NCBI GenBank assembly: GCA_945622055.1
Contig: CALZBV010000001.1
Location: 1 to 36,639, forward strand
Source: an uncultured Clostridia bacterium
GTDB taxonomy: Bacteria; Bacillota; Clostridia; Lachnospirales; Lachnospiraceae
Direction: 5' to 3'
Length of the DNA stretch: 36,639 nucleotides
Part shown: positions 1 to 36,639 of the stretch, piece after piece
Numbering within the stretch: position 1 is the first letter of the stretch
Layout of the letters: the number at the start of each line of letters is the position of its first letter
Made by a program: the position numbers and the translations under genes
Notes under the pieces: model-generated
Database searches by the model: none
Told to the model about the DNA's origin: nothing
The model's input: only the letters and a program-made list of their open reading frames with translations

Positions 1-56
1 ATCAGATTCATTAAAATCTGTCCAAAAAAGTGTCTTAATTTATGAGACCATTATAG

Positions 57-338
57 GTGAAAAAGGTTTCCGATTTTAAGACAGAAAAAGAACTGCAAAA
101 CCGCTTGTCCGTACTTGAGGAAATCCGATTTCCGTTTGGAATGACCGGCTGTATGAACCTGAATTATATCCTGTTTGCCCTGTTAAAGCTGTTTGACGTA
201 CTTATGGTGCTGGTGTTGTTTTTCACAGGACGTATTATTTTTAAGAGCAAGGATACGGTAGCACCGGTGCTTATTAAAATCTGGATGGTCGGACTAATCG
301 TTACCGTAGGACTTGCGGTGTTTGTTTTGGTGAAATAA
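57..338 (+). CDS. hypothetical small membrane protein (93 aa, about 2 predicted TM helices)
   Basis: Open frame with hydrophobic C-terminal two thirds. It has a GTG start with no convincing SD. A weak AT hairpin plus T-run lies downstream at about 350..378. Confidence 0.3.
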   Translation: MKKVSDFKTEKELQNRLSVLEEIRFPFGMTGCMNLNYILFALLKLFDVLMVLVLFFTGRIIFKSKDTVAPVLIKIWMVGLIVTVGLAVFVLVK

Positions 339-382
339 GTTGTGTTAAGAAAATCTAAAATAGATTAAATTTTTTCTACGGG

Positions 383-411
383 TTGCCGAAGCCGGTAAAA
401 TGTGGTAAACT
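383..411 (+). promoter_or_regulatory. sigma-A type promoter: TTGCCG, 17-nt spacer, TGgTAAACT (extended -10)
   Basis: -35 at 383..388, 17-nt spacer, TGn plus TAAACT at 403..411. Read directly from the sequence. Confidence 0.5.
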
Positions 412-431
412 GAATCTATGCGGGAGGAGGT

Positions 432-461
432 ATGATTGGCCCCATAGACGAAAGAGCATAA
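432..461 (+). other. 9-codon sORF (MIGPIDERA) behind a very strong SD (GGGAGGAGG, 422..430); candidate leader peptide
   Basis: ATG at 432, TAA at 459..461, SD ends 1 nt before the ATG (tight spacing). It sits between the promoter at 383..411 and the terminator at 482..533. Confidence 0.25.
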
Positions 462-481
462 AAGCAACAGATAGAAAAGCA

Positions 482-533
482 CAGGGATGAGCGTAGAGAA
501 CTTCTGAGCATACGGGCATCCCTGTTTGTTTTT
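482..533 (+). terminator. intrinsic terminator-like hairpin (CAGGGATG...CATCCCTG) followed by TTTGTTTTT
   Basis: 8-bp GC-rich stem (482..489 pairs with 517..524) followed by a T-run at 525..533. It lies 37 nt upstream of the MarR start. Confidence 0.6.
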
Positions 534-569
534 AACAGCGAATACAGTAAGGGAAGGAAGGGTGTTACG

Positions 570-1064
570 ATGAAAGGGAACAGGGAAAAAATGGATGCAT
601 TAAAGCTCGGAAATGAGTTAACGACAAGAAGGTATCTGTTTAACAAGGTTCAGGTCAGTAAGGCTTTAAATGTACCGGATTATATTGCGATGAGGATTAT
701 CATGGGTACAGAGGAGTCGGGGGATATTTATGACGGCAGAACCTATCTGACGGATATTTCGGACAAAATGCAGATTACAATCCGTCAGGCATCAAAAATG
801 ATCAGCGGGCTCAAGGATAGAGGACTCGTAAAATGGGTGCATGACGGAAACGGAAGTGAAGGAACCTATGTGACCATTACGGAAAGCGGACGGCAGTTGT
901 TTCTTCAGCAGGAGAAAATGATAAAAGAGTTTTACGAAAAGGTAATTGAAAAATTTGGTGAGGACAATCTGGTACAGCTGTTAAATCTGATGAAGCAGCT
1001 GGAAACCTATATGGAATCGGAAATGGAAGAAATGGGGTTAGTAGATGATGAAACAGTTGAATGA
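570..1064 (+). CDS. MarR-family winged-helix transcriptional regulator
   Basis: 164 aa. The central wHTH-like segment (TDISDKMQITIRQASKMISGLKDRGLV...GTYVTITESGRQ) is typical of MarR. SD GGAAGGAAGG lies upstream. The 3' end overlaps the next gene by 20 nt. Confidence 0.7.
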   Translation: MKGNREKMDALKLGNELTTRRYLFNKVQVSKALNVPDYIAMRIIMGTEESGDIYDGRTYLTDISDKMQITIRQASKMISGLKDRGLVKWVHDGNGSEGTYVTITESGRQLFLQQEKMIKEFYEKVIEKFGEDNLVQLLNLMKQLETYMESEMEEMGLVDDETVE

Positions 1065-2370
1065 GTTTACAAGGGAGGCACAGAAGCTGTGTATCAAAAA
1101 CGATAGTATTTCCGCCAGACTGTATGAGGAATACGGTGTAAATCTTGGACTTCGTGACGAAAACGGAAACGGAGTTCTTACAGGCCTTACGAATATCTCG
1201 AAAATTACCTCTTCCGAGGTCGTAAACGGGAAAAAGGTTCCGGCAGATGGAAAATTATGGTACAGAGGATATCAGGTTCAGGATTTGATTCAGGCACTCG
1301 GAGCGGAGGAGCTTGGGTTCGAGAAAATAGCCTATCTGCTTTTACTGGGAGAATTGCCGGAGGAAAATGAGTGTAAAAATTTTGCCCGGCTGATTGGAAG
1401 CAGCAGAACATTGCCGACAAATTTTACCAGGGATGTGATTATGAAGGCTCCGTCGGAAGATATTATGAATTCAATGACAAGAAGCATACTTACGCTTGCT
1501 TCTTATGATGAAAAAGCGAAGGATACGGGGATTTCCAATGTTCTGCGACAGAGTATCCAGCTAATCAGCGAGTTTCCGCTTCTGGCGGTATACGGCTTTA
1601 ATGCTTATAACCATTATGAAAAGCAGGAGAGTATGTTTATTCATCATCCGGATCCGACTCTTTCCACGGCAGAGAACCTTCTTATGCTGCTCCGTCCGGA
1701 TAAGAGGTTTACCGGGGTTGAGGCAAAGACGCTGGATACGGCCCTTATTCTGCATATGGAGCATGGGGGAGGAAATAACTCCACCTTTACAACGCGTGTC
1801 GTGACGTCCTCCGGCTCGGATACGTATTCCACGATTGCAGCGGCAATGTCTTCCCTGAAGGGTCCAAAGCACGGGGGAGCGAACATAAAGGTCATGGAGA
1901 TGATGGAGGATATCCGTGAGCATGTGAAGGACTACGCGGATAAGGACGAAATCCGCGCTTATCTGGAAAAAATTGTCGATAAGGAGGCTTTTGACCGGAA
2001 GGGGCTGGTTTATGGAATGGGACATGCGATTTATTCCTTATCTGACCCGCGTGAGAGAGTTTTTAAGGGCTATGTGAAAAAACTTGCAGTGGAGAAGAAC
2101 CGGCTGTCAGACATGCAGCTTTATGAGAACATTGAGGAGCTGGCTCCGCAGGTAATCGCACAGAAGAGAAAGATATATAAGGGAGTCAGCCCGAATATTG
2201 ACTTTTACAGCGGTTTTGTTTATGATATGCTGAATATTCCGAAGGAGCTTTACACCGCAATTTTTGCAATTGCACGTATTGTGGGTTGGAGTGCTCATCG
2301 GGTTGAAGAGCTTATCTGCACAAATAAAATCATACGTCCGGCTTATATGAGTGTCATGGAGGAACGCTGA
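1045..2370 (+). CDS. citrate synthase (citrate/2-methylcitrate synthase family)
   Basis: 441 aa with family motifs HMEHGGGNNSTF, GMGHAIY and NIDFYSG. Length fits the family. Confidence 0.9.
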   Translation: MMKQLNEFTREAQKLCIKNDSISARLYEEYGVNLGLRDENGNGVLTGLTNISKITSSEVVNGKKVPADGKLWYRGYQVQDLIQALGAEELGFEKIAYLLLLGELPEENECKNFARLIGSSRTLPTNFTRDVIMKAPSEDIMNSMTRSILTLASYDEKAKDTGISNVLRQSIQLISEFPLLAVYGFNAYNHYEKQESMFIHHPDPTLSTAENLLMLLRPDKRFTGVEAKTLDTALILHMEHGGGNNSTFTTRVVTSSGSDTYSTIAAAMSSLKGPKHGGANIKVMEMMEDIREHVKDYADKDEIRAYLEKIVDKEAFDRKGLVYGMGHAIYSLSDPRERVFKGYVKKLAVEKNRLSDMQLYENIEELAPQVIAQKRKIYKGVSPNIDFYSGFVYDMLNIPKELYTAIFAIARIVGWSAHRVEELICTNKIIRPAYMSVMEER

Positions 2371-2394
2371 TAACGGGAAAAATGTCGAAAGAGC

Positions 2395-2422
2395 TTGTAT
2401 TATCTTGAATTTGTGCTATAAT
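2395..2422 (+). promoter_or_regulatory. sigma-A type promoter: TTGTAT, 16-nt spacer, TGcTATAAT
   Basis: -35 at 2395..2400 and extended -10 TGcTATAAT at 2414..2422, upstream of the MFS reading frame. Confidence 0.5.
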
Positions 2423-2466
2423 ATACACGTGCTTTTGGCATAATTTGAAAAAAAGAGGATAGTAGT

Positions 2467-3813
2467 ATGAGCGAGAATCAGAAAAAGGGCGGATGGAGAA
2501 CAAATAAGTGGATCCGCGCAGCGATTCCGGCATTGTTACTCCACTGCAGTATCGGTACCGTATACTGATGGTCGATCTTTAGCGAAGAGATCGGTAACTA
2601 TATCGGATGGTCGAAGAGTGCTACTGAGTGGGCATTCAGTTTTGCAATTTTCTTCCTCGGAATGTCGGCAGCATTCCTTGGAAACGTAGTTGAGAAAGAC
2701 ATACATAAGTCTTCCCTGATTGCGACGATTTGTTTTGCCGGTGGTATGGCAGGTACGGGTTTCTTTATTTATTACGGAGGAATTCACCAGAAGAGCGTGT
2801 TGGCTCTCGTTGGTATTTACGTTTGCTACGGTCTGATTATGGGAATCGGCCTTGGTACCGGATAACTTTCCCCGGTAAAGACCTTAATGCTCTGGTTCAG
2901 TGATCGTAAGGGACTTGCAACCGGACTTGCGGTAGCCGGCTTCGGCGCTGCAAAGGCAATTGCTTCCCCGATTATGCAGGGACTTCTCGGAGACAACAAG
3001 AACGGTGAGATTTATAAGATGTTCTGGATTCTTGCTGTTGTTTACTTTATCATGATGTTCATCGGACATCTTTTACTGAAGAAGCCGGAAGGCTGGCATG
3101 AGCCGGCAAAGAAGGAAAAGGGTAAGGGTACCTTCGATGTAATTAAGTCCAAGCCGATTCTGAACTACGTTGGTATCTGGTTAATGTTTTATTTAAACAT
3201 TACCTGCGGTCTGGCATTGATTTCCCAGGAAAAGTCCATCGTAAAGTGTATCGGACTTGCAGGCGCAGTCGGAATTATTTCTACCGTTTCCGCAGTATTT
3301 AATGCAGGCGGACGTCTTGGCTTCTCTGCATGGGCAGACAAGATGAAGGATAGAAATACAATTTACAAATTAATCTTTATCCTTTCCATTGCATTTACTG
3401 CGATTGTAATTGTAACGCAGGGTATCGTAAATGCAAAGGGAAATACACTTTTGGTTATTTTTGTACTGGCACTTATTTTTGTTGTTAACGCAGGCTACGG
3501 CGGTGGTTTCTCAAACGTACCGACGCTCCTTTCCGACCACTACGGAATGGGTAACATCAGTGCAATTCATGGTCTTACCCTTTCTGCATGGGCAATTGCA
3601 GGTCTTACCGGTAACCAGATGGCGACTTGGATTGTAAATCATTTCGGACAGGATAAGCTTCAGGAAATCGAGTATCATGGTGAGATGATTAAGGTTAATC
3701 CGGTCGGATACCAGACGGTACTTTACGTCACCATTGTTCTTTATATTGTTTCCTTACTGATTAGTATGTTCTTCGTAAAGTCTACAGCGAAGAAGGAAGC
3801 AGAAAGCAAATAA
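2467..3813 (+). pseudogene. MFS transporter, oxalate/formate antiporter (OFA)-like, interrupted by two in-frame stop codons
   Basis: One continuous frame of 449 codons including the terminal stop. ATG at 2467 with SD AGAGGA. Internal TGA at 2566..2568 (GTVY*WS) and TAA at 2863..2865 (GIGLGTG*LSPVKTLMLWFSDRKG). The three ORF-track pieces (the 2467 piece, 2662..2865 and 2887..3813) are all in frame 1. No frameshift is needed. Confidence 0.8.
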
Positions 3814-3823
3814 TGAAATTCAG

Positions 3824-3853
3824 ACAGCATCGCCTTTGGGCGGTGCTGTTTTG
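3824..3853 (+). terminator. intrinsic terminator after the MFS frame
   Basis: ACAGCATCGCC, loop TTTG, GGCGGTGCTGT. This is an 11-bp stem with one G.U pair, followed by TTTTG. Confidence 0.75.
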
Positions 3854-4012
3854 CGTGACAGGGCTAGGACGAACTTCCGTAGCATTAAAATAGGGAAAAA
3901 ATGGGGATAATAGCGAAGAATGCATTGGCTTCGCTTTACAAAATCAGAAAAATGGGCTATCATGAAAGGAAAGGGAACGGGAGGATAGGTGTCTCCGGAA
4001 ATGGAGGTGGAC

Positions 4013-5671
4013 ATGTATCAGTTATTGCTTATTTTACAGTATATCGGGATTTTATTCTTTATTCTTGATATATTTTTTATTTTGAGGCAGCAGAAGACGA
4101 GAATTCAGACACTTTTGCTTATTATGTGTATTTCCGGTCTCATAAACATGGTCGGATACCTGTTTGAGATGAAAGCGAAGGATTTGAATACGGCAATTAT
4201 GTCGGTTAAGCTTCTTTATATCGGAAAACCATTTATTGTTCTCATGATGTTTCTGGTGATACTGGAGTATTTCGGTATCAGCTTTAAGAAGTGGAAGGAG
4301 TATGTGCTGATCGGAATACATGTTTTTGTATCGGCATCTGTATTTTTGTGTGATTCCCTGCCGCTTTTTTATACGTCGATTGATTTTACGGAAGAGGGCT
4401 TATTTCCTCATTTGATTTTGGGAAGGGGCATCTTTTATCTGGTCTATACGGCAGGCATTTTGTTGTATGTGGCTGTGATGATATTTGTTTTGTTCCGGGA
4501 GGAAAAAAAGGCAAAGGACAGAAAGCAGAGAACGCAGATTCATGTATTTTTCGTGATGGTATTTGTCTGTGTGTTCGCGATGCTTCTGTTTTTGAGCGGA
4601 GTAACCAAAGGATATGATACGACGGCAATAGCATACCTGATATGCACAATCCTGCTCAGTCTTTCCCTGCATCGGTATAATCTGCTGGATCCGATTGGAA
4701 TTGTAAAGGAAACGGTTATTGACCAGCTGGAGGATGGTATTATTGCAATCGGAGAAAACGGGGAGCTGATACTGCACAACGAGATTGCGGTGCAGCTGAT
4801 AGCCGAAGTACGGGAGAGGAATAAGGGGCTGACGGAGCAGGAAGCAATCGCGAAGCTTTGTACGGAAGGGGTATATCAGAGCTCCACTAAGGTATACGAG
4901 GTAGCAAAAAACAGGATTGAAAAAAGAGGGATTTTTCTTGGAGACCTGTTTATTCTGAAAGACATTACAGAGCGGTATCATTATGCGCACCGGCTGGAGT
5001 GGGAGGTTGCACAGAAGACGGTAAATCTGAAGCTCATGCAGCATCGGGTTACGCTTGGTCTTGCAGAGACCATCGAGAGCCGTGACCGGGATACCGGAGG
5101 GCATGTCCGCAGAACATCGGATGTTATCCGGATTTTTGCGGAAAAGCTCGGAAGTCCGGAAATGGGTGGAAAGTATTCCGGAGAATTTCTGGAAAGAGTG
5201 ATTAATTCTGCACCAATGCACGACCTGGGAAAGATTGGTGTAGAGGATGCAGTTTTGAACAAGCCGGGCCGGTTTACCCCGGATGATTACGATAAGATGA
5301 AAACGCATGCCAAAAAGGGTGCGATTATTATCGAGAGGATTCTGGGAGGAACGGATGACAAGGAGTTTTTAAAGATTGCGATTAACATGGCGCATTACCA
5401 TCACGAACGTTACGATGGAACCGGCTATCCTTGCGGAAAGAAGGGAGAAGAAATCCCGGTTGAGGCAAGAATTATGGCTCTGGCGGATGTATTTGATGCG
5501 CTTGTCAGTCGCAGATGCTACAAAGAGCAGATGTCTTTTGATGAGGCATTTGACATCATAGAAAAGTCACTCGGAACGCATTTTGATGAGGAGCTTGGGC
5601 GTTGCTTCATTTCCTGCAGGGAAGAACTTGTGCAGTATTATACGGAAGCAGACCGGCTTTGGGCAGTTTAA
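4013..5671 (+). CDS. membrane-bound HD-GYP domain protein (putative c-di-GMP phosphodiesterase) with an N-terminal multi-TM sensor region
   Basis: HD motif (MHDLGKIGV) and GYP motif (HHERYDGTGYP) in the C-terminal third. There are about 6-7 hydrophobic helices at the N-terminus. ATG 4013 has GGAGG 6 nt upstream. In-frame alternatives are GTG 3989 and ATG 4001. Confidence 0.85.
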   Translation: MYQLLLILQYIGILFFILDIFFILRQQKTRIQTLLLIMCISGLINMVGYLFEMKAKDLNTAIMSVKLLYIGKPFIVLMMFLVILEYFGISFKKWKEYVLIGIHVFVSASVFLCDSLPLFYTSIDFTEEGLFPHLILGRGIFYLVYTAGILLYVAVMIFVLFREEKKAKDRKQRTQIHVFFVMVFVCVFAMLLFLSGVTKGYDTTAIAYLICTILLSLSLHRYNLLDPIGIVKETVIDQLEDGIIAIGENGELILHNEIAVQLIAEVRERNKGLTEQEAIAKLCTEGVYQSSTKVYEVAKNRIEKRGIFLGDLFILKDITERYHYAHRLEWEVAQKTVNLKLMQHRVTLGLAETIESRDRDTGGHVRRTSDVIRIFAEKLGSPEMGGKYSGEFLERVINSAPMHDLGKIGVEDAVLNKPGRFTPDDYDKMKTHAKKGAIIIERILGGTDDKEFLKIAINMAHYHHERYDGTGYPCGKKGEEIPVEARIMALADVFDALVSRRCYKEQMSFDEAFDIIEKSLGTHFDEELGRCFISCREELVQYYTEADRLWAV

Positions 5672-5679
5672 AGTACTGC

Positions 5680-5708
5680 TTGCATTTTTTGGCGTTCTGT
5701 GTTAAACT
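5680..5708 (+). promoter_or_regulatory. sigma-A type promoter: TTGCAT, 17-nt spacer, TGtTAAACT
   Basis: -35 at 5680..5685, 17-nt spacer, extended -10 at 5700..5708. Same architecture as the promoter at 383..411. Confidence 0.5.
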
Positions 5709-6067
5709 TTTCCATACATGAATGCAAAAACTATTCATGCAAATATTGCCCACCTTTTAAGGTTAAGCCCATACGGACAGGCGGGGCAGCTGCCGCGAGT
5801 GGCGAAAGGCCACATTATTGATTGAGTTAAAAGCTCAAATTTTATAAGTTGATTACTTTATAATCATTAGGGTACACTTCTTGTGAAACGGTCAATAAGA
5901 GTAGCAACAGTCAGGTATTTGCTGTAAAACTCGAGTATAGTTTTTGCGTTTGTATTTGTGGATACAGATACAATTTAAGCTATATTGTGAACAGGACAGG
6001 TGCCGGGCACCTGTCTTTTTTGTCAATGTATTCTCTGTCCGATGATATGGAAAGGATTATTTTTAAT
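5709..6067 (+). promoter_or_regulatory. long structured 5' leader of the polyamine operon (unclassified; candidate riboswitch or attenuator)
   Basis: About 350 nt between the predicted promoter and the speA start. Hairpins at 5717..5739 (7 bp), 5785..5794 (palindrome), 5799..5813 (GUGGC-GAAAG-GCCAC) and 5950..5973 (10 bp), then the terminator at 5995..6021. Confidence 0.45.
5995..6021 (+). terminator. intrinsic terminator inside the speA leader (attenuator)
   Basis: GACAGGTG, loop CCGGG, CACCTGTC, followed by TTTTTT at 6016..6021. It lies 47 nt upstream of the most plausible speA ATG. Confidence 0.8.
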
Positions 6068-7519
6068 ATGAGACTCGAAGCACAAAAGCACGCTCCGGTT
6101 TACGAAGCGCTTGAAAAGTTCAGAAAGCAGAGAATCGTCCCGTTTGATGTACCGGGACATAAACGAGGACGCGGAAACCCGGAGCTTAGAGAGCTTCTTG
6201 GAGAGAAGTGTGTCAGCATTGATGTGAATTCAATGAAGCAGTTAGATAATCTTTGTCATCCGATGTCTGTGATTAAGGAGGCGGAGGAGCTTGCAGCAGA
6301 AGCATTTGGTGCAGATCATTGCTTCTTTATGGTAGGCGGAACAACCTCAGCAGTACAGAGTATGGTTTTGACGGCCTGTCGTGCAGGGGATAAGATTATC
6401 CTGCCGAGAAACGTTCATAAAAGTGTAATCAATGCGCTTGTTTTGTGTGGTGCAATCCCGGTGTATGTAAATCCGGAGGTAGATAAAAAGCTTGGTATTT
6501 CCCTGGGAATGGAATTGCCGGAGCTTGAGCGCGCAATCCGTGAGAATCCGGATGCAGTATGTGTTTTGGTGAACAACCCGACCTATTATGGTATCTGTTC
6601 GGATCTTCGTGGAATTGTTAAGCTTGCACATGAACACAATATGCTTGTTCTTGTGGATGAAGCACACGGAACGCATTTATATTTTGGAAAGGACCTTCCG
6701 GTCAATGCGATGGAGGCAGGCGCGGATATGGCCTCGGTTTCTATGCACAAATCCGGTGGAAGTCTGACACAGAGCTCGTTGCTTTTGGTTAACAAGACGG
6801 TAAACTGGGAGTATGTCAGCCAGATTATCAATCTTACACAGACGACCAGTGCATCATATCTTCTGCTTTCCAGCCTCGATATTTCCAGAAGAAATCTTGC
6901 CCTCCGCGGGGAGGAGTCCTTCGCAAAGGTAAGAGAGATGGCAGAATATGCGCGTGCGGAGATAAACTCCGTTGGCGGGTATTACGCATATGGTGCAGAG
7001 ATGATTAACAAAAAGAGCATCTTCGATTTTGATGTCACGAAGCTTTCGATTTATACGAGAGATATTGGTCTGGCCGGAATTGAAGTATATGATTTGCTTC
7101 GGGATGAATACGATATTCAGATAGAATTTGGTGATATTGCAAATATTCTCGCGTACATTTCCATTGGTGACCGGATTCAGGACATTGAACGGCTGGTGGG
7201 TGCGCTTGCGGATATCAAGCGTTTGTATTCGAAGGATCCCTCCCAGATGATGGTGACGGAATATATTGCACCGCAGGTGCTGGTTTCACCGCAGAAGGCG
7301 TTTTATTCTGATAAGACTGCAGTACCGCTTGAGAAGACTGCAGGGAAGATTTGCGGTGAATTTGTTATGTGTTACCCGCCGGGAATTCCGATTCTTGCAC
7401 CGGGTGAGCTGATTACTGCACAGATTATTGAGTATATCCTGTATGCAAAGGAAAAGGGCTGTTCCATGCAGGGAACGCAGGACCCGTATATGAATTATCT
7501 TCAGGTATTTGAACAATAA
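6068..7519 (+). CDS. speA: PLP-dependent arginine (Orn/Lys/Arg family) decarboxylase
   Basis: DVPGHKRG near the N-terminus and the SMHKSGGSLTQSS PLP-lysine motif. The N-terminus aligns with Bacillus-type SpeA only from MRLEAQ. The ORF-track start at 5987 would place the terminator hairpin inside the CDS. ATG 6047 is an in-frame alternative. Confidence 0.85.
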   Translation: MRLEAQKHAPVYEALEKFRKQRIVPFDVPGHKRGRGNPELRELLGEKCVSIDVNSMKQLDNLCHPMSVIKEAEELAAEAFGADHCFFMVGGTTSAVQSMVLTACRAGDKIILPRNVHKSVINALVLCGAIPVYVNPEVDKKLGISLGMELPELERAIRENPDAVCVLVNNPTYYGICSDLRGIVKLAHEHNMLVLVDEAHGTHLYFGKDLPVNAMEAGADMASVSMHKSGGSLTQSSLLLVNKTVNWEYVSQIINLTQTTSASYLLLSSLDISRRNLALRGEESFAKVREMAEYARAEINSVGGYYAYGAEMINKKSIFDFDVTKLSIYTRDIGLAGIEVYDLLRDEYDIQIEFGDIANILAYISIGDRIQDIERLVGALADIKRLYSKDPSQMMVTEYIAPQVLVSPQKAFYSDKTAVPLEKTAGKICGEFVMCYPPGIPILAPGELITAQIIEYILYAKEKGCSMQGTQDPYMNYLQVFEQ

Positions 7520-7539
7520 TAAAGCAGGGGGATACGAAA

Positions 7540-8397
7540 GTGGAGCTTTGGTTTTCGGATTATCATACAGAGCGTGTTAAGGTTTCGGTAAAAATAGAAA
7601 AACAATTGTTTGGTCAGCAGACGGATTTTCAGCGTATCGATGTTTTTGAATCTGAGGAATTTGGACGTTTCATCAGCTCGGACGGAAGCATTGTTTTTTC
7701 GGAAAAGGATGAGTTTACCTACGATGAAATGATTGTGCATGTTCCGATGGCAGTACATCCGAATGTGGAGAAGGTGCTCGTAATCGGCGGAGGTGACGGC
7801 GGTGTTGCCCGTGAGCTGTCGTATTATGAGGAAATCAAGCAGATTGATGTGGTTGAGCCGGATGAGGTGTTTGTTTCGGCGTGTAAGGAATTTTTCCCTG
7901 ACAATGCAAAAGGACTTGAGGACCCGCGTGTCACGGTTTACAACCGTGACGGATTGCGCTTTTTACGTGATAAACATGGGGTTTATGATTTGATTATCAA
8001 TGATGCGATAGATCCGCTTGGGCATACGGCAGGACTGTTTACAAAGGAATTTTACGGAAACTGTTACCGTGCGCTTCGAGATGACGGAATCATGGTGTAC
8101 CAGCATGGAAGTCCGTTCTATGATGAGGATGAGGATACCTGTCGTGCTATGCACCGGAAGGCAAGTCACAGCTTCCCAATCAGCCGTGTCTATCAGGCAC
8201 ACATTCCGACCTGCTCGTCAGGCTACTGGTTGTTTGGATTTGTTTCAAAGAAATATCATCCGTTGACGGATTTTGATGCGGAGCGGTGGAACAGGCGCGG
8301 AATAAAAACGTGGTATTATACGACAAATCTTCACCGTGGGGCATTTATGCTTCCGAAGTATGTGGAGGATATGCTGGAAGAGGAAGAGGCTCGTTAG
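7540..8397 (+). CDS. speE: spermidine synthase / polyamine aminopropyltransferase
   Basis: 285 aa with an MELWFSD N-terminus and the VLVIGGGDGG SAM-fold motif. GTG start with SD AGGGGGA. Confidence 0.85.
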   Translation: MELWFSDYHTERVKVSVKIEKQLFGQQTDFQRIDVFESEEFGRFISSDGSIVFSEKDEFTYDEMIVHVPMAVHPNVEKVLVIGGGDGGVARELSYYEEIKQIDVVEPDEVFVSACKEFFPDNAKGLEDPRVTVYNRDGLRFLRDKHGVYDLIINDAIDPLGHTAGLFTKEFYGNCYRALRDDGIMVYQHGSPFYDEDEDTCRAMHRKASHSFPISRVYQAHIPTCSSGYWLFGFVSKKYHPLTDFDAERWNRRGIKTWYYTTNLHRGAFMLPKYVEDMLEEEEAR

Positions 8398-8447
8398 GCG
8401 TGATAGAAATAAACGGTGGGACTACCCCGGGAATATAGGAGGAGAAT

Positions 8448-9707
8448 ATGAGCAGATTATTAATTATCGGTTGTGGTGGAGTCGCAGGGGTGGCAATTCA
8501 CAAGTGCTGCCAGAACAGTGACATATTTACGGAGATTTGTATTGCCAGCAGAACGAAGTCCAAGTGCGATGCATTAAAGGAGAAGCTTGCCGGTACGACA
8601 AAGACCGTGATTACGACGGCTAAGGTAGATGCTGACAGCAGGGAAGAGCTGATTGACCTGATTCGCTCCTATCAGCCGGACGCAGTTTTAAACGTAGCGC
8701 TTCCGTACCAGGACCTTACGATTATGGATGCCTGCCTTGCGTGCAAGGTTGACTACATTGACACTGCAAATTATGAGCCGGAGGATACGGACGATCCGGC
8801 TTGGCGTGCGGTTTATGAGAAGCGCTGCAGGGAGCAGGGCTTTACCGCATACTTCGATTATTCCTGGCAGTGGGCTTATCAGGAGAAATTTAAGGAGGCC
8901 GGAATTACCGCGCTTTTGGGCAGTGGCTTTGACCCGGGTGTAACGAGTGTGTTTACTGCATATGCCCTGAAGCACTATTTTGATGAAATTGAGACCATTG
9001 ATATTTTGGATTGCAACGGTGGTGACCACGGTTACCCGTTTGCAACAAACTTCAATCCGGAGATTAATCTTCGTGAGGTTTCCGCAAATGGTTCTTACTG
9101 GGAAAACGGTCACTGGGTTGAAACAAAACCGATGGAAATCAAGCGGGAGTATGATTTCCCTGGGGTGGGCAGGAAGGATATGTACTTACTTCACCATGAG
9201 GAAATCGAATCTCTGGCAAAAAATATTCCGGGCGTAAAGAGAATCCGTTTCTTTATGACCTTCGGACAGAGCTACCTGACGCATATGAAATGTCTGGAAA
9301 ACGTTGGAATGCTTTCAACTTCTCCGATTCAATTTGAAGGAAAAGAGATTGTTCCGATTCAGTTCTTAAAGGCACTGCTTCCGGACCCGGCGTCTCTGGG
9401 ACCGAGAACGGTCGGAAAGACCAATATCGGATGCATTTTTACCGGTAAAAAGGATGGAAAAGAGAAGACGATTTACATTTACAATGTATGTGATCATCAG
9501 GAGTGCTACCGCGAGGTAGGTTCTCAGGCAATCTCTTATACAACCGGTGTGCCTGCTATGATAGGTGCGGCGTTGATTGCAAGTAAGAAATGGGATCGGG
9601 ACGGTGTATATACGGTTGAGGAGTTCGATCCGGATCCGTTTATGGCAATGTTAAACGAATTTGGTCTTCCGTGGGTGGTAGACGAGAATCCGAAAATAGT
9701 GGAATAA
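8448..9707 (+). CDS. saccharopine-dehydrogenase family enzyme, most likely carboxy(nor)spermidine dehydrogenase
   Basis: 419 aa with an N-terminal Rossmann motif IIGCGGVAGV. Length and position directly upstream of nspC are as in known CASDH/CANSDC pairs. Confidence 0.8.
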   Translation: MSRLLIIGCGGVAGVAIHKCCQNSDIFTEICIASRTKSKCDALKEKLAGTTKTVITTAKVDADSREELIDLIRSYQPDAVLNVALPYQDLTIMDACLACKVDYIDTANYEPEDTDDPAWRAVYEKRCREQGFTAYFDYSWQWAYQEKFKEAGITALLGSGFDPGVTSVFTAYALKHYFDEIETIDILDCNGGDHGYPFATNFNPEINLREVSANGSYWENGHWVETKPMEIKREYDFPGVGRKDMYLLHHEEIESLAKNIPGVKRIRFFMTFGQSYLTHMKCLENVGMLSTSPIQFEGKEIVPIQFLKALLPDPASLGPRTVGKTNIGCIFTGKKDGKEKTIYIYNVCDHQECYREVGSQAISYTTGVPAMIGAALIASKKWDRDGVYTVEEFDPDPFMAMLNEFGLPWVVDENPKIVE

Positions 9708-9798
9708 AAGGATGAGTTTTACCGGGGCGGCCGATTTCTGACCGCCCGTGTTTCTTTGTCGAAAAGGAAAAGTTTGGTTACCAGTGAGGAAATAGCGA

Positions 9799-10926
9799 AT
9801 GTTTGAGAAAATCGAAACCCCGTGTTATGTTGTGGATGAGGCTAAGCTTGTGCAGAATCTGGAGCTTCTTCATCAGGTGGAGGAACGAAGCGGTGCACAT
9901 ATTTTACTGGCGCAGAAGGCATTTTCCATGTTCCGGCTGTATCCGCTGATAGGAAAATATATCAGCGGCACTACCGCCAGCGGTTTGTTTGAAGCAAGAC
10001 TCGGAAAAGAAGAGATGGGAAAGGAAAATCATGTGTATGCACCGGCCTATAAGGAAGCACACATGAAGGAGCTGGTTACGATTTGTGACCATATCATCTT
10101 CAATTCCTTTGCACAATATGAAAAATATAAACAGATTTGTAAGAATGTCAGCGTTGGAATACGAATCAATCCGATGTGCTCTACGCAGGAGGGGCATGCA
10201 ATTTATGACCCATGCGCACCCGGCTCCAGGCTTGGAGTGACAAAGGAGGAGTTTCGCGGGGATGTATTGTTTGGTGAGGGTGGCATTGAGGGACTTCATG
10301 TGCATACGCTTTGTGAGCAGAATTCCGATGCACTGGTTACAACGTTTCATGCGGTAGAGGAGCAGTTCGGTGAGCTTCTTCACAAGGTAAAATGGCTGAA
10401 TCTTGGGGGCGGTCATCACATTACCCGCCCGGATTATGATGTGGCTACGCTGGTAGATTTGATTAGAAGCATCCGTGAGAAATATCATGTGGAGGTGTAT
10501 CTGGAGCCGGGAGAGGCTGTAGCGTTAAATGCGGGCTATCTGGTGACGGAGGTGTGTGATAAAGTAAAAAACGGCATGGAAATATTGATTTTAGATGCCT
10601 CCGCAGCCTGTCATATGCCGGACGTGCTTGAGATGCCGTATCGTCCGCCGCTACGGGATGCCAAAGAGGCAGGGGAGAAGAAATATACGTACCGTCTGTC
10701 TTCCCTTACCTGTCTTGCCGGGGATGTGATTGGAGATTACAGCTTTGACCGGGAAATCAATATAGGAGACAAGCTTGTTTTTGAGGATATGGCAATCTAT
10801 TCTATGGTGAAGAATAATACGTTTAACGGAATTCCGCTGCCGGATATTTCTGTTTTGCATGAGGACGGAAGTGTGGAGCTTGTCCGCCGGTTTGGCTATG
10901 AGGATTTTAAAGGAAGGCTGTCATAG
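9799..10926 (+). CDS. nspC: carboxy(nor)spermidine decarboxylase
   Basis: 375 aa, alanine-racemase-fold decarboxylase-like sequence (LNLGGGHH, EPGEA). Paired with the CASDH gene. Confidence 0.8.
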   Translation: MFEKIETPCYVVDEAKLVQNLELLHQVEERSGAHILLAQKAFSMFRLYPLIGKYISGTTASGLFEARLGKEEMGKENHVYAPAYKEAHMKELVTICDHIIFNSFAQYEKYKQICKNVSVGIRINPMCSTQEGHAIYDPCAPGSRLGVTKEEFRGDVLFGEGGIEGLHVHTLCEQNSDALVTTFHAVEEQFGELLHKVKWLNLGGGHHITRPDYDVATLVDLIRSIREKYHVEVYLEPGEAVALNAGYLVTEVCDKVKNGMEILILDASAACHMPDVLEMPYRPPLRDAKEAGEKKYTYRLSSLTCLAGDVIGDYSFDREINIGDKLVFEDMAIYSMVKNNTFNGIPLPDISVLHEDGSVELVRRFGYEDFKGRLS

Positions 10927-10943
10927 GGGATAAAGGAGGAACT

Positions 10944-12062
10944 ATGTTACAAAATACAACACCTCTTTCGGACGGGTTTTTTATGCCGGGGGAGTTTGAG
11001 CCGCAGCGCGGCTGCCTTATGGTATGGCCGGAACGCCCCGGCTCCTGGCCGTATGAGGCAAGGGAGGCCAGAAAGGCGTTCGCGGAGATTATTCGCAAAA
11101 TTGCCCGTAGCGAGGAGGTTTTTGTTGCGGTAAGTGAGAAGGGAGAGGCATCTGCAAAGGAGCTGCTTTCGCAGGTTCCGAATGTGAGACTCTTCCGTGC
11201 GGAAACGGAGGATGCCTGGGCACGTGATATCGGGCCGACCTTTGTGAAGAATAAGGAAGGGCTGGTCCGTGCCGTTAATTGGGAGTTTAATGCCTGGGGC
11301 GGTGCATACAACGGGCTTTATGCTTCCTGGGAAAAGGATAATGCCTTTGCACAATTTTTTGCAAGGGAACAGGGCTATGAGATGTATGAAGCGGCTCCGT
11401 TTGTGCTGGAAGGAGGAGCCATTCATTCCGACGGACAGGGAACGGTACTTGTTACGGAGGCATGTCTGCTGAGTCCGGGACGTAACCCGAAGCTTTCCAA
11501 AGAAGAGATAGAACAAAAGCTTTTTTTGTACCTCGGGGCAAAAAAGGTTATCTGGCTGCCGCGTGGAATTTATAACGATGAAACGGATGAGCATGTAGAT
11601 AATTTCTGTGCGTTTATACGCCCGGGGGAAGTGGTTCTTGCGTGGACGGAGGATGTGAACGACCCGCAATATGAAATGTCCATGGCAGGGCTGCGTGTGC
11701 TGGAAGCGGAAACCGATGCCTGCGGACGGAAGCTTTTGGTGCATAAGCTTCCGGTTCCGGAGTATCCGGTATGTGTAAAGGAAGAAGAGCTTTGCGGTTA
11801 TTCGTTTGAAGAGGGAGAGGATACCAGAGAGGCCGGAGAGCGTCTTGCGGCGTCTTATGTAAATTTTTATTTCTCGAATGATGCAGTTTTAATGCCTGCG
11901 TTTGGTGGAGAAAATGAAGAAAGTGACAAGAGAGCAGAGAGCATTTTACGTAAGCTTTGTCCGGAGCGTGAGGTACTTCCGATTCCTGCAAGAGCAATAC
12001 TGCTTGGCGGTGGAAACATCCACTGTATTACACAACAGATTCCGCTTGGACGAACCAGGTAA
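10944..12062 (+). CDS. aguA: agmatine deiminase
   Basis: 372 aa with the C-terminal catalytic motif GGGNIHCITQQ and WxRD near the N-terminal third (DAWARDIGP). Confidence 0.88.
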   Translation: MLQNTTPLSDGFFMPGEFEPQRGCLMVWPERPGSWPYEAREARKAFAEIIRKIARSEEVFVAVSEKGEASAKELLSQVPNVRLFRAETEDAWARDIGPTFVKNKEGLVRAVNWEFNAWGGAYNGLYASWEKDNAFAQFFAREQGYEMYEAAPFVLEGGAIHSDGQGTVLVTEACLLSPGRNPKLSKEEIEQKLFLYLGAKKVIWLPRGIYNDETDEHVDNFCAFIRPGEVVLAWTEDVNDPQYEMSMAGLRVLEAETDACGRKLLVHKLPVPEYPVCVKEEELCGYSFEEGEDTREAGERLAASYVNFYFSNDAVLMPAFGGENEESDKRAESILRKLCPEREVLPIPARAILLGGGNIHCITQQIPLGRTR

Positions 12063-12116
12063 AAGCTGCGGTCTGTGGTAGCATATGTCTGTCAGAGTTT
12101 TGAAAAGGAGAGAAAA

Positions 12117-12995
12117 ATGAGAAAAGTATCAGTCGCTGCAATTCAGATGAGGTGTAGTACGATTGTAGAAGAAAATTTGGAGAAGGCAGAGAAAATGGTC
12201 CGCGAGGCAGCGGCAAAGGGTGCTCAGGTAATTCTGCTCCCGGAGCTTTTCGAGCGTGAGTATTTTTGCCAGCAGAGGCAATATGCTTTTTACAAATATG
12301 CGCTTCCGACCGGAGAAAATCCTGCTGTTCGTATGGGACAGCGACTTGCCAGGGAGCTTTCGGTCGTGCTTCCAATCAGTTTTTTTGAGCGTGACGGAAA
12401 TGTTTTGTATAACTCTGTTGCCTGTATTGATGCGGATGGAAAGCTGCTTGGAGTCTATCGGAAAACGCATATTCCGGATGATCATTTTTATCAGGAAAAG
12501 TTTTACTTTACTCCGGGAGATACCGGCTTTCAGGTGTTTTCCACCCGGTATGGAAAGGTCGGCATAGGGATATGCTGGGATCAGTGGTTCCCGGAAACCG
12601 CAAGAAGTCTTGCAATTCTGGGTGCAGAAATGATTCTGTATCCGACGGCAATCGGTTCTGAACCGATTCTAAACAGTGACAGCATGCCACATTGGAGACG
12701 CTGTATGCAGGGCCATGCTGCTGCGAATCTGATGCCTGTGATTGCAGCCAACCGGATCGGTTCGGAAAAGGTGCTTCCATGCGAGGAAAATGCAGGGCTT
12801 TCTTCAGAGCTTTGCTTTTACGGTTCTTCCTTCCTTACAGACGAAACCGGTGAGCTGGTACAGTCTGCAGGACGGGAGGAGGAAACGGTGCTGGTGTGGC
12901 AGTATGATTTGGACACCATTGAAGAGAACCGCCTTTCCTGGGGAGTGTTCCGTGACAGAAGACCGGATATGTACCGCATTATCAGTAATTCGTAA
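12117..12995 (+). CDS. aguB: N-carbamoylputrescine amidase (nitrilase superfamily)
   Basis: CN-hydrolase motifs (LPELF, YRKTHIP, ICWDQWFPE with the catalytic Cys). ATG 12117 has AAAGGAG 6 nt upstream. GTG 12075 is less likely. Confidence 0.85.
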   Translation: MRKVSVAAIQMRCSTIVEENLEKAEKMVREAAAKGAQVILLPELFEREYFCQQRQYAFYKYALPTGENPAVRMGQRLARELSVVLPISFFERDGNVLYNSVACIDADGKLLGVYRKTHIPDDHFYQEKFYFTPGDTGFQVFSTRYGKVGIGICWDQWFPETARSLAILGAEMILYPTAIGSEPILNSDSMPHWRRCMQGHAAANLMPVIAANRIGSEKVLPCEENAGLSSELCFYGSSFLTDETGELVQSAGREEETVLVWQYDLDTIEENRLSWGVFRDRRPDMYRIISNS

Positions 12996-13022
12996 TATTT
13001 TGTGGAGAAAAGGAGAATAGAA

Positions 13023-13319
13023 ATGGTTAAGCATGTTATTTTATGGAAATTAAAGGATGCACCGGAAGCAGACAAGAAAAAAATTAAGGAAGAGATGAAA
13101 AAGAACCTTGAGGCTTTAGTTGGAGTTGTACCGGGGCTGGTTAGTCTTAAGGTGGAGATTAACCCGTTGGCATCCTCGAATGCAGATGTGATGTTAGACA
13201 GTATTTTAGAAAGCGAAGAGGCATTAAAGGGATACCAGTCTCATCCTGCGCATGTAGCGGTGGCAGATACGTATGTCAGACCGTATGCGGAGGTACGTCT
13301 CTGCATGGACTATGAGTAA
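13023..13319 (+). CDS. Dabb (stress-responsive alpha/beta barrel) domain protein
   Basis: 98 aa. The pattern MVKHVILWKLKD...HPAHVAV is typical of Dabb domains. SD AAGGAG lies upstream. Confidence 0.7.
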   Translation: MVKHVILWKLKDAPEADKKKIKEEMKKNLEALVGVVPGLVSLKVEINPLASSNADVMLDSILESEEALKGYQSHPAHVAVADTYVRPYAEVRLCMDYE

Positions 13320-13332
13320 GAAGTGCCGTTGC

Positions 13333-13360
13333 TTGACATTTTTTTCGGACAGGGTATAAT
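13333..13360 (+). promoter_or_regulatory. near-consensus sigma-A promoter: TTGACA, 16-nt spacer, TATAAT
   Basis: TTGACA at 13333..13338 and TATAAT at 13355..13360, 40 nt upstream of the Mrp-like gene. Confidence 0.6.
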
Positions 13361-13399
13361 CAGAACTATATAATCCGTCAGGGAAAGAGAGGAAATAAA

Positions 13400-14662
13400 A
13401 TGAGTGAAGAGAGATATGAGCAGGAGATTCCGTGCTCTCACGACTGTAACAGCTGTGCTTCAAAATGCAGCTCGAAAAAGCCGGATAAGTCCCAGTTTCT
13501 TGAACCGATGAATGCATACAGCAATGTGAAGAAGGTAATCGGCGTTGTAAGCGGAAAGGGTGGCGTAGGTAAGTCGTTTGTAACCTCTTATCTTGCCGTA
13601 TTGATGAACCGGCTTGGTTATAAGACCGCTGTTTTGGATGCGGATGTGACCGGACCGTCTATTCCGATGGCATTTGGTGTACATCGAAAGGCACAGGGCA
13701 ATGAGCTTGGTCTTTTACCGGAGTATTCTGAAAAGGGAACTGCGCTGATGTCAGTGAATTTATTGCTTCAGGAGGAAGAGATTCCGGTTGTATGGCGTGG
13801 ACCTGTGATTTCCGGAACGGTGAAGCAGTTCTGGTCCCAGGTGGTTTGGGGCGATGTTGATTACATGTTTGTGGATATGCCTCCGGGAACCGGTGATGTT
13901 CCGCTTACGGTATTTCAGTCTCTTCCGGTGGACGGAATTATTATCGTAACCAGTCCGCAGGAGTTGGTATCCATGGTAGTGGCGAAGGCAGTGAATATGG
14001 CCCGTCAGATGGACATTCCGGTACTTGGGCTTGTGGAAAACTACAGCTATGCCCAGTGTGGTGCCTGTGGTGAGAAGATGTATTTGTTTGGGGAAAGTCA
14101 TCTTGAGGAAACTGCAAAGAAGTTCGAGCTTCCGGTGCTTGGAAGACTTCCGATTGATCCGGCGATTGCAAAGGCAGTTGATGCAGGTAAAATCGAGGAG
14201 CTTTCCGGTGAATGGCTTTCGGATGTGACCAATGTATTAAAGCAGCTGCTTCCGGAAGAGAAAACCGGCGCAGAAGGGGAAACCTATACCATTGCGGTTA
14301 CAACGGACGAAGATGGTGAGGTATTCCAGCATTTTGGACATTGTGAGAAATTTACGCTCTATCAGATGAGCGATGGTATATTAGTGGCGCAGAATGAGCT
14401 TAAGACAGATGGAAACGGTCATGAGGCAATGGCAAAGGTGCTTGCGGATAACGGCGTTAAGGTTCTGATTTGCGGAGGCATCGGATTTGGCGCAATGCAG
14501 GCATTGATGGAGTATAATGTTTTGGTTGTGCCGGGAGTAACGGGAAGCGTGGATGCAGCTGTTAAGAATTATCTGGAAGGTGTGCTGGGGAGCCGTGATG
14601 AGGCAACCTGTAGTTCCCATTCCGAGGAAGGCTGTGGCAGCTGCGGTGGCTGTTGTCATTAA
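13400..14662 (+). CDS. Mrp/NBP35-family P-loop ATPase (Fe-S cluster carrier type) fused to a NifB/NifX-like (FeMo-cofactor-binding fold) domain, with Cys-rich termini
   Basis: Deviant Walker A SGKGGVGKS. N-terminal CSHDCNSCASKC. The C-terminal about 110 aa (IAVTTDEDGEVFQHFGHCEKF...LICGGIG) resembles the NifX/NifB-C fold. Terminal tail CGSCGGCCH. Confidence 0.8.
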   Translation: MSEERYEQEIPCSHDCNSCASKCSSKKPDKSQFLEPMNAYSNVKKVIGVVSGKGGVGKSFVTSYLAVLMNRLGYKTAVLDADVTGPSIPMAFGVHRKAQGNELGLLPEYSEKGTALMSVNLLLQEEEIPVVWRGPVISGTVKQFWSQVVWGDVDYMFVDMPPGTGDVPLTVFQSLPVDGIIIVTSPQELVSMVVAKAVNMARQMDIPVLGLVENYSYAQCGACGEKMYLFGESHLEETAKKFELPVLGRLPIDPAIAKAVDAGKIEELSGEWLSDVTNVLKQLLPEEKTGAEGETYTIAVTTDEDGEVFQHFGHCEKFTLYQMSDGILVAQNELKTDGNGHEAMAKVLADNGVKVLICGGIGFGAMQALMEYNVLVVPGVTGSVDAAVKNYLEGVLGSRDEATCSSHSEEGCGSCGGCCH

Positions 14663-14685
14663 TCGGTAAAGAAAGGCGGTAAGGA

Positions 14686-15903
14686 ATGAAAAACCGGTAT
14701 TGTGGAGCGTGTCGTGGCGAACGAGGCTGTGTGGATTGTGTTTCTGCTTCGAAAAATGCACAGTATGTGGGACTTACCGGCTTTGTAAACCGGGATAACG
14801 CGGAGACTGAGAGCTCCGTCCCGCAGGAGTATCTGCTGGCAGCGGACATTGGTACAACCACACTTGCGTTCGTCTGTACGGATGAGCATGGAAATGTACT
14901 TTCCTCGTATGGCTGTGTGAATCCTCAGAGAAGGTATGCAGCTGACGTGATCGGACGGGTGGACTATGCCTGCGGGAAGGATGATACGGAGTTAACAAAG
15001 ATACTGAAGGAGGCCTTGGTAAAAGGCTTCCTTTTTGTGCTGAAAAGGGCGGAAAAGACGTATGGCAGCGGGCGTCCGGTCCGCTTTGGGATTGCAGGAA
15101 ATACCGTGATGCTGCATTTGCTTTTGGGATATCCGGTAGAGGGACTGGCAAAGGCACCCTTTGTACCGTTTCGCACGGAGGGTGTGAAAACCGGCTTTAC
15201 GGAATTGTTTGGTGTGCAGCAGGGACTGGAGGGAAGTGTAGTAATTTTACCCTGCTTTTCGGCCTTTGTTGGTGCGGATTTGTTTGCAGGGGCATATTAT
15301 CTGGATTTTTTTGGACAAAAAAAGCAAAAAACCTGCTTTCTTGCAGATTTCGGAACGAATGGTGAGCTTCTGCTATTGCATGACGGACGTATTTATGCAA
15401 CCTCTGCAGCAATGGGAACTGCATTTGAAGGAGGAAGGTTTTCGTATGCAGCCGATTTGTTCCGCCTGATTGCCGAGGCAAGGAAGGAAGAGCAAATGGA
15501 CAAATACGGATTGCTTTCGGAACCCTATTTTGAGGAAGGCTTTCGTGGATTGTTGCAGGAGGATGTCCGGGTGTTTCAGCTGGCAAAGGGAGCAATCCGT
15601 GCCGGAATTGAGATTTTGCTTGGACGCGCCGGAATCAGTGCGGCGGAGGTTTCTGAGGTTTTTCTGGCCGGCGGACTTGGTGAATTTTGTAATCAGGAGG
15701 ATTTTTTTGATACCGGATTATTACCGGGGGCTTTTCGGGGAAAGCTTTCCGTGGTGGGAAACGGCTGTATTGGCGGACTGGTAAAGTATTTAAAAAACAG
15801 GGAAGAAATGCTTACGTGTGAAGCAGATGTCATAAATCTGGCAGAATGCCCGTCTTTTGAGGAGGCATATTATGCTTACATGAATTTTGAAGAGGAAGCA
15901 TAA
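14686..15903 (+). CDS. ASKHA-fold ATPase of the RACo-like / DUF4445-type family (family number from memory), lacking the usual N-terminal ferredoxin domain
   Basis: ADIGTTTLAF phosphate-1 motif followed by NPQRRYAADVIGRV and a second DFGTNGE motif. The N-terminus carries only CGACRGERGCVDC. Confidence 0.65.
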   Translation: MKNRYCGACRGERGCVDCVSASKNAQYVGLTGFVNRDNAETESSVPQEYLLAADIGTTTLAFVCTDEHGNVLSSYGCVNPQRRYAADVIGRVDYACGKDDTELTKILKEALVKGFLFVLKRAEKTYGSGRPVRFGIAGNTVMLHLLLGYPVEGLAKAPFVPFRTEGVKTGFTELFGVQQGLEGSVVILPCFSAFVGADLFAGAYYLDFFGQKKQKTCFLADFGTNGELLLLHDGRIYATSAAMGTAFEGGRFSYAADLFRLIAEARKEEQMDKYGLLSEPYFEEGFRGLLQEDVRVFQLAKGAIRAGIEILLGRAGISAAEVSEVFLAGGLGEFCNQEDFFDTGLLPGAFRGKLSVVGNGCIGGLVKYLKNREEMLTCEADVINLAECPSFEEAYYAYMNFEEEA

Positions 15904-15992
15904 GCGGTGATAAGGCGTTGGTCTGCTTTTTGTTATGAGCCATAGTTCATTTTCAATAGAAAATCAGAGCAAAGCAGCGGAAAGGAGTGCGA

Positions 15993-17168
15993 ATGAAGGG
16001 AAAGAATCGGAAACAGGCCGGAAAGATTTTACTCGGGACAACTCTTTTTCTTTGCGTGCTTCTTTTTGCAGGCTGTAAGAAAATGCAACCGGATTCCGGG
16101 CTTGTTACCCAACCACCGGGCAATTCGGATACTACGGAAACGGATAATCCGGAGCTTAGTGCGTTTGAACTGGCGAATGCAAAGCTGGTACAGGAACGGC
16201 TGGCGTCACTAAAGACAATTGTGGCAGCAAAGGTAGGCTCGCAGGAGATTACGATGGACAGGGCCATGGTGCTGATTTATTTCATGGAGGTGCGCGGAAA
16301 CTACTACGCAGACTATTATGAAGCTACCTATGGGAGTGATTACTGGAATACCGTGTACGATGCGTCCGGAAAAACCGCCCGTGAAGTGCTTAAGGAAGAA
16401 ACGATGGATACGTTAATCCGTTATGCGATTTTATATGATTGTGCAGTTCGGAATGGAATGGAGCTTACTGCAGAGGAACAAAAGGAAAATGAAGCGTATG
16501 TGGAACGTGTGAAAGCGGAGATGACATCAGAGGAAGCAGAACGGGGTGGTTTTACCACACAGGGGCTTTTGGACGCCTGTGCGTGGATGATGACTGCAGA
16601 AAAGTATTATGACAGGATGACGGAGAACCTCGGAATTACCCGTGAATCGGCAGCGGAAACGATAAATCCGGAGGATTACCGGGAGTATGAGACGGAGTAT
16701 TTGTATCTGCCGACAACATACTATGATGAACAGTATCAGGTTTGTGAGGAAAGCGAAGAAACCATTGCTGCACGACTGGAACGAATGAAGGAATATGCTG
16801 TTTTGCTACAACAGGGAGAAACCTTTGCAGAGCTTTTGGAACGGGATGGAGAGCTTACGTATAAGCAACGGCTGTTTAGGGAGAACGGTTCGGGTGCAGA
16901 GACTGCCTATGCAGAGGTGGCAAAGAAGCTGAAGAACGGAGAACTGACCGGTCCGGTAAAAACAGAATATGGAATTTATATTATCCGTATGGTGGACCGG
17001 GATTGCCAGGTATCGTATGAAGAAGCGGTGGATGCAGCCTTTGAAGTAAAGAAGAGCGAAGCAATGGAGGCTGCCTACCGGGTGCTGTCAGAACAGTACC
17101 CGACAGAGCTGAATGAGGAGGCCTGGAGTGAGATTGTAATCGGAGCAACGGTTAGTCTCAGGGAATAA
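15993..17168 (+). CDS. lipoprotein with a SurA-N/PpiC-type (PrsA-like) foldase region
   Basis: Signal peptide with lipobox LFAGC. The C-terminal segment GELTGPVKTEYGIYIIRMVDR resembles parvulin-type PPIase cores. ATG 15993 lies 6 nt after AAAGGAG. Confidence 0.6.
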   Translation: MKGKNRKQAGKILLGTTLFLCVLLFAGCKKMQPDSGLVTQPPGNSDTTETDNPELSAFELANAKLVQERLASLKTIVAAKVGSQEITMDRAMVLIYFMEVRGNYYADYYEATYGSDYWNTVYDASGKTAREVLKEETMDTLIRYAILYDCAVRNGMELTAEEQKENEAYVERVKAEMTSEEAERGGFTTQGLLDACAWMMTAEKYYDRMTENLGITRESAAETINPEDYREYETEYLYLPTTYYDEQYQVCEESEETIAARLERMKEYAVLLQQGETFAELLERDGELTYKQRLFRENGSGAETAYAEVAKKLKNGELTGPVKTEYGIYIIRMVDRDCQVSYEEAVDAAFEVKKSEAMEAAYRVLSEQYPTELNEEAWSEIVIGATVSLRE

Positions 17169-18059
17169 TCAGTTTTTTTTCAAAAGCAGCTTCATAAAAT
17201 AATCGGTTGGTTCTGAAATCGGCAAAGTGCTGTCGTAGGCAAGGACAAGCTTTCGTTTTGGAAGTCTGTCCTTTGTCTGTATCTTGTAGAGGTTCTCGCC
17301 GATTTTCCCTTCTACACAAAAATCAGGAACAAAGGCGATGCCAAGGCCGATAGCAGCCAGGTCAATCAGAAGGTCATTACTGCTCAGTTCAATGGCCGGT
17401 GCAAGCTCTACCGAATGGGAGAGAAACTGTTCGTGCAGATATTCACTTGTTGTGGAATGCTTATCGAGCATCAGGATGGGAAGAGAACTCAGCTGTTCAA
17501 AGGAGAGCTCTTCACCGTTGTAGTTGAAATATGCAGGATTTGCAACAAAGACATCGGAAAACTCGCGAAGGGTCTCAATCTGCATGGAATTGTTCAGAGC
17601 AGGGTTTGGAGAGTTCGCAACGATAAAGTCAACTGCGTTTTCAGAAAGAAGCTCTGCACAATTTAAGGAGGTTCCGTTCATGACCTTAATATGAACCTCC
17701 GGAAAGGTTTTGTGAAATTGATTTAAGTAAGGCACAAGGTAGTAGCGGCAGATGGTGTCGCTGGCAGCAATACGAAGCTGCATGCCGCCGGAGCTGCGTG
17801 CATTGACGAGCTGGTTTTCACCCTTGGAAATCAGATTGATGGCGGGTTCAATGTGCTTAAACAGCATTTCTCCCTCCTTTGTCAGCGTAACCCGCTTGGT
17901 GCTGCGGACAAACAGCGTCTGTCCGAGACGACGTTCCAGTACCTTTACGGACTGGCTGACTGCCGATTGTGAAATAAACAAAACAGAGGCGGCTTCTGAA
18001 AAGCTCAGGGTTTTTGCAACATGGTAAAAAACCTTGTACAGCTCATAATTAATATCCAT
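17169..18059 (-). CDS. LysR-family transcriptional regulator
   Basis: 296 aa with an N-terminal HTH (FYHVAKTLSFSEAASVLFISQSAVSQSVKVLERRLG) plus a substrate-binding domain. Divergent from purL. Confidence 0.88.
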   Translation of the reverse strand: MDINYELYKVFYHVAKTLSFSEAASVLFISQSAVSQSVKVLERRLGQTLFVRSTKRVTLTKEGEMLFKHIEPAINLISKGENQLVNARSSGGMQLRIAASDTICRYYLVPYLNQFHKTFPEVHIKVMNGTSLNCAELLSENAVDFIVANSPNPALNNSMQIETLREFSDVFVANPAYFNYNGEELSFEQLSSLPILMLDKHSTTSEYLHEQFLSHSVELAPAIELSSNDLLIDLAAIGLGIAFVPDFCVEGKIGENLYKIQTKDRLPKRKLVLAYDSTLPISEPTDYFMKLLLKKN

Positions 18060-18294
18060 GATTGTTGTCCTTTCCGGATTTATCCAGTGAGAATCAGTTG
18101 AATCTGCTTTATAAAAACAGTATAGCAGAGTCTTGTTGTGACATCAAGTGGTTTATTAGGGATTCTTATGAAAGGCTTCATATATATTAATTTTATTTAT
18201 AAACGGGAAGATGCTATACTATATGCAGAAACCAATGAAACTGCCGGGCAACCGGTAAAGATGCCGAAGGCGTCGGAAAGGAATGGAAAAGAGT

Positions 18295-21200
18295 ATGGTT
18301 AGAAGAGTCTACTCCGAAAAGAAAGCAGAGTATGCTGTAAAGGCCGGTGAGCTTCTGAACGAGATTAAAGAATATCTCAACATTCAGACTGTGAATTCGG
18401 TTCGTGTTTTGATTCGTTATGATGTGGAAAACATCAGCGACGAGACGTTTGAGCGTGCACTTGGAACGGTTTTCTCCGAGCCGCCGGTTGATCAGGTTTA
18501 TGAGGAGCATTTCCCGGTTGCTTACAACAGTGAGATTTTCTCCGTAGAGTTCTTACCGGGTCAGTTCGACCAGAGAGCAGATTCCGCGGAGCAGTGTGTA
18601 AAGCTCCTGAATGAAAGCGAGGAGCCGGTAATTCGTTCCGCTACCACGTATGTACTGGGCGGTTCCTTGAATCCGGAGGAGCTTCTGGCGATTAAGAAAT
18701 ATTGTATTAATCCGGTAGATTCCAGAGAGGCTTCCGAAGAAAAGCCGGAGACCTTAAAGTCTGAATTTGCTGAGCCGGCGGATGTTGCTGTTTTTGATGG
18801 TTTTATGTCCATGCCGGAGGCAGAGCTTAAGGAGCTTTATTCCTCCCTGAATCTTGCCATGACGTTCCGTGATTTTGAACACATTCAGAATTATTTCAGA
18901 GATGACGAGAAACGTGATCCGTCCATGACGGAAATCCGCGTACTGGATACCTACTGGTCTGATCATTGTCGTCATACTACGTTCCTTACCGAGCTTACGG
19001 AGGTTGCCTTTGAGGAAGGCGAGTATGCGGCTCCGATTAAGGCATCCTATGATAAATATATTGCAGAGCGTGAGCTTCTTTACAAGGGAAGAGACGATAA
19101 GTTCATTTCTTTAATGGACCTTGCTCTTGTCGGAATGAAGAAGCTTCGCGCAGAGGGCAAGCTTGAGGATATGGAAGTATCCGATGAAATCAATGCCTGC
19201 TCCATTATCGTTCCGATTGAGATAACCAGACCGGACGGAACGAAGGAAACAGAGGAATGGTTGATTTTCTTCAAGAATGAAACCCACAATCACCCGACCG
19301 AAATCGAGCCATTCGGTGGTGCTGCTACCTGTCTTGGTGGCGCAATTCGTGACCCGTTGTCGGGACGTGGTTATGTATATCAGGCAATGCGTGTTACCGG
19401 TGCAGCAGACCCGACGCTTCCGATTGCGGAAACCTTAGAGGGCAAGCTGGCACAGAGAAAGCTTGTAACCGGAGCTGCTTCCGGTTACAGCTCCTACGGC
19501 AATCAGATTGGTCTTGCTACCGGTCTGGTAGATGAGATTTATCATCCGAATTATGTTGCAAAGCGTCTTGAGATTGGTGCTGTTATGGGTGCCGCTCCGA
19601 GAAAGAACGTAATTCGTGAGAATTCTGATCCGGGCGATATCATCATCTTAATGGGTGGCAGAACCGGACGTGACGGATGTGGCGGTGCTACCGGTTCTTC
19701 CAAGGCACATACCACTGAGTCCATTCATACCTGTGGTGCAGAGGTACAGAAGGGTAATGCGCCGACGGAACGTAAGCTGCAGAGACTGTTCCGCAGAGAA
19801 GAAGTTGCTCATATGATCAAAAAATGTAACGACTTTGGTGCAGGCGGTGTCTCCGTAGCCATCGGTGAGCTGGCTGACGGTCTTCGTGTGGAGCTTGACA
19901 AGGTTCCGAAGAAGTATGCCGGACTTGATGGTACGGAGCTTGCAATTTCCGAGTCCCAGGAGCGTATGGCAATCGTAGTTGACGCAAAGGATGTTGACCA
20001 GATGCTTGCTTACGCTGCAGAAGAGAACCTTGAGGCAGTTCCGGTTGCTGTAGTTACTGAGGAACCGCGTCTGGTACTCGTTTGGAGAGGTAAGGAAATT
20101 GTAAATATCAAGAGAGCATTTCTGGATACCAACGGGGCCCATCAGGAGGCAACCGCTGTGGTAGGCGTTCCGAAGAAGAGTGAGAGCTATTTCGGAACCG
20201 GTGCTGAGTATACCGCCTCCCGTATTACGAGAAAGACTGCAAAGGGCGAGACGGTGCTTTCCGGTAAGAAGGGAATCGAGGAGAAGTGGCTTTCCATGCT
20301 GGCTGACTTAAACGTCTGCTCCAAGAAGGGACTTGTGGAAATGTTCGACAGCTCCATCGGTGCAAATACCGTTACCATGCCATATGGCGGAAGGTATCAG
20401 ATGACTCCGGTACAGACCATGATTGCAAAGGTTCCGGTGCTGGAGGGTGAGAGTGATACCGTTACGATGATGAGCTATGGCTTTGATCCGTATCTTTCCA
20501 GCTGGAGCCCATATCACGGTGCTGTATATGCAGTAATTTCCTCTGTTGCAAAGATTGTTGCGGCAGGTGGTGACCATACGAAGATTCGTTTCACCTTCCA
20601 GGAATACTTCCGTCGTCTCGGAGCCGATCCGAAGCGTTGGGGTGAACCGCTTGCAGCTCTTCTCGGTGCATTCGAGGCACAGGTTCAGTTAGGACTTCCG
20701 TCGATTGGTGGTAAGGACTCCATGTCTGGTTCCTTCCAGAACATCGATGTACCGCCGACTCTGGTGTCTTTTGCAGTTGATGTTGCAAAGACCTCAGATG
20801 TTGTAACCGGGGAATTCAAGAAGCCTGGTAATGTCCTTGTGAAGTTTGAAATGAAGAAGGATGCTTATGAGCTCCCGGATTATCAGGCATTTTCGGAGCA
20901 GATGAGCAAAATTACCAAGCTTGCCCAGGCGCACAAGTTTGCTTCCATGTATGCACTTGGTGCAAAGGGTATCGCGGAGGCAGTCAGCAAGATGTCCTTT
21001 GGTAACCATTTCGGTGCGGTTATTTCCGATGCGGTAAGTGAAAGAGAGCTGTTTGCTCCGGCTTATGGTGATATTCTTGCAGAAGTAAGTAAGGATTCCT
21101 TAAGCGCATTAAATGAGAGCGGTCTGGAGTATATGTCTGTCGGTACCGTAACCGAGACTCCGGTATTTGTTTATAAGAATGAAAGTATTGCACTGGACGA

Positions 21201-22125
21201 TGCGTTAAGTGCATGGACCAATACGTTAGAAAAAGTATTCCCGACCCGTTCCGGTGTGAAGGAAGAAAAGATTGAGTACAAGCCGTTTGATGCGAAGACA
21301 ATTTACGTTGCAAAGAATAAGGTTGCAAGACCGCGCGTATTCATTCCGGTATTCCCGGGCACGAACTGCGAATACGACACGATGCGTTCCTTCCGTGCAG
21401 CAGGTGCTGATGTAAGCACGGTAGTATTTAAGAACCGGAATGAGCAGGACATCAGAGAGTCGGTTGAGGCGTTCGAAAAGGAAATCCGCAATGCACAGAT
21501 TCTTATGTTCCCGGGCGGCTTCTCCGCAGGTGACGAGCCGGACGGTTCCGGTAAGTTCATTGCTACCGCATTCCGCAATGAGAAGATTACGAATGCGGTC
21601 AATGACCTGTTAAAGCAGAGAGACGGACTTGTTCTTGGTATCTGCAACGGTTTCCAGGCAATCATTAAGCTTGGTCTGGTACCGTATGGGGAAGTAACAC
21701 CGCAGAAGGAGGACTCACCGACCCTTACGATGAACAACATCGGCCGTCATATTTCCAAGTCGGTTTATACGAAGGTTGTTACCAATAAGTCTCCGTGGTT
21801 AATGGAGGCAGAGCTTGGCGGCGTATACGCAATCCCGGCATCCCACGGGGAAGGTCGTTTCGTAGCGAGTAGGGAATGGATTGAAAAGCTTGCGGCAAAC
21901 GGACAGATTGCAACCCAGTACGTTGACCTTGCCGGTAATCCGACGATGGATGAAGATTTTAACCCGAACGGTTCCTACTTTGCAATCGAAGGTATCACAA
22001 GCCCGGACGGCAGAGTGCTCGGTAAGATGGCACACTCCGAGCGCCGTGGTGACTCCGTTGCAATCAATATCTACGGCAATCAGGATCAGAAGATTTTTGC
22101 TTCCGGTGTGAAGTACTTTAAGTAA
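18295..22125 (+). CDS. purL: phosphoribosylformylglycinamidine (FGAM) synthase, single-chain large form
   Basis: About 1276 aa. The C-terminus has the glutaminase triad context (GICNGFQ, HGEGRF) and the body has the AIR-synthase-like repeats. ATG 18295 (MVRRVYSEKK) matches usual N-termini better than ATG 18283. Confidence 0.92.
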   Translation: MVRRVYSEKKAEYAVKAGELLNEIKEYLNIQTVNSVRVLIRYDVENISDETFERALGTVFSEPPVDQVYEEHFPVAYNSEIFSVEFLPGQFDQRADSAEQCVKLLNESEEPVIRSATTYVLGGSLNPEELLAIKKYCINPVDSREASEEKPETLKSEFAEPADVAVFDGFMSMPEAELKELYSSLNLAMTFRDFEHIQNYFRDDEKRDPSMTEIRVLDTYWSDHCRHTTFLTELTEVAFEEGEYAAPIKASYDKYIAERELLYKGRDDKFISLMDLALVGMKKLRAEGKLEDMEVSDEINACSIIVPIEITRPDGTKETEEWLIFFKNETHNHPTEIEPFGGAATCLGGAIRDPLSGRGYVYQAMRVTGAADPTLPIAETLEGKLAQRKLVTGAASGYSSYGNQIGLATGLVDEIYHPNYVAKRLEIGAVMGAAPRKNVIRENSDPGDIIILMGGRTGRDGCGGATGSSKAHTTESIHTCGAEVQKGNAPTERKLQRLFRREEVAHMIKKCNDFGAGGVSVAIGELADGLRVELDKVPKKYAGLDGTELAISESQERMAIVVDAKDVDQMLAYAAEENLEAVPVAVVTEEPRLVLVWRGKEIVNIKRAFLDTNGAHQEATAVVGVPKKSESYFGTGAEYTASRITRKTAKGETVLSGKKGIEEKWLSMLADLNVCSKKGLVEMFDSSIGANTVTMPYGGRYQMTPVQTMIAKVPVLEGESDTVTMMSYGFDPYLSSWSPYHGAVYAVISSVAKIVAAGGDHTKIRFTFQEYFRRLGADPKRWGEPLAALLGAFEAQVQLGLPSIGGKDSMSGSFQNIDVPPTLVSFAVDVAKTSDVVTGEFKKPGNVLVKFEMKKDAYELPDYQAFSEQMSKITKLAQAHKFASMYALGAKGIAEAVSKMSFGNHFGAVISDAVSERELFAPAYGDILAEVSKDSLSALNESGLEYMSVGTVTETPVFVYKNESIALDDALSAWTNTLEKVFPTRSGVKEEKIEYKPFDAKTIYVAKNKVARPRVFIPVFPGTNCEYDTMRSFRAAGADVSTVVFKNRNEQDIRESVEAFEKEIRNAQILMFPGGFSAGDEPDGSGKFIATAFRNEKITNAVNDLLKQRDGLVLGICNGFQAIIKLGLVPYGEVTPQKEDSPTLTMNNIGRHISKSVYTKVVTNKSPWLMEAELGGVYAIPASHGEGRFVASREWIEKLAANGQIATQYVDLAGNPTMDEDFNPNGSYFAIEGITSPDGRVLGKMAHSERRGDSVAINIYGNQDQKIFASGVKYFK

Positions 22126-22157
22126 GACAGAATAAGTGACTAAGTAAGAAAAGATTT

Positions 22158-22198
22158 CCCCGTTCTCAGGCAGTAAGAGGTTTGAGGACGGGGTTTTT
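22158..22198 (+). terminator. intrinsic terminator of purL
   Basis: CCCCGTTCTC...GAGGACGGGG (10 bp with one G.U pair) followed by TTTTT. Confidence 0.8.
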
Positions 22199-22224
22199 CA
22201 TTTTCACATTGCTTTATAAAGACA

Positions 22225-22253
22225 TTGATTAAATTGCAGGAATTAAGTATAAT
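22225..22253 (+). promoter_or_regulatory. sigma-A promoter: TTGATT, 17-nt spacer, TATAAT
   Basis: -35 at 22225..22230 and -10 at 22248..22253. This leaves an A-rich 5' UTR of about 85 nt. Confidence 0.55.
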
Positions 22254-22344
22254 GGTAGCACCTGTGCAAGAAAGAAAATAGTGGCGGATGATTTTGTAAA
22301 AAAAGAATGAAAAGAAAGAAAAGAATGAAAAAAGGAGCACATAT

Positions 22345-23415
22345 ATGGTAGATAAGCTGAAAAAATGGGCAAATGAAATCTTTGTTGACGGATTATCCGG
22401 AATGGCAATGGGACTTTTTGCAACCCTGATTATCGGAACGATTATTCAGCAAATCGGGACACTAATCGGCGGCTCGGTCGGTGATTTTCTGTTTCAAATC
22501 GGAAAGCTGGCATCGGCTGTGACCGGGGCCGGTATCGGCGTAGGCGTGGCGATTAAGTTTAAGGAAAGTACCTTAGTGACGATTTCCGCAGCAACGGCAG
22601 GTATGGTAGGTGCATTTGCGTCGAAGCTGATTGCGGGAGCGGTAGTGAATGGTAGCGTGATTACCCTTGCGGGGCCGGGAGAGCCGTTAGGCGCATTTAT
22701 TGCGGCCTATGTCTGCATTCTGTTCGGACGGCTGGTTGCCGGAAAGACAAAGGTAGATATTCTGGTGACTCCGCTTGTTTCCATTCTGACCGGTTCTACG
22801 GTGGGGCTGCTTCTCGGCCCCCCGATTTCAAGCTTTATGACGTGGCTTGGTAGCATCATCAACTGGGGTACGGAGCAGCAGCCGTTTTTCATGGGCATCG
22901 TTGTTTCTGTCCTGATGGGTATGATTCTGACGCTGCCGATTAGCTCTGCGGCCCTGGGCGTATCGCTCGGACTTTCCGGTATTGCCGCCGGTGCGGCAAC
23001 GATTGGCTGCTGTGCCAATATGGTCGGATTTGCGGTGGCAAGCTACCGTGAGAATAAGATGGGCGGTCTTGTGGCACAGGGACTTGGAACCAGTATGCTT
23101 CAGGTGCCGAATATCGTGAGAAAACCGGTTATCTGGCTCCCGGCCATCCTTACCAGTGCCATCCTGGGACCGTTTTCAACGATGCTGTTCAAAATGACAA
23201 GTAACCCGGTTGGTTCCGGTATGGGAAGTGCCGGTCTTGTCGGCCAGATTATGACCTACCAGACGATGACCGAGGCCGGCTCGAGCCCGGCGGCAGTGCT
23301 TGTCTTAATTGTACTGTTCCAGTTTGCAGCACCGGGCGTACTTGCATTTCTGATTTCCGAGGTGATGCGCAAGGCCGGTTGGATTAAGTCGGGAGATATG
23401 AAACTGGAGGTGTAG
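22345..23415 (+). CDS. PTS EIIC-2-type polytopic membrane protein (PfoR-like)
   Basis: 356 aa, Gly/Ala-rich multi-TM protein. The N-terminus (FVDGLSGMAMGLFATLIIGTIIQQIG) matches my recollection of the PfoR / EIIC_2 family. No EIIA or EIIB partner is nearby. Confidence 0.55.
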   Translation: MVDKLKKWANEIFVDGLSGMAMGLFATLIIGTIIQQIGTLIGGSVGDFLFQIGKLASAVTGAGIGVGVAIKFKESTLVTISAATAGMVGAFASKLIAGAVVNGSVITLAGPGEPLGAFIAAYVCILFGRLVAGKTKVDILVTPLVSILTGSTVGLLLGPPISSFMTWLGSIINWGTEQQPFFMGIVVSVLMGMILTLPISSAALGVSLGLSGIAAGAATIGCCANMVGFAVASYRENKMGGLVAQGLGTSMLQVPNIVRKPVIWLPAILTSAILGPFSTMLFKMTSNPVGSGMGSAGLVGQIMTYQTMTEAGSSPAAVLVLIVLFQFAAPGVLAFLISEVMRKAGWIKSGDMKLEV

Positions 23416-23499
23416 AAAATATACACAAATCCGATTACCGGAAATGTTGATTCCGGATATGTTGTATACTGCTGATATCAAGTTACAAGGAGGATACTT

Positions 23500-24705
23500 A
23501 TGTCAGACGAAATCAAAGTCAAGAGAAACTCAGGAAAAATAAAAGTGGTTATCGCCGTCATGGCGGTAATCATAGTGGCACTTGCCGTTGCAGTCGTACT
23601 GCTCCTGCCAAAGGGCGGAACGGCAAAGAAGGTAGCAAAGCAGCTTTCGCTCGGAGCGAAGTATCTCTCGGAGCTTGAATATGAGCAGGCCATCGCAGCG
23701 TATGAGCTGGCCATCGAGATAGACCCGAAATGCGTGGATGCTTACCTCGAACTCGCAGATATCTACAGCGAGCTGGGCGAGTATGACAAGGCAGAGAAAA
23801 TCCTGAAAAAAGCAAAACGCGAAGTGGCTGAGGAGGAGGTTGCCCAAATCCGCCGGAAGCAGGAAAAGATAGAAAAGAAACGGGAAGAGGCAGAAGGAAC
23901 CCCAGAGCCGACAAAGGAGCCGAAGCCTACCGCAGAACCGGTGCAGACCCCGGAGCCAACCGCTACGCCTACTCCGGAGCCAACGGCTACTCCAACTCCT
24001 ACTCCGGAGCCAACCAAGTCGGTCGGAGGCCAGGTGACAATTACAGGAAGAACAGTGGAATTAGAAAATGCTGAGGTCGGTGACTATGTAACCTTCGGTA
24101 CCTACGAGCAGGACAATAACCTCGGCAACGGAGCCGAAGCCATCGAGTGGCTTGTATTAGACAAGCAGGACGGCAAGGTGCTGTTACTGAGTAAATACGC
24201 GCTGGATGCAAAACCATACAACGAAACAGATACAGCTGTCACTTGGGAAAACTGTACCCTCAGAAGCTGGCTAAACAGCGAGTTCTACCGTACCGCATTC
24301 AGTGAAAAGGAACGAAGCGCTATCGCAGAAACGCTGGTAAGAAATGCAGACAATCCGATGTATGGAACGGAGGGCGGAAATGATACGAGAGACAAGGTAT
24401 TCTTACTCAGTATCGGGGAAGCAACGACCTACTTTGATTCGGACCCGGATGCGTGCGACCCGGCAAGAAGAGCGAAGGTAACGGAGTATGCAAAGGCGCA
24501 GGGCGGTTTCGCATACAGCGAAGCAGAAGATGGATGGTATGGTACGACGGAGTATGACGGCAACGGCGAGTGGTGGCTGCGCTCGCCGGGCGTCGATAGT
24601 GGCAGCGTCGCGGGTGTCAACTACTATGGCTACGTCGGCCGTTACGGCGGCGATGTAGACTACGGCTCTTACGTCGTGCGGCCCGCTTTATGGATGGCGC
24701 CGTAA
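23500..24705 (+). CDS. membrane-anchored TPR / Pro-Thr-linker protein with a C-terminal ligand-binding domain carrying a DGR-type variable region
   Basis: N-terminal TM anchor (VVIAVMAVIIVALAVAVVLLL), a TPR-like segment, a PEPTATPT linker, then a domain with EWLVLD, LLSKYALD, CTLRSWLN, VFLLSIGEA, EWWLRSPG and VRPALW motifs. From memory this is the DUF6273-like family often used as DGR targets. Confidence 0.8.
   Translation: MSDEIKVKRNSGKIKVVIAVMAVIIVALAVAVVLLLPKGGTAKKVAKQLSLGAKYLSELEYEQAIAAYELAIEIDPKCVDAYLELADIYSELGEYDKAEKILKKAKREVAEEEVAQIRRKQEKIEKKREEAEGTPEPTKEPKPTAEPVQTPEPTATPTPEPTATPTPTPEPTKSVGGQVTITGRTVELENAEVGDYVTFGTYEQDNNLGNGAEAIEWLVLDKQDGKVLLLSKYALDAKPYNETDTAVTWENCTLRSWLNSEFYRTAFSEKERSAIAETLVRNADNPMYGTEGGNDTRDKVFLLSIGEATTYFDSDPDACDPARRAKVTEYAKAQGGFAYSEAEDGWYGTTEYDGNGEWWLRSPGVDSGSVAGVNYYGYVGRYGGDVDYGSYVVRPALWMAP
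23950..24015 (+). repeat. imperfect in-frame tandem repeat encoding the PEPTATPT linker (units start at 23950, 23974 and 24004)
   Basis: CCGGAGCCAAC recurs three times at spacings of 24 and 30 nt. Confidence 0.7.
24592..24675 (+). other. candidate DGR variable region (VR) core
   Basis: 28 consecutive codons between the conserved flanks EWWLRSPG and VRPALW. 19 end in C, 7 end in T and 2 are otherwise (GCG, GTA). They encode only V, D, S, G, A, N, Y and R, all reachable from AAC/AAT by adenine mutagenesis. Confidence 0.65.
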
Positions 24706-24730
24706 TCTGGCATCTGGAATCTGCCAATCT

Positions 24731-24752
24731 GCGAAAGGTGAAAGCCTTTTGC
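24731..24752 (+). other. stem-loop with a GAAA tetraloop 26 nt downstream of the VR gene stop
   Basis: GCGAAAGGU-GAAA-GCCUUUUGC, 9 bp including two G.U pairs. Two further small GC hairpins follow at 24760..24776 and 24786..24797. Confidence 0.5.
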
Positions 24753-24808
24753 AAATCAGGCGCGGCGGAGACGCGCAATCCCCGACGCCGTAAGGCGGCG
24801 AAAAAATT

Positions 24809-25174
24809 TTGGCAGGAAAGGAGGTGAGGAGCATCGCGAAGAAAGAAAGTGAGCTGATGGTGGTGACGAAGGCGAAGGATTTGTGTTCCTATGTGATGAA
24901 GATAACGGAACGCTCGCCAAAGCGGTTTCGTTTTACCTTCGTCAGCCGGTTACAGAATCTATCGTTAGACACGATAGAGAATATCTTTCGTGCCAATGAT
25001 TTGTTTGTCAGCAAGGGGGATGAAAGTGCGTTGGCTTTGCGGTTGGAATTTCAGCAAAGAGCACTAACCTCAGTCAGACTGCTTTCCTACTTTGCGTTAC
25101 TGGCAACAGAATCAGGCTGTCTGCTGACAAAACAGTATGAGCAGAATCCGATATTATTCACGATACATGGATGA
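24809..25174 (+). CDS. avd: Avd-like four-helix-bundle protein (DGR accessory variability determinant) with a non-native C-terminus
   Basis: The pattern TKAKDLCSYVMKITERSPKRFRFTFVSRLQNLSLDTIENIFRANDLF...LLTKQYEQ matches my recollection of Firmicutes/Bacteroidetes DGR Avd proteins. Homology stops at about 25144, and the last 9 codons are read out of frame from an RT fragment. The true start is uncertain (TTG 24809, GTG 24824 or ATG 24857). Confidence 0.65.
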   Translation: MAGKEVRSIAKKESELMVVTKAKDLCSYVMKITERSPKRFRFTFVSRLQNLSLDTIENIFRANDLFVSKGDESALALRLEFQQRALTSVRLLSYFALLATESGCLLTKQYEQNPILFTIHG

Positions 25175-25247
25175 CTGTATCCTTGTTCATGAGGATAAGC
25201 AATACTTAAAGCAGTGCCTATATAAGATGCGTGCATATGTTGAATAA
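25146..25247 (+). pseudogene. reverse-transcriptase fragment (motif C region only); DGR RT remnant
   Basis: The +2 frame relative to avd reads IRYYSRYMDDCILVHEDKQYLKQCLYKMRAYVE followed by a stop. This is the YxDD box plus the typical DK.YL helix. No RT motifs 1-4 lie upstream. A possible weak continuation in another frame (YENKTQV..TGLDSF, 25252..25308) follows. Confidence 0.7.
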
Positions 25248-25836
25248 GGTGTATGAAAACAAAACCCAGGTCACCTATGAGGTAACACAGACAGGGCTTG
25301 ACAGCTTTTCGCTTAAGGATTTTTCCGCACAGGCAGATGCAGGAACCGGAAAGCTGATGGAATTTATTGTAGATTCGGATGAAATCGGAGCAGAAACAGG
25401 ACAGTTCTTTTACAAGAACATGGATGGTCTGTTTGCGGAAAAAACCGGGTCAGGCAGCACAGGGGAGGACTCTGCAGGTGAAGCTTCCGGCACTTCCGAG
25501 GACAACACGCCGGTTTACACCGGCTCCGATAAATGTACCCACTGTAGCGGTACAGGAAAAACGAGAGAGGATTATGCGTGGTGTCACCGCACCGGAAAGA
25601 AGAACTGTCCGGACTGTAACGGGACGGGAAAGGAACGCTGTACCGGCTGTGGCGGCGACGGGAAAAACTGGGACTCGTTAAATGGAACATATTCTAAATG
25701 TTATAAGTGCTTTGGCAATGGTAAGATGACCTGCGATAAATGTCGAGGTACAGGTGATGTTAACTGTAACAGCTGTAATGGCAAGGGGTATAATCAGAAA
25801 ACCTGTACGTTTTGTTTCGGAACCGGAAAACAATGA
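25231..25836 (+). CDS. hypothetical protein with seven CxxCxGxG (DnaJ-CR-like zinc-finger) motifs; the N-terminus is possibly chimeric with RT debris
   Basis: Motifs CTHCSGTG, CPDCNGTG, CTGCGGDG, CYKCFGNG, CDKCRGTG, CNSCNGKG and CTFCFGTG lie in the last about 100 aa. No convincing SD precedes GTG 25231, ATG 25237 or ATG 25357. A strong terminator follows. Confidence 0.4.
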   Translation: MHMLNKVYENKTQVTYEVTQTGLDSFSLKDFSAQADAGTGKLMEFIVDSDEIGAETGQFFYKNMDGLFAEKTGSGSTGEDSAGEASGTSEDNTPVYTGSDKCTHCSGTGKTREDYAWCHRTGKKNCPDCNGTGKERCTGCGGDGKNWDSLNGTYSKCYKCFGNGKMTCDKCRGTGDVNCNSCNGKGYNQKTCTFCFGTGKQ

Positions 25837-25893
25837 TGCGCCGTTGAACGGTTACAAAATGATTTGCAATCCACGCGGTGAACCCGCGGAGCA

Positions 25894-25928
25894 GGAGCTA
25901 CTGTAGGTCTACAGTGGCTCCCTTTTTT
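25894..25928 (+). terminator. intrinsic terminator
   Basis: GGAGCTACTGTA...TACAGTGGCTCC (about 12 bp with one G.U pair) followed by CTTTTTT. Confidence 0.8.
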
Positions 25929-26242
25929 GAAATATTCACCAAATTCACTCCTGCTTTTTTGGTACATTTTTACAAACTTTTCATCCACATAAACAGTTCT
26001 CAAACCATTGATTTTAAAGGCTTTTCCGGTACCTTTTACTCTGTACACTTTTTTATTTTCCATTGCAAACACTCACTTTTTCTGCTACACTTTCTATACA
26101 GACAGTTCTAAGGAAGTGCTGATTAATTCAGTGCTTCCCAATAAATATTCAATTCTACGCTGTCTTCTTACGGCGGTTTCACGCCAAAGTTCCATTACTT
26201 TTTTGTTATATTGCAATTACGTTACTTGGGAGGAGGAATTAA

Positions 26243-27250
26243 ATGGAACAGGAGATTTTTACACAAAAGACAAAGGAAGAGGTTTTATTTAACCTCAAAA
26301 AGTCACCGGATGCCTACAGACGTTTTCTCGGACTGGACGAAAGGTGGCAGGAGCTTTTCATGGCATTCTGCACGGGAAAGAAAACACTGCCGGTACTCTA
26401 TGACACCGTATTCAAGAAGCTGATGGATCCGGAAGTCCACAGGGACCGGCTTGAGGACTGTGTTTCCAGCCTGCTTGGGAGAAAGGTGAAAATCAGGAAA
26501 GTATTGCCTGTTGAGGATATCCTGATGGACGGGGAAACCATCATGGTCATGGATATTCTGGTGGAGCTTGACGACGGCTCACTGGTACTGGTGGAAATCC
26601 AGAAGGTGCCGTACTATTTTCCGGCGGAGCGGGCGTCCTGCTATTCCGCAGATTTGCTGCTCCGTCAGTACAACAGCTTGAAAAGCAAGAAGGGCAAGGA
26701 CTTCAGCTACAGGGATTTACAGAAGGTCTACACTATCATCCTGTATGAGAAAAGCACGGCAGAATTCAAAACCTGCAACGAGATATTCGTACATCACGCC
26801 TCCACAGTCTGTGACAGCGGACTGGAGCTGAATTTCTTACAGGAATTCTACCTTATAGCACTTGACGTATTTGCCAAAAGCGAGTATGCTAAAGTTAAGA
26901 AACCGAACGACCGGATAAATGCCTGGCTGTCCTTCTTCTGTACGGAAAATACAGAAGATGCGATAAGGCTTTGTGAGATTTACCCGTGGCTTTCGGAGGC
27001 TTATAAAGAAATGGCAGGGTTTGCAGCCAATCCGGAGGAGTTGATAGGTATGTTTTCAGAAATGTTGCACGAGTTAGACCGCAATACTACCCGCTATATG
27101 GTAGATGATATGAGGGAGAAAATAGAAAAACAGGGCAAAACCATTGTCGAGCAACAAGGGACTATTGCCGAACTGCAGGGGTCTGTTACCGAACTGCAGA
27201 GATTAGTTGATGAGCAAAGGGCTGAAATCAAACGTTTGATGAAAAAATAA
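26243..27250 (+). mobile_element. PD-(D/E)XK nuclease family putative transposase (Rpn / Transposase_31-like) CDS
   Basis: 335 aa. The nuclease core pattern is MVMDILVELDDGSLVLVEIQK. The C-terminus is a coiled coil (IVEQQGTIAELQGSVTELQRLVDEQRAEIKRL). SD GGGAGGAGG lies upstream. I did not see terminal inverted repeats. Confidence 0.7.
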
Positions 27251-27291
27251 TAAACCCCGCCCTTGTCTGTTACCTGCTGCAAGGTCGGGGG
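27241..27291 (-). terminator. hairpin between convergent genes; the T-run is on the minus strand (terminator of the ABC-F gene)
   Basis: CCCCGCCCTTG...CAAGGTCGGGG (5+5 bp with one mismatch). On the minus strand it is followed by TTTATTATTTTTTC. Confidence 0.55.
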
Positions 27292-27307
27292 TTCAACTGA
27301 CTAAGTT

Positions 27308-29347
27308 TTACTCCGCCAGCTCTTCCCATTGTTCCATCAGCTTCTCAAGCCTGCCTTCGATCTCTTCCCGTTCCTTACTTAATTCTGTCAGTTTTGTATG
27401 ATCGGAAGCAATATCCGGGTTGGAGAGAGCGGTATCCAGCTTCTCCATTTGTTTCTCCAGACGCTCGATTTCTTCTTCCGTCTTTTTTAGGTCATTCTGA
27501 CGTTTGCGGAGGCGTGCCTGTTCCTCCTTTTGCTGCTGCCAGTCGAGCTTTGTGTCTGTGACAGCAGAAGACATACTACCTCCCGCGGAAGTGGCCGCGT
27601 CAAAGCCTGCGGAAGCACCGGAAGAACCGGAAGTCCCGCGCACGGTGGGAGCACCCGAAGCAGAAACACTGCCGACAGAAGCGCCGGCCTTCCCTTTCCC
27701 TTCCATACCGTACCCGATACCCTCTAAATAGAGTCGTTCCGTAATTTCCTTCTTTTCCAGATAAAAGTCATAGTTCCCCGGATAATTAAGGAGAGTCTGC
27801 TCCGTCAAATCAAGGATTCTTGTTGCGGTTTTATTGATAAAATAACGGTCGTGGGAAACGTACAGGACGGTTCCCTCGTAGGCGTTAACGGCATCCTCTA
27901 GGATTTCCTTGGACACGATGTCTAAGTGATTCGTCGGCTCGTCCAAAATAAGCAGGTTCGCATCCGAAAGCATGAGTTTGGCTAAAGATACGCGCCCTCG
28001 TTCACCGCCGCTTAAATCACGGATGCGCTTAAATACATCGTCTCCGGTAAAGAGGAATGCGGCGAGGACATTGCGGATGGCTGTGTTATCCATATACGGA
28101 TAGGTGTCCTGCAGCTCGTCAAACAAGGTCTTTTCGGCATGGAGTACCTGATGCTCCTGGTCGTAATAGGCGATATGCACCTTAGCTCCCGGCTTGATTT
28201 CTCCGGCATCCGCAGGCAAAAGTCCATTTATTATTTTAAGAATTGTAGTCTTTCCGGTGCCGTTCTTTCCGATAATGGCAACCTTTTCTCCGCGCTTAAC
28301 GTCAAAGCTTAAATCCGAAAACAGAGTCTGACTGCCGAAGGATTTCGAGAGTCCGGTGACAGTAAGAACGTCGTTTCCGCTCATGATATGCGGCTCTAAG
28401 CGAATCTTCATTTTACTGCGTACCTCGGTCGGTTTTTCGATACGTTCTACTTTATCCAGCATTTTTTCACGGCTTTCCGCACGTCTGATAGACTTTTCAC
28501 GGTTAAAGGAGCGGAGCTTTGCGATAACCTCCTCCTGATGCTTGATTTCACGCTGCTGATTTAAGTAATGCTGAATCTGAGTTTCACGTTGCTGTTCCTT
28601 TTTGACAGCGTAAGCAGAGTAATTGCCGGAGAAGGTCTGTGCCTTTCCACCGTCCAGTTCTACTACCTTAGTGACTACACGGTCTAAAAAGTAACGGTCA
28701 TGGGCAACAATTAAAACTGCTCCCGGATAGTTCATCAGATATGTTTCCAGCCAGGCGATAGATTCCATGTCCAGATGGTTGGTCGGCTCGTCAAGCATAA
28801 TCAGATCCGGCGAGGTGAGGAGCAGCCGTCCGAGTGCAATGCGGGTTTTCTGACCGCCGGATAAGGTCTGAATCTGTTTTTGAAAATCTTCTTCCGAAAA
28901 GCCGAGTCCTTTTAAGACGCCGACTACCTCGCTTTTATAGGCATAGCCATTTTGCATTTCGAAGGTATGGGTCAGGGATGTGTACTCTTTCAGAAGTGAT
29001 TCGAGCGCATCGCCCTCAAGTCCTTTCATTTCAAGCTCTATTTCACGGATGCGGGCTTCGGTTTTAAGAATTTCCGCCTTGACGGAAAGCATTTCCTCAT
29101 AAACGGTACGTTCCGAGGAAAGGTCCTGATGCTGGGAAAGGTAGCCGATGGTAGCCCCCTTTGCGGTAATGACTTCTCCGGAATCAGCAGGATATTCCTG
29201 CATGATAATTTTCAACAGGGTGGATTTTCCTGCACCGTTGATGCCGACAATCGCCATCTTTTCGCGTTCATTTATGTGAAAGGAGACCTGGTTGAGAATG
29301 ACAGCTTCACCAAAGGATTTGATAATATTTTTACATGCGAGTAGCAT
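27308..29347 (-). CDS. ABC-F family ATPase (two ABC domains, no TM domain; ribosome-associated class) with a Gly/Ser/Ala-rich linker and a C-terminal coiled coil
   Basis: Two Walker A motifs (GINGAGKST, GKNGTGKTT) and two signatures (LSGGQK, LSGGER). ATG at 29347 is preceded by GGAGG. The 82 upstream codons of the ORF-track call are AT-rich promoter DNA. Confidence 0.88.
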   Translation of the reverse strand: MLLACKNIIKSFGEAVILNQVSFHINEREKMAIVGINGAGKSTLLKIIMQEYPADSGEVITAKGATIGYLSQHQDLSSERTVYEEMLSVKAEILKTEARIREIELEMKGLEGDALESLLKEYTSLTHTFEMQNGYAYKSEVVGVLKGLGFSEEDFQKQIQTLSGGQKTRIALGRLLLTSPDLIMLDEPTNHLDMESIAWLETYLMNYPGAVLIVAHDRYFLDRVVTKVVELDGGKAQTFSGNYSAYAVKKEQQRETQIQHYLNQQREIKHQEEVIAKLRSFNREKSIRRAESREKMLDKVERIEKPTEVRSKMKIRLEPHIMSGNDVLTVTGLSKSFGSQTLFSDLSFDVKRGEKVAIIGKNGTGKTTILKIINGLLPADAGEIKPGAKVHIAYYDQEHQVLHAEKTLFDELQDTYPYMDNTAIRNVLAAFLFTGDDVFKRIRDLSGGERGRVSLAKLMLSDANLLILDEPTNHLDIVSKEILEDAVNAYEGTVLYVSHDRYFINKTATRILDLTEQTLLNYPGNYDFYLEKKEITERLYLEGIGYGMEGKGKAGASVGSVSASGAPTVRGTSGSSGASAGFDAATSAGGSMSSAVTDTKLDWQQQKEEQARLRKRQNDLKKTEEEIERLEKQMEKLDTALSNPDIASDHTKLTELSKEREEIEGRLEKLMEQWEELAE

Positions 29348-29492
29348 AAAACCTCCAAAATACAGTAATACATAGATGTCAAAGCAAATTTCCACGAATA
29401 AATTATACAATAAGCAGAAGAGAAAAACAAGGTGCCAAATCCGGTCAGACGGTAAAATGAAACGAAAATGAAAAAACAATTTTATTATTTTC

Positions 29493-29521
29493 TTGAAAAA
29501 AATATACAAATGATATATAAT
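29493..29521 (+). promoter_or_regulatory. sigma-A promoter: TTGAAA, 17-nt spacer, TATAAT
   Basis: -35 at 29493..29498 and -10 at 29516..29521, in the AT-rich divergent intergenic region. Confidence 0.55.
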
Positions 29522-29576
29522 TATAATATAAAACTGACGATTTTGGGGAATATAGGAGAAGAAAGGAGTGGACAGG

Positions 29577-31175
29577 ATGTTTATAGAATTCATCGGTGCG
29601 GATCATGAGGTGACCGGTAGCTGTCATTATCTGGAATTGGCGGGAACGCATCTTCTGGTTGACTGCGGAATGGAGCAGGGAACGGATGTCTATGAGAACC
29701 AGGAGCTTCCGGTAAATGCCGGAGAAATCGATTATATCCTTTTGACGCATGCGCATATTGACCATACAGGGCTGCTTCCGCTGATGTATGCAAGAGGCTT
29801 CCGTGGAAAAGTATACACAACGGGAGCAACGAGAGACCTCTGTGATATTATGCTTCGGGACTCTGCGCATATCCAGATGTTTGAGGCAGAATGGAAAAAC
29901 AGAAAGGCAAAACGTTCGGGACTTCCGGAGGTTGTACCGCTCTACACGATGGAGGATGCCTTTGGCGTGATGAAGCATTTTGTTCCGTGTGACTATGGAG
30001 TGAAGGTTAGTCTGACGGACAATATCACGATACGCTTTACGGATGTCGGACATCTCCTCGGCTCTGCAAGTATTGAAATCTGGGCAAGTGAGGGAGAAGA
30101 TAAAGTAAAGCTTGTATTTTCCGGTGATATCGGAAACAAGTCCCAGCCGATTTTACGCGATCCGATCATGACGGATGAGGCAGACTATGTGATTATGGAG
30201 TCTACCTACGGAGACCGTTATCACGGGGAACACCCGGACTATGTAGGAGATCTGGCGGCAATTATCCAAAAGACACTGGACCGTGGCGGGAATGTGGTAA
30301 TTCCGGCCTTTGCAGTTGGAAGAACCCAGGAGCTTTTGTATTTTATCCGTAAGATTAAGCTCGATGGTCTGGTTCACGGACATGACGGATTCCCGGTATA
30401 TGTGGATAGTCCGCTTGCAATTGAAGCAACGACGATTTTCAACCGAAATGTCAACGGTTATTTTGACGAAGAGGCAATGGAGCTCGTACGACAGGGTGTG
30501 AATCCGATTTCTTTTCCGGGTCTTCGGACTGCGATTACGAGTGAAGAATCGAAAATGATTAACATGGATACACAGCCGAAGGTTATTATTTCCGCTTCCG
30601 GTATGTGTGAAGCGGGGCGTATCCGTCATCATCTGAAGCATAATCTCTGGAGAGCAAATTCCTCGATTGTATTTGTCGGATATCAGGCAAATGGGACGTT
30701 GGGACGCTCCCTGCTTGAGGGCATTGATGAGGTAAATCTGTTCGGAGAGCCGGTAGAGGTACGTGCGGAGATTTGCAAGCTGGAGGGCATCAGCGGACAT
30801 GCGGATAAAAACGGATTGATTCAGTGGGTTACCCAGATTGAGAGACCTCATAAGGTTTTTGTGGTTCATGGAGAGGATTCGGTTTGCGACCTTTTTGCGA
30901 ATTGTCTGAAAACGGAATATGGTCTGGATGCAGAGGCCCCGTATTCCGGTCACCGGTATGATCTTTTGGGAAAATGCTGGGTGGCACAGGAGGCGCCGAT
31001 TTACGCTCAAAAGAAGGAAAAAGCAAAAAAACGCAAGGTGGAGGTGTTCGAACGCCTTCTTGCCGCAGGTCAGAGGCTGCTTAGCGTTATCCGCAGAAAT
31101 GAGGGCGGAGCGAACAAGGACCTTGCGCGATTTGCGGACCAGATCAATCAGCTTTGTGATAAGTGGGACAGATAA
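29577..31175 (+). CDS. MBL-fold beta-CASP family RNA-metabolising hydrolase
   Basis: HAHIDHTG metallo-beta-lactamase motif. The beta-CASP elements are DYVIMESTYG and ISGHAD near the C-terminal third. ATG 29577 lies 8 nt after AAAGGAG. Confidence 0.82.
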   Translation: MFIEFIGADHEVTGSCHYLELAGTHLLVDCGMEQGTDVYENQELPVNAGEIDYILLTHAHIDHTGLLPLMYARGFRGKVYTTGATRDLCDIMLRDSAHIQMFEAEWKNRKAKRSGLPEVVPLYTMEDAFGVMKHFVPCDYGVKVSLTDNITIRFTDVGHLLGSASIEIWASEGEDKVKLVFSGDIGNKSQPILRDPIMTDEADYVIMESTYGDRYHGEHPDYVGDLAAIIQKTLDRGGNVVIPAFAVGRTQELLYFIRKIKLDGLVHGHDGFPVYVDSPLAIEATTIFNRNVNGYFDEEAMELVRQGVNPISFPGLRTAITSEESKMINMDTQPKVIISASGMCEAGRIRHHLKHNLWRANSSIVFVGYQANGTLGRSLLEGIDEVNLFGEPVEVRAEICKLEGISGHADKNGLIQWVTQIERPHKVFVVHGEDSVCDLFANCLKTEYGLDAEAPYSGHRYDLLGKCWVAQEAPIYAQKKEKAKKRKVEVFERLLAAGQRLLSVIRRNEGGANKDLARFADQINQLCDKWDR

Positions 31176-32018
31176 TTACCGTTTCAGACTCATAAATTCT
31201 TCAAAACAAACACCATTTTGTTCTTCAATGCCTCTTTTTGCAGAGGCATTGAGACATTTACAAACAAAGCGTCCGGAGCTTTTCACGGAGGCAGGAAAGT
31301 CTTTTTGTAACAGGGCATCTGCGGCAATCAGGGAGGAAAATACATCTCCCGTGCCACAGCGAAGCCCTGTTATTTTTTTATTTGCGGTCATTCCGGAGGA
31401 AAGGGTGCCATCTGTATTTCGAACAGCGTAGAAGCTGCCAATCCGGTCCTTTAAGAGTAGTCCGGTAATAACAAGCTTCTGACCGTTTTTGGGAATTAAC
31501 GTTTCTGCAAGCGTCAGGAGCTCCTTTTTGGAAAAATGCTCCTTGTACGGAGTATCTGTTAAGAGACAGGCTTCTGTAATATTCGGAGTCAGAATATCGG
31601 CAAGCGTGACCAGCTTCTTCATTTCCCTGCAATGCTTTTTTGTAAAGGTCTGATAGGGGGAGCCGTTGTCGCCCATAACCGGATCAACAATGATTTGAGT
31701 TGTGGAGGTGCGAAACCTCTGAATAAACTCAATGACAAGGTCCACCTGTTTTACGGAACCCAAAAACCCGGTCAGAATGCCGTCAAAGGAAAGCGAAAGC
31801 TTTTCCCATTCTGCAAAAAAAGACGGAAGCTTATCGGTATAGTCTTCCATAAAAAAGGAAGGAAAGCCGGTATGATTGGAAAGAATTGCGGTCGGGACAG
31901 GACAGGCCTGAAATCCGTGTGCGGAGAGAAGCGGAAGGGAAACAGTGAGCGCACAACGTCCGTATCCCGTTAAATCTCCCAAAATAGCAATCTTCTTTTG
32001 TCTGTTATCCGTACTCAT
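31176..32018 (-). CDS. pdxK: pyridoxal/pyridoxamine kinase (ribokinase-like PdxK/PdxY family)
   Basis: 280 aa. The N-terminal segment KKIAILGDLTGYGRCALTVSLPLLSA and the DPVMGDNG segment are typical of pyridoxamine kinases. A GTGD-like anion hole (CGTGDVFSS) is present. Confidence 0.75.
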   Translation of the reverse strand: MSTDNRQKKIAILGDLTGYGRCALTVSLPLLSAHGFQACPVPTAILSNHTGFPSFFMEDYTDKLPSFFAEWEKLSLSFDGILTGFLGSVKQVDLVIEFIQRFRTSTTQIIVDPVMGDNGSPYQTFTKKHCREMKKLVTLADILTPNITEACLLTDTPYKEHFSKKELLTLAETLIPKNGQKLVITGLLLKDRIGSFYAVRNTDGTLSSGMTANKKITGLRCGTGDVFSSLIAADALLQKDFPASVKSSGRFVCKCLNASAKRGIEEQNGVCFEEFMSLKR

Positions 32019-32035
32019 ACGAACTTCCCCATTCC

Positions 32036-32863
32036 TTAAATAGTTTTTGTATCGTCCAGAAAGTATTTTTCAATAATCGGAACCAAACCGTCCTCGTCGT
32101 TTGTGAGAGTAATCACATCGGCACTTTCCTTTACTTCCTTCTGGGCATTTCCCATAGCGACGCCCACGCCGGCAAAACGGAGCATCGTGATGTCGTTGTA
32201 GCCGTCACCACAGCAGACACATTCCTCACGGCTGATTCCAAGCGATGGAAGAAGTCGTTCAAGTGCATGTGCCTTGTCGATGGCAGGAGGCATAATTTCA
32301 AGGAAGAACGGTTCGGAACGATAAATGTTCAGAACACCGTAATAACGTTTGGCAAGCTCTTCGGTCAGTGGAGCCAGAAGGTCAGGCTCTCCACTGATTA
32401 AGCACTTATTGATTGGAAACGTAACCGCTTCCACAAGGTCCGGAACCTGAATGATTTTCAGGTTATTGATTCTGGATTCCAGTTCCATGTATTGATCTAC
32501 CCGGGAGGCAGTGATTACATTGTCCTGACAGTCGTACGTAATCAGACCGACCTCATGTTCCCCGGCATACGTTACAATCTGCGGAAGAAACTGTTTTGGA
32601 AATGGGTGATTGTAGAGGATTTCTCCGGTTGCAGGGCGCACAATACGGGCGCCGTTATAGGATATAATCAGGCCGTTGTATTCCCTTAGGCGGAGCTCAT
32701 CGATGAGCCAGTTGGTGCCGGAGGTTGGGCGGCCGGTTGCAATGGCTGCAATTCCGCCGTTTTCCTGCAGGGCATAAATTGCTTTCCTGGTAGCAGGGGT
32801 GATTTCTTTTTTGGAATTGGTCAGTGTTCCGTCAATGTCGAGAACCAGAATTTTGTGTTTCAT
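32036..32863 (-). CDS. Cof-type HAD-IIB family hydrolase (sugar-phosphate phosphatase-like)
   Basis: Motifs DIDGTL, ATGRP and GDGYNDITM are present. Confidence 0.85.
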   Translation of the reverse strand: MKHKILVLDIDGTLTNSKKEITPATRKAIYALQENGGIAAIATGRPTSGTNWLIDELRLREYNGLIISYNGARIVRPATGEILYNHPFPKQFLPQIVTYAGEHEVGLITYDCQDNVITASRVDQYMELESRINNLKIIQVPDLVEAVTFPINKCLISGEPDLLAPLTEELAKRYYGVLNIYRSEPFFLEIMPPAIDKAHALERLLPSLGISREECVCCGDGYNDITMLRFAGVGVAMGNAQKEVKESADVITLTNDEDGLVPIIEKYFLDDTKTI

Positions 32864-32875
32864 CGGGAGTCCTTT

Positions 32876-34378
32876 CTACAGCTGATACAGCCGGGTGTAT
32901 TTTTCCTTTAAATAATCAATATAGTAATCCGGGTTAAATTCTTCTCCGGTCATACGAACGAGAAGTGTATTCGCGTCATAAACAGAGCCGTACTGATGCA
33001 CATGCTCGCGTAAAAATTCGCGAATTTCGGAAAGCTTTCCCTGTCTTAAGAGGTCCTCTACCGGAAGTTTTTTCTCCATGAAGGCATAAATCTGGGAGGC
33101 GATTGCGGTTCCCAATGCATAGGACGGGAAATAGCCAAAGCTTCCCATTGCCCAGTGGATATCCTGTAAAATGCCTTCGGTATCATTTTGCGGCGTAACG
33201 CCGAGGTACTCCTCATATTTCTGATTCCAAAGCTTCGGAAGCTCCGAAACCTCACATTCGTCGTTAAAAATCATCTTTTCCAGTTCATAACGAATCATTA
33301 CGTGAAGAGAATAGGTCAGTTCGTCAGCTTCTGTGCGGATAAGACTCGGTTCGGCTTTGTTGATGCCATGAATGAACTGGTCAAGGGAAACATCGGAAAG
33401 TGTAGTGCCAAACATCTTCTGAAGCTTTGGATAAACCGGTGCCCAGAAGGCTTCACTTCGTCCAATCAGGTTTTCATAGAAACGAGACTGGGATTCATGC
33501 ATTCCCATGGTAATCATGGCAGCAGGAGTCTGTGTAAGTGTATCGGCGATTCCCATTTCGTAAATGGCGTGTCCGCCCTCGTGAATTACGGAGAAAATCG
33601 CACTTTCCAGATTGTTTTTATAATAGTGGTTTGTAATTCGTACATCATGGTTATGAAGACCGGTGGTAAACGGGTGCTCGGTTTCAGAGATGACTCCGCG
33701 GTTAAAATCAAATCCGATGTAGCCGGCCAGAAAATTGCATAGCTTTTTCTGCTTTCCGATGGGGAAGGAGCGGTAATTATAGGATTTGTCAATTTTGTCA
33801 TTGTGTCTGCAAACCTTCCTGATTAACGGAACCAGTTCTTCTTTCAAATGCGCAAAGAACGGGTCCAGCACCTTTATGGTAAAGCCCGGCTCATATTCTT
33901 CCAGAAGAAGATCGTATATTTTCTCACCCTTCTTTGCTCGGTATGCTGTAAAGCGTTTCGTGTACGCAATCATTTTTTCCAAAACCGGAGCATATTCAGA
34001 GAAATTGCCGGTTTGCTTTGCATGGCAGTAAATCTGCTGGGCGGTTGCACAGAACTCGGCATATTCACGATATTCTTCCGGCGGAATATGGGAAAGCCGG
34101 TCATAGGTGCGTTTGATGTGACGAACGATGGAGCGCTCTGTATCGGATAATGTTTTAATTTCTTTTTCTGTTGAAAGCTGTTCTACAAGAGAAATTACTT
34201 CATCGTTTACGAAAACGTGATAGGCTTCTTCGGAAAGTATACCGACAGCCTTTGCGGTAAGTGCACCTGCATCCGGTGGAGCAAGTGTCTCGGTATCCCA
34301 GGACAGAAGCGTTAACGCCGTATCGTAAGCACTGTTTTTTTCAATATAGGGAAGCAGTTTTTGATAAAGCCTGTTCAT
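32876..34378 (-). CDS. M32-family (Taq-type) metallocarboxypeptidase
   Basis: 500 aa with the HEGGHAIYE zinc motif, HESQSRF and DIHW motifs. Confidence 0.88.
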   Translation of the reverse strand: MNRLYQKLLPYIEKNSAYDTALTLLSWDTETLAPPDAGALTAKAVGILSEEAYHVFVNDEVISLVEQLSTEKEIKTLSDTERSIVRHIKRTYDRLSHIPPEEYREYAEFCATAQQIYCHAKQTGNFSEYAPVLEKMIAYTKRFTAYRAKKGEKIYDLLLEEYEPGFTIKVLDPFFAHLKEELVPLIRKVCRHNDKIDKSYNYRSFPIGKQKKLCNFLAGYIGFDFNRGVISETEHPFTTGLHNHDVRITNHYYKNNLESAIFSVIHEGGHAIYEMGIADTLTQTPAAMITMGMHESQSRFYENLIGRSEAFWAPVYPKLQKMFGTTLSDVSLDQFIHGINKAEPSLIRTEADELTYSLHVMIRYELEKMIFNDECEVSELPKLWNQKYEEYLGVTPQNDTEGILQDIHWAMGSFGYFPSYALGTAIASQIYAFMEKKLPVEDLLRQGKLSEIREFLREHVHQYGSVYDANTLLVRMTGEEFNPDYYIDYLKEKYTRLYQL

Positions 34379-34546
34379 AATTGGTCCTTTCCGTGTTTGT
34401 GATCTTTCACTGCGCGAGGGTTGTAAGCAAGCTTACGAATCCTCGCTTCGTTTGCATTATATCATTCATTTGGTAGTATGACAAGAAGTTCGTTTGTATA
34501 AAGCCGTAAAAAGCAGGGAAAAATGGAGGGAAAAGGAGGTTATTTT

Positions 34547-35818
34547 ATGAGTAAAATCATGAGAATTACAGGACGTGAAATCATTGATTCGCGTTCGTAT
34601 CCGACGGTGGAAGCAACTGTCTGGCTGGAAAACGGAGGAGTCGGGACGGCAGCGGTTCCGTCCGGCGCTTCTACCGGAGCCTTTGAGGCTACGGAGCTTC
34701 GGGACGGAGAACAGGAGCGTTACAATGGAAAAGGGGTGAAGCATGCGGTTGCCCATGTGAATGAGGATATCTCAAAACAGCTTTTCGGAAAGGATGCCTT
34801 TTTTCAAGAGAAAGCCGATGAGGCTATGAAAGCACTGGATGGTACGGAGCAGAAATCAAATCTGGGAGCAAATGCGATTCTGGCGGTCTCTCTTGCAATT
34901 GCAAAAGCGGAGGCGGACGGCAGGAAGCTGCCGTTATACCGTTACATTGGCGGGGCCGCTGCGAAAAAGCTCCCGCTTCCGATGATGAACATCTTAAATG
35001 GAGGACGGCATGCAGGAAATAATCTGGATGTACAGGAATTTATGATTGTTCCGGTTGGCGCAGAAAATTTTTCCACCGGATTACGCCGGTGCTGTGAGGT
35101 ATATCATGCCCTGGCGGCGATTTTAAAGGAAAAGGGGCTATCGCTTGGAATCGGAGACGAAGGGGGCTTTGCACCGGATCTTGAGAGTGAAGAGGAAGCC
35201 ATAGAACTGATTCTTTCTGCAATCGAAAAAGCAGGGTATACGGCAGGTGTCGGACAGGACTTCTGTATTTCGCTTGATGTTGCTGCCAGTGAATGGAAGG
35301 AGGAACGAAAAAATGCCGGACAGTTTTCGTATCATCTGCCTAAGAAGGGACTGGATTATACAACAGAGGGTCTGATTGAGCATTGGGACCACCTTACCAG
35401 AAAATATCCGATTTTTTCACTGGAGGACCCGCTGGATGAAGAAGACTGGGAGGGCTGGAAAATCCTCACCGGAAAGCTTGGGGAACGTGTGATGCTGGTA
35501 GGAGATGATTTGTTTGTAACAAATCCGAAGCGGCTTTCTCATGGAATTAAGCATGGTGCCGCCAATGCGATTCTTATTAAACCGAACCAGATAGGAACTC
35601 TTTCGGAGACAATGGAAGCAGTAAGAATTGCAAAGGAGCATGGATACCGTGCGATATTGTCCCATCGAAGCGGAGAAACGGAGGATACAACAATTGCAGA
35701 CCTTGCGGTAGGATTGAATACCGGGCTGATAAAGACAGGTGCTCCGTGCAGAGGTGAGCGTACCGCAAAATACAACCGCCTGCTTCAGATTGAAGCGGAG
35801 CTTTGCAATAAGTATTAA
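34547..35818 (+). CDS. eno: enolase (phosphopyruvate hydratase), somewhat divergent N-terminal region
   Basis: Motifs [54 protein letters not shown] and [22 protein letters not shown] are present. ATG 34547 lies behind AAGGAGG. Confidence 0.9.
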
Positions 35819-35872
35819 ATACTATCTGTGTGCCGGAGGCATTTTGTGCCTGTCCGCCTGTTTTGCAGGCAC

Positions 35873-35915
35873 AAAAAACCACCTTACCGAAGGCAGAGAA
35901 TGCCGGGTAAGGTGG
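35873..35915 (-). terminator. intrinsic terminator for the minus-strand small gene; its hairpin may also stop enolase transcription
   Basis: CCACCTTACC...GGTAAGGTGG, a 10-bp stem with an inner GGCA/TGCC stem. On the minus strand it is followed by TTTTTT (the plus-strand A-run at 35873..35878). Confidence 0.6.
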
Positions 35916-35924
35916 TTACATAAC

Positions 35925-36119
35925 TTATTTGCCGCCAACCAAAATCGGCTCCTGGTTGGTACAGCGGTAATATTTAATTACATTTCCGCTTTCCATTGCG
36001 ATTTTTTCCGGCGGAATCAGGTTAATGTTGCGGGAATATGCAACAGGATAATAGATCGTAAAGTTCTCCCCAAAGCTTTCGTCATAAGGAAGCAGTGGAG
36101 TATATGTTTTCTCACTCAT
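35925..36119 (-). CDS. hypothetical small protein (64 aa)
   Basis: Open frame MSEKTYTPLLPYDESFGENFTIYYPVAYSRN... with GAGGA 8 nt upstream of the ATG at 36119. A terminator lies downstream. I do not recognise a family. Confidence 0.4.
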   Translation of the reverse strand: MSEKTYTPLLPYDESFGENFTIYYPVAYSRNINLIPPEKIAMESGNVIKYYRCTNQEPILVGGK

Positions 36120-36195
36120 AGGCATTATCCTCACAAATTCTGTGAAGTCTCCTTATCCTTATCATAGCACCGGAGGTGAAAAAAATCAAGGAAAT

Positions 36196-36639
36196 TCATG
36201 TGTTTGTATGTCTTTTCTGAAATTCGACAATCGGAAGCGGCAGGCAGGAAAGAAGTATAACGACCGTCCATGCGGCAGGGGTCAGCGGGGTAACCAGAAA
36301 AAGGTTTGCAGCAAACGGAAAGCAGATAACGGAAACCTGCAAAAAAGCACAGAGGATGCAGGAGAGAATCAGCTTTTGGTTTGTAAACAGCCCAATGGAA
36401 AAAACGGATTGTTCGCTGCGCATTTGCAGGGAATGAACGAGCTGTGAAAGGCTTAGTACAGCAAATGTCATTGTGGAACCTGTTCCGAAGAAGCGGTTTC
36501 CGATAACATAGGAAAGCAGTGAGAGAAAGCCAATCATGATTCCTTCCAGTGCTATTTTTATACCGACACCATTTGCAAAGAGACTTTTTTTGACCTGCTC
36601 CGGCGGATGCTTCATGACATCATGGCGTGCAGGCTCCAC
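36196..36639 (-). CDS. P-type cation-transporting ATPase, C-terminal TM region (partial; the 5' part lies beyond the window end)
   Basis: EPARHDVMKHPP followed by four hydrophobic helices, typical of the Cation_ATPase_C region of P2-type (Ca2+/Mg2+-like) pumps. The frame is open to the window edge. Confidence 0.75.
   Translation of the reverse strand: MEPARHDVMKHPPEQVKKSLFANGVGIKIALEGIMIGFLSLLSYVIGNRFFGTGSTMTFAVLSLSQLVHSLQMRSEQSVFSIGLFTNQKLILSCILCAFLQVSVICFPFAANLFLVTPLTPAAWTVVILLSCLPLPIVEFQKRHTNT

Follow-up and report, generated by a model that had tools for sequence, protein, structure and literature searches.

A DGR-type variable region in a DUF6273 protein gene whose local Avd-TR-RT cassette has been deleted

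Here we describe a target gene and its 3' flank within a 36.6-kb window, by which we mean the whole stretch of DNA that was analysed. The gene occupies positions 23500–24705 of the + strand and encodes a protein of 401 aa, as determined from the list of open reading frames, Pfam matches and an AlphaFold2 model of residues 178–401. Downstream of it, on the same strand, lie a hairpin, the remnant of an avd gene and a relic of an RT gene; the locus is adjoined by a gene for a PDDEXK_2 protein, and members of that protein's 90% cluster carry the label Lachnospiraceae bacterium. A membrane-protein gene at 22345–23415 and an ABC-F gene at 27308–29593 flank the locus. Reading along the sequence of the target protein, a Lys/Arg-rich N-terminus is followed by a hydrophobic anchor stretch at residues 14–36, and a Pro/Thr linker is found at residues about 133–174. 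Pfam places TPR repeats between the two, at residues 50–118, and matches residues 224–399 to DUF6273 (PF19789) with an E-value of 3.8e-33 and 115.2 bits against a cut-off of 23.5. We put the full extent of the DUF6273 domain at about residues 178–401. An earlier note on this DNA had proposed just such a layout, with a TM anchor, a TPR segment, a PT linker and a C-terminal domain, and the Pfam matches and our reading of the sequence confirm it.

DUF6273 is a published DGR target, in which the variable region (VR) lies at the C-terminus and forms a beta-hairpin (PMC10743442, PMC11792537). The target has 4,136 DUF6273 homologues at E <= 1e-5, and in an alignment of the closest of these everything is conserved except for a hypervariable stretch between the motifs WWLRSPG and VRPA(L/F)W. 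The AlphaFold2 model, generated from 84 sequences, has a pLDDT of 95 and a pTM of 0.91, and the run of codons described below forms a beta-hairpin in it, with strands at model residues 192–196 and 202–208. When this model was compared with the PDB by Foldseek, the sole significant match was 9qa6 (E 2.4e-8, TM 0.62), the N-terminal DUF6273 domain of an IgA protease from Thomasclavelia ramosa, and a comparison with viral models returned phage DUF6273 proteins. Foldseek found no match between the domain model and Mtd, TvpA or lectins, and a sequence search of the PDB with the target gave nothing significant. The VR hairpin of the target presumably binds a ligand.

The VR core is a run of 28 codons at 24592–24675 (+ strand), delimited by its NNY count and by alignment to the sibling template repeat of contig L035. 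It is in frame with the ORF at 23500–24705, is flanked by EWWLRSPG and VRPALW, and encodes VDSGSVAGVNYYGYVGRYGGDVDYGSYV. Twenty-six of its 28 codons end in C or T, compared with 151 of the gene's other 373 codons (40%; binomial tail 8.7e-9), and when a frame of 28 codons was slid along the gene, the maximum of 26 NNY codons was reached at the run only. The adenine content is 16.7% in the run, as against 29.7% over the gene. The 28 codons quoted in the earlier note, and the NNY excess it saw in them, are therefore correct, with the frame exact; the codon pattern is real, and a chance effect is excluded.

Past the run, the homology between VR and template ends at 24679–24686 (+ strand) in a GC-rich element, CGGCCCGC, which occupies the IMH position; in the alignments, VR and TR diverge right after it. 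A related GC-rich element, mostly CGCCCCGCTTT, is found at the VR ends of most related loci. Between the stop codon and the hairpin, at 24704–24730 (+ strand), there are three AATCT repeats (starting at 24704, 24718 and 24726), a motif that recurs at the equivalent place in related DGR targets. The hairpin or cruciform itself, GCGAAAGGT-GAAA-GCCTTTTGC, was located at 24731–24752 (+ strand) by DNA folding, with a stem of 9–10 bp and a z-score of -2.9 for the 113-nt segment. It starts approximately 45 nt past the end of TR homology and carries a GRNA-type tetraloop, GAAA. Both of its G.T wobbles are G-C in contig L029, and in L007 and most of the related loci L011–L019 a hairpin occupies the equivalent place, with unrelated stems and loops of 3–4 nt. 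A hairpin or cruciform with a 7–10 bp stem and a GRNA loop is required for DGR target recognition, and by the standards of that work (PMC3240598) the window locus has both the GC-rich end and the GRNA-loop hairpin of a DGR VR. Since these cis elements are intact, the VR is still a competent recipient in principle, and diversification in trans therefore has to be weighed.

The Avd remnant lies at 24824–25144 (+ strand), as determined by tblastn (93% identity to residues 1–107 of the Avd of contig L004), blastn and a partial Pfam match to bAvd. The mechanical ORF around it runs from 24809 to 25174, and its last nine residues (NPILFTIHG) are derived from a junction with other sequence. The protein is truncated past residue 107 of 132, and its bAvd match, at 24.4 bits, is partial and below the cut-off of 40. 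The Avd-like gene that the earlier note had placed just downstream of the target is thus present, but as a truncated gene that scores under the bAvd cut-off. By blastn, positions 24780–25145 of the window correspond to positions 1–367 of L004 (90% identity) and positions 25144–25240 to L004 1438–1534 (88% identity). The L004 blocks on either side share 2 nt (GA), which places a deletion junction at 25144–25145. Compared with L004, 1,070 bp (L004 368–1437) are absent, with GA as the microhomology, and the deleted content comprises the final 25 Avd codons, the entire TR, a spacer, and RT codons 1–243. What remains of the RT is a relic of 33 codons at 25146–25244 (+ strand), IRYYSRYMDDCILVHEDKQYLKQCLYKMRAYVE, which corresponds to RT residues 244–276, includes the YMDD box, and was identified by translation, tblastn (97% to the L004 RT) and blastn. 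Its frame differs from that of the Avd remnant. Homology to the RT ends at approximately 25240, with 97 nt left, and RT residues 277–379 are also absent. Elsewhere in the window, RT similarity was confined to a single weak match at 12171–12521, of the order expected by chance (E 0.27, 25% identity). Within the 36.6-kb window, then, the locus has no functional RT, no TR and no full-length Avd: the local DGR cassette is dead. Of the canonical target-avd-TR-RT order claimed in the earlier note, only a wreck survives: a shortened avd, no TR, and 33 out-of-frame codons of the RT. Because the TR was lost along with the RT, there is no local template for the window VR.

The junction is crossed continuously by the alignments of 14 contigs (L005, L006 and L023–L034) from 14 other ENA and Logan samples. 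Samples with the deletion allele include SRR27108384, SRR27108380, SRR10828610, SRR23253397 and ERZ9424069. Among the contigs examined, the truncated Avd occurs in 21 and the intact Avd in two. The polarity of the change is unambiguous, since a shortened Avd that runs out of frame into a fragment from within an RT cannot be ancestral, and the truncated allele is the derived one.

A template for the VR was found in sibling contigs. No repeat of the VR is present anywhere in the 36.6-kb window, and the TR has no match in IMG/VR viral contigs. A search with the truncated Avd ORF of the window led to P0122, an intact Avd of 132 aa (93% identical) encoded on L004, a 2-kb Logan contig from SRR22974095; it is followed there by an RT of 379 aa, and an AAC/AAT-rich repeat, the TR, sits between the two genes. 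L035, a second metagenome contig belonging to the window's species pool and obtained from ERR12020519, likewise has an intact Avd and a TR. Its avd region (L035 1–380) is 98.4% identical to window 24766–25145, and the 58 nt that it covers ahead of avd match the intergenic DNA of the window, so it is unlikely that L035 and L004 represent an unrelated locus whose TR resembles the VR only through common DUF6273 coding sequence. The TRs used for comparison thus come from sibling metagenome contigs and not from the window's genome. Over 125 nt, the stretch at 24562–24686 (+ strand) aligns to both without a gap: it differs from the L035 TR (485–609) by 28 mismatches, of which 24 are at TR adenines (Fisher 2e-11), and from the L004 TR (472–596) by 32, with 23 at TR adenines (Fisher 3e-8). 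Within the 84-nt run, the L035 TR accounts for 26 of its mismatches, and 24 of these are at adenines (15 A to G, 8 A to T and 1 A to C).

In the L035 TR, 17 of the 28 codons of the run are AAC or AAT and 25 have C or T in the third position. The NNY signature of the VR is therefore inherited from the design of the template. The earlier note had placed all of the run's residues in the set reachable from AAC/AAT codons; by the sibling TR, 17 codons have such an origin, whereas the other 11 are fixed scaffold codons, eight of which (GTC, GGC, AGT, GCC and GAC codons) are also NNY. Its proposal that a TR be sought failed within the window and succeeded in L035 and L004, where the mismatches are mostly at TR adenines. 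The sibling TRs, the adenine bias, the L029 allele and the DUF6273 domain all support its central claim of a DGR VR at the C-terminus of a surface-anchored protein, and the codon run is a genuine DGR hypermutation target. The 21-mer TGGTGGCTGCGCTCGCCGGGC, which encodes WWLRSPG, was rejected as a probe for the locus, as it recurs in numerous DUF6273 VRs and TRs, with exact copies in upwards of 120 stretches of metagenome DNA, a lower bound. None of the 21-mer stretches listed is an orthologue of the window locus, the best BLAST match being 76 nt at 86%, and a scan of metagenome contigs with the 3' flank of the target gave no match. Since the 21-mer is so widely carried, part of the DNA similarity within the DUF6273 family is ordinary conservation.

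Alleles of the VR were reached via the neighbouring truncated Avd, because the 401-aa target has no exact record and the nearest entry in a set of 5.8 billion proteins is only 75% identical over the domain. Eight other contigs span the VR. In seven of them (L023, L024, L026, L027, L030, L031 and L032) the run is identical to that of the window (84/84), though their gene bodies differ from it by 3–10%. The loop that precedes the VR (24500–24562) has two forms, set apart by 27 differences over 62 positions, an indel included, and the downstream region 24809–27250 differs by less than 1% among contigs. The VR is the least variable segment of a polymorphic gene, the reverse of the pattern left by an active DGR; across these seven contigs, which come from different samples, it is not more variable than its surroundings. 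In public metagenomes, the frozen VR allele with the deletion is the common form of this locus, and an intact Avd-TR-RT is rare. The occurrence of an identical VR and remnant block beside a highly mosaic gene body could also be the trace of a sweep.

The eighth contig, L029, carries an alternative allele. Over 129 nt its VR differs from that of the window at 27 positions, distributed 15/11/1 over codon positions 1/2/3, and 21 of the 27 fall where the L004 TR has an A; against the L035 TR, it has 24 differences, with 22 at adenines. The earlier note had asked whether polymorphism is confined to the first two codon positions, and 26 of the 27 differences between the window and L029, the one alternative allele, are of this kind. 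This pattern shows past DGR-type diversification of the VR at the window locus. The suggestion that the specificity of the protein "was, or still is, being diversified" is therefore upheld in its first half, by the L029 allele and the TR pattern, and unsupported in its second, as the VR is 84/84 identical in seven samples whose gene bodies differ. In L029, divergence extends over the whole target gene and its 3' flank (8/133 before avd), and then there are no differences in the 336 nt from avd on. Because the divergence drops so abruptly at avd, L029 appears to be either a recombinant or a chimeric contig. We considered whether L029 could be used to argue for diversification after the deletion, and rejected this as unproven, given that the divergence spans the whole target and stops at avd. 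Contig breaks at 24709–24766 were likewise rejected as a sign of VR heterogeneity, since they fall past the VR, around the hairpin.

The explanation that best fits the locus, and which we hold to be very probable, is that the run is the core of a DGR VR, that the cassette has since been deleted, and that the orphan VR is frozen in its last written state. Going by the known DGR mechanism, the AAC/AAT-rich TR would have been transcribed and then reverse-transcribed with adenine-specific errors, and the resulting cDNA would have overwritten the VR, with the GC-rich VR end and the GAAA hairpin beyond it acting as guides. A single 1,070-bp deletion has since fused Avd codon 107 to RT codon 244 with the loss of the TR, and a second truncation has taken the RT C-terminus. 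The orphan VR would then keep the last-written variant on a surface beta-hairpin of a membrane-anchored DUF6273 protein. Most likely, no other DGR in the genome still serves the window VR.

This last point is where a rival account could enter, namely that the VR is still diversified in trans by a DGR with a matching TR, located elsewhere in the genome, on a prophage, or gained by recombination with intact strains. We judge this improbable. The recipient side is in order, with a conserved GC-rich VR end and hairpin, and suitable donors exist: intact sibling cassettes with a fitting TR occur in the same species pool (L035, L004), and DGRs with multiple targets are known in the clade (L007, L014, L015). 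However, no second RT or TR is present within the window, the viral contigs of IMG/VR contain no match to the TR, and the VR is the same in seven of eight other contigs though the gene otherwise varies. Rewriting in trans would also explain why the window-type and the L029 VR alleles are both linked to avd remnants that do not differ over 336 nt, but the divergence pattern of L029 (8/133, then 0/336) suits a recombination breakpoint or a chimera better than mutagenesis in place. Several short-read contigs stop within approximately 70 nt past the stop codon of the target, as they would at repeated or heterogeneous sequence. The orphan VR may still be rewritten in trans on occasion, with L029 as one product.

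Much less credible is the idea that the NNY run is a compositional trait of a conserved DUF6273 beta-hairpin rich in Gly, Tyr, Val and Asp, with the neighbouring four-helix bundle a coincidence. The run aligns base for base to an AAY-rich, non-coding repeat between the sibling Avd and RT, with 24 of 28 mismatches at adenines, and the adjoining avd remnant and RT relic are about 90–98% identical to the siblings at the DNA level. Scaffold constraint does explain 11 of the 28 codons, eight of them NNY, the WWLRSPG 21-mer is found verbatim in more than 120 metagenome stretches, and the gene of the closest homologue, P0001, has rplA on one side and rplJ on the other but no DGR in its vicinity, which also made P0001 useless as a route to the TR. 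Yet 26 of the 27 differences between alleles fall at codon positions 1 and 2, contrary to what neutral drift would give, and this pattern, together with the alignments to the L004 and L035 TRs, refutes a compositional origin. The least likely account of all is that an artefact of assembly, a collapsed repeat, explains the absence of the TR and RT, and that the real genome has an intact cassette. The window is indeed a metagenome-assembled contig, and VR/TR repeats confuse assemblers. A repeat collapse is nonetheless ruled out because what meets at the junction is Avd codon 107 and RT codon 244, not VR and TR, and the artefact is further refuted by the recurrence of the junction, base for base, in 14 independently assembled ENA and Logan contigs.

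Read as an orphan VR beside a deleted cassette, the locus is a clean natural case of DGR death, in which a single microhomology deletion took the TR and most of the RT and spared the target gene, the recognition elements and the last-written variant. It confirms that a DGR VR can be detected by reading sequence only. Automated DGR finders need an RT and a TR/VR pair; this locus would escape them, and its target would be annotated as just another DUF6273 protein. Matched intact and deleted DGR alleles in one species also allow the adaptive fixation of surface-binding specificity to be asked about in a gut, Lachnospiraceae-like host. One such scenario is an on/off polymorphism in which rare strains keep the DGR intact, while the deletion allele locked in one receptor variant and spread through the species; we regard this as rather doubtful, but if true it would be a documented case of a DGR discarded after a successful variant. 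Our understanding of how DGRs work is unchanged by the window locus, which is an ordinary example of a known system in decay.

To place the locus among related systems, we scanned species-representative genome contigs, among which the window's own species is absent, with the intact Avd; this returned 12 loci, all at <=60% identity. Most of them have the order DUF6273 target, Avd, TR, RT, and 90–100% of their TR/VR mismatches are at adenines, for example 24/24 in L013, 15/15 and 20/20 in L015, and 22/22 in L016. Several in the clade (L007, L014 and L015) are multi-target DGRs. The L004 RT contains LGNQSSQ, which we take to be the DGR-type motif 4. It matches 144 phage records, Bordetella phages among them, and shares 46% identity with the RT of the published DGR phage nd12. 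The window locus works in the manner of a standard DGR of the Firmicute clade targeting DUF6273 proteins, and descends from one. Published members include the "tentaclins" of nd4 and nd12 (PMC10743442) and the Faecalibacterium prophages Lelie, CP11, Roos and Pioen (PMC11792537), with which it shares the DUF6273 target, the C-terminal beta-hairpin VR and, in related loci, the order of target, Avd, TR and RT. Unlike these phage DGRs, the window locus is chromosomal, situated between purL-type and ABC-F-type genes with no phage genes near; its target is a membrane-anchored TPR protein rather than a tail protein, and its cassette is without TR and RT.

The DGR of Bordetella phage BPP-1 (Mtd/Avd/TR/Brt) resembles the window locus in its adenine-specific TR-to-VR changes, in a VR at the 3' end of the target, in the GC-rich end of homology, in a downstream hairpin with a 7–10 bp stem and a GRNA loop (GAAA in the window), and in an Avd between target and TR. 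The spacing differs, however: in the phage examples the hairpin lies 4–34 bp from the VR (PMC3240598), whereas that of the window is approximately 45 nt from the end of homology, with AATCT repeats in the gap. Also unlike BPP-1, the window target is a DUF6273 protein without a Foldseek link to Mtd, and the locus has no functional RT, TR or Avd. The T. ramosa IgA protease (9qa6; PMC12402451), whose DUF6273 domain is the only solved structure matching the window model, is secreted by a gut Firmicute and has a predicted sortase-type anchor to the cell wall; its DUF6273 domain is fused to an M64 peptidase, unlike that of the window target, and nothing links it to a DGR.

Decay by deletion within the RT recurs in the clade. 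RT-internal deletions occur in L007, L008 and L010, where the L007-type RT is without residues 1–217, and in L012, which is without residues about 115–234. As at the window locus, the DUF6273 targets of these loci keep VRs with adenine-type mismatches, but unlike it, they retain both the TR and a full Avd.

Loss of the reverse transcriptase (RT) seems to be recurrent in the clade of diversity-generating retroelement (DGR) loci related to that of the window. In L007, L008 and L010, the RTs are damaged and residues 1-217 are missing, with the remaining RT match in L007 spanning positions 6575-7048. Loci of this type retain the template repeat (TR; 6418-6544) and two DUF6273 targets, in whose variable regions (VRs) most mismatches to the TR fall on adenines (23 of 26 in one and 21 of 29 in the other). 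The related locus L012 also carries a damaged RT (6082-6723), here lacking residues ~115-234. Among the contigs sharing the deletion junction of the window, L034 (ERZ28614197) has an IS607-like pair at 1048-2812, immediately upstream of the avd remnant, consisting of a MerR/resolvase serine recombinase and an OrfB_IS605/TnpB protein. L034 is homologous to the window only from 24822 onward and thus has neither the target gene nor the VR at this site, an arrangement that looks like a later stage of decay.

The target gene itself varies upstream of the VR. The loop at 24500-24562, which directly precedes the VR, occurs in two forms among strains, with …FAYSEAEDGWYGTTEYDGNGEWW… in the window and …AYWNDWDDEYYGNGWWF… in the other form. 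These differ at 27 of 62 positions, a 21-nt indel included, and the neighboring VR is identical in strains with the alternative loop. The mosaic structure suggests that the gene body has been shaped by recombination among alleles or paralogues. An exact 21-mer, TGGTGGCTGCGCTCGCCGGGC, which encodes WWLRSPG, is present in at least 120 stretches of metagenome DNA, with gut and soil among the sources. The 25 listed are those richest in AAY codons; in these, 17-27 of the 30 following codons end in C or T, and three are AAY-rich TRs (L075, L064, and L061). The 21-mer may be a handy DNA probe for VRs of this kind.

Repeated AATCT and AAATC motifs lie between the target stop codon and the hairpin (24704-24730) and again right after the hairpin (24753-24757). 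Distantly related DGR targets of the clade, in L007 and L011-L017, have conserved them in matching places. The motifs may represent a clade-specific recognition element; we know of no description of it. Several independent short-read contigs also start around the hairpin, no more than ~70 nt past the target stop codon. The 5' ends of five deletion-junction contigs (L005, L006, L025, L028, and L033) and of L035, a sibling with intact Avd and TR, map to 24709-24766, and the other such sibling, L004, starts at ~24780. This clustering could reflect sequence common to other targets or a drop in coverage at the hairpin.

Beyond the cassette is a Cys-rich ORF of 199 aa (25237-25836, listed from a GTG at 25231) with repeated CxxCxGxG motifs and weak matches to the DnaJ central domain and DUF5351. 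Its ATG falls within the final bases of the RT relic (GCATATGT), and most deletion-carrying contigs that span the ORF show at most 5 differences over 599 nt. The ORF may be native or may have arisen by fusion at the second breakpoint. Two genes beyond the RT relic is a PD-(D/E)XK "transposase" family protein (26243-27250; PDDEXK_2, E 3.6e-13), whose 90% cluster has 19 members spread over many contigs. An ABC-F-type ATPase is encoded on the minus strand at 27308-29593, where the mechanical ORF of 761 aa includes an implausible hydrophobic N-terminal extension. Since the protein is called at 676-678 aa on sibling contigs, the real start is probably ~85 codons downstream.

Follow-up and report, generated by a model that had tools for sequence, protein, structure and literature searches.

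A chromosomal diversity-generating retroelement that has probably lost its core and kept its target gene

The stretch of DNA analysed here (the window, 36,639 nt) carries a gene with a variable repeat (VR), part of an avd gene and a short reverse-transcriptase (RT) fragment, lying in the order of a diversity-generating retroelement (DGR). The question it raises is whether this cassette can still diversify its target, or whether it is the remnant of one that once did. We conclude, with high confidence, that the locus is the wreck of a chromosomal DGR: a microhomology deletion and a second deletion inactivated the cassette, the VR froze and the target gene was retained.

The same gene order is found in Bordetella phage BPP-1 (mtd-avd-TR-brt), where a target with a C-terminal VR is followed by avd, the template repeat (TR) and RT. 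Both systems have adenine-specific differences between VR and TR, and a lectin-like variable domain in the target. In contrast to BPP-1, the element in the window is chromosomal, and its target is a TPR and DUF6273 protein instead of a phage tail fibre. Moreover, its core (the Avd C-terminus, the TR and most of the RT) is deleted, so that the activity that defines a DGR cannot occur. A closer precedent is Treponema denticola, in which 8 of 17 isolates have neither RT nor TR and keep their target genes (Nimkulrat et al. 2016, PMC4891356); there, too, VR-bearing targets outlast the DGR core. The T. denticola core is plainly absent, whereas the window keeps readable scars, an Avd stump and a 33-codon RT stump, which permit a reconstruction at the level of single bases. 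The loss of a core beside a surviving target is an ordinary, already documented fate of DGRs, and the window offers a clean, base-resolved case of it.

The cassette core and its two junctions

We read the window against the closest Avd relative listed, P0002 (132 aa, 93% identical), which is encoded on L001, a 2-kb contig. L001 is an intact cassette, with avd at 46-444, a 118-nt AAC-rich TR at 479-596 and an RT of 379 aa at 711-1850. Its translation contains the DGR-type LGNQSSQ motif; NCBIfam has no DGR-specific RT model, and the L001 RT matches general RT families only.

The avd remnant (24824-25144, plus strand) retains residues 1-107 of about 132, identical to the L001 Avd at 100 of 107 positions (tblastn, E=3e-61). 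It sits within a 121-aa ORF (24809-25174) whose 10 terminal codons are out of frame (NPILFTIHG and a stop). The lost 25 residues hold near-invariant C, L, G-A-W, S-D and R columns in an alignment of 24 Avd proteins; the window lacks an intact four-helix-bundle Avd, with the conserved C-terminus gone. A homologue search with the stump returned 430 relatives; among the matches listed, nearly all are about 113-168 aa long, mostly 129-132, and the sole exception singled out is the window's own 121-aa product. An exact 36-mer of the avd 3' end had no match in JGI metagenome contigs.

The RT remnant (25146-25244, plus strand) is shorter still, corresponding to residues 244-276 of 379, the region of motif 5, with 32 of 33 residues identical to the L001 RT (tblastn, E=1e-16). 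Its YMDD box lies at 25164-25175 and a stop follows at 25245-25247. With the L001 RT as tblastn query, the 36.6-kb window yields no other significant RT-like match, and a DGR-clade RT with complete catalytic motifs is missing from it. Profile searches recognise both families, as the homology searches do, at scores below the curated cut-offs because fragments alone remain. NCBIfam DivGenRetAVD matches the avd ORF at 1.5e-7 (profile positions 1-50 of 104, 31.6 bits against a cut-off of 80) and Pfam bAvd does so at 4.3e-5, under its own curated cut-off, while Pfam RVT_1 matches the 36-codon ORF at 25137-25247 weakly, at 0.0037 (profile positions 148-176 of 205, 17.4 bits against 29.6).

The two remnants meet at a junction that blastn alignments to L001 place to within two bases. 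Window 24780-25145 aligns with L001 1-367 at 90.5% identity, and window 25144-25240 with L001 1438-1534 at 87.6%, so that the alignments overlap in a GA microhomology of 2 nt at 25144-25145. The junction letters are GAGCAGA|ATCCG; the left parent goes on as ...GAGCAGATAGC and the right parent as ...CTTGGAATCCGC, with GA common to both. The missing segment, L001 368-1439, comprises avd codons 108-132, the TR, the TR-RT spacer and RT codons 1-243, where the ancestral state is inferred from L001, a relative at about 90% nucleotide identity; our search found no strain with an intact DGR in the window's genomic context. An initial sequence-only reading had already ended the Avd homology (...LLTKQYEQ) at 25144, exactly where the tblastn match ends, and had begun an RT YMDD fragment in another frame at 25146, followed by a stop. 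It had also estimated that about 0.8-1 kb, holding the avd 3' end, the TR and the N-terminal part of the RT, was missing between them; measured against L001, the gap is 1,072 bp and its content is as proposed, including a TR of 118 nt.

A second junction lies at 25241-25251, between the RT stump and the interior of a neighbouring cysteine-rich gene. Homology to the L001 RT ends at 25240, and homology to L090 (GCA_029012365.1), a syntenic genome, starts at 25247: window 25247-25308 equals L090 10647-10708 over 62 nt at 100% identity, beginning at codon ~216 of the P0242 gene. The base at which they meet is ambiguous, since TGAATAA may also be read as RT sequence that has lost 6 nt. Relative to these parents, RT codons ~277-379 are missing at the junction and, from the N-terminal part of the cysteine-rich gene, 215 codons or more. 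It probably marks a second deletion or, alternatively, the original boundary of the insertion. The sequence-only reading, which had proposed an internal deletion with further decay on the 3' side of the RT, agrees with the L001 alignment and with six more assemblies (see below). Its cut after about 33 RT codons stands as well; its tentative continuation of the RT in a third frame (YENKTQV...TGLDSF) does not. Those letters loosely resemble RT motif 6 (ELKLEFNEKTQI), but tblastn with the L001 RT gives no match there and the DNA is 100% identical to the interior of the L090 cysteine-rich gene.

These junctions suggest the following course of events. The cassette would originally have had the order target gene(VR)-avd-TR-RT. 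One deletion by illegitimate recombination, about 1.07 kb long and with 2-nt microhomology, would have joined avd codon 107 to RT codon 244, taking the last helix of Avd, the entire TR and RT motifs 1-4. A second deletion would have fused the RT, at codon ~277, to the interior of the adjacent cysteine-rich gene. Lacking both template RNA and polymerase, and with its Avd broken, the cassette should be incapable of mutagenic retrohoming. The VR would keep the adenine-site pattern of its last diversification and would now evolve like ordinary DNA, and the target would persist as a normal surface or ligand-binding protein of fixed sequence. A cDNA-mediated origin of the first deletion was also considered; judging from the published BPP-1 mechanism, avd codon 107 and RT codon 244 match no known DGR RNA/cDNA boundary.

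Upstream of the avd stump, a GC-rich hairpin with a GTAA loop is predicted at 24783-24800 (plus strand), directly before the avd ribosome-binding site, and has equivalents with altered stems in L001, L004 and L009. The called avd starts, TTG at 24809 and GTG at 24824, sit on or before that site. An ATC lies 8 bases past the GGAGG in the window (24820-24835) and in the intact L001 (46-60), where L004 and others have the avd ATG; ATC may be a non-canonical avd start codon in the window/L001 sub-lineage.

The retained target gene and its variable repeat

The target gene (23500-24705, plus strand) is intact and encodes 401 aa. From N- to C-terminus, the protein consists of a hydrophobic segment or membrane anchor, TPR repeats, a Pro/Thr-rich linker and a DUF6273 domain containing the VR; Pfam assigns DUF6273 to residues 224-399 (3.8e-33) and also finds TPR families. 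DUF6273 is described as having a C-type-lectin-like fold and as a bearer of DGR variable repeats (PMC10743442). The same target family is used by DGRs of gut Clostridia and their phages, including the tentaclin cassettes (PMC10743442) and those in Faecalibacterium prophages (PMC11792537). Those DUF6273 DGRs are intact and often phage-borne, whereas the window holds an inactivated one among housekeeping genes (purL, PTS EIIC, ABC-F and enolase). Compared with the orthologues in L008 and L009, the dN/dS of the target outside the VR is 0.19-0.27, and dN inside the VR is 0.31-0.36; the target gene is under purifying selection.

The VR core (24569-24686, plus strand) aligns without gaps to the L001 TR (479-596). 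Differences fall at 23 of the 37 TR-adenine positions and at 8 of the 81 others (Fisher p=7.7e-9), which is the adenine bias that DGRs show; measured against the TR of the closest intact relative, it marks past activity only. The 8 non-adenine differences fit the divergence of about 10% in the flanks, and the VR was therefore once written by an L001-like TR. That template is no longer beside it: the TR lies inside the segment deleted relative to L001, and elsewhere in the window, with both strands searched, no ungapped match to the 118-nt VR exceeds 54/118, in agreement with a search by eye that had found no second copy. In short, the window has a target with its VR intact and neither RT nor TR, as a decayed or orphaned DGR does.

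About 25 nt past the target stop, a hairpin with a 10-bp stem is predicted at 24730-24753 on the plus strand (DNA fold -10.3 kcal/mol, z=-3.4). L004 and L009 fold likewise at the same position, with changed stems whose pairing is kept, and in all three the flanks ATCTGCG...CGCAAATC are conserved around stems of differing letters. The window thus has both a lectin-like variable domain at the target C-terminus and a downstream hairpin (the IMH region). A target-site hairpin after the VR is known in DGRs, and in BPP-1 it is the target-recognition element (PMC3240598); the window hairpin fits that position. An Rfam scan of window 23000-27500 gave a chance-level match only.

To what extent the VR still changes can be judged from other assemblies. 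The 18-mer across junction 1 occurs in six further assemblies, L002, L003 and L099 from Logan and L091, L092 (a pig gut sample) and L093 from ENA, which come from different samples and different assemblers or pipelines and share the second junction too. L091-L093 reach upstream through the VR, and all four assemblies, including the window, are 100% identical over 24578-24705 and about 99.5% identical downstream of the VR; they are very close, so that the VR identity spans a short evolutionary time. Contigs with the exact PTS EIIC protein all stop before the VR and add no comparison of it. At the level of assemblies, ongoing diversification leaves no sign across the window and L091-L093. An active DGR would be expected to differ between samples, and the VR appears to be frozen, as the sequence-only reading had supposed and the four-way identity bears out.

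The cassette could be dead in cis while a second intact DGR with a matching TR still diversifies the VR in trans. The target-side cis elements that this would need, the VR 3' end and the hairpin at 24730-24753, are intact, the lost cassette has close relatives in nature that are whole (L001), and service of remote targets by one TR is documented in T. denticola (PMC4891356). However, all 37 TR-adenine positions of the VR are alike in the four assemblies even though the adjoining 5' patch differs strongly, and the 36.6-kb contig has no RT or TR; we consider continued diversification in trans improbable. Far less credible is that the missing 1.07 kb reflects an assembly collapse or chimeric join in a genome whose real DGR is intact. 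The VR/TR repeat often disturbs short-read assembly of DGR loci, and several Logan contigs start between VR and avd, but the deletion starts within the avd reading frame and ends within that of the RT, which have no repeat in common, and the same 18-nt junction recurs in seven assemblies from different pipelines and samples, together with the second junction.

Two further features of this region are recorded here. A patch of about 75 nt at 24505-24578, immediately 5' of the identical VR stretch, differs between the window and L091-L093 by many substitutions and a 20-nt indel (GGFAYSEAEDGWYGTTEYDGNGEWW versus GAYWNDWDDEYYGNGWWF). The changes are not adenine-specific, and our guess is gene conversion from a paralogous DUF6273 gene. 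In addition, the independent Logan contigs L001, L002, L003 and L099 all start between the post-VR hairpin and avd (window 24752-24780), which suggests that the upstream sequence occurs in several variants or copies per sample, breaking the assembly graph.

Decay in related loci

Loss of the core has parallels among relatives. In L004 (10390-11060; also L005, L006 and L007), an avd whose product is 68% identical and a TR (about 10416-10545) are kept, and both DUF6273 targets of the DGR have adenine-biased VRs. In the RT, residues 1 to ~221 are gone: the TR-proximal hairpin runs straight into RT residue ~222 (...SQWFALYYLDG...YMDD), and a 126-aa C-terminal RT ORF is what remains. This RT loss, seen on five contigs, is an independent deletion with other breakpoints. 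L009 (1826-2184; pig gut, ERZ940941) has a target orthologue that is 75% identical, after which nothing but the pre-avd hairpin and a scrap matching RT residues 45-63 precedes a purF-like gene. This is a third independent loss of a DGR core, more complete than the others and in another genomic context.

We then scanned GTDB representative genomes with the Avd alignment, obtaining 80 loci (L010-L089), mostly labelled Clostridia (Lachnospiraceae, Oscillospiraceae), each of which was searched by tblastn with the L001 Avd and RT. None of the 80 has an Avd closer than 65% identity, so these representatives include neither the window's species nor a near relative with an intact cassette. The cassette is intact in about 49 of the 80 loci, and seven are uninformative because their contigs end too soon. 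Five (L068, L084, L086, L089 and L078) carry an Avd-to-RT fusion deletion without a TR/VR pair, like the window, seven have a truncated Avd and no RT, and three (L016, L040 and L083) have a truncated or frameshifted RT and keep the TR. Another seven have a full Avd without any RT within 2.8-5.9 kb; in five of them an adenine-biased TR/VR pair survives. L087, a possible Avd-to-RT fusion whose RT match is cut off by the contig end, is left out of the degraded total, and L062, which has a full Avd and a short RT fragment (residues 319-354) upstream of avd, is also left uncounted. Altogether, at least 15 of the 73 informative loci show visible degradation, which hints that DGR decay is frequent in gut Clostridia, affecting at least about one fifth of related loci. 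No two lineages share their breakpoints (Avd residues 63-107, RT residues 33-267), the pattern that random deletions would give.

One may ask whether such losses are favoured. Core loss could be a recurrent, selected 'lock-in', in which deletion of TR and RT is advantageous once a useful lectin-like variant has been found because it stops further costly mutagenesis. If true, this would explain why independent core deletions, each with its own breakpoints, occur in many lineages of this Avd family (the window, L004-L007, L009, L068, L084, L086, L089, L078, L016 and L040) beside intact targets under purifying selection. We hold it to be unlikely, and offer it as a speculation.

The arrangement in the window might instead be functional, as an Avd-RT protein that is split or fused by frameshifting, or as an RT with its N-terminal part encoded at another site, given that it is conserved in several strains and that Avd-to-RT fusions occur in other lineages (L068, L084, L086); we give this almost no credence, as only 33 RT residues of the YMDD motif-5 region remain before a stop, motifs 1-4 with their finger and palm residues are missing from the contig, the window has no template repeat, the 36-codon ORF is not preceded by an evident Shine-Dalgarno sequence, junction positions differ by lineage as random deletions would, and L099 has lost one nucleotide at 25242, 2-3 nt beyond the RT stump. 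The related strains share the arrangement and give no sign of a functional split RT.

The main consequence of these results concerns annotation. The 121-aa 'Avd', the 36-aa RT ORF and the 199-aa cysteine-rich ORF are best annotated as fragments of pseudogenes, and the target gene does not belong among actively hypervariable loci. More generally, the frequency of decay matters for judging what share of the 'DGR targets' listed in microbiome catalogues is truly diversified.

Neighbouring genes

L090 is syntenic with the window at 70-85% nucleotide identity, in the order LysR, purL, PTS EIIC, cysteine-rich gene, ABC-F, beta-CASP nuclease and, further on, enolase; it has the same neighbours and no DGR. 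The interval between PTS EIIC and the cysteine-rich gene is a variable spot (window 23480-25246, L090 8039-10646), where L090 has a DeoR regulator and small toxin-antitoxin-like ORFs at the place of the DGR remnant. A PhdYeFM/PIN pair between purL and EIIC in L090 is absent from the window.

The 199-aa ORF downstream of the RT stump (25237-25836, plus strand) is not part of the DGR. By a search of 1.8 billion representatives, it is the eroded C-terminal remnant of a CxxCxGxG-repeat (DnaJ-zinc-finger-like) protein, its segment being found inside P0242 (357 aa), P0245 (506 aa) and P0243 (841 aa); the matching stretch of P0242 reads ...EAEVYENKTQVTYEVTQTGLDSFKITGW... A homologue search with the ORF at E<=1e-15 found the near-identical P0241 only. 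The ORF lacks two internal stretches that are present in P0242 and P0243, one reading 'KITGW...EKGD', whose gap falls between two DSF motifs, and one of about 43 aa after FFYKNM. The L090 copy (10001-11074) lacks a segment between two GTGK/RTGK motifs, and L099 (402-1203) has frame-breaking 1-nt indels at 25242 and 25381 and 128 extra nt at 25420; the gene decays differently in each of the three genomes. In the full-length family, which reaches 841 aa, the N-terminal part has no Pfam or NCBIfam assignment.

Relative to L090, the window also contains an inserted PDDEXK_2 gene (Rpn-like, 'putative transposase') at 26243-27250, which is partly deleted in L099 (292 aa) and belongs to a 90% cluster of 19 members that includes many fragments. 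The host is probably a gut bacterium of the Lachnospiraceae, the name that cluster mates of the PDDEXK_2 protein bear. A related PDDEXK_2 copy has its 3' end directly upstream of the target gene in L009, and a role of PDDEXK_2 genes in moving or rearranging the DGR module is possible.
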